The translations under genes and the position numbers were made by a program. Source: Gaiellales bacterium (lineage in GTDB: Bacteria > Actinomycetota > Thermoleophilia > Gaiellales > F1-60-MAGs149). Taken from it: a DNA stretch of 42,729 nt. Numbering within the stretch: the stretch's first letter is position 1; every line of letters begins with the position of its first letter. Below the pieces are notes generated by a model that worked only from the letters and a program-made list of their open reading frames with translations, ran no database searches and was not told the DNA's origin. The stretch lies in contig JBILWG010000003.1 of the NCBI GenBank assembly GCA_044369995.1, positions 1-42,729 of the forward strand, written 5' to 3'. Shown here in pieces: positions 1 to 42,729 of the stretch.

Positions 1-1
1 C

Positions 2-892
2 ATCGTCGGGTACGACGAGAAGTTCGCCGCCGAGAACGGTGCGCTCTGGACCGACGGCGTGCTGCTGCATGTGCCGGCCGGCGTCAAGATCCAGCTGCCG
101 TTCCACGCGGCCTACGAGCTGGCCACACCGGGTGCTGCGCAGCAGTGGCGCATGATCGTGTCGCTCGGCGAGGGTGCGGAGGCGACGCTCGTGGAAGAGC
201 ATCTGCCCGGGCAGCCCGGCTACGCCAATGGCGTCGCCGAGCTGGTGCTGGCGGAGACCGCGCACCTCACCTACGTCGTCGTGCAGGATCGCCACGACGC
301 GACGGTGCACTTCGCCGCGCATCGCGCCGAGGTGGCCAAGGACGCGACGCTGGAGTGGTCGGCCTGCTCGATGGGTGCGAAGACGGGCAAGACCCGCATG
401 GAGACGCGGCTGACGGGTGAGGGTGCGACGGGGCGCCTCAGCGCGGTCTACGTGGTGGACGGCAAGCGCCATCTCGACCTCGACACCACGCAGGAGCATG
501 ACGCGCCGAACGCCGTCTCGGATCTCGCCTTCAAGGGCGTGCTGCTCGATAGCGCGCGCTCGGTCTGGCGCGGCGTCATCCGCGTCGCCGAGGGAGCGCA
601 GGGCACGGACGCCTACCAGGAGAACCGCAACCTGCTGCTGTCGCCCACGGCCCGCGCCGACTCCATTCCCGGCCTCGAGATCGACACCAACGACGTCCGC
701 TGCACGCACGGCGCGACGGCGGGTCCGGTCGATCCGCTGCTCAAGTTCTATCTGATGAGCCGTGGCATTCCGCAGGCCGAGGCCGAGCGCATGATCGTCG
801 AGGGCTTCCTCGAGGAGGCACTCGAGCGCATCCCGGATCTCCGCATCCGCGAGGCGCTCACCACGGCCGTCATGCGCCGCGTGCCCGTCTGA
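2..892 (+). CDS. sufD: Fe-S cluster assembly protein SufD (5'-partial)
   Basis: Frame is open from the window start (IVGYDEKFAAENGALWTDGVLL...). SufBD beta-helix motifs: FKGVL..SARSVWRGVIRV, TDAYQENRNLLLS..ARADSIPGLEIDTNDVRCTHGATAG, FYLMSRGI. Confidence 0.92.
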   Translation: MVGYDEKFAAENGALWTDGVLLHVPAGVKIQLPFHAAYELATPGAAQQWRMIVSLGEGAEATLVEEHLPGQPGYANGVAELVLAETAHLTYVVVQDRHDATVHFAAHRAEVAKDATLEWSACSMGAKTGKTRMETRLTGEGATGRLSAVYVVDGKRHLDLDTTQEHDAPNAVSDLAFKGVLLDSARSVWRGVIRVAEGAQGTDAYQENRNLLLSPTARADSIPGLEIDTNDVRCTHGATAGPVDPLLKFYLMSRGIPQAEAERMIVEGFLEEALERIPDLRIREALTTAVMRRVPV

Positions 893-897
893 CCGAG

Positions 898-1806
898 ATG
901 TCCAGCACGCCGTTCATGGGCACGCTCCCGCTGGGTGCTCCGGGGGCGGAGCCGGTCGACGCCATCCTGTTCGGCGCGCCGCACGGGACGCCGTACGCCG
1001 GCATCGACAACGAGGTGCACGCCGCCACCGCTGCCGTTCTGCGGTCGACGTCCAACGCCGACGGCGACTGGTCCGGACAGTGGAACTACGACGTCGGCGG
1101 CCCGATGTTCGGCCACCGCGGCTACCGGGTCGGCGACCTGGGCGATCTGCCGACCGCCAGCCAGGATGGTGCCGGCAATCGCACGCTGATCGAGGCGACG
1201 ACGCGCGCTATCGTCGCGGCCGGCGCGGTGCCGTTGATGGTCGGCGGCGACGACTCCGTGCCGATTCCGTTCCTGACCGGGCTCGAGGAGCTGGGACCAC
1301 TCACGATCCTGCAGATCGACGCGCACATCGACTGGCGACAGGAGCGCCGCGACGAGCCGTTCGGCTACTCGTCCACGATGCGCCGCGTCTCGGAACTGCC
1401 GCACGTCGAGCGGATCATCCAGGTGGGCATGCGCAACTTCGGCAGCGCGCGTGCCGAGGAGATCGCGATCGCGGACGAGTGGGGCGCCGAGATCGTCACC
1501 GCCCGCGACGTGCATCATCATGGGGTCGAGCCGGTGCTGGCGCGTATCCCCGCGGGTGCGACGGTCGCGGTGACGATCGACATGGACGCCTTCGATGCGT
1601 CGTTGATGCCGGCGGTGATGGCACCGTCCCCCGGTGGACTCGATTACACCCAGGTGACGGATCTGATCAGCGGCGTGGCGCGCCGCGGCAGGCTCGCCGC
1701 CTTCGATCTGATCGAATTCGTCCCGGCGCGCGATCGTGACGGCACCTGTGCGATCACCGCGGTCTCGCTGTTGCAGTTCGTGATCGGCACGCTCGCCGAC
1801 GTCTGA
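898..1806 (+). CDS. Ureohydrolase (agmatinase/arginase family), atypical GGDDS motif
   Basis: GDLGD, GGDDS (canonical GGDHS), IDAHID, QVGMR, TIDMDAFD and SPGGL motifs. Starts 5 nt after the sufD stop. Confidence 0.85.
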   Translation: MSSTPFMGTLPLGAPGAEPVDAILFGAPHGTPYAGIDNEVHAATAAVLRSTSNADGDWSGQWNYDVGGPMFGHRGYRVGDLGDLPTASQDGAGNRTLIEATTRAIVAAGAVPLMVGGDDSVPIPFLTGLEELGPLTILQIDAHIDWRQERRDEPFGYSSTMRRVSELPHVERIIQVGMRNFGSARAEEIAIADEWGAEIVTARDVHHHGVEPVLARIPAGATVAVTIDMDAFDASLMPAVMAPSPGGLDYTQVTDLISGVARRGRLAAFDLIEFVPARDRDGTCAITAVSLLQFVIGTLADV

Positions 1807-1807
1807 G

Positions 1808-3370
1808 CTACCGGCGGCGCTGGACGACGACGGACGGCTTCGCCGAGGCGAGCGGCCCGTTGGTCGGCGAGAACGAGGCGTTCAGGGTGTACGTCGTCGT
1901 GCGCTTGCGCGCCAGGGCGCGTCCTGCAGCCTTCATCACGCACTTCACCCGGTAGACCCCGGCGGCGGTCACGCGCCGCGACACGTGGCAGTAGCGATCG
2001 CCCTTGTACGTCATCGCGGCCGCGATCACGCCGGCACCGGTGGTCGTGACGTTGAAGGCCACGCCGACGCCCTTCTTCGTGTAGGTGACGGTGGCCGGGC
2101 CGACGGTCAGGATGCGCGCACGGTTGTCCTTGCGTGGCGTGACCCTTGTGGAGGCGGTGCTCGCCGCGCTGGTGCCGGCGACGTTGGTGGCGGTGACGGT
2201 GAAGGTGTAGGCCGTGCCGTTCTTGAGTCCGGTGAAGAGGCAGGTGGTGGCGCCGGCGGTGGTGCACGTGGCACCACCCGGCGTGGCGGTGGCGGTGTAG
2301 CGGGTGATCGGCGCGCCGCCGGTGTCCGTGGGAGCGGTCCAGCTGAGGGAGGCCACGGTGTCGCCCGGATCGGCAACGGGAGCGGTGGGCGCGCCGGGGA
2401 CGGCGGCGGGGCAGATGGCGATGCTCGTGATGGCATTGGCGACGGCGCCACTCAGTGTCGTGACCGGCGAGCCCGCTGCGTTCGTCACGGTGACCTGGGT
2501 GTAATCCGTGGCGTACACCGCGGAACCGTCCGGAGCCACGGCCACGTCCGTGACGGCAAACGAGGCCGCCGAGCCAATCGACGTGAGCGCGCCATCGCTG
2601 ATCGACGCGGTCATGAGCGAATTGCGGCCGACGGCGGAGGTGCCGAGGTAGAGCCGGGTGCCATCGGGAGAGACCGTGATCGCGGTCGGCTGGCCGACAA
2701 TCCCGCTGAACAGGACGTTGGCGTTCGAGCCGCTCAGCAGGGCGGAGGAGATCGAGAACGGCGTGTCGTTGGCGGTGTAGGCGGTGGTGGCCGAGCGGGC
2801 AACTGCGCTGGCCGTGGCGCCAAGCGCGAAGGTCGTCTGCACTGCGCCAGTGGTGGTCGAGCGCGCCGTCAGGTCGGTGCCCGCGGTCACGTACAGCAGC
2901 GCGCCATCAGCGCTGACGACGGCGTCGGTCGGTGACGTGCCGGCCGGATAGGAGCCAGTCACCGTCAGCGCCGTCGTGTCCACGGCCGCGAACGTGTCGC
3001 TGCCGCTGTTGACGACGTAGGCACGGGTGCCATCCGGCGCGATCGCGATCGCGACCGGCGTGCTCAGCCCGGAGATGCTCGCGCTGATCGTGTTCGTCGA
3101 GGTGTCGATGACACGGACGAGGTTGGCAGCGGTATCGACGGCGTAGACGGTGCGGCCGTCCGGCGAAACCGCCACATCCGCGAATTGGGTCCCGACCCCG
3201 GTGAGTGTGGCGGTGACCGCGTTGGTGGACGTCGAGAAGCGCTGGATCGTGCCGGCGGATGTCACGAGATAGCCCGAACCCGCGCACGTGGCGGCAGAGG
3301 CGGTGGACGCGAGCCCGAGCGCCGCCCCGAGGGCGACGACGAGCATCGCCACAGAGCGAGCGACGTGCAT
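1808..3370 (-). CDS. Secreted YVTN/YncE beta-propeller protein with FN3 domain and basic C-terminal domain
   Basis: Signal peptide ending TASA-A; repeated VAVSPDG..VY / IAPDGTRAYVVN blades; FN3 (SWTAP..TGGAPITRY...GLKNGTAYTFTVTATN). Start set at ATG 3370 by a TATGCT -10 six nt upstream. Confidence 0.8.
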   Translation of the reverse strand: MHVARSVAMLVVALGAALGLASTASAATCAGSGYLVTSAGTIQRFSTSTNAVTATLTGVGTQFADVAVSPDGRTVYAVDTAANLVRVIDTSTNTISASISGLSTPVAIAIAPDGTRAYVVNSGSDTFAAVDTTALTVTGSYPAGTSPTDAVVSADGALLYVTAGTDLTARSTTTGAVQTTFALGATASAVARSATTAYTANDTPFSISSALLSGSNANVLFSGIVGQPTAITVSPDGTRLYLGTSAVGRNSLMTASISDGALTSIGSAASFAVTDVAVAPDGSAVYATDYTQVTVTNAAGSPVTTLSGAVANAITSIAICPAAVPGAPTAPVADPGDTVASLSWTAPTDTGGAPITRYTATATPGGATCTTAGATTCLFTGLKNGTAYTFTVTATNVAGTSAASTASTRVTPRKDNRARILTVGPATVTYTKKGVGVAFNVTTTGAGVIAAAMTYKGDRYCHVSRRVTAAGVYRVKCVMKAAGRALARKRTTTYTLNASFSPTNGPLASAKPSVVVQRRR

Positions 3371-3377
3371 GCACGCA

Positions 3378-3483
3378 GCATACGACCGTTTCGGCGTGGT
3401 TCCTGTCTGGATGAGTGGGAAGCCGTTGCGCATGCACCGGAGAGCGATGATCGTGCTTCCCTTTGGCGCCGAAGGTCGTGCGT
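3378..3483. repeat. Long imperfect inverted repeat (nested stems)
   Basis: TACGACC 3381-3387 pairs with GGTCGTG 3474-3480; TTCGGCGT 3390-3397 with GCGCCGAA 3466-3473; GGGAAGC 3417-3423 with GCTTCCC 3455-3461. Confidence 0.55.
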
Positions 3484-3526
3484 CCGGCGTTTATCTCCCT
3501 CGGCCATGCTTCAGCCATGGCGCAGA

Positions 3527-3562
3527 TTGCACCAGCTCAGATATATGGCACAATGTATGGCA
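3527..3562 (+). promoter_or_regulatory. vapBC promoter with candidate operator repeat
   Basis: TTGCAC (3527-3532), 16 nt, CACAAT (3549-3554, preceded by TGG), 7 nt, ATG 3562. Direct repeat TATGGCA at 3544-3550 and 3556-3562 overlaps the -10 and the start. Confidence 0.55.
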
Positions 3563-3786
3563 TGCACCGCACGACCATTTACCTCCCAGAGGACATGAAG
3601 GCGCGGGTCGCTGAGATGGCAAGAATCCGCGAGATAACGGAGGCGGAGTTCATCCGTGGGGCTATCGAGAAGGCACTCGAGCGTCCGCGCCCCCGTGGTG
3701 GGTTATTCAACTCCGGCATGCCCGATCTGGCCTCGCGTGACGAGTACTACCTGGAGAAGTGGGGTTTCGGCGAATGGGAGTCCTAA
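3562..3786 (+). CDS. vapB: Ribbon-helix-helix (CopG-like) antitoxin VapB
   Basis: N-terminal RHH signature MHRTTIYLPEDMK...ITEAEFIRGAI; C-terminal GLFNSG..DLASR..YL..GFG; overlaps the downstream PIN gene. Alternative start at 3553. Confidence 0.85.
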   Translation: MHRTTIYLPEDMKARVAEMARIREITEAEFIRGAIEKALERPRPRGGLFNSGMPDLASRDEYYLEKWGFGEWES

Positions 3787-4187
3787 TCGATACCAGCGCG
3801 CTGTTCGCCTTTCTCGACCGTGCCGCCCCCGAGCACGAAGCGGTAGCGGCACTCATCGAGGCAGAGCGAGAACCTATGGTGGTGAGCCCGTTTGTGCTTG
3901 CTGAGCTGGATCACCTCGTTGCCAAGCGGCTTGGGGATCGGCAGGCGCGAGCAGCCTTGAACGAGATATTGGCTGGGGCATACGATCTTGCGAGCTATGC
4001 AGCAGATGATCTTCGCGCAGCACTGGCGGTACTCGAACGATTTGCGGACCGCGGTCTTGGACTGACAGACGCGTCGATCGTCGTCCTTGCCGACCGGCTC
4101 GGGATCAAGACGGTCTTCACGCTGGACCGCCGCGACTTCGAGGGTCTCGTCCGCTCGGACGGAACCCCGCTGACGATCCTGCCCTAG
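3774..4187 (+). CDS. vapC: PIN-domain ribonuclease toxin VapC
   Basis: LIDTSAL, VLAEL, GLTDASIV and FTLDRRDF: the acidic PIN catalytic residues are present. Confidence 0.92.
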   Translation: MGVLIDTSALFAFLDRAAPEHEAVAALIEAEREPMVVSPFVLAELDHLVAKRLGDRQARAALNEILAGAYDLASYAADDLRAALAVLERFADRGLGLTDASIVVLADRLGIKTVFTLDRRDFEGLVRSDGTPLTILP

Positions 4188-5515
4188 TCCTGCGCGTCGA
4201 ACCGCTCGTGGATCACAGCGGCATGCGCGGGGAAGCCCTCGTGGTCGGCCAGCGCGACGATGTCCGGTGCGAGCGCGGCGAGCGCCGACTCCGTGGCGCG
4301 GGCCAGCGAGATCGTCTTCGTGAACGCGAGCGACGTCACCCCGCTCGTGACACGAGCGTAGCCCGACGTGGGCAGGGTGGCCGGAATCCCGATCAGGTAG
4401 TTGCCCGCGCTGAACGGCGTGTGCTGGCCGAGCAGCACCTCGCCGGCGTGCTCGATGCCCGCCAGGATCGCCTCGTCGTCGGCGGTGGCCAGCTGCATGT
4501 GCTCGGGGGCGTAGAGGTTGGCGACCTCGATCGCCTCGGCACGATCGCGCACCAGCACGGCACCGCCGTTGATGCCGATCGCCGCGGCGGCCATCGTGCG
4601 GCGCGGCTCGGGCAATGCCGCGAGCTGGCGCTCCAGCTCCGGCTGCACGCGCTCGATCACGTCGGGCTCCCACGTGATCAGCACGGCGGCCGAGTCGGTG
4701 CCGTGCTCGGCCTCGTTGAGGAGGTCGGCGGCCAGGAGGCGGGAATCGGCGGTGGCGTCGGCGATGATCAGGCTCTCCGACGCGGCGAGGATCTGCATGC
4801 CACCGACGCCGTGGCGCTGGATCTCGAGCTGCGCGCTCGCGACGGGCGGACTGCCGGGGCCCAGCACCTTGCGGCAGGCGGGGATCGACTCCGTGCCGAA
4901 GGCGAGTGCGGCGACGCCCGCCGGACCGTTGGCGCGAAACACCTCGCGCAGGCCGAGCTCCTCGGCCACCACCAGCACCGCCGGATCGACCTTGCCGTCG
5001 GAGCCGGGGATGGGTGGCACGACGACGGCGATCTCGGGCACGCCCGCCACCACCGCCGGCGTGCCGATCTGCACCAGCACGCTTGGGAACGAGCCCTTGC
5101 CACTCGGGACGAAGAGCCCCGCACTGGCGATCGCCGTGCGCTTCTCACCGACCATCAGTCCGGGCTCGATGTCGAAGCGCCAGTCGCCGTGGGCCAGCGT
5201 CTGCTCGTTGAAGCGTCGGGAGTGGTCGATCGCGTGGCGGATCGCCACCTGGACGGCCTCGGGAATCTCGTCGCGGGCGGCGGCGAACTCGGCATCCGTG
5301 ATCCGCAGCCCGTCGGGCGAGACGACGCAGCCGTCGAAGCGCTCCAGCGCCCGGCAGACAGCGGCATCGCCGTCGGCACGCACCTCGGCGACGAGCGCGA
5401 CGATCGACGCCTGCAGCGCGGGATCGAAGATGTCGTCGAGGCCGCGGGCGAGGAATGCGGCACGCCCCGTCTCGTCGAGGTCGGCCCAGCGACGAACCAC
5501 AAGCGGTGCAGTCAT
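4184..5515 (-). CDS. Histidinol dehydrogenase family protein (divergent HisD paralog)
   Basis: GLFVPSGK..FPS, GTESIP..KVLGPG, DLLNEAEH, YAPEH, LPTSG.AR..SGV and EGFPAH motifs. Several active-site motifs deviate from canonical HisD. Confidence 0.85.
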   Translation of the reverse strand: MTAPLVVRRWADLDETGRAAFLARGLDDIFDPALQASIVALVAEVRADGDAAVCRALERFDGCVVSPDGLRITDAEFAAARDEIPEAVQVAIRHAIDHSRRFNEQTLAHGDWRFDIEPGLMVGEKRTAIASAGLFVPSGKGSFPSVLVQIGTPAVVAGVPEIAVVVPPIPGSDGKVDPAVLVVAEELGLREVFRANGPAGVAALAFGTESIPACRKVLGPGSPPVASAQLEIQRHGVGGMQILAASESLIIADATADSRLLAADLLNEAEHGTDSAAVLITWEPDVIERVQPELERQLAALPEPRRTMAAAAIGINGGAVLVRDRAEAIEVANLYAPEHMQLATADDEAILAGIEHAGEVLLGQHTPFSAGNYLIGIPATLPTSGYARVTSGVTSLAFTKTISLARATESALAALAPDIVALADHEGFPAHAAVIHERFDAQD

Positions 5516-5529
5516 GGCTGGAAGGGTAG

Positions 5530-5570
5530 GCGCAGTCCGGTCGGGCTGCGCAGAGGCAGAACGGCTAGCG
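5530..5570 (-). repeat. Post-stop motif plus GC hairpin (copy 1)
   Basis: Hairpin gcgcagtccg/cgggctgcgc at 5530-5551; ggcagaacggctagcg at 5555-5570 is identical to 34671-34686. Confidence 0.5.
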
Positions 5571-8500
5571 CGCCTTGACGATCACGCGCGAGCCGACCAC
5601 GATCACCTTGTTCGACCAGGCGGAGAGGCCGTTCGGCGTGACTGTGCGCACCTGGAAGACGATGCGCTTGCCCTTGCCCACCTGCACCTTGGGGCGAGAC
5701 GAGCGCGTGGTCAGCGTCAGCTTGCCGTCGCGGTACACCTTGTACACCGCGCCCTTCACGCTGGGCAGTGTCAGCACCATGGTCTCACCGGTGCGCGTGG
5801 CGGCGGCCACGCGGGGACGCACGTCGAGGGCGCCGAGCGTGGTGCCCTGCGGGCTCTTGGCGACCGTGGGCGCAGCCGGCGCCGGTGCCGCGGGTGCGGG
5901 GGTCACGGGCGCCTCGGTGTCGATCGCCGTGCCGATGTAGAGCAGGCGATTGAGGCTGCCCGGACCAGGATCGCCGACGCGGTTGAGCGAGGCGCTGCCC
6001 GTGATCGCCGTGGAGACGACCTGCGCGGAGGTGCTGCGCGAGCTGGCCAGCTGCAGTGCAACGGCGCCCGCGACGTGCGGGGCGGCCATCGAGGTGCCCG
6101 AGTGCGTGGCCAGAGCGGTACTCGAGGCCGCGTCCGCGGAGACGATGGCGACGCCCGGAGCGAACAGGTCGACGCATGCGCCGTAGTTGGAGAACGAGGC
6201 GCGTCGGTCGTTCTGATCCGACGCGCCGACCGTCAGTGCGGCGGGGGCGGAGGCGGGCGAGGCCCCACAGGCGTCGGCACCGCTGTTGCCCGCGGCGACG
6301 ACGACGATGACGCCGTCGTCGATCACGCCCTGGACCGCGGCGTTGACCGCCCGCGAGTAGCCACCGCCGAGGCTCATGTTGGCGACCGCCAGCGCGTTCG
6401 CGGCGTGGTGCGCAGCGACCCAGTTGAGCCCGGCGATGACGTCGGACGTGTAGCCCGCGCCGTCGCAGTCGAGCACGCGGACCGGAACGAGCTCGACCTC
6501 CGGGGCGACGCCGTAGTCGGCGCCGCCGATCGTGCCGGCGACGTGCGTGCCGTGGCCCTGGCAGTCCTCCGTGCCGTTGCCGTCGTCCTGCCCCTGTCCG
6601 ATGCTGACAAAGCCCGCGCGGACGCGGCCGCTGAACTGCTCATGGTCCGAGCGGATGCCCGTGTCGATCACGTAGGCCATCACGCCGGCGCCGCCGGCGG
6701 CAGCGGCCGTGGAGTCCATCGTGCCGTCGAGGGGGAGATTGCGCTGGTCGAGGCGGTCCAGGCCCCACGAGGCGGCGCGCGGCGAGCGCGTGCGACCGCT
6801 GGGCGTGATGGCGGCCGACGGGGCGGAGGCCTCGCTCGTGCCCGTGGCGTTCGTGGCCGTGACTGTGACCGTGTACGGCGTGCCGTTGGTCAGCCCCACG
6901 ATCGTGCAGGAGCGCGCGCCGCTGGTGGTGCACTTGGCGTTGCCGGGCGCCGCCGTCGCCGTGTAGCGCGTGATCGCGCTGCCGCCATCGAGTGCCGGCG
7001 CGGACCAGCTGACGGCGATGCGGGCGTTGCCGGGCGTGCCGGTGACGTTGCGCGGTGCGCTCGGCGCCGCCGGCACGGCGAACGCGTGCGTGAGCATGGT
7101 CGCCCCGCGGGCGCCGCCCCAGCCATCGATCGCGATCGCGTAGCGCGTGCCGCTCGTGACGGGGAAGGAGAGGCTGCTCCAGGTGCCGCCGGGTGCGTCG
7201 TCGTTCTGGGCGATCGTGGCGAGCGTGCCGACACCCGTGCCGGTGTACGCGCCGAGGACCGTGTCGTAGGCGCTGCCCTGCGTGCTCAGCGTCAACGTGC
7301 CGCTGGCCGGTGCCGTCCACGCGTACCAGATCGAGGCGGCGGGGGCCTGGCTGCCGTGCGTCGGCTCGCCCGCCTCGCGCGTGGCCGTCGCCGTGGAGCC
7401 CGTGGTCGTCCCGGTGCTGCCGCTCAGCACCGCGGCGTCGGCGAAGGCGTCGTTCGTCGCGACCGGCGTGGGCGTGAAGGCGAGATTGAGGATGGTCGTC
7501 CCGCGGGCGCCGCCCCAGCCGTCGATCGCGATCGCATAGCTGGCACCGTTCGACACGGAGACCGTGACGCGGCTCCAGAGGGTGCCGCTCGCCACGTCGT
7601 CGTTGTCGGCCAGCGTCGACAGGGTGGAGACGCTGGCGCCCGTGTACACGCCGAGGAGGGTGTCGAAGGAGCTGCCCTGCGTGGTCAGCGTCAGCGTGCC
7701 GGTGGCCGGTGCCGTCCAGCGGTACCAGATCGAGGCCGAGCCACCCGTGCCGCCGTGGGCAGGCTCGCCCAGCTGCCGGGTGGCGTTCGCGGTCGAGCCG
7801 CTCACCGTCGAGCCGCTCACCGTCGCGGCATCCTGGAAGTCGTCGTTCGACAGCCCGGCCGCCGGCGTCGCCGTGACGGCACTGGTGTAGGGGCTCTGGC
7901 CGGCGCTGTTGACGGCGGCGACGCGAAACGCGTACACGGTGCCGTTGGCCAGTCCGCCGACCTCGGCGGTGGTGAGGCTGGAGACACCGTCGGCGACCGT
8001 GGTCCAGGCGCCCCCGGCGACGGACTGCTGGATCACGTAGTCGGTGATCGCGGTGCCGCCCGCATCGGCAGGCACGTCGAACGTCAGCGTCACGCGTGCG
8101 TTCGACGGCGTGGCCACGAGGCTCCGCGGCGCGGTCGGAAGCGTGATCGGCGTCGGGGTGAGCGAGAGCGAGGCCAGCAGCAGGTTCGGCGAGCCGTTGC
8201 CGGGGCTGCTGACGACGGAGGGTGTGGCGTTCGCCGTCAGACGCGCGGCGATCGTGCCGGGGGTGGCCGCGGGGTCGGCCGCCAGCAGGAGTGCCGCGGC
8301 ACCGGCGACGTGCGGCGAGGCCATGGAGGTGCCGGAGATCGTGTTCGTGGCCGTCGGCGACGTCCACCAGGCGGAGAGGATGCCCGAGCCCGGCGCGAAG
8401 ATGTCGACGCAGGGACCGAAGTTGGAGTACGACGCGCGGGCGTCGCCGCTCGTGGTGGCTCCGACGGTGACCGCCTGCGGAGCACGTGCCGGCGAGACGT

Positions 8501-9563
8501 TGCATGCGTCGCTGCTCTCGTTGCCGGCGGCGACGACGAAGGTGACGCCATCGCTGATGCCACGCTGGACGGCAGCGTCCAGGGTGCTCGAGGCGCCGCC
8601 GCCGAGGCTCATGTTGGCGACGGCCGGCGTGCCGGCGGCGTGATCGCCGACGACCCAGTCGATGCCGCTGATGACCCCGGAGGTGGAGCCGGAGCCGGAG
8701 CAGCTGAGCACGCGCACGGGGACGAGGGTGACGCCCTTGGCGACGCCGTACGCGCTGCCGCCGACGGTGCCGGCGACGTGCGTGCCGTGGCCGTTGCAGT
8801 CCGAACCGGAGCCGCCCGGGGTGATCGCGTCGAAGCCGGCGCGGGTGCGCCCGGTGAACTGCGCGTGGGAGGTGAGGATGCCGGTGTCGATGATGTAGGC
8901 CGTGACGCCCGCACCGGTCTGCGTATAGGTGTAGAGCCCGTCGAGCGGCAGCTGGCGCTGGTCGATGCGATCGAGGCCCCAGGGCGCACCGCTCTGCGTG
9001 GCGCTGATGCCGACGACGCGGTCGGGCTCGACGCGGACGACGGCCGGGTGCTTGGCGATCCGCGCGGCCTGGGCCGCGGTCAGCTCGGCGGCGTAGCCGT
9101 TGATGGCGTTGGTGTACACGGCGAACGGCGGCGTGCCGACGGCGCTGGCGAAGGCGGCGGGCTGTGCCGAGGGCTCGAGCGTGACGATGTAGCGCCCGGG
9201 GATCGCCGAGCCGACCTTGGCTCCGGCCGGCGGCGTGCTGGCCGGCGCGGTCGTGTCGAGCGCGCGAACCAGCCGGTCGCGCTCGACGATGCGCACCTGG
9301 GGGTCGTTGCGCAGACGGGCCACGTCGGCTGCATCGAGCTCGGCGACGAAGCCGTCGACGCCGCTGCGGAAGACGTCGGAGACGTCGTTGTCGCGACGCT
9401 CCTCGGCGGCCACCTTGGCGGCCACGTTGGTGCCGTCGTCCAAGATCACGATGTAGTCCTGCGCCGGAGCGGCGGTGGCCACCGCCGTCAGGGCAAGCCA
9501 CACTGCGCCGGTCGCGAGGACGGCGAGGGGGCGGAACGGGCTGGTGATTGGGCGACGACGCAT
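5565..9563 (-). CDS. Secreted S8 serine protease: 2x I9 propeptide, S8, FN3, 2x PPC-like beta domain, FN3, second S8, basic C-terminal domain
   Basis: Signal peptide; GGGAG RBS before ATG 9563. Two complete triads: IIDTG/NGHGTH/GTSMAS and VIDTG/QGHGTH/GTSMAA. WGLDR(I/L)DQR starts typical of the proteinase K/aqualysin subfamily. Confidence 0.92.
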
Positions 9564-9595
9564 GTGATGGCTCCCGCGCGAATGGTTGCGAGGCG

Positions 9596-9612
9596 TCACG
9601 GAGGTTCCGTGA
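9596..9612. promoter_or_regulatory. Palindrome TCACGGA-N3-TCCGTGA in the protease leader (candidate operator or RNA hairpin)
   Basis: Perfect 7-bp inverted repeat in the divergent intergenic region; minus-strand TAGAAT -10 candidate at 9705-9710. Confidence 0.4.
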
Positions 9613-9754
9613 AAACCGTGTTGTGCTTCCATGAAGACGCGCGAGGGGGGGTGAATCTGACGGCGATGCGTGAAGATCCACACGGCCGTTGCGGTACTCC
9701 CCGCATTCTAGTGCCAATCGGCTTGAATGCAGGCGTTCGGGTACCCTTAGAGCC

Positions 9755-11011
9755 ATGACCGTGACGGGGACCACAGCCGCTGCCCTCGACCCCGCCCGGA
9801 TTCGCACCGATTTCCCGATCTTCCGTCGCCTGGTGCACGGGCGCGAGCTCGCCTACCTGGACTCCGCCTCGACCTCGCAGAAGCCGCAGGCGATGCTCGA
9901 CGCCATGGTCGGCTTCTACGGCACCAGCAATGCCAACGTGCATCGCGGCGTCTACACGCTCGGCATCGAGAGCACGGAGGCCTTCGAGGCCGCCCGCGAC
10001 GCCGTCGCGCGCCTGCTCAACGCCCCGTCGCGGCGCGAGGTGATCTTCACCCGCAACACGACGGAGGCGATCAATCTCGTCGCCAAGACCATCGGCGTCG
10101 AGCGCTGCGGCCCGGGCGACGTGATCGTCAGCACCGTGCTCGAGCATCACGCCAACCTCGTGCCCTGGCAGGTGCTCGCGCAGGCGACCGGTGCCACGCT
10201 GCGGTTTCTGGACGTGGATGACGAGGGCCACCTCCAGCTCGACCAGCTGGAGGCGATCGCCCGCGAGGGCGACGTCAAGCTCGTCGCCGTCACGCACCAG
10301 TCCAACACCCTCGGCGTGCGGCCGCCCGTCGAGACCCTGGTGCGGTGGGCGCGGACGCAGGGCGCGCTCGTGGTGCTGGACGCCGCGCAGACCGTGCCGA
10401 ATCGCCCCGTCGATGTGCAGGCGCTCGGCGTCGACTTCCTCGCCTTCTCCGGCCACAAGACGCTCGGCCCGACGGGCATCGGCGTGCTGTGGGGCCGCGA
10501 GGAGCTCCTGGCCGAGACGCAGCCGTTCCTGACGGGCGGCGAGATGATCCGCTCCGTCGCGCTCGATCGCACCTCGTGGAACACGCTGCCGTGGAAGTTC
10601 GAGGCTGGGACACCCGCCTACGCCGAGGCCGTCGGCCTGCAGGCTGCGATCGACTACCTGCAGGCGGTCGGGCTCGAGGCGATCGACGCGCACGAGCACG
10701 CGCTCACGGAGTACGCGCTCGACCGGCTCGGTGAGATCCCCGGGCTGCGCATCGTCGGTCCGCCCGACGCGGCGTCACGGGGCGGCGTCGTGTCCTTCGT
10801 GCTCGACGACGTGCATCCGCACGACATCGCGGAGATCCTCGACCGCCACGTCGTCTGCGTGCGTGCGGGGCATCACTGCACCCAGCCGCTCATGCAGCGC
10901 CTCGGGCACACGGCCACGGTGCGCGCCTCGTTCTACCTGTACACGACGACGGCGGACGTGGACCAGCTCATCCAGGGGCTGCACGATGTCCGCAGGGTGA
11001 TGGGAGTCTGA
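9755..11011 (+). CDS. sufS: Cysteine desulfurase SufS
   Basis: YLDSASTSQKP, ANVHRG, EHHAN, PLP-lysine FSGHK, KFEAGT and catalytic VRAGHHC. TACCCT -10 lies 7 nt before the ATG. Confidence 0.96.
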   Translation: MTVTGTTAAALDPARIRTDFPIFRRLVHGRELAYLDSASTSQKPQAMLDAMVGFYGTSNANVHRGVYTLGIESTEAFEAARDAVARLLNAPSRREVIFTRNTTEAINLVAKTIGVERCGPGDVIVSTVLEHHANLVPWQVLAQATGATLRFLDVDDEGHLQLDQLEAIAREGDVKLVAVTHQSNTLGVRPPVETLVRWARTQGALVVLDAAQTVPNRPVDVQALGVDFLAFSGHKTLGPTGIGVLWGREELLAETQPFLTGGEMIRSVALDRTSWNTLPWKFEAGTPAYAEAVGLQAAIDYLQAVGLEAIDAHEHALTEYALDRLGEIPGLRIVGPPDAASRGGVVSFVLDDVHPHDIAEILDRHVVCVRAGHHCTQPLMQRLGHTATVRASFYLYTTTADVDQLIQGLHDVRRVMGV

Positions 11012-11437
11012 GTGGACGACGAGCTGTATCGCGAGAACCTGCTGGATCACTACCGGCATCCGCGCAACCACGGCACGCTCGAGCATCCCGACTGCGAGGC
11101 CGAGGGCAAGAACCCGCTGTGCGGCGACGAGGTCGAGCTCGACGTGCAGGTGGTCGATGGGCGGATCAGCGCGATCCGCTTCGTCGGCAATGGCTGCGCG
11201 GTGTCGCAGGCCGCGACCTCCATGCTGACCGAGCTCGTCGACGGCATGCCCGTGACCGAGGCAGCCGAGCTGCCATCGCAGGCGATCATCGACGAGCTCG
11301 GGATCCCCCTGTCGGCGATGCGCGTCAAGTGCGCCGTGCTCGGGCTCGGCACCCTCAAGGTCGCGCTGCACCGCGGTGCGGGCACGCCGCTCCCGCCGGA
11401 GTGGGGCGCGGACGACGACGAGCTCGTCTGGGGCTAG
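11012..11437 (+). CDS. sufU: SUF system scaffold / sulfur-transfer protein SufU
   Basis: LYRENLLDHYRHPRNHG, NPLCGD, GCAVSQA and RVKCA motifs; directly abuts sufS. Confidence 0.93.
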   Translation: MDDELYRENLLDHYRHPRNHGTLEHPDCEAEGKNPLCGDEVELDVQVVDGRISAIRFVGNGCAVSQAATSMLTELVDGMPVTEAAELPSQAIIDELGIPLSAMRVKCAVLGLGTLKVALHRGAGTPLPPEWGADDDELVWG

Positions 11438-12444
11438 ACGCCGGCCTCGTCGCCGAGCAGCCGCGCGCCGCGGACGGCCAGCTCGAGGCGGAAGCGATCG
11501 TCGGCGTGCTGCAGGTCCAGCGTCGTCAGCTTGGCGATCCGGGCGAGGCGGTAGCGCACCGTGCGCTCGTGGACGTCGAGCGCCCGTGCGGTTGCGGCCA
11601 CGCTGAGCCCCTCCCGGAGCCAGACCTCGGCCGTCTCGATGTACTGCGGGCCGCCGTTGCGGGTGGAGCGCAGCGGCGTCAGCGTGGCGTCGACGAGCTC
11701 GCGGAGCGTCGTCTGGTCCTGGGCGATCAGCGCCTCGGGCAGCACGTCGCCGTACGGGACGACGCCACGCAGACCCAGCCGACGCGCCATGCCGAGCGCG
11801 CGCTTGGCATCGGCATAGGAGCTGCGGATGCCGGGAATGCCCAGACCCGGGCGACCGAGTCCGGCGGTCTCCGGTCCACGCGGCACGCGACCGGCGATGA
11901 TCGCCACGATCCGGCCGCGCTGCGGCGCAGCCAGCGCCCCGGCGTCGTGCAGACGGTCGAGCACGGTCTCGCTCACCTCGTTGACGAGGAGCACGCTCCG
12001 GCGGCCGGTCAGCTCGAGGCCCAGGCGCGTGGCGAGCTCCTGCACCTGCTCGGGCGACTGGTCCGACAGCAGCGCCTCGAGCAGCAGTGCGCGTTGGCGC
12101 TCGTCGCGTCGCGTCGCCTCGTCCTGGCCGTCGGCGTAGCCGGCGCAGAGCGCCCGCGTACCGTCGGTCAGCAGGCGCAGATGCCCCTGCGGGGTCCGCT
12201 TGGGCAGGTCGCTGGTGACCATGCCCACCGTCATCCACGCCTCCACGACGGCGGGCAGCGGGATGCCGGTGCCGCGGGCCCGGCCGGCGCTGGTGGCCAG
12301 TCGCGTGCGCGACGGCGTCGAGAGACGCTCACCCGAGCGCGACAGGATCTGCACCCAGGCGTCCAGGTCCAGCTCGTGGGCGCGGGGATCGTCGAGGCGC
12401 GCGAGGATCGCCTCGCGCGTGGCCTGGGTTGCGGAATCGGGCAC
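11434..12444 (-). CDS. PucR/CdaR family transcriptional regulator
   Basis: C-terminal HTH SVAATARALDVHERTVRYRLARI..LT.LDL...DDRFRLELA. Confidence 0.85.
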   Translation of the reverse strand: MPDSATQATREAILARLDDPRAHELDLDAWVQILSRSGERLSTPSRTRLATSAGRARGTGIPLPAVVEAWMTVGMVTSDLPKRTPQGHLRLLTDGTRALCAGYADGQDEATRRDERQRALLLEALLSDQSPEQVQELATRLGLELTGRRSVLLVNEVSETVLDRLHDAGALAAPQRGRIVAIIAGRVPRGPETAGLGRPGLGIPGIRSSYADAKRALGMARRLGLRGVVPYGDVLPEALIAQDQTTLRELVDATLTPLRSTRNGGPQYIETAEVWLREGLSVAATARALDVHERTVRYRLARIAKLTTLDLQHADDRFRLELAVRGARLLGDEAGV

Positions 12445-12476
12445 GGCGGAACGTTACCGGTTTCCGGCAATGAGCG

Positions 12477-14168
12477 TCAGGCGCCGTCGACCTGGGCGCG
12501 GACCCGGCCGGGCTCGAACTGCCAGCGGATCACACCGCCCACCTCCGAGCGTCGACCGCCTGCCTCGCGCAGGAACTGCGCCCAGGGCCCGGGGAAGCGC
12601 GCATCGACCAGCACCCAGGTCGTCCCGGTGAAGGCCAGGTAGCGCAGCAGCTCCTGCCGCGGGTTGGCCGGCAGCTCGTCGCGATAGAAGCCGTAGACGA
12701 CGGGGTAGGGGACGTAGCCGGCGGGAACCGCGGCCGCGCTGTAGCCCCCGGCCATCCGGTAGCGCATACGCGCGAGCGCCTGCCAGTACATGCCGTTGCC
12801 GCGGAACGAGTACGGCAGGATCAGCACGACCGCGTCGTCTGGGATGTCCGCGGTCGCGGCTCCGGAGGTGATGCCCGGTGGCGTCTGCAGGTCGGTGCGC
12901 CACAGGTCGGCACGCGGGACGGGCAGCAGGCAGAGCAGGGCGACCACGGCGAGTCCGAGCCGGGTGCCGAAGACGACCGGCAGCTCGCGCTCGCGGCGGG
13001 CGACGAAGAGGGCGGCGAGCACCGCGATGCCAAGCCAGGCGTAGACGACGATCCGCGTGGGCAGGGCCAGCCGGATCAGCGGGAGCTGGGTGAGCAGATC
13101 CCAGGGCATCACCCAGTGCGCGACGCCACCGTACGTCAGGCGGGCACCCAGCGCGAGCACGATCGAGGTGGCGATGCCGATCGCGATCACCCAGACCCAG
13201 CGCTCGTGCCGCCAGCGGATCAGGCCCGCCACGGCAACCAGGAGCAGGACCGGGCCGACGTAGCCGAGCTGCTCGGTCAGGTTGCCGGCGAACTGCAGCG
13301 ACGTGCCGCGAAAGCGCTCGCCTCCCGCCCACGTCGTGATCGTCGGCACGAGGAGGTTCTTGAGGTCGAGGGGGTAGAGGTCCGGACGGATCCGCTGGTC
13401 GATCGGATTCGGATGCAGCAGCGCCGCGATGAGCAGGGGCGAGACGATGGCGAGCGCCAGCGCGTAGCCACCTGCGATCCAGGGCAGCGCACGCAGGAGG
13501 CGGCTGCGCAGATCGTGCGGGCCGAGCACGAGCGCCGCCAGCAGCGTCAGCGCACCCACCAGCGTGGCGGTCGCCGCGACCTCGGTGAAGGTCAGGAATT
13601 GGAAGGCGATCAGGCCCGCCAGCAGCAGGAGGCCGCGGCGCGGCGGCAGGGACTGCTCGATCAGGCGCACGACCACGAGGACGATCAGCGGCAGCGTCCA
13701 GACCAGGGCCAGGTTGACGTGGTTGAGCGTCTGTCCGAGCAGGTAGGACGAGAACCCGAAGGCCCAGCCGCCGATCAGCGCGGCGAGAAGGTCGCGCGTC
13801 ACATGCCGGCACAGCAGATACGCGCTCCAAGCCGCCAAGGCGGGGGCGGCGATCGCCAGCAGGTTGTAGGAGGCAAGCGGACCGGCCAGCTGCGTCAGCG
13901 GTGCGAGCAGGAGCGCCGGTCCGGGAATCGTCGTCGCCCAGGCGAGGTTGAAGCCCATTGGCGCATCGATGCGATCGGTCAGGAACGGGGCCTGCTGGCC
14001 GGCGATGGCCTCGACCCAGTGGACGAGGGACCAGGCGAAGAAGCCCTGATCGGCCCCGAAGCTGCCGACCACGGCATCCGTCGGAGCACGGAGCCAGAAG
14101 CGACCGATCAGGACGACGGAGGCGAGCGTGTAGCCCAGCAGCACCCACAGCGGCTCGAGGCGTCGCAT
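12477..14168 (-). CDS. Polytopic membrane protein, probable GT-C glycosyltransferase (YfhO-like)
   Basis: More than 10 hydrophobic segments; D...F.WSL, P.G.NL.W.T, FGFSSY and MYWQA...Y.MAGGY motifs. TACACT -10 lies 7 nt before ATG 14168. Confidence 0.65.
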   Translation of the reverse strand: MRRLEPLWVLLGYTLASVVLIGRFWLRAPTDAVVGSFGADQGFFAWSLVHWVEAIAGQQAPFLTDRIDAPMGFNLAWATTIPGPALLLAPLTQLAGPLASYNLLAIAAPALAAWSAYLLCRHVTRDLLAALIGGWAFGFSSYLLGQTLNHVNLALVWTLPLIVLVVVRLIEQSLPPRRGLLLLAGLIAFQFLTFTEVAATATLVGALTLLAALVLGPHDLRSRLLRALPWIAGGYALALAIVSPLLIAALLHPNPIDQRIRPDLYPLDLKNLLVPTITTWAGGERFRGTSLQFAGNLTEQLGYVGPVLLLVAVAGLIRWRHERWVWVIAIGIATSIVLALGARLTYGGVAHWVMPWDLLTQLPLIRLALPTRIVVYAWLGIAVLAALFVARRERELPVVFGTRLGLAVVALLCLLPVPRADLWRTDLQTPPGITSGAATADIPDDAVVLILPYSFRGNGMYWQALARMRYRMAGGYSAAAVPAGYVPYPVVYGFYRDELPANPRQELLRYLAFTGTTWVLVDARFPGPWAQFLREAGGRRSEVGGVIRWQFEPGRVRAQVDGA

Positions 14169-14184
14169 GCAGCGGAGTGTATGG

Positions 14185-14222
14185 AAAAAGCAGAGAGCCG
14201 GGCGGTCTCCCGCCCGGCTCTC
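14185..14222 (-). terminator. Intrinsic (Rho-independent) terminator
   Basis: Perfect 13-bp stem 14193-14205/14210-14222; GAGA (GNRA) tetraloop and UGCUUUUU tail on the minus strand. Confidence 0.85.
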
Positions 14223-14319
14223 CGGGTCGAACGCTGGTATTACGCAAGCTGCGCTGCGGCGGTTCAGCCGCGGCCCCAACGCGGGCTAGGCGATTCCCTG
14301 TCGGTCCAGGGGCGCGCCC

Positions 14320-14361
14320 TTACGTGCGTCGACCTCCACTTGCCGTGCAGTCGCTAGTCAG
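14320..14361 (-). CDS. Putative 13-aa small ORF / leader peptide (MTSDCTASGGRRT), CTG start
   Basis: Perfect SD AGGAGGT (14376-14370) lies 8 nt before CTG; TAA stop at 14322-14320. Confidence 0.3.
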   Translation of the reverse strand: MTSDCTASGGRRT

Positions 14362-14432
14362 AACGGACCACCTCCTCTCCGCGGTGCCCCGAACGTACCA
14401 CGCGCAGGCGACCCGCGCCACACGGATTTCCG

Positions 14433-14996
14433 CTACTGGAAGTTCTTCCAGTACGCGCTCGGCGTGGGGCCGACCTGGCCCTGGTACTTCGACCCCAGGG
14501 CACCGGATCCGTAGGGCTTCTCCGCCGGCTGGTCGAGGTGCATGAACGACATCTGCCCGATCTTCATGTCGGGGTAGAGCGTGATCGGCAGGTTCGCGAC
14601 GTTGGCCAGCTCGAGCGTGACGTGGCCATCGAACCCGGGATCGATGAAGCCCGCGGTGGAGTGCACCTGCAGCCCGAGGCGACCGAGCGAGCTCTTGCCC
14701 TCGAGGCGCGAGACGATGTCGTCGCCGAGCGTGACGCGCTCGAGCGTGGCCCCGAGCACGAACTCGCCGGGATGCAGGATGAACGGCCCGCCGTCGTTGA
14801 TCTCGATCAGCTCCGTCAGCTCGGCCTGCTCCTGCTTGACGTCGATGTGGCCGTAGCGGCTGTTCCTGAAGACGCGGAAGCGACGATCGCAGCGCACGTC
14901 GATCGAGGCGGGCTGGATCAGCCCGTCGTCGAACGGGTCGAGGCGGATGCGACCGTCCTCGATCGCCTGGCGGATGCCGCGGTCGGAGAGAACCAT
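14433..14996 (-). CDS. dcd: dCTP deaminase
   Basis: [53 protein letters not shown] and KYQGQ.GPTPS motifs. Confidence 0.97.
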
Positions 14997-15060
14997 TGCG
15001 GCGCAGCATTGCAGGCGCGGGGGACGTGCGGGGAGGCTCCGCGACGGGTACGCTGCGGAC

Positions 15061-16500
15061 GTGAGCACCCGAGTCATCGCGCGGCGCTACACGTTGGAGG
15101 TCCCCGAGCCGAGCCGGCCGGGCGCGACCGTCTGGCGCGGGCGCGATTCGACCAACGGCGCCGCAGTGGTGGTGACGCTGCTCGACGAGCATCCTGCTGC
15201 GGACGCGACCCTGGCGGCGCTCGTGGCCGTCCGGCATCCTGCGTTGCCGGTCGTCCTCGACCATGGTGTCGATGGCGTGGCGCGCTACGTCATCACGCCG
15301 GCGCGCGCCGGGCAGACGGTCCAGGCCCGACTGCTCGGCGCGGGGAGACTGTCCGCGGTGGAGGCGGCCGAGGTTGCGGCGGGGCTGGCGGACGCGCTTG
15401 CCGCTCTGCACGCCAAGGGTCTCGTCCAGGGCGTGCTGGCGTTGACCGCGCTGGTGCAGGAGGATGATGGCCTGCTGCGCTTCGAGGACCTGGCCACCGG
15501 TGGCCTCGCCCGTCCGGCCGACCAGCCCGACGATGACATGCGCCAGCTGGCGCACGTGCTGCGCGAGCTGCTGGGGCTGGCGCCCGACGCCAATCCACTC
15601 GAGGCCGAGGGTGTGCCACCACGTCTGGCCGGGCTCCTGCAGAGCCTCGCCTCGTTCACGCCGCCCCCGGCCGCAGACGCGCGCGAGGCGTTGCGGCGCA
15701 TCTCCCGTGAGGCCACGCACGGGAGCTGGGAGCCGTTTGCGGCGACAGGACCCTCCGCTCCAGCACCGACTGCCGTCCCGCCGCCGCGCAACCGCGGGCT
15801 CAAGCTGCTGGTCGGCGCGCTCGTGGTCGTCGTGCTGGTGCTGGCCGCAGTCGTCGTGGCCGGCGTCGTCGATCGGCGCGACGCCGAACGGCGGGCAGCA
15901 GCGACGGCGCTGCCCGGTCCGATCACCACCGTGCCGGCCTCCGGGGTGGAGACCGAGCCGTTCACGCTGCCGACGGCGACCGCGACGGCCGAGACGCCCA
16001 CGACGACCGCTGCCGAGCCGGTCGGACCGAGCCGCACGCCGCAGCGCCTTCGCATCGCCACGGTCACGCCGCTTGATCCCGCCGGGGACAGCCAGGAGAA
16101 CGATGCCCAGGCGCGGTTCGCGATCGATCGCTCTTCCGCCACCGGCTGGTCGACGGAGATCTACAAGGAGGGCGCGATCGAGAGCAAGCGCGGTGTCGGT
16201 CTCGAGCTGCGCCTCGCCGCGCCTGGTCGCCTGCGGCGCGTGGTGCTGACGAGCGTGCCGGTGGGCGCCACGATCGCGGTCTACGGCGTGCGCGGTGCGG
16301 CGCCCGCGCGGGCGCCGCGCGACTGGACGCCGCTGGCAGAGCCGCGCGTGCTGAAGCGCGGCCAGTCGGTGATCCCGATCCGTCGCCGCGCGGCCCTCAC
16401 CCACGTCCTGATCTGGATCACCGGGCTTCCTGCCGTCAAGGGCGGGTATGCGGTGGCCTTCAAGGACATCCGTCTGATCGGCATCCCGACCGGCGCCTAG
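15061..16500 (+). CDS. Degenerate Ser/Thr kinase-like (pseudokinase) domain, TM helix, Thr/Pro linker and extracellular beta-sandwich domain
   Basis: Kinase scaffold [38 protein letters not shown], but VAxK, HRD and DFG are lost. [25 protein letters not shown]-terminal DP.GD..EN...AID...TGWSTE.Y. TACGCT lies 6 nt before the GTG. Confidence 0.7.
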
Positions 16501-16501
16501 C

Positions 16502-16533
16502 CGAGCGCCGGCTCGCAGGCAGCACAGCTAGCG
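16502..16533 (-). repeat. Hairpin between convergent genes plus post-stop motif (copy 2, 14/16 match)
   Basis: cgagc-gccg-gctcg hairpin at 16502-16515; ggcagcacagctagcg at 16518-16533 includes the ddl stop. Confidence 0.4.
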
Positions 16534-17529
16534 CAGCAGTGCGGCGTTGCGGGCGTGACGCTCGACGGCCAAGTCGACGAGTCGTCCCAGCAGGTCGGCG
16601 TAGTCGAGGCCACTGGCCTCGAACATCCGCGCGTAGTAGCTCGTGGCGGTGAAGCCCGGGATCGCGTTGATCTCGTTGAGGACCAGTCGACCGTCCATCG
16701 TGAAGAAGAAGTCGACGCGTGCCATGCCGTGGCAGTCGCACACGCCGAAGGCGTCGGCGGCCGTCGCCCGCAGGCGGGTGGCGACCTCGTCGGGAATCTC
16801 GGCCGGCGTGATGAGCGCGGAGCCACCGGCGGCGTACTTGGCCTCGTAGTCGTACCACTCGGCGTCGAAGCGGATCTCGCCGACCACGGATGTCGTCAGG
16901 TCGGGGGGCAGGCCGAGCACACTGCACTCGACCTCCTTGCCGATCAGGAGCTCCTCGACGATCACCTTGTCATCGTGGGCCAGAGCCAGATCGAGAGCCG
17001 CAGCGAGGTCGTGGGCCGTCTCGACGCGGGAGATACCCACGCTCGAGCCGAGCCGCGCGGGCTTGACGAATACGGGGAAGCCCAGCTCGTCCGCGATGCG
17101 GGCACGGATCGCATCGCGGTCATCGGCTGGCCCGACGAGCACCTCGCGCGCCACGTCGATGCCGGCGTCGCGCAATGCGGCCTTGCACCGCTCCTTGTCC
17201 ATCGTCAGCGCGGCGCCGAGCACGCCCGAGCCGACGTACGGGACCCCGAGCATCTCCAGGAGCCCCTGCACCGTGCCGTCCTCGCCGAACGGGCCATGCA
17301 GCACGGGGAACACGACATCGCAGCCGAGCGGTCCACCCTGTCCGGGCGTGACCGACACCACGGCGCCGTCGGGACCGGTCCAGACGCCGTCGCGCGCGAT
17401 CGTGATCGCCACGACCTCGAAGCGGTTGGGATCGAGCCCGCCCGCGACGCTCTCGGCCGAGCGCAGCGACACGTCGTGCTCGGACGATCGGCCGCCGCCG
17501 AGGATGGCGACGCGCAGGCGCTCCGGCAC
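16528..17529 (-). CDS. ddl: D-alanine--D-alanine ligase
   Basis: GGRSSEHDVSL.SA, FPVLHGPFGEDG.VQG, VKPARLGSSVGI, YDYEAKY, ARVDFF and NEIN.IPGFT motifs. GTG overlaps the pknB stop (TAGTG). Confidence 0.96.
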   Translation of the reverse strand: MPERLRVAILGGGRSSEHDVSLRSAESVAGGLDPNRFEVVAITIARDGVWTGPDGAVVSVTPGQGGPLGCDVVFPVLHGPFGEDGTVQGLLEMLGVPYVGSGVLGAALTMDKERCKAALRDAGIDVAREVLVGPADDRDAIRARIADELGFPVFVKPARLGSSVGISRVETAHDLAAALDLALAHDDKVIVEELLIGKEVECSVLGLPPDLTTSVVGEIRFDAEWYDYEAKYAAGGSALITPAEIPDEVATRLRATAADAFGVCDCHGMARVDFFFTMDGRLVLNEINAIPGFTATSYYARMFEASGLDYADLLGRLVDLAVERHARNAALLR

Positions 17530-19457
17530 TAGCCGGCCGCTCCGGAGTAGCGCCCGACCACGATGGTCACGGACGAGCCCTGCGGCTTCTGCGAGCTGCC
17601 GGCCGGGTTCTGCGAGATGACAATGCCGTCCTGGGCCGGATCGCTCGTCGACTGCTCCGTCACGTTGGGCGTGAAGCCGGCGTTGGTCAGCGCCGCCTCG
17701 GCGTCGGCGCGCGTCTGGTTGATCACGCTCGGGACGGGACTGTTGGCCGGGCCCTTCGAGATGACGACGGAGACCGAGGAGCCGGCGGGCACGCTCGTGC
17801 CGGCCGCGGGATCCTGGCTGATCACCTGGCCGACCGGGGCCGCATCGTTGGCCTCGCTCTGCGCGCCGAGCACCAGTCCCGCCGCGATCAGCGTGTTCTG
17901 GGCGTTCGTGATGTCCAGCTTCGTGATGTTCGGAACGGTGCCCGCCTGCTTGCCGGACGAGATGGTCAGCGTCACCGTCGAGCCGGGCTTCACCTCGACC
18001 CCGGCCGAGGGCGCCTGCGTGATGACGTTGCCCTCGGCGACCGAGTCGGAGGCGTCCTCGACGACCGTCACGACCAGTCCAAGCGCCTCGAGCTGCGCCG
18101 TGGCATCACCGAGGGCCGCACCCTGCACGCTCGGGATGGCGACGACGTTCGGACCCGACGAGATCTGCAGCTCGATGGTGGTACCGGTCGGCACGGAGCC
18201 GCCCGCGTTCGGGCGCATCGCGATGACCTCGCCTTCCGGGACGTCGGCGGACGCCTGCTTCGTGATCAACGCGGCGAGCCCGATGGCCTCCAGGGCCGCG
18301 GTGGCATCGGCCTGTGTCTGGCCGACGAGGTTGGGGATCTCGACCAGGGCGCTGGTCGTCGCTGTGGTCGCGGAGGTCGCGCCGCCGCCGGAGTCGCCGC
18401 GGGTGAAGGCGAAGACGCCGGCCGCGATCGCGAGCAGGGCGACGCCGAGCACGATCAGCAGGATCCAGAGGCGCTTGCGATTGGGGTTCCCGCTGGGTCG
18501 TACCGGGGGCGGCGCGCTCTCGCGCGGCGGCAGCGGTGGCGCCACCATCGTCTCGGCGGGGCTGGGGTGGGCCATGGCCAGCGTCGCGGCGCCGATCACC
18601 GCGGTCTCGTCGCTGATCGGCAGTCCCTGGCGCACCCGATCCAGCTCGATGCCCATCTCGTCTGCGCTCTGGTAGCGCTGACGCGGATCCTTGGCCAGCG
18701 CACGCATGACGACCGCCTCGAGCGCGACGGGAACCAGCGGGTTCCGCTCGGTCAGCGGCTGCGGTGCCTCCTGAACGTGCCGCATGGCCACGTTGACCGC
18801 GGTGTCACCCTCGAACGGCACCCGTCCGGACAGCATCTCGTAGAGCACGATGCCGAGCGCGTACAGGTCGGCCGGCGGCCCGACGGTCAGGCCGCGGGCC
18901 TGCTCCGGGGCCAGGTACTGGGCGGTCCCGACGATGGAGCCGGCCTCGGTCATCTCGGTATCGCCGCCGGCGCTGGCGATGCCGAAGTCGGCGACCTTCA
19001 CCTTGCCGTCGGGCTGCATCAGGATGTTCTGCGGCTTGACGTCCCGGTGGACGACGCCCTGCTGATGCGCAATGCGGAGCGCGGCGAGGATCTGCAGGGC
19101 GATGGTGATCGCGCGGCGAGGATCGAGTGGCGACTCGCGACGGATCAGGTCCTTCAGCGTCTCGCCCTCGACGTACTCCTGCACGATGTACGACATGCCG
19201 CCCTGCGACTGGTCGTAGACCTGGACGATGTTCGGATGGTTGAGGCGCGCTGCGGCACGGGCCTCCCGCTGGAAGCGCTCGATGAAATGCGGGTCGTCAC
19301 TGTGGCGATCGGCCAGCACCTTGATCGCCACCTGCCGGTGCAGCGACTCATCCTGCGCGAGGAACACCCGTGCCATTCCACCCTGGCCCAGCCGGCGGAT
19401 GATGCGGTAGCGGCCGTCGAACAGCGCGCCGTCAGAGGTGTCCATAGGGGTCGTCAT
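17529..19457 (-). CDS. pknB: PASTA-domain Ser/Thr kinase PknB (four PASTA repeats)
   Basis: LGQGGMA, VAIK, HRDVKPQN, DFG and GTAQYLAPEQ motifs; one TM helix; four (I/V)P.(L/V/I)...A...L...G(L/F) repeats. Confidence 0.95.
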   Translation of the reverse strand: MTTPMDTSDGALFDGRYRIIRRLGQGGMARVFLAQDESLHRQVAIKVLADRHSDDPHFIERFQREARAAARLNHPNIVQVYDQSQGGMSYIVQEYVEGETLKDLIRRESPLDPRRAITIALQILAALRIAHQQGVVHRDVKPQNILMQPDGKVKVADFGIASAGGDTEMTEAGSIVGTAQYLAPEQARGLTVGPPADLYALGIVLYEMLSGRVPFEGDTAVNVAMRHVQEAPQPLTERNPLVPVALEAVVMRALAKDPRQRYQSADEMGIELDRVRQGLPISDETAVIGAATLAMAHPSPAETMVAPPLPPRESAPPPVRPSGNPNRKRLWILLIVLGVALLAIAAGVFAFTRGDSGGGATSATTATTSALVEIPNLVGQTQADATAALEAIGLAALITKQASADVPEGEVIAMRPNAGGSVPTGTTIELQISSGPNVVAIPSVQGAALGDATAQLEALGLVVTVVEDASDSVAEGNVITQAPSAGVEVKPGSTVTLTISSGKQAGTVPNITKLDITNAQNTLIAAGLVLGAQSEANDAAPVGQVISQDPAAGTSVPAGSSVSVVISKGPANSPVPSVINQTRADAEAALTNAGFTPNVTEQSTSDPAQDGIVISQNPAGSSQKPQGSSVTIVVGRYSGAAG

Positions 19458-19479
19458 GCGGGTTTCCGTGCGGATTGTC

Positions 19480-20922
19480 TCACGATGTCGACCCGATCAG
19501 CGCCCGTAGGACGCTGGCGGCGATCGGGGCGGCCACGTCACCACCCGTTCCCTCGGTGTCCTCGACCAGCACGGCGAACGCGTAGCGCGGTGCCTCGGCG
19601 GGTGCGAAGCCGATGAACCACGCGTCGTTGCGGCCCTCCCGGCCCGTCTCGGCGGTGCCGGTCTTGCCGGCCACATCGAGGCCGTCGACGGAGGCCGCCG
19701 CGCCCGTGCCGTCATCCACGACGTCTCGCATCAGCTGGCGCAGCTCGGCCGCCGTCTCGGTCGTCATGGCGCGACCGAGGTAGACGGGTTGGGGGCGACG
19801 GACAACCGCGCCGTCGGGAGCACGCACCTCCTGGACCGGCTGCGGTGCGACCAGCTGGCCGCCGTTGGCGACCGCGGCGGCGACCTCCGCCATCTGCAGC
19901 GGCGTCGCCAGCAGGCGCTCTTGGCCGATCGCCAGCCGCGCGGCATCAACGGGGGTGTCGAAGGGCACCAGATTGCCGCGCCGGTTGAAAATCCCGGATG
20001 GCAGCGTCTGCTCCGGGGGGTAGTCCCATGGGAAGCGCTTGAAGAACCCGAAGTCGCGCATGGTCTCCTCGAGCTGCTCCTGCCCGAGCTCAAGTCCGAC
20101 ACGCGCGAACGTCGTGTTGACCGAGTGCACCAGCGCGTAGCCGAAGTCGTGCTGGCCGTAGGCTCGCTTGCGGAAGTTGCACAGCTGCTGCCCGCCGGTC
20201 TCGATGCAGGCCGGCCCGGGAAACTCCTCGTCGACGGTGACGACCTCGTTGTCCAGCGCACTGGCCGCCGTCACCACCTTGAAGGTCGAGCCCGGGGGGT
20301 AGAGCCCCTGCGTGGCGCGGTTGAGAAGCGGCGAGTTGGGGGCCGTCAGGGCCTCGGCGAGGCCGGTGTTGGGGTTGTAGGTCGGCGTCGAGGCCATCAC
20401 CAGCAGGCCACCCGTGCTCGGATCCAGGACGACGACGCTGCCGCGGGCGCCGAGCCGCTCGAGCTCGTCCATCGCCGCCTCCTGGCCCGCGCTCGACAGG
20501 CGCAGGATGACGTCGTTGCCGCGCACCGTGTCGCCCTTCATCCGGTCGAAGGCGTTCTGGATGCCCGCGAGGTCGCTCGTGCTGCCCGTCAGGTCCGGGT
20601 CGAGCGAGCGCTCGAGCCCCGCGCGGCCCGCCAGCAGCGAGGAGTAGCCGACCAGCTGTGCGGCGAGGCCCCCTTCGGGGTAGACCCGCCGGTAGATCGT
20701 GCGTCCGTCGAGCCGTCCGGGTTTCGATTCCGCGAGCACGACGCCGTCCGCGGTGATCAGCGAGCCCCGATCGATCGCCAGATCGCGGTAGACGAGCCGG
20801 ACGTTGGCCTGGCGTGCCTCCAGCGACCCCCGCGCCCAGACCTGCCAGTACGTCGTCATTGCGATCAACGCGAGCAGCGCGACCGTCGTCACGATGAACA
20901 GGTTCGAGATGCGGCGGTTCAC
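19480..20922 (-). CDS. pbpA: Class B penicillin-binding protein PbpA
   Basis: SxxK (GSTFK), SxN (SVN) and KTG (GKTGTAE) motifs; N-terminal anchor; sits next to rodA. Confidence 0.93.
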   Translation of the reverse strand: MNRRISNLFIVTTVALLALIAMTTYWQVWARGSLEARQANVRLVYRDLAIDRGSLITADGVVLAESKPGRLDGRTIYRRVYPEGGLAAQLVGYSSLLAGRAGLERSLDPDLTGSTSDLAGIQNAFDRMKGDTVRGNDVILRLSSAGQEAAMDELERLGARGSVVVLDPSTGGLLVMASTPTYNPNTGLAEALTAPNSPLLNRATQGLYPPGSTFKVVTAASALDNEVVTVDEEFPGPACIETGGQQLCNFRKRAYGQHDFGYALVHSVNTTFARVGLELGQEQLEETMRDFGFFKRFPWDYPPEQTLPSGIFNRRGNLVPFDTPVDAARLAIGQERLLATPLQMAEVAAAVANGGQLVAPQPVQEVRAPDGAVVRRPQPVYLGRAMTTETAAELRQLMRDVVDDGTGAAASVDGLDVAGKTGTAETGREGRNDAWFIGFAPAEAPRYAFAVLVEDTEGTGGDVAAPIAASVLRALIGSTS

Positions 20923-22235
20923 CGAGGACGCTCCCGGTTGGCACGCTGTGAGATGCAGAGCAACAGGCCGGCGATGGCGAAGTTCGCCGTCACGCTGGAG
21001 CCGCCGTAGGAGACAAACGGAAGCGTGAGACCGGTCAGCGGCAGGAGCCGGATGACGCCACCGACGATCACGAAGACCTGGAACGCCACCGCCGTTGCGA
21101 GACCCGCTGCGAGCAGCTTCGAGAAGCCGTCATCGGCAGCCGTGGCGATCCGGAAGCCTCGCCACGCGAGCAGCAGGTAGAGCAGGACGACCGCGACGGC
21201 GCCGACCAGCCCGAGTTCGTTGGCGATCACGGAGAAGATGAAGTCCGTCTGCGCGTACGGGATGATCGTGCCGCCCTCGCCGTTGAGGATCAGGCCACGC
21301 CCGAAGCCCGCGCCGAGCACGCCGCCGTCGGCGATCGTGTAGATGGATTGCGTGATCTGGTAGCAGCACTGTGCCTGCTCGTCCTTCCACGGGTTCAGCC
21401 AGCCGTCGATGCGGTACTGCACCTGCGGCGCGACCTGCACCGCGGCGAGGGCGCCGAGTGCGAACAGGCCGAGGCCGGCGCCGACGTAGAGCAGGCGCCC
21501 CGTCGCGATGTAGATCATCGCGAGGGCGATCACGTAGAACAGGAGCGACGAGCCGAGATCGTTCATCGCGACCAGCAGCACCAGTGAGACGCCGCAGAGC
21601 AGCAGCAGCGGCAGCGCATGCCGCAGCGCGGGAATGCCGATACCGAGGAGGCGTCGCGTCGGCGCGGCCAGTACCTCGCGCCGCTCGCGCAGGTACCCGG
21701 CGAGGAAGACGACCAGCAGGATCTTGGCGAACTCGCCGGGCTGGATCTGGAGACCGCCAACGCGCAGCCATAGGCGCGCGCCGTTGACCTCAGCCCCGAG
21801 CGTGATCGTCAGGAGCAGCAGGATGACGGCGAGTGCGCCGCACGTGTACTTCAGCCCCTCCAGCCGGCGAATGTCGCGAAACGCGATCACGACGCCGACG
21901 AAGAGGGCGAGACCGAGCAGCATCCAGATGCCCTGGTCGCGCGCCAGCTGCGGCGAGATGCGGTAGATCTCGATCAAGCCGATCGCGGTCAGCACGGCCG
22001 TGAGCGGCAGCACGTACGGGTCGGCGTCGGGCAGCGCCACGCGCACGACAGCGTGTGCGACGAGGTAGGCGCCGGCGAACAGCAGTGCGGCGATCAGCGG
22101 GGCCGACGAGAACTCCTGCGCGCGCGCCAGCTGGACGGCGGCGAAGCCCGCCGTGGTGATCAGCACGGCCAGTGCGATCAGGCCGAGCTCGCGGTTGCGA
22201 TCCGGCAAGGTCAGCAGGTCGCGCGGCGTGCTCAT
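20919..22235 (-). CDS. rodA: SEDS peptidoglycan glycosyltransferase RodA/FtsW
   Basis: NGARLW, QPGEFAK, NDLG, TDFIFSVI.NELG and PLTGLTLPFVSYGGSS motifs. ATG 22235 overlaps the pstP stop. Confidence 0.93.
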   Translation of the reverse strand: MSTPRDLLTLPDRNRELGLIALAVLITTAGFAAVQLARAQEFSSAPLIAALLFAGAYLVAHAVVRVALPDADPYVLPLTAVLTAIGLIEIYRISPQLARDQGIWMLLGLALFVGVVIAFRDIRRLEGLKYTCGALAVILLLLTITLGAEVNGARLWLRVGGLQIQPGEFAKILLVVFLAGYLRERREVLAAPTRRLLGIGIPALRHALPLLLLCGVSLVLLVAMNDLGSSLLFYVIALAMIYIATGRLLYVGAGLGLFALGALAAVQVAPQVQYRIDGWLNPWKDEQAQCCYQITQSIYTIADGGVLGAGFGRGLILNGEGGTIIPYAQTDFIFSVIANELGLVGAVAVVLLYLLLAWRGFRIATAADDGFSKLLAAGLATAVAFQVFVIVGGVIRLLPLTGLTLPFVSYGGSSVTANFAIAGLLLCISQRANRERPR

Positions 22236-23389
22236 GGAGCGCTCGGCGGCGGACGGAGCCACGGCGAGGTGGTCGCCAGCTGGGTGACGCGCGCCTGCGC
22301 GCTGCTGAGCGAGCCGAGCCGGTGGTCGAGCAGGGTCGTGCGCTCCTCCGGCGAGAGCGCGGCCGTCTGCAGGTCGCTGATCTCCACGGCGCGGTAGAGC
22401 GAGAGGTCGCTGGTCACGTCGAACGGCAGCCCCTGGTAGATCGCCACGCGCCCATCGGACGTGGCACCGATGAAGTGCGTCCATTGCAGGCCGAGTGCCA
22501 CGAGCACGGCGACGACGATGCCCAGTGCCGCGACGCCGGCGACGATGCCCAGCAGGCGACCCCGTCCCCGCGGTGCCGCGGCAGCCGCCTGATCGGCGAG
22601 CGAGGCGCGTGGCGCATCGCCGTCGAGTGCCGAGGCCGGCAGGATGACAATCGGCGGGCGGTCCGGCTCGGTGTCCTCCTCGCGCCGCGAGCCGATGCGC
22701 AGCAGCACGCAGGTGATGTTGTCCTCACCTCCGGCGCGGTTGGCGGCCATCACCAGCGCCTGCGCCAGCTGGCCGAGCTCGCCCCCGCCACGCAGCAGAC
22801 GCTCGAGCTCGGCGTCACCGACCATGCCGGTCAGCCCGTCGGAGCACAGCAGGATCAGATCGTTCGACTCCAGGGGGACGCGCAGGACGTCGATGTCGAC
22901 GCCGGCATCGGCGCCGAGGGCGCGGGTGATGACCGAGCGCTGCGGGTGTCGCTCCGCCTCCTCGGGTGTCAGCGCACCGCGGCGGATCAGCTCGCCGACG
23001 AGCGAGTGGTCGTCCGTCAGCTGTCGCAGTCGGCCGGCGCGCAGCACGTACGCCCGCGAGTCGCCGACGTGCGCCAGCACGAGTGCATCGCCGTCCACCA
23101 TCGCCGCGGTGATGGTGGTGCCCATGCCGAGCAGCGAGGCGTCGCTCTGGGCGGCCGTGTGGATGCGGAGATTGACCTCCTCGATCGTCTGGGCGAGCGC
23201 CTGCTCGCCGCCCTCGAAGCCGTGCAGCGCGGCGACCGCCATGGCGCTGGCGACCTCGCCCGCGCGCGCACCGCCCATGCCGTCGGCGACGGCGAAGACG
23301 GGATCCGACAGGAGCAGCGCGTCCTCGTTCGACTGACGCAGGCGGCCGACGTCGCTGCACGCCCCCGTCTCGCGGATCACGAGCTTCAT
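22232..23389 (-). CDS. pstP: PP2C-family Ser/Thr phosphatase PstP
   Basis: SDVGRLR..NED, VADGMGG, GMGTT, HVGDSRAY, LCSDGL and GG.DNIT motifs; TM helix and short extracellular domain. Confidence 0.94.
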   Translation of the reverse strand: MKLVIRETGACSDVGRLRQSNEDALLLSDPVFAVADGMGGARAGEVASAMAVAALHGFEGGEQALAQTIEEVNLRIHTAAQSDASLLGMGTTITAAMVDGDALVLAHVGDSRAYVLRAGRLRQLTDDHSLVGELIRRGALTPEEAERHPQRSVITRALGADAGVDIDVLRVPLESNDLILLCSDGLTGMVGDAELERLLRGGGELGQLAQALVMAANRAGGEDNITCVLLRIGSRREEDTEPDRPPIVILPASALDGDAPRASLADQAAAAAPRGRGRLLGIVAGVAALGIVVAVLVALGLQWTHFIGATSDGRVAIYQGLPFDVTSDLSLYRAVEISDLQTAALSPEERTTLLDHRLGSLSSAQARVTQLATTSPWLRPPPSAP

Positions 23390-23390
23390 C

Positions 23391-23888
23391 TCAGACGCCC
23401 GGCTCGAACAGCATGTGGGTGGAGCCGACGGCGACCTCGTCGCCGGGCGACAGACGCGTCTCCATCGCGATCCGCTCGCCGTTGACGAAGGTGCCGTTGG
23501 TCGAGCCCAGATCGACGACCGAGGTCGCGGTGCCCCGCACGCGGACGATCGCATGGCGCGCGGACACGAAGCCGTCGCCCTCCAGCATGGCGGCCGCGTG
23601 TGGATCGCGGCCGATCAGCACCTCCGCCTCCTCCAGCACGATTGCGGCGCCGACCGGCAGGACGTCGCTCGCGACGACGAGCAGACGACCCGGCGGCGTC
23701 GGCTCGGCCTGCGGCTCCGCGACCGTCGGCGCCTCGCCGAACGGGTCGAAGCCCTGGCCGGGGCGGATGATCATGCTCTCCTGCGCACCCCGGACATCGC
23801 GGATTGCGGTGCGGGCGATACGCCAGACGAACAGATAGAGCAGGACCAGGACACCGATCCGCAGAACGAGGAGGGCCTGGTCGACCAC
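23391..23888 (-). CDS. fhaB: FHA domain protein FhaB/FipA
   Basis: N-terminal TM (LRIGVLVLLYLFVW); FHA motifs IGR, VSARHA and DLGSTNGTFVNG. Confidence 0.9.
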   Translation of the reverse strand: MVDQALLVLRIGVLVLLYLFVWRIARTAIRDVRGAQESMIIRPGQGFDPFGEAPTVAEPQAEPTPPGRLLVVASDVLPVGAAIVLEEAEVLIGRDPHAAAMLEGDGFVSARHAIVRVRGTATSVVDLGSTNGTFVNGERIAMETRLSPGDEVAVGSTHMLFEPGV

Positions 23889-23891
23889 GGC

Positions 23892-24884
23892 TCAGCCGTG
23901 CCGTTGCTCGATCCGCAGCGTGCTCGTTCCGAGGGTGATCTCGTCGCCTTCGCCGACCGTCGCGCTCTTGACGCGACGCCCGTTGACCATCGTGCCGTTG
24001 GTCGAGTCGAGGTCGCGCAGCATGAAGCCATCGGCGCTGCGACCGATCTCGGCATGCCGACGGGAGACGTTGCCGTCTGCGAGGGGGACGTCGCAGTCCT
24101 TGCTGCGGCCGATCACGAGTGCGGTGTCGCCGAACGCCACCGTGCCGCCCGGCCAGACCAAGACCCACTGCACCACTGGGGCCGGCGGGGGCGGCGGGGG
24201 CGGCGGGGGCGGGACGGCAGCGGGTGCCGGATCGGGCACGGCCACGATCGCCGGAGCAGGCTCCTCCTCGGCGGCGAACGGATCGACGGTCACCGGCGCC
24301 ACCGGGGCCACAGGCACGACCGGTTCGACGGGCGCAACGGGCGGAGCCGTCGGCGGTGCGGGGGGCGGAGTGGCGACAGGCGGAGTGGCGACAGGCGGCA
24401 CAGCCGGCGCGGCAGCGGCAGCGGCAGCGGCGGCGGGTGCCGCCGGGGCGCCGCCACCGAACTCCTCCGGCAGGCGCACGCCCGGTGGCGGCGCATCCGC
24501 GGCCATCGGCGGCGGTGTCTCCTCCATCTCGGCGGCGATGCCGAACGTGCCGACATCCAGCTCGTCGGCGGTCTCGATCATCACCCGCGCTCGATTCGGC
24601 AGCGAGTAGCCCTCGCGTCGCGCGTGCTCGGTCAGATAGCCGGCCAGCTCGGTGCGGAGGCGCGCCTCGTAGGCGACGAACTGCTCGCGATCCTCCGGCG
24701 CGAGATAGACCGTGTAGGCGTTGGGGACGTAGACGGTCTGGACGGAGATGACCTTGTTGTCATCCATCTCCTTGGCCAGCTTGCGGGCCAGCTCGACGGG
24801 CTGGACGTTCGACTTGAAGGTCCGGCCGATGCCGCCCTCGAAGACGCCCTCCAGCTTGCTCTCGATCCGTCGCAGAAACCCCAT
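23892..24884 (-). CDS. fhaA: FhaA (DUF3662, Pro/Ala linker, FHA)
   Basis: FKSNVQPVELARKL.KEMD, VPNAY.V.L...D; C-terminal IGRS..D.NVSRRHA..DLDSTNGT. GAGGGAAG RBS. Confidence 0.92.
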   Translation of the reverse strand: MGFLRRIESKLEGVFEGGIGRTFKSNVQPVELARKLAKEMDDNKVISVQTVYVPNAYTVYLAPEDREQFVAYEARLRTELAGYLTEHARREGYSLPNRARVMIETADELDVGTFGIAAEMEETPPPMAADAPPPGVRLPEEFGGGAPAAPAAAAAAAAAPAVPPVATPPVATPPPAPPTAPPVAPVEPVVPVAPVAPVTVDPFAAEEEPAPAIVAVPDPAPAAVPPPPPPPPPPAPVVQWVLVWPGGTVAFGDTALVIGRSKDCDVPLADGNVSRRHAEIGRSADGFMLRDLDSTNGTMVNGRRVKSATVGEGDEITLGTSTLRIEQRHG

Positions 24885-24894
24885 TGCACTTCCC

Positions 24895-26724
24895 TCAGTT
24901 GCCGGTCGCGGGCGCTGCGGCAGCCGGTGCTGGCCGCCGCGAGCGGATGAAAATCACTATACCCGCCGCCCCTGCGCCCATCACCGTGACGGCCGGGGCA
25001 ACGAGGGTGCCGCCCAGCAGCACGCCGATCGAGAGGGTCGCCAGCGTGCCGACGCCGAGCCAGAGCGCCGCCGCCGTCAACAGGGCCCGCCCCTGCGCCG
25101 CCAGGATGGCCGGTGCCGTGACGGCCATCGCACCCCAGACCACGGCCAGCAGCAGCGGTCCGAAGCCGATCGCCGCCGCAACCATGCCGGCGGTGACGAT
25201 CACATCGTCCGAGGCGGTCACGCGGGTGCCGAGCGTCGCGAGCTCCGGCGAGGCCGTGAGCGGTGCGCCGAGGCCGGCGAGGCCGAGCACCAGCGTCATC
25301 GACAGTGCGCCCGCTGCGCCGAGCGCGGCACGGACCAGCGCGCGCGGTGAGCTGCCGGCGAGCAGGGGGTACAGGGCCCAGGCGAAGCAGAGCGTGGCGA
25401 GCGGTGCTGCCAGCGGCAGCAGCACGCGGCGACCATCGCGCGCCATCACCACGAGCCAGACGGCGAGCAGCAGCGCCGCCGCCGGCACCAGGCCGAAGGC
25501 GAGATTGCCGAGCAGCGGCAGCCCCGCGGCGAGCACCAGCGCACCCGCCAGCCACGGCAGCCGTAGCGCCACGACGGCCGCCAGCAGGCCGATCATCAGC
25601 GGCCACCCCGTCGGGTAGAACGGCAGCGCTCCCAGCAGCAGCGTGCCGCCGATGCCCGTCAGCGCCGCTGGCCAGAACGGCTGCAGCCGTGCCAGCAGCG
25701 CCCCGGCACGCGCCTCGGCCTCGGCCGAGCCGCCACGCCGCGCCGCCGGCGACGGGCGCTGGCCCAGCTCCTCGATCCGATCCGGCACGGGGCGCAACCA
25801 GCGCTTGCGCAGCTGAACGCGTGCATCGGGGCGCGGCACCTCGATCGAGGGATCCATGTCCTGCTGACCGCGCTCCATCGCGATCGCCCCGCGCAGCAGC
25901 GCGTCGCGCAGCTGCCCCGGCAGCGGACGACGCTGGTTGTCGCGGTCCAGCGCGCGGTCGATCATCTTCGTCGCGACGCTCGGCAGATCCGGGCGGTCCG
26001 TCTGCAGCGACAGGCGCAGCTTCTTGTGCTTCTCGGCCAGCTCGACCGGATTCTTCGAGCGATACGGATTGCGGCGCGTCAGGGCCTCGTAGGCGACGAG
26101 CGCCGCGGACCAGACGTCCGTGGATCCGGTGGTCATGTCCCCACGCACCTGCTCCGGCGACATGTACGACAGCGTGCCGAGCAGGCTCTCATCCACCGTC
26201 GCATCGGGATGGTCGATCTGGGCGATGCCGAAGTCCGTCAGCTTGAGGATGCCGTCCTCGCGCAGCAGGATGTTCCCGGGCTTGACGTCGCGGTGGATGA
26301 CGTTGCGCTCGTGCGCATGCTCGAGCGCGTCGCAGACGGCGGCCACGGCGCGCAGGATCTCCGACTCCTCGAGGCGCCGATCCTTCAGCACCTCGGCCAG
26401 GTCGTGGCCGCGGACCAGCTCGAACGCCACGTAGATGTAGTCGTCGTCCTCCGCCTTGTCGAGCAGCTTCACGATCGCACCGTGGTCGAGCGACCCGGCC
26501 GCCTGCATCTCGCGGCGTGCGCGCTTGCGCAGCTTCTCCTGGGCGGGGATCGCCTTCAGTGCGACGAGGTCACCCGTACGGAGATCCTCGGCCTCGAATA
26601 CGGTCGCGCTGCCGCCGACGCCGATCGTCTCGATGATCCGAAAGCGATCCGCGACGATGCCCTCGGGGTACAGCGGCGGGACGCTGCGCGCGCGGTCCGA
26701 GCTCCTCAGCGGGTGGACCGTCAC
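24895..26724 (-). CDS. Ser/Thr protein kinase with multi-pass membrane C-terminal domain
   Basis: IGVGGSATV, VALK, HRDVKPGN, DFG and YMSPEQ motifs, followed by about 8-9 hydrophobic helices. Confidence 0.88.
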   Translation of the reverse strand: MTVHPLRSSDRARSVPPLYPEGIVADRFRIIETIGVGGSATVFEAEDLRTGDLVALKAIPAQEKLRKRARREMQAAGSLDHGAIVKLLDKAEDDDYIYVAFELVRGHDLAEVLKDRRLEESEILRAVAAVCDALEHAHERNVIHRDVKPGNILLREDGILKLTDFGIAQIDHPDATVDESLLGTLSYMSPEQVRGDMTTGSTDVWSAALVAYEALTRRNPYRSKNPVELAEKHKKLRLSLQTDRPDLPSVATKMIDRALDRDNQRRPLPGQLRDALLRGAIAMERGQQDMDPSIEVPRPDARVQLRKRWLRPVPDRIEELGQRPSPAARRGGSAEAEARAGALLARLQPFWPAALTGIGGTLLLGALPFYPTGWPLMIGLLAAVVALRLPWLAGALVLAAGLPLLGNLAFGLVPAAALLLAVWLVVMARDGRRVLLPLAAPLATLCFAWALYPLLAGSSPRALVRAALGAAGALSMTLVLGLAGLGAPLTASPELATLGTRVTASDDVIVTAGMVAAAIGFGPLLLAVVWGAMAVTAPAILAAQGRALLTAAALWLGVGTLATLSIGVLLGGTLVAPAVTVMGAGAAGIVIFIRSRRPAPAAAAPATGN

Positions 26725-26805
26725 CGGCCCTGTCCGGCGTTCTCGGCAGGAACGGGTGATAATGTGGCGAAACGCAGAGGCTGCACGGCTCTTCGTACGA
26801 CACCT

Positions 26806-28023
26806 ATGCCCGCATTCCTTTCCTTCTTCGACGACGACTACGAACTCGACGAGGCTCCCCCGTCGCGTAGCGCGCGCAAGCGTCCCGCGATGCCGGCCAC
26901 GCCCCGGGGCAAGGGGCCGCAGCGCCTGCTCGTGCTGGGCATCGGCGTCCTCATCGTGCTCGTGGCCGGCTACTTCCTCGTGCAGCGCTGCCAGCGCGAC
27001 CGCGAGGTCTCGACGTACCAGGGCTACGTGTCCAAGTCGAACGAGATCGCCAAGGCCTCCGCGACCGTCGGCTCCGAGTTCTCCGCCGCGATCCTGACCG
27101 CGGGCCAGACGCCCGACGGGCTCGACAAGTCGCTCACGCGCGAGATCCAGTCGCAGCAGCAGATCGCGAGGAACGCCGCCGAGCTGAGCGCACCCGATGG
27201 CGTCTCCTCGTACAAGCCGTTCCTGGTGCAGGCGATGCAGTACCGCGTCAGCGGTCTGCAGGGCCTCCAGAAGGCACTCGCCGACGCCTTCAACTCGGCG
27301 GGTACGACCGGCCAGGTGCCGCTCGAGCAGTCAGCTGCCGTGGCGGCCACCTTCCAGCGGCTGATCGCCTCCGACGTGGTCTACTCCGACTCGTACCAGG
27401 ATCCGGTCAAGCAGGTGCTTGCGCAGAAGACGATCAACGCGACGGTCGAGGACTCCCAGTTCGTCGATCCGAAGCTGATCGAGTTCGCCGCGCCGCAGCG
27501 CATGCAGTCGATCCTCAACGCGCTGCTCGGCGGCGTGCCCGTCGATGGCGGCGGCACGGTCGTGACCAGCACCGACGCCGAGGGCAACGTCGTCACGAGC
27601 ACGGAGGGCGCCGTCACCAGCGATACCGGCTCGGGTGTGCTGCACGGGACGACGCTCATCAGCACGCTGTTCAACCCGGGTGGCACGCAGCTCGATCCCG
27701 CCTCCGTCAACGAGGTCGACAGTGCCAACGACATGACGCTCGCCGTGACGGTGCAGAACTCGGGCGACGCCACCGAGGTGTCGATCAAGGTCAATGTCGT
27801 GCTGCGTGCCAAGGGCATGGACGATCGCACGCTGCCGACAGGTGAGATCACGACGCTCGATCCGGGTGCGCAGGGCACCGTCGAGATTCCGTTCGGCCTG
27901 TCCGACATCGTCTTCGATAGCGTCGTCACCGCCAAGGTGACGGTCGAGAAGGTGCCGGGCGAGCAGAACATCGATAACAACATCGGCGTCTACCAGATCC
28001 AGTTCCGCCTGAAGCCCGCCTAG
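26806..28023 (+). CDS. Membrane-anchored protein with helical domain and C-terminal CARDB/Ig-like domain
   Basis: Acidic N-terminus; one TM (LLVLGIGVLIVLVAGYFLV); C-terminal VTVQNSG...E...VPGE.NIDNN. Strong GC3 codon bias. Start uncertain. Confidence 0.7.
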   Translation: MPAFLSFFDDDYELDEAPPSRSARKRPAMPATPRGKGPQRLLVLGIGVLIVLVAGYFLVQRCQRDREVSTYQGYVSKSNEIAKASATVGSEFSAAILTAGQTPDGLDKSLTREIQSQQQIARNAAELSAPDGVSSYKPFLVQAMQYRVSGLQGLQKALADAFNSAGTTGQVPLEQSAAVAATFQRLIASDVVYSDSYQDPVKQVLAQKTINATVEDSQFVDPKLIEFAAPQRMQSILNALLGGVPVDGGGTVVTSTDAEGNVVTSTEGAVTSDTGSGVLHGTTLISTLFNPGGTQLDPASVNEVDSANDMTLAVTVQNSGDATEVSIKVNVVLRAKGMDDRTLPTGEITTLDPGAQGTVEIPFGLSDIVFDSVVTAKVTVEKVPGEQNIDNNIGVYQIQFRLKPA

Positions 28024-28033
28024 GAGTCCCCGC

Positions 28034-28522
28034 GTGACGACGGAGCTGCAGGGCACGGTGGCACTCGCTGTCGCCGGCATCGGCGTGGTGCTGGCGCTCG
28101 TCGCGCTGGTGCTGGCCGTCCGCACGCTGCGCTGGGCCAACCGGCTGCGGCAGGCCGAGCAGGCGCTGCTTGCCGGAGAGCCGGTCGACCTGGTCGAGTT
28201 CGCCGTCGGCATGCAGGCCCGCATGGAGCGCCTCGAGTACGACGAGGCGCGGCTGCGGGACGAGGTGGTCTCCGCACTCGGGTCGCTGGACGTCCTGCTG
28301 CGCCGACGCTCGATCGTCCGCTTCGATGCCAACGAGGACGAAGAGGGGCGCCGGTCGAGCTCGCTGGCCCTGCTCGACCGCCACGGCTCGGGCATCGTGA
28401 TCACGGCCGTCCATGCCGGCAGCGCCACGAGCGTCTTCGTCAAGGACGTCCTGCGCGGCAATGCGGGCTCGCTCGAGCTGACGCCAGAGGAGCAGCGCGC
28501 CGTCCAGCACGCCCTGCGCTGA
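28034..28522 (+). CDS. DUF4446-like membrane-anchored protein
   Basis: AGGAG RBS; N-terminal TM; IVRFDA...GRRSSSLALLD..GSGIVIT...VKDV..G....LTPEE..A. Confidence 0.75.
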   Translation: MTTELQGTVALAVAGIGVVLALVALVLAVRTLRWANRLRQAEQALLAGEPVDLVEFAVGMQARMERLEYDEARLRDEVVSALGSLDVLLRRRSIVRFDANEDEEGRRSSSLALLDRHGSGIVITAVHAGSATSVFVKDVLRGNAGSLELTPEEQRAVQHALR

Positions 28523-28524
28523 CC

Positions 28525-28585
28525 GGGTTCGGAATGGGGGCAGACTCCAAACCGAGCCTCGATCCCCCTACGCGGTGCGGGGTCG
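28525..28585 (+). terminator. Two tandem imperfect hairpins after the DUF4446 gene (possible terminator)
   Basis: gggttcgg-aa-tgggg pairs with ctcca-aa-ccgagcct, followed by cgatccc...ggggtcg. No U tract. Confidence 0.3.
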
Positions 28586-28652
28586 TGTCCCATTGCGGCG
28601 CCGATCGCGACCATCCGGTGAACGACGGGGGTTCGGGGAGTACCCTCGGCGC

Positions 28653-29201
28653 ATGACCGGAACGGTGCTCGTGCTGAACGCGACGTATGAGCCGCTCAAC
28701 GTCACGAGTCTGTGGCGAGCGTGCAGCCTGATCCTGTCGCGCAAGGCCGAGGTGCTGGAGGCCGATCCGGACCGCGCGATCCGCTCGCCCTCCACGACGC
28801 TGCCCCACCCGATCGTGATCCGCCTCGTCTCGTACGTCCGGGTGCCGCACTTCACGTCGCGGCGCATCACCCGCCGTGCGCTGTTCGCCCGCGATGCGCA
28901 CGCCTGCCAGTACTGCGGCAGCCGAGCGCGGCTCACGCTCGACCATGTCGTCCCGCGCTCGCGCGGCGGCGGCTCGTCGTGGGACAACGTCGTCACGGCG
29001 TGCGCGCCCTGCAACCTCCGCAAGAGCGACCGGCTCCCGCACGAGGCGGGCATGCCGCTGCGGCGCCCGCCCCGGCCACCGCATCCCGACCTGTACCTCA
29101 CCCTCGGCACGCGCACGATCCCGGAGAGCTGGCAGCCGTACCTCCCGGCGCGTGCGCTCGCCGTTGCCGCGGCGACGATCGACCTGCCCTTCGCCGCCTG
29201 A
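28653..29201 (+). CDS. HNH endonuclease family protein (McrA-like, conserved bacterial type)
   Basis: VLVLNATYEPL, P.VIRL..YV, RD...CQYCG, TLDHVVPRSRGG..SWDNVVTAC..CN.RK motifs. TACCCT lies 6 nt before the ATG. Confidence 0.92.
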   Translation: MTGTVLVLNATYEPLNVTSLWRACSLILSRKAEVLEADPDRAIRSPSTTLPHPIVIRLVSYVRVPHFTSRRITRRALFARDAHACQYCGSRARLTLDHVVPRSRGGGSSWDNVVTACAPCNLRKSDRLPHEAGMPLRRPPRPPHPDLYLTLGTRTIPESWQPYLPARALAVAAATIDLPFAA

Positions 29202-29247
29202 GCGACGGCCAGCCTCCAGCCCCGTGCTACCGTCGCCGCCAGCGGGT

Positions 29248-30750
29248 ATGAACGAGCCGGAGACCACATCCACGTCGCGCGCAGCGCGTCACCTGGGTCT
29301 GCTGTCGGAGACGGTCGAGGCCGTCACCAGCTCGCTGGATCTGGCCGAGGTCACCGACGCCGTGGCCGTGGCGGTCGCGCGCGCCTTCGGTACCGACGCC
29401 TGCTTCGTCTACGCCTACGACGAGACCACGAATGATCTGGTGCTCCAGGCGGTGCACGGCACGCACGTCGAGGCGACTGCCGGCCCGCCGCGCATGCAGG
29501 TCGGCGAGGGGCTGACCGGCTGGGCGGCCGAGACGCGCGAGCCCGTCTCGATCGCCGCCGACGCGCATCTCGACGTGCGCTTCAAGGAGTTCCCCAACCT
29601 CCCCGAGCGACGCTTCCAGTCGTTGCTCGCCGTGCCGATTCTCGACCGCCGGGAGCGCCTCGCCGGCGCGATGAACGTGCGCACCGTCGAGCCGCGCGAG
29701 TACCACCCCGACGAGATCGAGCTGCTCGAGACGATCGCCCGCCAGGTGGCGCAGGCCATCGAGAACGCCCGCCTCTACGAGCGCTCGCAGCGCCGCGTGG
29801 CCGAGCTGGAGGCCCTCGGCAGCATCTCCCAGGCCGTGGCGGAGTCGCTCTACCTCGAAGAGGCACTGGCGCATATCGCCGAGGCCGCCGCCAAGGCCGC
29901 GCACGCCGAGGTCTGTGCGCTGATCGTCGACGGCCCGGAGGGCACGGCTCTGGCGAGCCGCTCCTCGAGCGAGGGTCCGACGGACGACGAGCTCGTGGCG
30001 CTCTCGGCGACCGCACCGCTCGACGCCGACGGCGTCTTCGCCGTGCCGCTGCTCTGGAAGGCGCGACGGGTGGGTGCGCTCGTGGCGATCACACCGGGCC
30101 GCCGGCCGTTCACCAGCGAGGAGCGGATCCTGCTGCGCTCGGTCGCCAACCAGGCGGCGACCGCCGTCGAGTCGAGCCGTGGCGTGATGCGTGGCATCGT
30201 CGCCCAGGAGATCCACCATCGCGTCAAGAACAACCTGCAGACCGTCGCCTCGCTGCTGCGCCTGCGCGCCAGCGGTGCCGACCCACAGCGGGCCCTCGCC
30301 GACTCGGTGGATCGCATTCTCTCGATCGCCGAGGTGCACGATCTGCTGACGGCCAGCCGCGAGGGCGATGTCGATCTGAGCGATCTGATCCGTCGCGTCT
30401 CCGCCATGCTCGGCCATGGCCTGGGCACGCCAGCCGCTGCGGAGGAGATCGCGCACGTGGAGGTGCCGGGCGACACGGCGACTGCGGTCGCGCTGATCTT
30501 CTCCGAGCTCTACGCGAATGCCCACGAGCACGGTGGCGGCGACGTGCACGTCTCGCTGCGCGAGCAGCAGGGGCGCATCGAGCTGGTGGTCGCCGACACG
30601 GGACCGGGTCTGCCCGTCGGGTTCGCCCCGGAGCAGTCGCTCGGCCTCAAGATCGCACGTGCACTGGCGGCGGACCAGCTGCGCGGCGAGCTCGTGCTCG
30701 AGGACGGCTCTCCCGGTGTCCGCGCGTGTCTGACCTGGAGCCGGGCATGA
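29248..30750 (+). CDS. pdtaS: Soluble GAF-GAF-HisKA_2 sensor histidine kinase (PdtaS/EutW-like)
   Basis: GAF (GEGLTGWAA, SLLAVPI); EIHHRVKNNLQTVASLL; ELYANA.EHG, DTGPG and SLGL.I motifs; no TM. Confidence 0.85.
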   Translation: MNEPETTSTSRAARHLGLLSETVEAVTSSLDLAEVTDAVAVAVARAFGTDACFVYAYDETTNDLVLQAVHGTHVEATAGPPRMQVGEGLTGWAAETREPVSIAADAHLDVRFKEFPNLPERRFQSLLAVPILDRRERLAGAMNVRTVEPREYHPDEIELLETIARQVAQAIENARLYERSQRRVAELEALGSISQAVAESLYLEEALAHIAEAAAKAAHAEVCALIVDGPEGTALASRSSSEGPTDDELVALSATAPLDADGVFAVPLLWKARRVGALVAITPGRRPFTSEERILLRSVANQAATAVESSRGVMRGIVAQEIHHRVKNNLQTVASLLRLRASGADPQRALADSVDRILSIAEVHDLLTASREGDVDLSDLIRRVSAMLGHGLGTPAAAEEIAHVEVPGDTATAVALIFSELYANAHEHGGGDVHVSLREQQGRIELVVADTGPGLPVGFAPEQSLGLKIARALAADQLRGELVLEDGSPGVRACLTWSRA

Positions 30751-31322
30751 GGATCCTGATCGCCGAGGACGAGACGATCATCCGTCTCGACGTCCGGACG
30801 CTGCTCGAGAAGGCGGGGCACGAGGTCGTCGCCGAGGCCCGCGACGGGCAGGAGGCGGTGGCGCTGGCCGAGGAGCACGACCCCGAGCTGATCGTCATGG
30901 ACGTGCGCATGCCGCATCTGGACGGGATCGAGGCGGCGCGTCAGATCACGGACCGCAAGCCGGTGCCGATCGTGATGCTGACGGCGTACGCCGAGCAGGA
31001 CCTCGTCACGCGCGCGTCGGAGGCCGGCGCCTTCGCGTACCTCGTCAAGCCGTTCCGCGAAGTCGACCTCCTGCCAGCACTCGACACGGCGCGCGCCCGC
31101 TTCGAGGAGCTGTCGGCGCTGCGCGACGAGGCGGCCGACCTTGCCGAGGCCCTCGCCTCCCGCAAGGCGGTCGAGCGCGCCAAGGGGATCCTGATGCAGA
31201 AGGACGGCATCGACGAGGCCGAGGCCTTCCGCCGCATCCGGGCCGCGAGCCAGAAGACGGGCCGCACGATGCGCGTCGTGGCCGAGGCGCTGATCGCGAC
31301 GTTCGACGAGGCGGCCGGGTGA
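30747..31322 (+). CDS. pdtaR: ANTAR-domain response regulator (PdtaR/EutV-like)
   Basis: Receiver IAEDETIIRLD..MDVRMP..LTAY..YLVKPF; ANTAR RK.VERAKGILM....E.EAFR.I..SQ...MR.VAE. ATGA overlap with the kinase. Confidence 0.92.
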   Translation: MRILIAEDETIIRLDVRTLLEKAGHEVVAEARDGQEAVALAEEHDPELIVMDVRMPHLDGIEAARQITDRKPVPIVMLTAYAEQDLVTRASEAGAFAYLVKPFREVDLLPALDTARARFEELSALRDEAADLAEALASRKAVERAKGILMQKDGIDEAEAFRRIRAASQKTGRTMRVVAEALIATFDEAAG

Positions 31323-31609
31323 GCGTCTCCCCCGATGTGGTCGAGCGCCGCGGCACCGGCGGGAGCACCGACCTCGGCCCGCCCTGGCGGGTGATCGTCC
31401 TCAACGACGACCACAACACGTTCGAGGGCGTGGCCCGCTCGCTGGCGAACGTGCTCCCCGGTGTGGACTACGCCAAGGGCATGGCCTTCGCCAACCGCAT
31501 CCACAAGTCGGGCCAGGCGATCGTCTGGACGGGACACCAGGAACTGGCCGAGCTCTTCCACGAGCAGCTGAGCGAGCGCGGCCTGACGATGGCGCCGCTC
31601 GAGCAGTAG
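31319..31609 (+). CDS. clpS: ATP-dependent Clp protease adaptor ClpS
   Basis: WRVIVLNDDHNTF..V, IHKSG.AIV.G..E.AE.F..QL...GLT motifs. GTGA overlap with pdtaR. Confidence 0.9.
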   Translation: MSVSPDVVERRGTGGSTDLGPPWRVIVLNDDHNTFEGVARSLANVLPGVDYAKGMAFANRIHKSGQAIVWTGHQELAELFHEQLSERGLTMAPLEQ

Positions 31610-31634
31610 CGCAGCCGCTCGGCGCCGGGTGCGC
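31609..31634. terminator. GC hairpin between convergent genes
   Basis: gcgcagccg...cgggtgcgc; the left arm gcgcagccgctc also occurs at 34605. Confidence 0.4.
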
Positions 31635-31636
31635 GT

Positions 31637-32515
31637 CTAGGTGTAGAGACGCCGCACCAGTTCCTCGGGGGTGGCCAGCCAGGCCCCCAAGCCGCGCAGG
31701 CGGGACAGCAGCTCGTCGTAGATGACGGCCTCCGCCTCGGCATGCTCGCCGGCGAAGCGCTCGACGCGGATGCTCAGCGCGGCGGCGCCACCGACGTCGA
31801 GCAGCGTGGCGAGGCCCGGGTCGGGGGTGTCGCCGAGCAGCGGCAGCTCGATCCACTCGGCGGCGCGCTCGGCAGCGGCGTCGTAGCCGCGCGTGGGGAA
31901 GGCGGTCCCGCGGCGGAAGCCGGGGCGCGCCGCGAGTTGGATGCCCGGCGGTGTGTCGAGGGCGAAGCCGAGCGCGCGAACCTGCGCCTGCTCGGCGGGC
32001 TCGAGCAGATCGATCGAGCGCAGTGCGGACTGCACCTGGTGCGCCCGCTCGACGGCGGCGAGGCGCTCGTACGGCGCCAGCGACGGCTCCTTCGGGCCGC
32101 GCGACAGGCGGCCGCGGAGGCCGCCGCGCTCCTGCTCGAAGGGGCGTGCCTCGTGCACGAGCGCGATCGCGCACGTCGCTCCCTCGGGCCACGGAGGGGT
32201 GATGCGCAGGCGCTCCGCGCGGATCCAGTCGGCCACCTGCGCGCGGACGGGATCGACGGGCGTCGCCCACGGGTCCGCAGGTCCCGCGCCGTTGAGGTGG
32301 CGAAAGGCGAAGGCGAGCGGATCTGCCTCAGCGGCCAACGCGGACTCCCAGGCGGCCGGATCGGCCGGCAGGGCGGCGTTCGGCCACTCGAGCACCACGC
32401 TGCCCGTGCGCACCACCTGCACGCCGCTTGACGCGAGGAGGTCGGTCAGCGTCGCCGAGGCGCGGGCTCCGATCGCGGGCGAGCCGCCGATCGCGAGCTG
32501 CACCGCCTCCTTCAC
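31637..32515 (-). CDS. Degenerate polysaccharide-deacetylase-like protein
   Basis: GTG overlaps the GT2 stop (GTGA). WPEG..CAIALVHE resembles WP.G..FA..LTHDVD; GFRRGTAFP resembles GFR.GT.FP; also ELPL. Confidence 0.5.
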   Translation of the reverse strand: MKEAVQLAIGGSPAIGARASATLTDLLASSGVQVVRTGSVVLEWPNAALPADPAAWESALAAEADPLAFAFRHLNGAGPADPWATPVDPVRAQVADWIRAERLRITPPWPEGATCAIALVHEARPFEQERGGLRGRLSRGPKEPSLAPYERLAAVERAHQVQSALRSIDLLEPAEQAQVRALGFALDTPPGIQLAARPGFRRGTAFPTRGYDAAAERAAEWIELPLLGDTPDPGLATLLDVGGAAALSIRVERFAGEHAEAEAVIYDELLSRLRGLGAWLATPEELVRRLYT

Positions 32516-33480
32516 CGATGCACTCCGTGCGCAGCGTTCCAATCGTCGGCGCTCTCGCGCAGACCCGGACCGGTCGGTCCGTGCAGCGCGTTCTGGACGT
32601 GGAGGCTCAGCTCTGCGCGCGGCAGGCTCGGGGTGAGGCGGCGCAGTGGACCGGGCAGCGTGGGCAGACGCGCCAGACCGCTCAGCGCGGAGTACTGGCC
32701 GGCCAGCGCGAGACGCGCGGCATCGCCACCGGCGCCGGGATGGTGCTTGGCCCAGTAGCGGCGGCGGCTGCGCCAGAACTCGACGATGCGGCGCGAGGGA
32801 TCGGCCGCGGTCGAGGCGCGCACGTGGTGGCGCACCGTGGCGTGCGGCACGACGTGCGTTTGGAACCAGCGGTCGGCCAGGCGCTTCTGCAGGTCGGTCT
32901 CCTCCGAGAACATGTAGAAGCCCTCGTCGAAGGGACCCGTCAGCTCGAGCGCCGATCGGCGCAGCACGAGGGCGCAGCCGCTGGCCCAGTCGACGGCGGC
33001 CGGCGAGCCGGTGACGCGCTGCTCGATACCGGCCTGACCGAGCGTCGCGAGGCTGCGCAGGCAGGTGGCGGGGTCGGGGAAGCGGAAGGACGAGGGCTGG
33101 TGGCGCCCATCGGGATAGCGGATGCTCGGCGCGACGACGGCGGTCTCCGGGTGCGTGTCGAGGTGCGCGACGAGCGCATCGATCGTGCCCGGCTCGACCG
33201 TGGCGTCGTCGTTGAGGACGAAGTGGTACGGCGCAGCGCTGCGCGCGAGCAGGCGGTTGTGGTTGGCACCGAAGCCGTCGCGGAAGTCCTGCGCGACGAG
33301 ATCGACGTCCGGGAAGCGCTCGCGCACCGCCGCGCACGTGCCGTCCTCGGACGCGTTGTCGAGCACGTGCAGCGTGTGCTCGACCGCGGGGCGGCCCGGG
33401 CCGGTCAGTGCCGCCAACGCCTCCAGCAGGAGGTCGCGGTTGCTGTGGGCGACGATGGCGACGGCGAGCTTCGCGCTCAC
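32512..33480 (-). CDS. GT2 glycosyltransferase (WbbL-like)
   Basis: VLDNASEDGT, GFGANHN, LNDDA, VDWASGCAL.LRR and FDE.FYMFSEETDL motifs. Confidence 0.9.
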   Translation of the reverse strand: MSAKLAVAIVAHSNRDLLLEALAALTGPGRPAVEHTLHVLDNASEDGTCAAVRERFPDVDLVAQDFRDGFGANHNRLLARSAAPYHFVLNDDATVEPGTIDALVAHLDTHPETAVVAPSIRYPDGRHQPSSFRFPDPATCLRSLATLGQAGIEQRVTGSPAAVDWASGCALVLRRSALELTGPFDEGFYMFSEETDLQKRLADRWFQTHVVPHATVRHHVRASTAADPSRRIVEFWRSRRRYWAKHHPGAGGDAARLALAGQYSALSGLARLPTLPGPLRRLTPSLPRAELSLHVQNALHGPTGPGLRESADDWNAAHGVHR

Positions 33481-34589
33481 CGCTCGAGACCCCGCTGGCG
33501 CAGCTCCTCCATCGCCTGCTCGACGCGGTCGTCGGCCTCTTGTCCGGCCAACCACTCCGCGAGCTGGCCGAGGCCGGTGCCGACCTCCATCGCCGCGCGG
33601 AAGTCGAGCAGCTCTGCGGCACGGGTGGGATCGCCGATGCAGTGGCGGATGTCGCCGGCGCGGTACTTGCCGACGATCTCGGGCTCGATCGAGAGATCGA
33701 GGCCCTTCGCGAGGCCGTGCGCCACATCGACGACGCTCGAGGGCTGGCCCGTGCAGACGTTGAGGGCGGCGCCATCGGCGTCGGACTCGACCGCCAAGTG
33801 GAAGGCGCGCGCGACGTCGGTGACGTGCACGAAGTCGCGCGTCTGGGCACCATCCTCGAAGGCCACGGGGGCGTGGCCGTTGAGCAGGCGGCTCGCGAAG
33901 ATGGCGGCGACGCCGGTGTAGGGGTTGCCGAGCGCCTGCCGGGGTCCGTAGACGTTGAAGAGGCGCAGTGCGACCGTGGGCACGCCGTAGGCAGCGCCGA
34001 CCGACAGGCACAGCTCCTCGTGATCGCGCTTCGTGACGGCGTAGACGCTCGTCGGCAGCAGCGGCTTGGCCTCGGCGGTGCGCTCGGGCAGCAGGGGGTC
34101 GCCCGTGGCAGTCTCGAGCTCCCAGCGGCGCTCGGCCAGCTGGCTCTCGGGGCGCAGGCCCGGCGCGAGGCCATGCTCGCCGGTGGCGGGGTCGTGGTAC
34201 TGGCCCTCGCCGTAGATCGACATCGACGAGGCGACGACGAGCCGGCGCACGCGGTCGCGGCGCTCCACGAGCTGTTCGAGCAGCGCGGCGCAGCCGACGG
34301 AGTTGACCTCGACGTAGCGGCGGATCTCGTACATCGACTGGCCGACACCCACGGCCGCGGCGAGGTGCACGACGGCATCCACATCGTCCATCGCCGTGCC
34401 GAGCGACTCCTCGTCACGCACGTCGCCGACGATCAGCTCGACGGCCGGATCCAGATAGTCAGGTGCGCCCGTGGGATGGACCTGCGGATCGAGGCTGTCG
34501 TAGGCGCACACCTCGTGCCCGGCGGCCAGCAGCCGATCCGCGAGATGGGAGCCGATGAAGCCGGCTCCGCCTGTGACCAGCACGCGCAT
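33477..34589 (-). CDS. NAD-dependent NDP-sugar epimerase/dehydratase (dTDP-L-rhamnose 4-epimerase WbiB-like)
   Basis: VLVTGGAGFIGSH, HLAA.VGVGQSMY, ASSMSIYGEG, YxxxK (YAVTK), NVYGPRQAL.NPYTGVAAIF and R.GDIRHC motifs. Confidence 0.9.
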   Translation of the reverse strand: MRVLVTGGAGFIGSHLADRLLAAGHEVCAYDSLDPQVHPTGAPDYLDPAVELIVGDVRDEESLGTAMDDVDAVVHLAAAVGVGQSMYEIRRYVEVNSVGCAALLEQLVERRDRVRRLVVASSMSIYGEGQYHDPATGEHGLAPGLRPESQLAERRWELETATGDPLLPERTAEAKPLLPTSVYAVTKRDHEELCLSVGAAYGVPTVALRLFNVYGPRQALGNPYTGVAAIFASRLLNGHAPVAFEDGAQTRDFVHVTDVARAFHLAVESDADGAALNVCTGQPSSVVDVAHGLAKGLDLSIEPEIVGKYRAGDIRHCIGDPTRAAELLDFRAAMEVGTGLGQLAEWLAGQEADDRVEQAMEELRQRGLER

Positions 34590-34603
34590 AGGCGCATGGT
34601 ACG

Positions 34604-34686
34604 GGCGCAGCCGCTCCGCGTGCACCACCACGCGGCCCTGCGGGATCCCGCCCGTCTCACCGGCTGCGCCGGCAGAACGGCTAGCG
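34604..34686 (-). repeat. Branched palindrome plus post-stop motif (copy 3)
   Basis: Perfect 10-bp ggcgcagccg 34604-34613 / cggctgcgcc 34661-34670 encloses ccgcgtg/cacgcgg and gcggg/cccgc. ggcagaacggctagcg lies at 34671-34686. Confidence 0.55.
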
Positions 34687-36171
34687 ACCGCGGCGGCCCA
34701 GTGCCGACGTCGCGCCGCTGATCGTCCAGATCGGATCGAGCGCTTCCACGTCTGCTGCCTTCTGGCCCTCGATCGTGATCGCGCCCCCCGACCGGGAGGC
34801 CCGACGCGACATGCTGATCGCATCGAGCACGACGATCGTGCCGCCCCGGGCGTGGAAGCGCCGCAGCGCGGCGTACAGCCCGTCGGTCCAGACGGGCGCC
34901 GAGGAGATGATCACCACCTTCGTGGCGGCGGGAACGCCGCGGTCCTCGATCGCCCGGTCCGTGATCGCGCCGACGCGTCGGCGCGTGCTGGCGCGCGCCT
35001 CCGCGGCGACATGGCCGAGCGCGGCGAGCTGCGTCTCGCTACCGGCCGGGAGCGGCCGATCGAGCCCGAGCGGAGCGGGCGGTACGTCCGGAAAGCCGGA
35101 CAGGTCCGCGTCGGCGGGATTCGTCGCCTGCCAGGAGTAGAGCGGCTCCATCACGAGCACGGGGGCGCCACCCGGGATCGCATTCGGCGTCCAGGCCTTC
35201 CAGCCGCCACCGCTGATCTGGATGACGTAGAAGCCGGCGGGCGCGGAGGGCAGCTTGACGGCTCCGGGCGCCCCCTTGGCACGGGCGATGGTGATGCCGG
35301 GGAAGACCCGCCCGGGGCGCTGTCGGACGAGGGTGACCTCGGCGAGCAGCGTCTCCGGCTCGAGCGACTGCGTGAGAGCCACCGTGTCCACGCCGACGAC
35401 CTGCGCCGGCGCCAGTTCGTTCGGCTTCACCACGCTCGGAGCGGTCACGAGATTGCCACCGCGGTCCTCGGCCTTCCAGCCGACGATGTACGTGCCGGGG
35501 CCGACGAACGGACCGACCTTGTCGAGCGGCAGGTTGCCCGTGTCGGCCGACCAGTGCATGTCCTTGCGGCGCTGGAAGCGCAGGTCCGTCTCCCGCCGCA
35601 GCAGACGCGCGGCCCCGTTCGGCTGGATCTGGCGGACGTCGAGGCGAAACTTGACCGGCTCGTCGGCGCTGAGGGTGAACGCGTAGGTGCCGGCGGCACC
35701 GTCGAGGCCGGGCGCGATGCGCTGGCCGGGCTTGGCATCCGACTCGACGGTCGGTGCGGTCGCGTCGAGGATGATGGGGTCGGGAATGCGGATCGTCCGC
35801 TGCTGTCGCGCCAGGCGGATCGCGAAGCGGTACGGGCCGTCGGGAGCGAGCTGTCCGTTCGGCAGGCGGCCGTTCCACGTGGCGCGGATCCGCCGCCCTG
35901 TCTGCCGTGTCTCGGCGCGGGCGATCTCCTGATCATCCGTGTCGAAGATCACCACGGTGGCGCGGTCGGCCTTGCGCAGCCCGACGGTGAGCGTCGTGAC
36001 GCGCCGTTGGGGGCGAAAGGCGTTGGGCGAGAACGTCGGACTCGAGACGGTCGGGGCGATGATCGGCGACGGGGCGCTCTTCAGCACCTGCGCGCGGAAG
36101 AAGACGACGGCTGCGCCCGCGACGAGCCCGAGCATCAACAGCGCCGCGACGATCCTCAGAGAGCGCTCCAC
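34681..36171 (-). CDS. Exported protein with FlgD-type Ig-like domains
   Basis: N-terminal TM; FSPN, TWNGR..NG.LAPDG.Y, ILDATAP and GTY...A.DRGGN motifs. C-terminal P..SWQA.N.D.D.SG.PD weakly recalls dimethylformamidase-beta-like domains. TAGGAT lies 7 nt before the GTG. Confidence 0.65.
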   Translation of the reverse strand: MERSLRIVAALLMLGLVAGAAVVFFRAQVLKSAPSPIIAPTVSSPTFSPNAFRPQRRVTTLTVGLRKADRATVVIFDTDDQEIARAETRQTGRRIRATWNGRLPNGQLAPDGPYRFAIRLARQQRTIRIPDPIILDATAPTVESDAKPGQRIAPGLDGAAGTYAFTLSADEPVKFRLDVRQIQPNGAARLLRRETDLRFQRRKDMHWSADTGNLPLDKVGPFVGPGTYIVGWKAEDRGGNLVTAPSVVKPNELAPAQVVGVDTVALTQSLEPETLLAEVTLVRQRPGRVFPGITIARAKGAPGAVKLPSAPAGFYVIQISGGGWKAWTPNAIPGGAPVLVMEPLYSWQATNPADADLSGFPDVPPAPLGLDRPLPAGSETQLAALGHVAAEARASTRRRVGAITDRAIEDRGVPAATKVVIISSAPVWTDGLYAALRRFHARGGTIVVLDAISMSRRASRSGGAITIEGQKAADVEALDPIWTISGATSALGRRGR

Positions 36172-36181
36172 GGAGCCAATC

Positions 36182-36661
36182 CTAGAGGGGATCCTCGACG
36201 TCGGCCGACGCCTCACCCGCCGCCTCGAGGAGCTTGCGCGCCGCGTCTCGGAGCCCCCGGAGGACCGCCAGCGCCTCCGGCCACGCCGCATCGGGGACGA
36301 TCACGTGGTCGCGCGAGGCGGTGCCGACGAGGACGATCGGCACGTTGCGCTCGGCGAGCGCTCCGGCCAGCGTCGAGGCGAAGCCGACGAGGCCGGCTGG
36401 CAGCTCCGCGACGAGCAGGATCACGCGCAGCCCATCCTGGCGCGTGTCGGCCGGCGGCAGGTCGCCGGCGAGCAACGTACGCAGGATGAACGTCGTCTCC
36501 AGGGGATCGTCGATCCGCGCGCCGAAGCCCTCGGCGAGCAGGGCCTCGGGCGATGGTGGTGCCGAGCCGCGACCGTACCCGAGCAGGGAGAACTCGTGCT
36601 CGAGGAGCATCGGATCGAGCGAGGCGAGCGCTTCGACCAGCAGGGGTGCGTCGTGCTCCAC
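36182..36661 (-). CDS. ACT domain protein (CASTOR/ACT_7-like)
   Basis: GLVGF...A.ALAE.NVPI..V....RDHVIVP motif. TAGGCT lies 7 nt before the GTG. Confidence 0.7.
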   Translation of the reverse strand: MEHDAPLLVEALASLDPMLLEHEFSLLGYGRGSAPPSPEALLAEGFGARIDDPLETTFILRTLLAGDLPPADTRQDGLRVILLVAELPAGLVGFASTLAGALAERNVPIVLVGTASRDHVIVPDAAWPEALAVLRGLRDAARKLLEAAGEASADVEDPL

Positions 36662-36678
36662 AGCCCGCAGCCTACTGC

Positions 36679-37749
36679 CTACGGCAGGGTGGGCAGGCGC
36701 TCGGGCCGCAGCACATCCAGGTAGCGCAAACTGCGGAACGCCACCTCGGCGTCGCCGCGCGTCGGCTGGCCCACGCCGCGCGTCACGAGCCGGCGGAGCA
36801 CCGGCTCGGGCAGGTACCGGTAGAGGCGCTGGATGCGGTTGAGCTTCGCGTAGCCGCCGAGGTGCTCCTCGTGCAGGGCGCGGTAGCGGGCGCGTGCCTC
36901 GACGGGCGTCAGCGTGCCGACCAGCGCCGCATTGACGAGACGTCCGGCACCTGCCCCGAAGAACACGGCGGGACGAATGCCCTCGAGCGTGACCGGGAGC
37001 GCGTGCCCTGCACTGTCGCCGGCGAAGAGCACGCTGCCGTCGACGGGAGTGCGTGGCACGCAGGCGATCGCGCCGCCGTGGTGCTCGCGGCCGGGGCCGA
37101 GGTCATCGCGCGCCCGCAGCTTCGTCATCGCCGGCTGGAGCGGCTCCTTGATGAAGGAGCCGACACCGGCGCGCACGTGATCTCCCGCCGCGAACGACCA
37201 GCCGTACCCGGAGCGGAGGAGCGACTTCTCGAGGTAGAACCCGAAGCCGTCGGCCTGCGGCGCCAGTGCCGTCGGCACGTGGTCCTCCGTGCCGATCACG
37301 AGGCGCGGATCGCGGCCCTCGGTGGCGCCGCTCGCGTCGAGGACGCGACGCCAGCCCGAGGCGTCGATCACCCAGTCGGCCGTCAGTCGCTCGCCGTCGG
37401 CTCCCAGCACGACGTCACCATCGCGGCCGATCACGCGCACGCGTTCGAAGCGGGCATCGCTCTGGGCGGCGAGGAGCAGGCAGGCACGCTCGTAATCGAT
37501 CACGCCGAACTCCTCGGGCAGTCGCACGTCCCAGCGCTCACGGCCGACGCTGATGTGCATCAGCGAGTCGGCGAAGAGGATCGCGTCCTCGATGCCGAGC
37601 CACTCGGCAATGCGCACGGGCAGAGCGCAGGCCGACGTCTGGTGCGCGCCGAGCGGCGAGCGATCCAGGATCAGCACGTCACGCCCGCGCAGCTCACGCG
37701 CCGCGGTCAGCCCCGCGAAGGACCCGCCGACAATCAGAACCTCGGTCAT
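36679..37749 (-). CDS. FAD-dependent oxidoreductase, geranylgeranyl reductase-like
   Basis: VLIVGGSFAG, VIDASG, GYGWSF and FAGDSAG...P.T.EGI motifs. Confidence 0.8.
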   Translation of the reverse strand: MTEVLIVGGSFAGLTAARELRGRDVLILDRSPLGAHQTSACALPVRIAEWLGIEDAILFADSLMHISVGRERWDVRLPEEFGVIDYERACLLLAAQSDARFERVRVIGRDGDVVLGADGERLTADWVIDASGWRRVLDASGATEGRDPRLVIGTEDHVPTALAPQADGFGFYLEKSLLRSGYGWSFAAGDHVRAGVGSFIKEPLQPAMTKLRARDDLGPGREHHGGAIACVPRTPVDGSVLFAGDSAGHALPVTLEGIRPAVFFGAGAGRLVNAALVGTLTPVEARARYRALHEEHLGGYAKLNRIQRLYRYLPEPVLRRLVTRGVGQPTRGDAEVAFRSLRYLDVLRPERLPTLP

Positions 37750-38928
37750 CTACGCAACGGTACGCGCTGCCGCCGCGCCGGCGCGGCGACCGAATACGCA
37801 GACGTCGAGCAGGGAATTGCCCATCATGCGGTTGCGTCCGTGGACACCGCCGGTGATCTCACCCGCAGCCCAGATGCCGGGTACGGTGGTCGCGCCGTCG
37901 GCGTCGATCACGAGGCCGCCGTTCTGGTAGTGGAGCACCGGATAGACGGGGAGCAGCTCGGTGAGCGGGTCGAGGCCGGCCTTGCGGAAGCGGCGCAGGG
38001 TGTACGGAAACGACGTCTCGGCGTCGGCCGGATCGACGCCGGTGCAGTCGAGGTGCACGGCGGGGCGCCCGTCACCGACGGTGAGGCCACGGCCTTCCTC
38101 GCACTCGCGGATGATCGCCTCGGCGACGACGTCACGCGGCGCGAGCTCGTCGACGAACTGCTCGCCGTGGGCGTTGAGCAGGCGGGCCCCGTAGGCGCGC
38201 GTGGTCTCCGGCACGGCGTAGCCGGCGAGCGACTCCGGCCAGGCGGCGCCGGTCGGGTGACGCTGGAGCGAGTCGTGGTCGCGCTCGGCGCAGCCGGCCG
38301 CGACGGCCAGCGCTGCGACCTCGCCCGTGGCGCCGTCGCCGTTGGTCGACAGCTCGCCGAGCTCGGCGGCGACGCGCTTGCACCGCCCCCCAGCCGCCAG
38401 CACGATGCCGGCTGGCTCGACGACGATGCGCTCGCCACGGCGGTCGAGCACCGCGTGTCCCGGTGCCAGCTCGACCAGCGGCGCATGGTCGAGCACGGTG
38501 ATGCCGCGCTCGGTGACGGCCGCGCGAAGCGCGGTGGCGATGGCAAGGCCGGTCTGATCGCCGACCTGCAGCAGGCGCCTGCGCGTCGCCCCGCCGCAGC
38601 GCGCCACGCGCAGCGCGCCGTCGGCCTCGCGCGTGAAGCCGACGCCGAGCTCCGCCAGCCAGTGGACGGTGGCAGGGCCCTCCTCCGCGAGCACCCGGGC
38701 AAGCACCGGATCCGCGGTGTCGTGCGAGGACCGCATGAGATCCGCGAAGTGCGTCTCGACCGAGTCGTCATCGCCGACGGCGGCCTGGATACCGCCCTGC
38801 GCCTTGGCGGTGTTGCACGACGCGACGCCGAGCTTCGTCGCGATCGTCACCGCAGCGCCCGCGTCATGCGCGGCGATCGCAGCAGCAAGTCCGGCTCCGC
38901 CCGAGCCGATCACGAGGACGTCGGCCAT
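37750..38928 (-). CDS. Fumarate reductase / L-aspartate oxidase family flavoprotein without the C-terminal helical domain
   Basis: DVLVIGSGGAG, AQGGI, Q.HPTG, ELAPRDVV, LHYQNGG and AGE..GGVHGRNRMMGNSL motifs; 392 aa. Confidence 0.85.
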   Translation of the reverse strand: MADVLVIGSGGAGLAAAIAAHDAGAAVTIATKLGVASCNTAKAQGGIQAAVGDDDSVETHFADLMRSSHDTADPVLARVLAEEGPATVHWLAELGVGFTREADGALRVARCGGATRRRLLQVGDQTGLAIATALRAAVTERGITVLDHAPLVELAPGHAVLDRRGERIVVEPAGIVLAAGGRCKRVAAELGELSTNGDGATGEVAALAVAAGCAERDHDSLQRHPTGAAWPESLAGYAVPETTRAYGARLLNAHGEQFVDELAPRDVVAEAIIRECEEGRGLTVGDGRPAVHLDCTGVDPADAETSFPYTLRRFRKAGLDPLTELLPVYPVLHYQNGGLVIDADGATTVPGIWAAGEITGGVHGRNRMMGNSLLDVCVFGRRAGAAAARTVA

Positions 38929-38939
38929 CGCCGCCCAGA

Positions 38940-39710
38940 CTAGCCGTCGAGGCCGAGGAGCAGCGACAGCGTGTCGCTTCTCAGGCCGCGCCGCAGCGTC
39001 TCGAGCGGGATCACCTCGTCCGGCGGGATGTTGCCGAGGTTCACGTCGGGCCCGAGGTGCTTGATGAACCACGCCTGCTGGGCCTTCTGCGGCGCCTCGA
39101 AGAGCAGGTTGGAGACATCGATCTCGTGGGCGATCTCGTCGATCAGGCCGCTGCGGACCTCACCAGAGGTGCGGAAGATGCCGGCCGTGCCGGACTCACG
39201 TGCCTCGGTGATGACCTTCCAGGAGCCCGCGGCGAGCTCCTCCTTGATCCACTCGACCCACTGGTACGGCGCGAAGATCTCCTCGGCATCCTTGGAGCCG
39301 ACCTCGCTGAGCACCTGGAAGTCCTTCGCGAAGAGCTCGATCAGCTCGAGCTTGCGCTCGCGTGACATGTCGATGGTGCCGTCGGAGATCTCGACGCTGG
39401 TGAAGCCCTGGTCGCTGAGCCACTGGCGGTAGCCCTCGATGCGTCCGCGCGCCTCGGCCACCTCGAGCAGCGTGCCGCCGCAGACCACGGGAATGTCGAG
39501 CGACCGGTAGAGGTCGAGCTTCTCGCGCAGCTTGCCCGTCACGTACGACGTACCCCAGCCGAGCTTCACGATGTCGATGTAGTCCCCGCTCATCTCGATC
39601 ATCGAGCGGATGGCGTCGAGCCCGAGGCCCTTGTCCATCACGTGGGTCATGCCGATCGTGCGGGGCTTGGCGACGCGGGCCGGAAGGCCGAGGAACTCAG
39701 CGGAATCCAT
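38940..39710 (-). CDS. comA: Phosphosulfolactate synthase
   Basis: KPR..G.T.VMDKG, IDIVKLGWGTS, GGTLLE, EISDG, SEVGSK, EARESG, FEAP.K.QQ and GP.VNLGNI...LETLR.GLR.DT motifs. Confidence 0.95.
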   Translation of the reverse strand: MDSAEFLGLPARVAKPRTIGMTHVMDKGLGLDAIRSMIEMSGDYIDIVKLGWGTSYVTGKLREKLDLYRSLDIPVVCGGTLLEVAEARGRIEGYRQWLSDQGFTSVEISDGTIDMSRERKLELIELFAKDFQVLSEVGSKDAEEIFAPYQWVEWIKEELAAGSWKVITEARESGTAGIFRTSGEVRSGLIDEIAHEIDVSNLLFEAPQKAQQAWFIKHLGPDVNLGNIPPDEVIPLETLRRGLRSDTLSLLLGLDG

Positions 39711-39744
39711 AAGCGAATCCTATCAGCGACATTTGGAATGCGAT

Positions 39745-41082
39745 TCAGGCGCGGGGCAGGTGGATGATCACGCGGCACCCACCCGTCGGGGCGTCCGCAA
39801 TCTCCACAGTTCCCCCATGGGCGGCGATGTCCTGCCGGACGATCGCCAGCCCGAGACCCGATCCCGGGCGATCCTGCACGCCGACGCCCCGCCGGAAGCG
39901 CTCGAACATCGCCTCGCGCTGCTCGCGGGGAATGCCGCCGCCGGCATCGTCGACCACCACCTCGCCTGGGCGGACGCGGACGGTCACCGGCCCAGCGCCG
40001 TGCAGCAACGCGTTTTCGATCACGTTGCCGAGCGCGCGCTCGAGCCGCAGCGGATCCCCGATCATCGGCGCTGCCTCCGTGTCGAGGTCGATCACCGCCG
40101 CCGGGCGTCGGGAACGCGCACGCGCCACGACATCAGCAGCGAGATCGTCGAGCCGCAGCGGCTCCGATTGCTCGACGGGTCGTGCGCCCCGTGCCAGATC
40201 GACGATGCTCGTGATCATGTGCGAGACCTCGTCGATCTGCTGATCCAGCGCCTGCGCGATCTGGGCGCGATCGTCCGCGGACAGGTTGCTGGCCGGATTG
40301 CCGAGCGTCTCGACGTCGGCGCGGAGTGCCGTCAGCGGCGTCCGCAGCTCGTGGGCGGCATCCGCGACGAGCTGATCCTGCGCGGCCCGCGACTCCTCGA
40401 GGCCGGCCAGGAGCTGGTTGACGGCGCCGGCCACGGCCGCCGACTCGGCGCCGCCCTCCTCGGGCACGCGGTGGGAGAGATCGTGGTCGCGCGCGGCAGA
40501 CTCGACGTCATGCGCCAGACGGCGGAAGGGCACGAGGCCGCGATCGGCCACGATGACGCCCAGCAGGGTCGCCAGCAGCATGCCGCCCAGACCCGCCAGC
40601 AGCAGGATGCTGCGCAGCTCGTCGAGCGAGTTGCGGATGTCGTCGATCGAGCGCCCGACCTGCAGCGCGAGACCGGGATTGAGGCCCACCGTCAGCGTCC
40701 GCACGGGAATGCGGTCGACGCGGACGGTGTCGAACTCGGAGCCGCCGTCTCTCGCGATGCGGTCGGCATGATGCGACGTCGGCAGCCCGGTCTCGCCCGG
40801 GGGGAGGCGCACGATGTCGCCCTGGGCGTCGATCAGCTGCGTGAAGATGCCGGGGCCGCCGAAGCGACCGTTGCTGTTGCCGCCGAAGGTGCCGCCATCA
40901 CGGCGATCCCCGTCCGGGCGGAGCGCCACACGCGCCTCGCGCAGCGCGGCCGCCCGCAGCTGGTCGTCGACCTCGTTGTAGAGCGAGCGCTCGACGGCCT
41001 TGTACGTGACGACGCCGCCGATGCCGAAGGCGATGATGACCGCGAGCGCCGAGGCGAGCGCGATGCGGACGCGCAGGCTCAC
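39745..41082 (-). CDS. HAMP sensor histidine kinase (MprB-like)
   Basis: Two TM helices; HAMP; DAAHELRTPLT, NA..HG, D.GGGI, F.RF.R and GSGLGLAIV motifs. Confidence 0.92.
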   Translation of the reverse strand: MSLRVRIALASALAVIIAFGIGGVVTYKAVERSLYNEVDDQLRAAALREARVALRPDGDRRDGGTFGGNSNGRFGGPGIFTQLIDAQGDIVRLPPGETGLPTSHHADRIARDGGSEFDTVRVDRIPVRTLTVGLNPGLALQVGRSIDDIRNSLDELRSILLLAGLGGMLLATLLGVIVADRGLVPFRRLAHDVESAARDHDLSHRVPEEGGAESAAVAGAVNQLLAGLEESRAAQDQLVADAAHELRTPLTALRADVETLGNPASNLSADDRAQIAQALDQQIDEVSHMITSIVDLARGARPVEQSEPLRLDDLAADVVARARSRRPAAVIDLDTEAAPMIGDPLRLERALGNVIENALLHGAGPVTVRVRPGEVVVDDAGGGIPREQREAMFERFRRGVGVQDRPGSGLGLAIVRQDIAAHGGTVEIADAPTGGCRVIIHLPRA

Positions 41083-41759
41083 GCCTTCGCCCGCAGCACG
41101 TAGCCGACGCCGCGTACCGTCTCGATCAGGCGCGGCCGGTCGCCGTCCTCGAGCTTGCGGCGCAGGTAGCCGACGTAGACCTCCACGCCGTTCGAGGAGG
41201 TCTGCGCGTCCATGCCCCAGACGCGATCGAGAATCACCTCGCGCGTCAGCACCCGTTCGGGGTTGCGGAGGAAGAGCTCGAGCAGGAGACGCTCGGTGCG
41301 GGTCAGGTCGAGCGGTTCGCCATCGCGGCTGACGGTGTGCGCTGCGAGATCGAGGCGAATCCCCGCGACGTCGAGCATCTCGTCGGGCAGGCCGGGGTCG
41401 GCGAGCGAGCGACGCGAGATGGCACGGAGGCGGGCGTCGAGCTCGACCGTGGCAAAGGGCTTCACGAGGTAGTCATCGGCGCCGGCGTCCAGCCCCTCGA
41501 CGCGATCCGCGACGGCGTCACGGGCCGTCAGCATCAGGATGGGCGTCCGCAGACCCGTCTCGCGCAGCGTCCGGCAGACGTCGAAGCCCGAGCCGTCTGG
41601 CAGGTTCACGTCCAGGACGATCGCATCGATCGCGTCGGTCGCGGCCATGCGCCCTTCGGCGGCCGTGGTCGCCTCGACGATCTCGTGACCGCGCGCGGTC
41701 AGCGCGCGGCGGATCGCGGAGCGAACGGCTTCGTTGTCTTCGACGATGAGGATGCGCAT
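41079..41759 (-). CDS. OmpR-family response regulator (MprA-like)
   Basis: MRILIVED, LDVNLP, MLTARDAV.DRV.GLDAGADDYLVKPF, LTRTE..LLE and VEVYVGYLRRK..TVRGVGY motifs. Confidence 0.93.
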   Translation of the reverse strand: MRILIVEDNEAVRSAIRRALTARGHEIVEATTAAEGRMAATDAIDAIVLDVNLPDGSGFDVCRTLRETGLRTPILMLTARDAVADRVEGLDAGADDYLVKPFATVELDARLRAISRRSLADPGLPDEMLDVAGIRLDLAAHTVSRDGEPLDLTRTERLLLELFLRNPERVLTREVILDRVWGMDAQTSSNGVEVYVGYLRRKLEDGDRPRLIETVRGVGYVLRAKA

Positions 41760-41814
41760 GGTGGTGGAGCGATCGGCTCCGCACGAGTATGGCGCGCGGA
41801 GCCGACCTGCGGGG

Positions 41815-42729
41815 TCAGGCGCGCTCGTCGCCGAGCGTCTGCGAATCGAACCGGCTGGTCTGGGACGAGGCGTCGCTGCCGGGCTCTGCGTCGCCCAGGT
41901 GATCGCTCCCGTTCCGGTGGTGACCGCCGTCCATGTCCTGGCCGTGGTGGCCACCGCCCTTGCCGTGATGGCCACCGTCCAGACCGGGGCCGCCGAGCCC
42001 GATCGGCACGCCGGCTGCCATCAGCGCGGTCACCTGATCGGCCTGGCCCTGCGTCATCGTGCCGTCCTCGACCAGCTGGTCGAGGCGGTGCGCGTCCCGC
42101 GCGGCGTGGATGGCGGTCTCGGCCTCCGCGGTCTTGCCGGCCGCGATCAGCGCGTTCAGCTCGGCGGCCTGCTGCGCCGTGATGGCGCCGCGCTCCTGCA
42201 GCTTCTCGACGTGCTGCTGCTGGTGCTCGGCACTCTCGCGGTGCTGACGCTCCGCGCCATCGCCGTGGTGCGATCCCTTGAGGCCGATCGGCACGCCCGC
42301 CTTGACGAGCGCGGACACCTCGTCGGCCTGAGCCTGTGTGATGGCGCCGGCCTTGACGAGGGCCGTCAGCTGCTGCGCGGTCAGCGCCGCGCGGAGCTCC
42401 TTGAGCGCGCCGTCGAGGTCGCCGCTCTCGACCTTCGCCGTGATCGCCGTGGCCTGCGCTGCGGTGAGTGCTCCGTCCTCCTGCAGCTCCGCCACCCGCT
42501 GGATCAGGCGATCGCCCTGCATCGCCTGCAGTGCCGCATCGACCCTCGCCTGAGGCACGCCGAGCTTTTCCTCGAGCTCGCGCTCGAACTGCTCGTGGCG
42601 ATCGCCGCGATCGCGATCGTCGTCCTTGATGGTCTGGGCCACCACGGGCGCGGTGAGCGCACCGAGGCCGATCACCGCCGCGGCCCCGCCGATGATCGCG
42701 ATCTTCCGGTTGCGGGTGAGGCGCGGCGG
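41815..42729 (-). CDS. Secreted helical repeat protein with His/Gly-rich linkers (5'-partial)
   Basis: Frame is open to the window end (..RLTRNRKIAIIGGAAAVIGLGALTAPVVA signal). Four L...G.(L/I/M)T..QA motifs are arranged as two ~90-aa repeats, each ending GVPIGL. Confidence 0.7.
   Translation of the reverse strand, partial: PPRLTRNRKIAIIGGAAAVIGLGALTAPVVAQTIKDDDRDRGDRHEQFERELEEKLGVPQARVDAALQAMQGDRLIQRVAELQEDGALTAAQATAITAKVESGDLDGALKELRAALTAQQLTALVKAGAITQAQADEVSALVKAGVPIGLKGSHHGDGAERQHRESAEHQQQHVEKLQERGAITAQQAAELNALIAAGKTAEAETAIHAARDAHRLDQLVEDGTMTQGQADQVTALMAAGVPIGLGGPGLDGGHHGKGGGHHGQDMDGGHHRNGSDHLGDAEPGSDASSQTSRFDSQTLGDERA

Follow-up and report, generated by a model that had tools for sequence, protein, structure and literature searches.

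The minus strand of the window (the whole stretch of 42,729 nucleotides of a Gaiellales contig that was analysed) contains, at positions 14385–14185, a single-copy, probably independently transcribed gene for a structured small RNA. When judged by sequence comparison, this RNA is a divergent homologue of Ms_IGR-5 (Rfam RF02471) and not an undescribed RNA. Near its 5' end there is a Shine-Dalgarno sequence (SD1) that matches the tail of the 16S rRNA, and this is followed by a mini-ORF with a second, internal Shine-Dalgarno sequence (SD2). On balance, the RNA would seem to be a ribosome-engaging mini-mRNA/sRNA that has its fold opened when it is translated.

The small RNA gene and RNA-library contigs

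The RNA is about 201 nt long, starting at the +1 A (14385) and ending with the last U of the tract (14185). This and all the features described below are on the minus strand, except where relatives are concerned. The promoter (14420–14392) has an extended −10 element, TGgTACGTT (14400–14392), and a weak −35-like element, TGGCGC (14420–14415), the latter being a reading of the window sequence alone. The +1 position is an A in all 240 unique relatives, and a TANNNT hexamer ending 5–10 nt before this A is present in 187 of the 240 (in 180 of these at 7–8 nt), compared with 0/240 in a control window 16 nt further upstream. The intrinsic terminator (14224–14185) consists of a 15-bp stem with a GAGA loop (14224–14191), followed by CUUUUU, and it is the single site found in the terminator scan, where 0.2 sites are expected. 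The full-length RNA is kept at 81–98% identity in 25 of the 26 other genomes of the genus. The preliminary description of this DNA had proposed an independent small RNA gene that has a promoter of its own, starts near 14385 and terminates near 14185, and this proposal is borne out by the conserved −10 element and +1 A and by the terminator scan. Its statement that the RNA is neither a tRNA nor a tmRNA is in agreement with the ARAGORN search, which finds 0 such genes in 13000–15500.

RNA-library contigs from two studies match the element only, spanning 14183–14367, and such contigs cannot show the ends, the strand or the level of a transcript. The contig of run X1 covers 182 nt on 14183–14365 and terminates at 14183, and the contig of the second study has a 136-nt insert on 14232–14367, with adaptor sequence on both sides. 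The two contigs begin at 14365 and 14367, and so cover neither SD1 nor the predicted +1. These contig starts, along with a 30-nt TSS discrepancy in M. smegmatis, hint at a possible second 5' end shortly past SD1. Within 13600–15100, dcd and the downstream gene are contig-free, but missing cover proves nothing. A further contig, X3, was rejected as a transcript of the locus: it is alike only over 13614–13645 and then runs into unlike sequence, and therefore comes from another organism. No contig of a further run, X4, matches the region.

The 5' end and the 3' tail of 16S rRNA

SD1, GGAGAGGAGGUGGUCC (14380–14365), is complementary to the whole single-stranded 3' tail of the 16S rRNA, whose 3' end in relatives is GGAUCACCUCCUUUCU. 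The two sequences form 16 of 16 contiguous pairs (G-U allowed), from about nt 6–7 to about nt 22 of the RNA. This is the longest anti-SD match in the 2.14-Mb genome, the next ones being of 14 (one site) and 13 (six sites), and SD1 is nearly invariant across the family. In four of the five relatives searched, the exact 15-mer is single-copy, at the 16S 3' end, and the sole other 15-mer within one mismatch is the element described here; in the fifth relative, of which 8 kb lay outside the search, the 15-mer is unmatched. In the predicted fold SD1 is unpaired and is located between the helices H1 and H2.

The mini-ORF and SD2

The mini-ORF (14361–14320) reads CUG ACU AGC GAC UGC ACG GCA AGU GGA GGU CGA CGC ACG UAA, having 13 sense codons and its stop codon at 14322–14320. 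It starts 9 nt after the GGAGG of SD1, with CUG in the window and UUG in most relatives. SD2, GGAGGU (14337–14332), is internal to the mini-ORF, 9 nt before the stop codon, and is invariant in the alignment.

Read upstream from the structural stop codon, the frame remains open as far as the SD window in all 157 unique sequences, compared with 11 and 0 in the two control frames; the counted sequences are kin, such that this and the following counts overstate the number of independent events. All 157 have an in-frame start 7–12 nt after the SD. This start is canonical in 112 (UUG in 100, GUG in 9 and AUG in 3), and the other 45 have a near-cognate start only, which is CUG in 24, the window included. 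The stop codon follows GAGGU after 9 nt in 51 sequences and after 10 nt in 104, together 155/157, and the first NUG that is canonical shares this frame in 40/40 sequences with the stop offset of 9 and in 72/72 with the stop offset of 10. The lengths of the mini-ORF fall in classes of 21, 24, 27, 30, 33 and 42 nt, or of 26, 29, 32 and 35 nt. Two independent spacings thus co-vary in such a way that the frame is kept, and this, together with the frame being open throughout, argues that the frame is under selection. The 45 sequences without a canonical start, and the CUG of the window, suggest that some lineages may translate the mini-ORF weakly or not at all.

The conservation, as seen in the alignment, is at the RNA level and the peptide is not conserved. 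Across the family the mini-ORF has 10–17 codons. The invariant GGAGGU is read as S-G-G in the Gaiellales type and as (L)-E-V in the Solirubrobacterales, Acidimicrobiia and Actinomycetia types, and the peptide residues past GGAGGU track the covariation of helix P1. In one large clade the peptide ends in ...G-T-L-E-V-x-G-R, with the Thr codons ACC, ACU, ACA and ACG all being present. Conservation in the RNA is highest in the 5' Shine-Dalgarno sequence, the mini-ORF and the long-range helix H1, all of which the preliminary description had missed.

Secondary structure and covariation

The single-sequence MFE fold (−112 kcal/mol, z = −3.0) recovers the closing helix, the junction and the terminator, and three of 200 shuffles fold as well as the RNA. 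When considering 100 related sequences, 95.0% of the cells pair, versus 31–57% with slid partners, and the covariation score is 0.258, versus at most 0.054 in the controls; none of 500 shuffles reaches 0.258. The sequence elements from which the preliminary description had been built, being TGG-TACGTT, GGUCGACGC/GCGUUCGACC, ACGUAAG/CUUGCGU, GCGC/GCGC and three 16-nt hairpins, are all present on the minus strand at the positions it had given.

H1 is formed by CCGC (14384–14381) and GUGG (14339–14336), the latter overlapping the first GG of SD2. RNA nt 3–6 pair 4/4 with the four bases just before the AGGU of SD2 in 216 of 224 unique sequences, and slid controls pair 4/4 in at most one sequence. 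Position 6 forms a C-G pair in 117 sequences and a G-C pair in 102. A local 5' hairpin, ACCGC/GUGGU, as predicted by RNAalifold, was dropped in favour of H1, because the G that is found at position 6 in 102 of the 224 sequences cannot pair locally and pairs in H1. H2 (14366–14343) is a putative hairpin in which CCGU (14366–14363) would pair with ACGG (14346–14343), around the start codon. Its equivalent in other lineages is GGUCC:GGACC (RNAalifold, profile R2, see below), and CCG...CGG variants are visible. The location of the start codon inside the predicted H2 could hinder initiation.

P1 is formed by GGUCGACGC (14334–14326) and GCGUUCGACC (14234–14225), and is supported by covariation, five of its nine pairs being changed on both sides and 92% of the cells pairing. 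The 5' strand of P2 (14325–14314) consists of ACGUAAG (14325–14319), which holds the stop codon, and GCGC (14317–14314); its 3' strand (14254–14242) consists of GCGC (14254–14251) and CUUGCGU (14248–14242). In P2, three of five pairs are changed on both sides and 98.4% of the cells pair, and its GCGC/GCGC extension is compensated in relatives, as GACG/CGTC, AGCG/CGCT and GGCAG/CTGCC. A local helix GGCG/CGCC competes with the long P2 extension, and the extension was kept because it explains more compensatory changes. On its way to the UAA inside P2, the mini-ORF passes through H1, through SD2 and through the 5' strand of both P1 and P2.

The central domain includes P3, CCCUG-GACCGA-CAGGG (14311–14296), in which CCC/GGG is mostly invariant and the ACC of the loop is invariant. 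P3 is followed by the segment AAUCGCCUAGCCCGCGUUGGGG (14295–14274), which is highly conserved in the order, without compensatory changes, and which holds the second hairpin of the preliminary description, and by a hairpin of the MFE fold, GCGGC-UGAACC-GCCGC (14271–14256), whose length and sequence vary among relatives. The conservation of the central domain at the level of the order comprises AAUCGCC-UAGCC-GCGU-GGGG and the ACC of the P3 loop. In the 110–130 nt versions of the family, the central domain is reduced from about 100 nt to about 20 nt. The check by conservation and covariation, as foreseen in the preliminary description, thus strongly supports P1 and P2 and the compensated GCGC extension. 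Of its three-hairpin fold, P3 stands as a conserved hairpin, the CCUAGC/GUUGGG hairpin at 14290–14275 is left unsupported by covariation (UAGCC is invariant and the change in GCGU[U/G/A]GGGG is uncompensated), and the third hairpin lies in the length-variable region. A mutual-information pair, C98-G113 (C-G in 86 sequences and U-A in nine), was also considered and rejected, as it traces to one clade.

Relationship to Ms_IGR-5

Two profiles were used in the comparison with Rfam: R1, made from the window RNA and its relatives, and R2, made only from nine sequences matched by RF02471. R1 and RF02471 match the same places in L251 (164.8 bits), L248, L243, L254, L252 and L401, and the RF02471 scores there are 46–165 bits, above the gathering score of 45. 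R2 in turn matches 14301–14386 of the window (18.7 bits, E = 0.019), as its sole match there, and also matches a relative of the genus (L019, 5e-5) and one of the order (L038, 6e-9); the E-values of R1 and R2 are rough, the calibration having been shortened, and the membership rests on these purpose-built models. With RF02471 itself there is no match in 14100–14500 at E ≤ 10, none in the window at the gathering score (45 bits) and none in the whole genome at E ≤ 1.

The order of motifs is common to the RF02471 consensus and the window RNA: the +1 A, the full SD, the start, GAGGU, the 9-bp P1, the stop codon 9–10 nt later, CACCG and the terminator. Ms_IGR-5, which Rfam lists as 'Actinobacteria sRNA' and which in Mycobacterium smegmatis is IGR-5 or ncMSMEG15794c, is, like the window RNA, a single-copy intergenic sRNA having a +1 A. 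Its Rfam consensus has GGAAGGAGGUGGUCC at the 5' end, a UUG a few bases further on and a short ORF that runs through GAGGUG, its 9-bp helix is GGUGnnnGC/GCnnnCACC, a CUAG stop is found 10 nt after GAGGU, and at the 3' end there is CACCCG followed by the terminator. The window RNA differs in its larger central domain, with P3, the conserved 22-nt segment and an extra hairpin, in the frame in which SD2 is read, and in having CUG for UUG. The Rfam structure of Ms_IGR-5 is without the P1 and H1 found here.

Some experimental data exist for the mycobacterial RNAs. According to PMC4974804, Ribo-seq reads on the mycobacterial homologue are significant in both M. abscessus and M. smegmatis, and a preprint (bioRxiv 10.1101/2021.12.14.472595) describes IGR-5 as NAD-capped, with an A as its TSS, and as 'validated but yet uncharacterized'. 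The invariant +1 A in the alignment (240/240) would be compatible with NAD capping. In the searchable literature, no anti-SD-matching 5' end, in-frame mini-ORF, SD2 spacing or translation-opened helices are described for this family.

In the Rfam scan that the preliminary description had proposed, no family reaches its gathering score. Sub-threshold matches in 14100–14500, to McaS (E 0.51), ctRNA_pGA1 (0.21), mir-937 (7.1) and the L31 leader (8.3), were rejected because their alignments cover only the terminator hairpin or the flank. The notion of an undescribed, lineage-specific RNA has to be given up in view of the homology to RF02471 and of the occurrence in several classes and in Deinococcota.

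Occurrence and gene neighbourhood

Of 151 genomes of the class, 68 carry the RNA, and of 151 genomes of the phylum, 33 do, with a single hit in each; four of these 33 genomes are unpublished. The family is seen in Thermoleophilia, Acidimicrobiia, Actinomycetia-like genomes and some Deinococcota. Carriers that can be grown include M. smegmatis mc2 155 (with IGR-5) and Streptomyces lividans or S. coelicolor, and Conexibacter woesei, Gaiella occulta or Solirubrobacter for the Thermoleophilia form. Beyond Actinomycetota, it is observed in some Deinococcota and in one Candidatus Eisenbacteria MAG, and architectures resembling that of the family are present in Thermoanaerobaculia, Planctomycetota, Sphingomonadales and Rhodobacterales. 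The alphaproteobacterial look-alikes were not accepted as members, having weak R1 scores (E about 1e-3) at loci that had been pre-selected by the SD pattern, and R2 has no match in a Thermoanaerobaculia genome or in a Roseicyclus genome at E ≤ 0.01.

Within the order, the neighbours of the RNA are dcd, a DtxR-family gene, NifU-like genes and Aminotran_5. Elsewhere in the order, other families have a convergent gene next to the RNA, often one for a DtxR-family repressor. The Solirubrobacterales copy is located between gyrA and a DUF2277 gene, the Acidimicrobiia copy is followed by a convergent PALP gene, and in other orders the neighbours are unrelated. Linkage of the RNA with the downstream gene of the window is confined to the genus and to L041, a single further locus. 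Since the neighbours change between lineages, the RNA is a stand-alone gene and not a leader.

The downstream gene has, as the preliminary description had noted, its own −10 (14181–14176). This element reads TACACT, is located 7 nt before the ATG at 14168 and is kept in the genus. The ATG is 17 nt past the U tract. The 563-aa ORF has no Pfam family at E ≤ 0.1, and its label 'GT-C-like' is not confirmed. A link to iron or Fe-S metabolism, as could be read from the DtxR-family, NifU-like and Aminotran_5 neighbours, was dropped, because inspection of the promoters by eye showed no iron-box-like palindrome and because this neighbourhood is not retained beyond the order.

Proposed mechanism and comparison with other systems

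In the proposed mechanism, a 30S subunit would dock on SD1 via a duplex of 15–16 bp with the anti-SD, and translation of the mini-ORF would melt H2, H1, P1 and P2, such that the compact fold and the translated state would be mutually exclusive. With the stop codon in the A site, SD2 would be located 6–7 nt before the P-site codon. This spacing is initiation-like, which could allow the anti-SD to re-pair with SD2 and to hold the terminating ribosome. The peptide would not be the product that matters. In the cell, the RNA may be a ribosome-bound or ribosome-sensing regulator, whose stability and fold report or buffer the availability of 30S subunits, and SD1 may in addition stabilise the 5' end in the style of the STAB-SD (see below).

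Several small RNAs, such as SgrS, RNAIII, SR1 and Spot 42, combine a translated mini-ORF with a role at the RNA level. The rnTrpL/peTrpL RNA of Sinorhizobium is reported to have the same combination. The ORFs of the rnTrpL/SgrS type encode conserved peptides or regulatory codons, and several are located upstream of the operon that is controlled, whereas the window RNA has an unconserved peptide and no operon. At the prfB and dnaX frameshift sites, the ORF contains a GGAGG-like sequence, set at a constant short distance from the stop or slippery codon, with which the anti-SD of the elongating ribosome pairs again. Unlike these, the window RNA has no slippery sequence or frame extension, and its distance of 6–7 nt to the P-site codon is initiation-like, not strained.

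Alternative explanations

It is possible, if rather unlikely, that the RNA is a trans-acting, base-pairing or protein-binding sRNA, of which the 3' structured domain is the active part, SD1 a protective 30S cap and the ORF a tolerated by-product. SD1 lies at 6 nt from the 5' end and exceeds by far the length that translation needs, many sequences have a weak or non-canonical start codon, conservation of the central domain is strong in the order, and there is a precedent for such a cap in the STAB-SD of Bacillus thuringiensis cry3A, which, like SD1, is near the 5' end and pairs with the 16S 3' end. According to PMC4113751, a 5'-end SD of this kind binds a 30S subunit, and decay in the 5'-3' direction by RNase J1 is blocked. 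The STAB-SD is part of the 5' UTR of a long mRNA and does not direct initiation, whereas the window RNA is a 200-nt sRNA with an in-frame start and a 16-nt complementarity. RNase J is found in 149 of 151 genomes of the class, which is in line with this explanation. Families without the RNA are among them, so that its presence does not discriminate; in the MAG of the window itself (89.8% complete), PF17770 has 0 matches. What such an sRNA leaves unexplained is the frame being kept across indels and the fixed spacing of 9–10 nt between SD2 and the stop codon, and a central domain that shrinks as described above cannot be the active part common to the family. Another explanation is that of a small-protein gene, with the peptide of 13 residues as the effector and an RNA structure that would only adjust the expression or stability of this peptide. 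The strong SD, the in-frame ORF, the conserved stop, the peptide end shared throughout one clade with four Thr codons in use, and the ribosome footprints on the homologue (PMC4974804) are in agreement with it. It is nevertheless improbable, as the frame of GGAGGU differs by clade (S-G-G versus L-E-V), the number of codons ranges from 10 to 17, the C-terminal residues change with the compensatory changes of P1, and 45 of the 157 sequences have no canonical start.

A cis-acting leader of the downstream membrane-protein gene, either a riboswitch or a leader-peptide attenuator, as the preliminary description had suggested in its mention of an attenuator, would fit the aptamer-like multi-helix domain, the terminator with an ATG shortly past its U tract, and the presence of a short ORF before a terminator. 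This is very unlikely when considering the synteny, by which it is contradicted: the downstream gene accompanies the RNA only in the genus and at one further locus, with convergent or unrelated neighbours elsewhere. The downstream gene also has its own conserved −10, and riboswitch families in Rfam have no match in the window at the gathering score, nor in 14100–14500 at E ≤ 10. For the other suggestion of the preliminary description, a 6S/Ms1-like, RNA-polymerase-binding RNA or a generic protein sponge, nothing was found that points there beyond an abundant-looking, structured and single-copy sRNA, and it is the least probable of these explanations. The 6S families in Rfam have no match in the same scans, the fold is branched, with an exposed SD and an ORF, and is not a long rod with a central bubble, and protein-binding motifs are not repeated beyond the two GGAGG.

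Implications

In a wider and distinctly tentative extension of the ribosome-engaging mini-mRNA/sRNA, which is rather unlikely, the window RNA would be the version in one lineage of an ancient, multi-phylum class of ribosome-docking sRNAs. In this class the 5' end would pair with the entire 16S tail, the mini-ORF, with an irrelevant peptide, would be translated right across the helices of the RNA, and the second SD would hold the terminating ribosome. The RNA would gauge or buffer free 30S subunits and anti-SD availability throughout the cell. If true, it would be an RNA counterpart of the hibernation factors, or would switch the cell between leadered and leaderless modes of translation, and would not be a classical base-pairing sRNA.

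The Ms_IGR-5 family is extended by these comparisons beyond Actinomycetia, to Thermoleophilia, Acidimicrobiia and some Deinococcota, and the distant versions reduce it to a core consisting of the anti-SD-matching 5' end, the in-frame mini-ORF, SD2 at a fixed distance from the stop codon, and H1, P1 and P2. Rfam gains a corrected structure and a much wider seed. For an sRNA that has long been listed as an orphan in Rfam there is now a concrete and testable hypothesis, namely that the RNA works on or through the ribosome, and, if true, this would bear on the availability of 30S subunits in bacteria that are rich in leaderless mRNAs.

A conserved RNA gene with its own promoter and terminator

The elements that the preliminary description had placed on the minus strand are found in the sequence: the extended -10 TGG-TACGTT at 14400-14392, the 9/10-nt closing helix P1 (14334-14326 with 14234-14225), the ACGUAAG/CUUGCGU pairing of closing helix P2 (14325-14319 with 14248-14242), the GCGC/GCGC pairing and all three 16-nt hairpins. 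The terminator has a 15-bp stem with a GAGA loop (14224-14191), followed by CUUUUU, and is the one site returned by a terminator scan for which 0.2 sites are expected. The junction and the terminator are reproduced by the MFE fold of the minus strand (-112 kcal/mol, z = -3.0), the fold of the plus strand being weaker (z = -2.1). The predicted +1 base (14385) is A in 240/240 unique relatives, and a TANNNT hexamer ends 5-10 nt 5' of this A in 187 of them, as compared with 0/240 for a control window. When the helices are compared in 100 Gaiellales-type sequences (alignment A4), both-side changes are observed at five P1 pairs and three P2 pairs, and 95.0% of the alignment cells pair (31-57% with slid partners). 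P2 extends as GUAGRGGCG/CGCCYCUAC, with compensations.

In BLAST searches of 60 relatives with a 216-nt query, the full length is kept at 81-98% identity in 25 of the 26 other genomes of the genus. A stretch of ~115 nt (query 16-131, window ~14385-14270) is kept at 70-81% identity in 10/10 genomes from the family's other genera and, at E <= 1e-5, in 14/24 from the order's other families (f2 5/6, f3 3/6, f4 0/6 and f5 6/6). The most conserved stretch is formed by the first 22 nt. Near the RNA element dcd is frequently found, in variable arrangement; linkage of the downstream membrane-protein gene to the element is limited to the genus plus a single other locus. Pfam searches of the flanking ORFs at 24 loci of the order give recurring dcd, DtxR-family repressor, NifU_N, Aminotran_5/3, Rieske and epimerase matches, the repressor gene often being convergent and directly after the element. 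The dcd/DtxR-type neighbourhood is absent outside the order: the gene order in Solirubrobacterales is gyrA, RNA element, DUF2277, and in Acidimicrobiia the next gene is a convergent PALP gene. The downstream gene has its own -10, TACACT (14181-14176), kept in the genus. Since the neighbours change and the downstream gene has this -10, the element is an independent gene rather than a leader; the earlier claim to this effect is borne out, also by the single copy in the own genome (GCA_044369995.1), and the option of an attenuator or leader is contradicted by the synteny.

The TACACT lies only 7 nt before the ATG at 14168, and the mRNA of the downstream 563-aa ORF is probably leaderless. A Pfam search of this ORF finds no family at E <= 0.1, so that its 'GT-C-like' label is unconfirmed. 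The listed dcd ORF (14433-15077) has 214 aa from the ATG at 15077. Its alignment to relatives sets in only at about residue 23-28, and an internal Met near residue 27 (MVLSDRG...) is the more probable start. A DtxR/IdeR-family gene adjoins the RNA gene, mostly convergently, at eight loci of the order (L035, L038, L043, L048, L050, L051, L055 and L057), where NifU-like, class-V aminotransferase and Rieske genes are also close by; this adjacency may be plain synteny. In one Thermoleophilia MAG an intein that contains a LAGLIDADG endonuclease domain is present in the gyrA upstream of the element (L294:243-4097).

Contigs consisting of this element alone are present in RNA libraries of two studies: a 182-nt record on 14183-14365 (X1), and a 161-nt record with a 136-nt insert on 14232-14367 and adaptor sequence on both sides (X2); such contigs give no strand, ends or expression level. 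The position of the terminator agrees with the X1 3' end at 14183. Both 5' ends (14365 and 14367) are 18-20 nt inside the predicted transcript, just after the Shine-Dalgarno-like segment SD1. It is possible that a 5' end is generated there by processing; alternatively, the transcript ends could be poorly covered. For Mycobacterium smegmatis IGR-5, start sites 30 nt apart are reported (bioRxiv 10.1101/2021.12.14.472595).

Homology to Ms_IGR-5

That the element is no tRNA or tmRNA agrees with ARAGORN, which returned nothing. As for Rfam, the expectation of no known family stands in so far as nothing in the whole window reaches a gathering score and the E-value mode gives only terminator look-alikes in the region; it fails when profile models are considered, which reveal homology to RF02471 (Ms_IGR-5, 'Actinobacteria sRNA'). 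The covariance model R1, made from the window RNA and its relatives, matches the same places as RF02471, whose scores are above the gathering score of 45 for Streptomyces griseoruber L401 (67.5 bits), L251 (164.8), L248 (84.8), L243 (82.1), L254 (68.3) and L252 (46), and below it for L246, L253, L250 and L239. Model R2, built from only nine RF02471-matched sequences, gives E-values of 5e-13 for Solirubrobacterales, 2.6e-12 for a Candidatus Eisenbacteria MAG, 3.5e-9 for Deinococcota, 6e-9 for Gaiellales and 5e-5 for the own genus; its sole match in the window is 14301-14386 (18.7 bits, E = 0.019). The RF02471 model itself has no match in the window or the own genome. Because the curated threshold failed but the reciprocal profile searches passed, the element is filed, on profile similarity, as a divergent variant of the RF02471 family, and it can no longer be called undescribed.

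Ms_IGR-5 was reportedly defined by Li et al. in 2013. IGR-5 is described as being located between MSMEG_5794 and MSMEG_5795, as NAD+-capped with a TSS on A, 30 nt away from the TSS given previously, and as 'validated but yet uncharacterized' (bioRxiv 10.1101/2021.12.14.472595). Ribosome profiling in M. abscessus and M. smegmatis is reported to give significant reads for its homologues (PMC4974804). It is further listed as detected through Rfam and validated by RNA-seq in S. lividans (PMC8079986), in S. avermitilis as the transcription unit of an sRNA (PMC8780764) and again as ncMSMEG15794c (PMC10454040). In the literature searched, no account of Ms_IGR-5 function, SD or ORF was found.

A 16S-complementary 5' end and a mini-ORF

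The helices and the terminator given in the preliminary description are present in the sequence; the 5' end and a mini-ORF were overlooked. SD1 (14380-14365, minus strand; nucleotides 7-22 with C14386 as 1) reads GGAGAGGAGGUGGUCC, and the 3' end of the 16S gene is GGAUCACCUCCUUUCU in the relatives that carry rRNA. With this tail, taken from the relatives, SD1 forms 16/16 contiguous pairs. No other site in the 2.14 Mb own genome reaches this length, the runner-up sites having 14 pairs (one site) and 13 pairs (six sites). No assembled 16S 3' end was found in the own MAG. In four of the five relative genomes searched, the only exact copy of the tail 15-mer is the one at the 16S 3' end; allowing one mismatch adds a single 15-mer in each of these four, the complement of the RNA element; the fifth genome, searched minus 8 kb, has no 15-mer match.

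The mini-ORF, read from the minus-strand sequence (14361-14320), is CUG ACU AGC GAC UGC ACG GCA AGU GGA GGU CGA CGC ACG UAA, with the start CUG (14361-14359; UUG in most relatives) nine nt 3' of the SD1 GGAGG and the stop UAA (14322-14320) in P2. It was compared in 159 unique sequences of alignments A1-A3, of which two, in which the search pattern detected no second GGAGG-like motif, were dropped; a weak second match (L100:3288-3377) was also left out. In 157/157 sequences, the frame that ends at the structural stop stays open as far back as the SD window, as compared with 11 and 0 for the two control frames. A canonical start is present in 112 (UUG 100, GUG 9, AUG 3) and a near-cognate start only in 45 (CUG 24, AUC 8, ACG 7, AUU 4, AUA 2); the stop is UAG in 120, UAA in 23 and UGA in 14, and the ORF has 10-17 codons. 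The spacing gives a sharper test. By lineage, the stop follows the internal GAGGU at an offset of 9 or 10 nt, and the start-to-GAGGU distance changes accordingly: offset 9 goes with a distance mod 3 of 0 in 40/40 sequences (lengths 21, 24, 27, 30, 33 and 42) and offset 10 with a distance mod 3 of 2 in 72/72 (lengths 26, 29, 32 and 35). Hairpin constraints would change the length by even numbers, not by multiples of three. The sequences are related, so that the independent events are nearer to the approximately ten length classes than to 112. The frame of the mini-ORF is conserved.

The invariant GGAGGU encodes S-G-G in the Gaiellales-type RNAs (e.g. ..ASGGARS*) and (L)-E-V in the Solirubrobacterales, Acidimicrobiia and Actinomycetia types (e.g. 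..GTLEVSGR*, ..TCEVAAS*), and the residues 3' of it vary together with the compensatory changes of P1; the peptide itself is not the conserved entity. In the long-range helix H1, RNA nucleotides 3-6 are matched with the four bases just 5' of AGGU in SD2 (the internal GGAGGU, 14337-14332). All four pairs are formed in 216 of 224 unique sequences, and in at most one sequence for slid controls; the pair at position 6 is C-G in 117 sequences, while 102 have G-C. The hairpin H2 is GGUCC:GGACC in most lineages and is assigned to CCGU:ACGG in the window. H1 and H2 place SD1 in an internal loop, the start codon in the H2 hairpin and SD2 at the H1/P1 junction and, given the ORF layout, a translating ribosome must open both H1 and H2 as well as P1 and P2. 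When the stop codon occupies the A site, 6-7 nt lie between the end of SD2 and the P-site codon, which, judged from the stop offsets, would be an initiation-like spacing.

Distribution

R1 gives exactly one match per genome in 68 of the 151 genomes of the class (f2 22/23, f6 24/26, f9 11/12 and f11 7/11) and none in the 74 genomes of f7, f8 and f10, though these are >90% complete and have RNase J; these families could have lost the RNA, or theirs could be too divergent for R1. In the phylum, 33/151 genomes have one match, four of these being unpublished genomes (G203, G279, G285 and G314) that enter this tally only. Two pattern scans of GTDB genomes found at least 120 loci each. Among the matches listed, the first includes Gaiellaceae, Gaiellales, Miltoncostaeaceae, Thermoleophilia, 'uncultured Actinomycetes', one Trueperaceae MAG and one Deinococcales MAG, and the second Solirubrobacterales, Conexibacter, Thermoleophilaceae, Acidimicrobiia and Nitriliruptoraceae. 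R1 confirms 99 matches in 100 such loci in one search and 100 in 100 in a second. R2 matches 6/101 genomes in the phylum of the Trueperaceae genome.

The same plan is seen in intergenic regions of Sphingomonadales (L413, L453, L428), Rhodobacterales (L391, L446, L393), Pararhizobium (L399), Planctomycetota (L396), Thermoanaerobaculia (L419) and Ca. Eisenbacteria (L422): the exact 16S-tail complement GAAAGGAGGUGAUCC is followed within a few nt by a start codon and then by a short ORF, the second GGAGG is 41 or 63 nt further on, and both a closing helix and a terminator complete the unit. At the gathering score, no Rfam family is found in the eight look-alike loci searched. The Eisenbacteria locus has a strong R2 match (2.6e-12) and the alphaproteobacterial loci have weak R1 scores; the look-alikes may be homologous or convergent. 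Among 14 control genomes, RF02471 is sub-threshold in Caulobacter vibrioides and Thermus thermophilus, which fits a wider, patchy spread of the architecture, and is without a match in Corynebacterium glutamicum.

Possible function

The 5' end of this stand-alone conserved RNA can pair with the entire anti-SD tail, its frame-conserved mini-ORF ends in P2, and its helices must open for translation. On the favoured reading, the 30S subunit would dock on SD1, translation of the mini-ORF would unfold the RNA and SD2 would hold the terminating ribosome; the RNA would then be a ribosome-bound sensor or buffer. SD1 could perhaps also be a 5' stabiliser of the STAB-SD kind (PMC4113751). RNase J is found in 149/151 genomes of the class; a search of the own, incomplete MAG did not find it.

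A stabilised trans-acting sRNA and a 6S-like RNA are rival explanations. The element could also be a micropeptide gene, for which the occurrence of all four Thr codons 5' of CUG GAG GUG in the second, (L)-E-V-type clade speaks weakly, whereas the reading of GGAGGU in different frames by clade argues that the peptide is not what is conserved. A cis leader is contradicted by the synteny.

The observation made in the preliminary description is thereby confirmed, and its interpretation is correct in part. What has been found is a variant of a known, uncharacterised family, Ms_IGR-5, and its interest is in the newly recognised, ribosome-directed anatomy.
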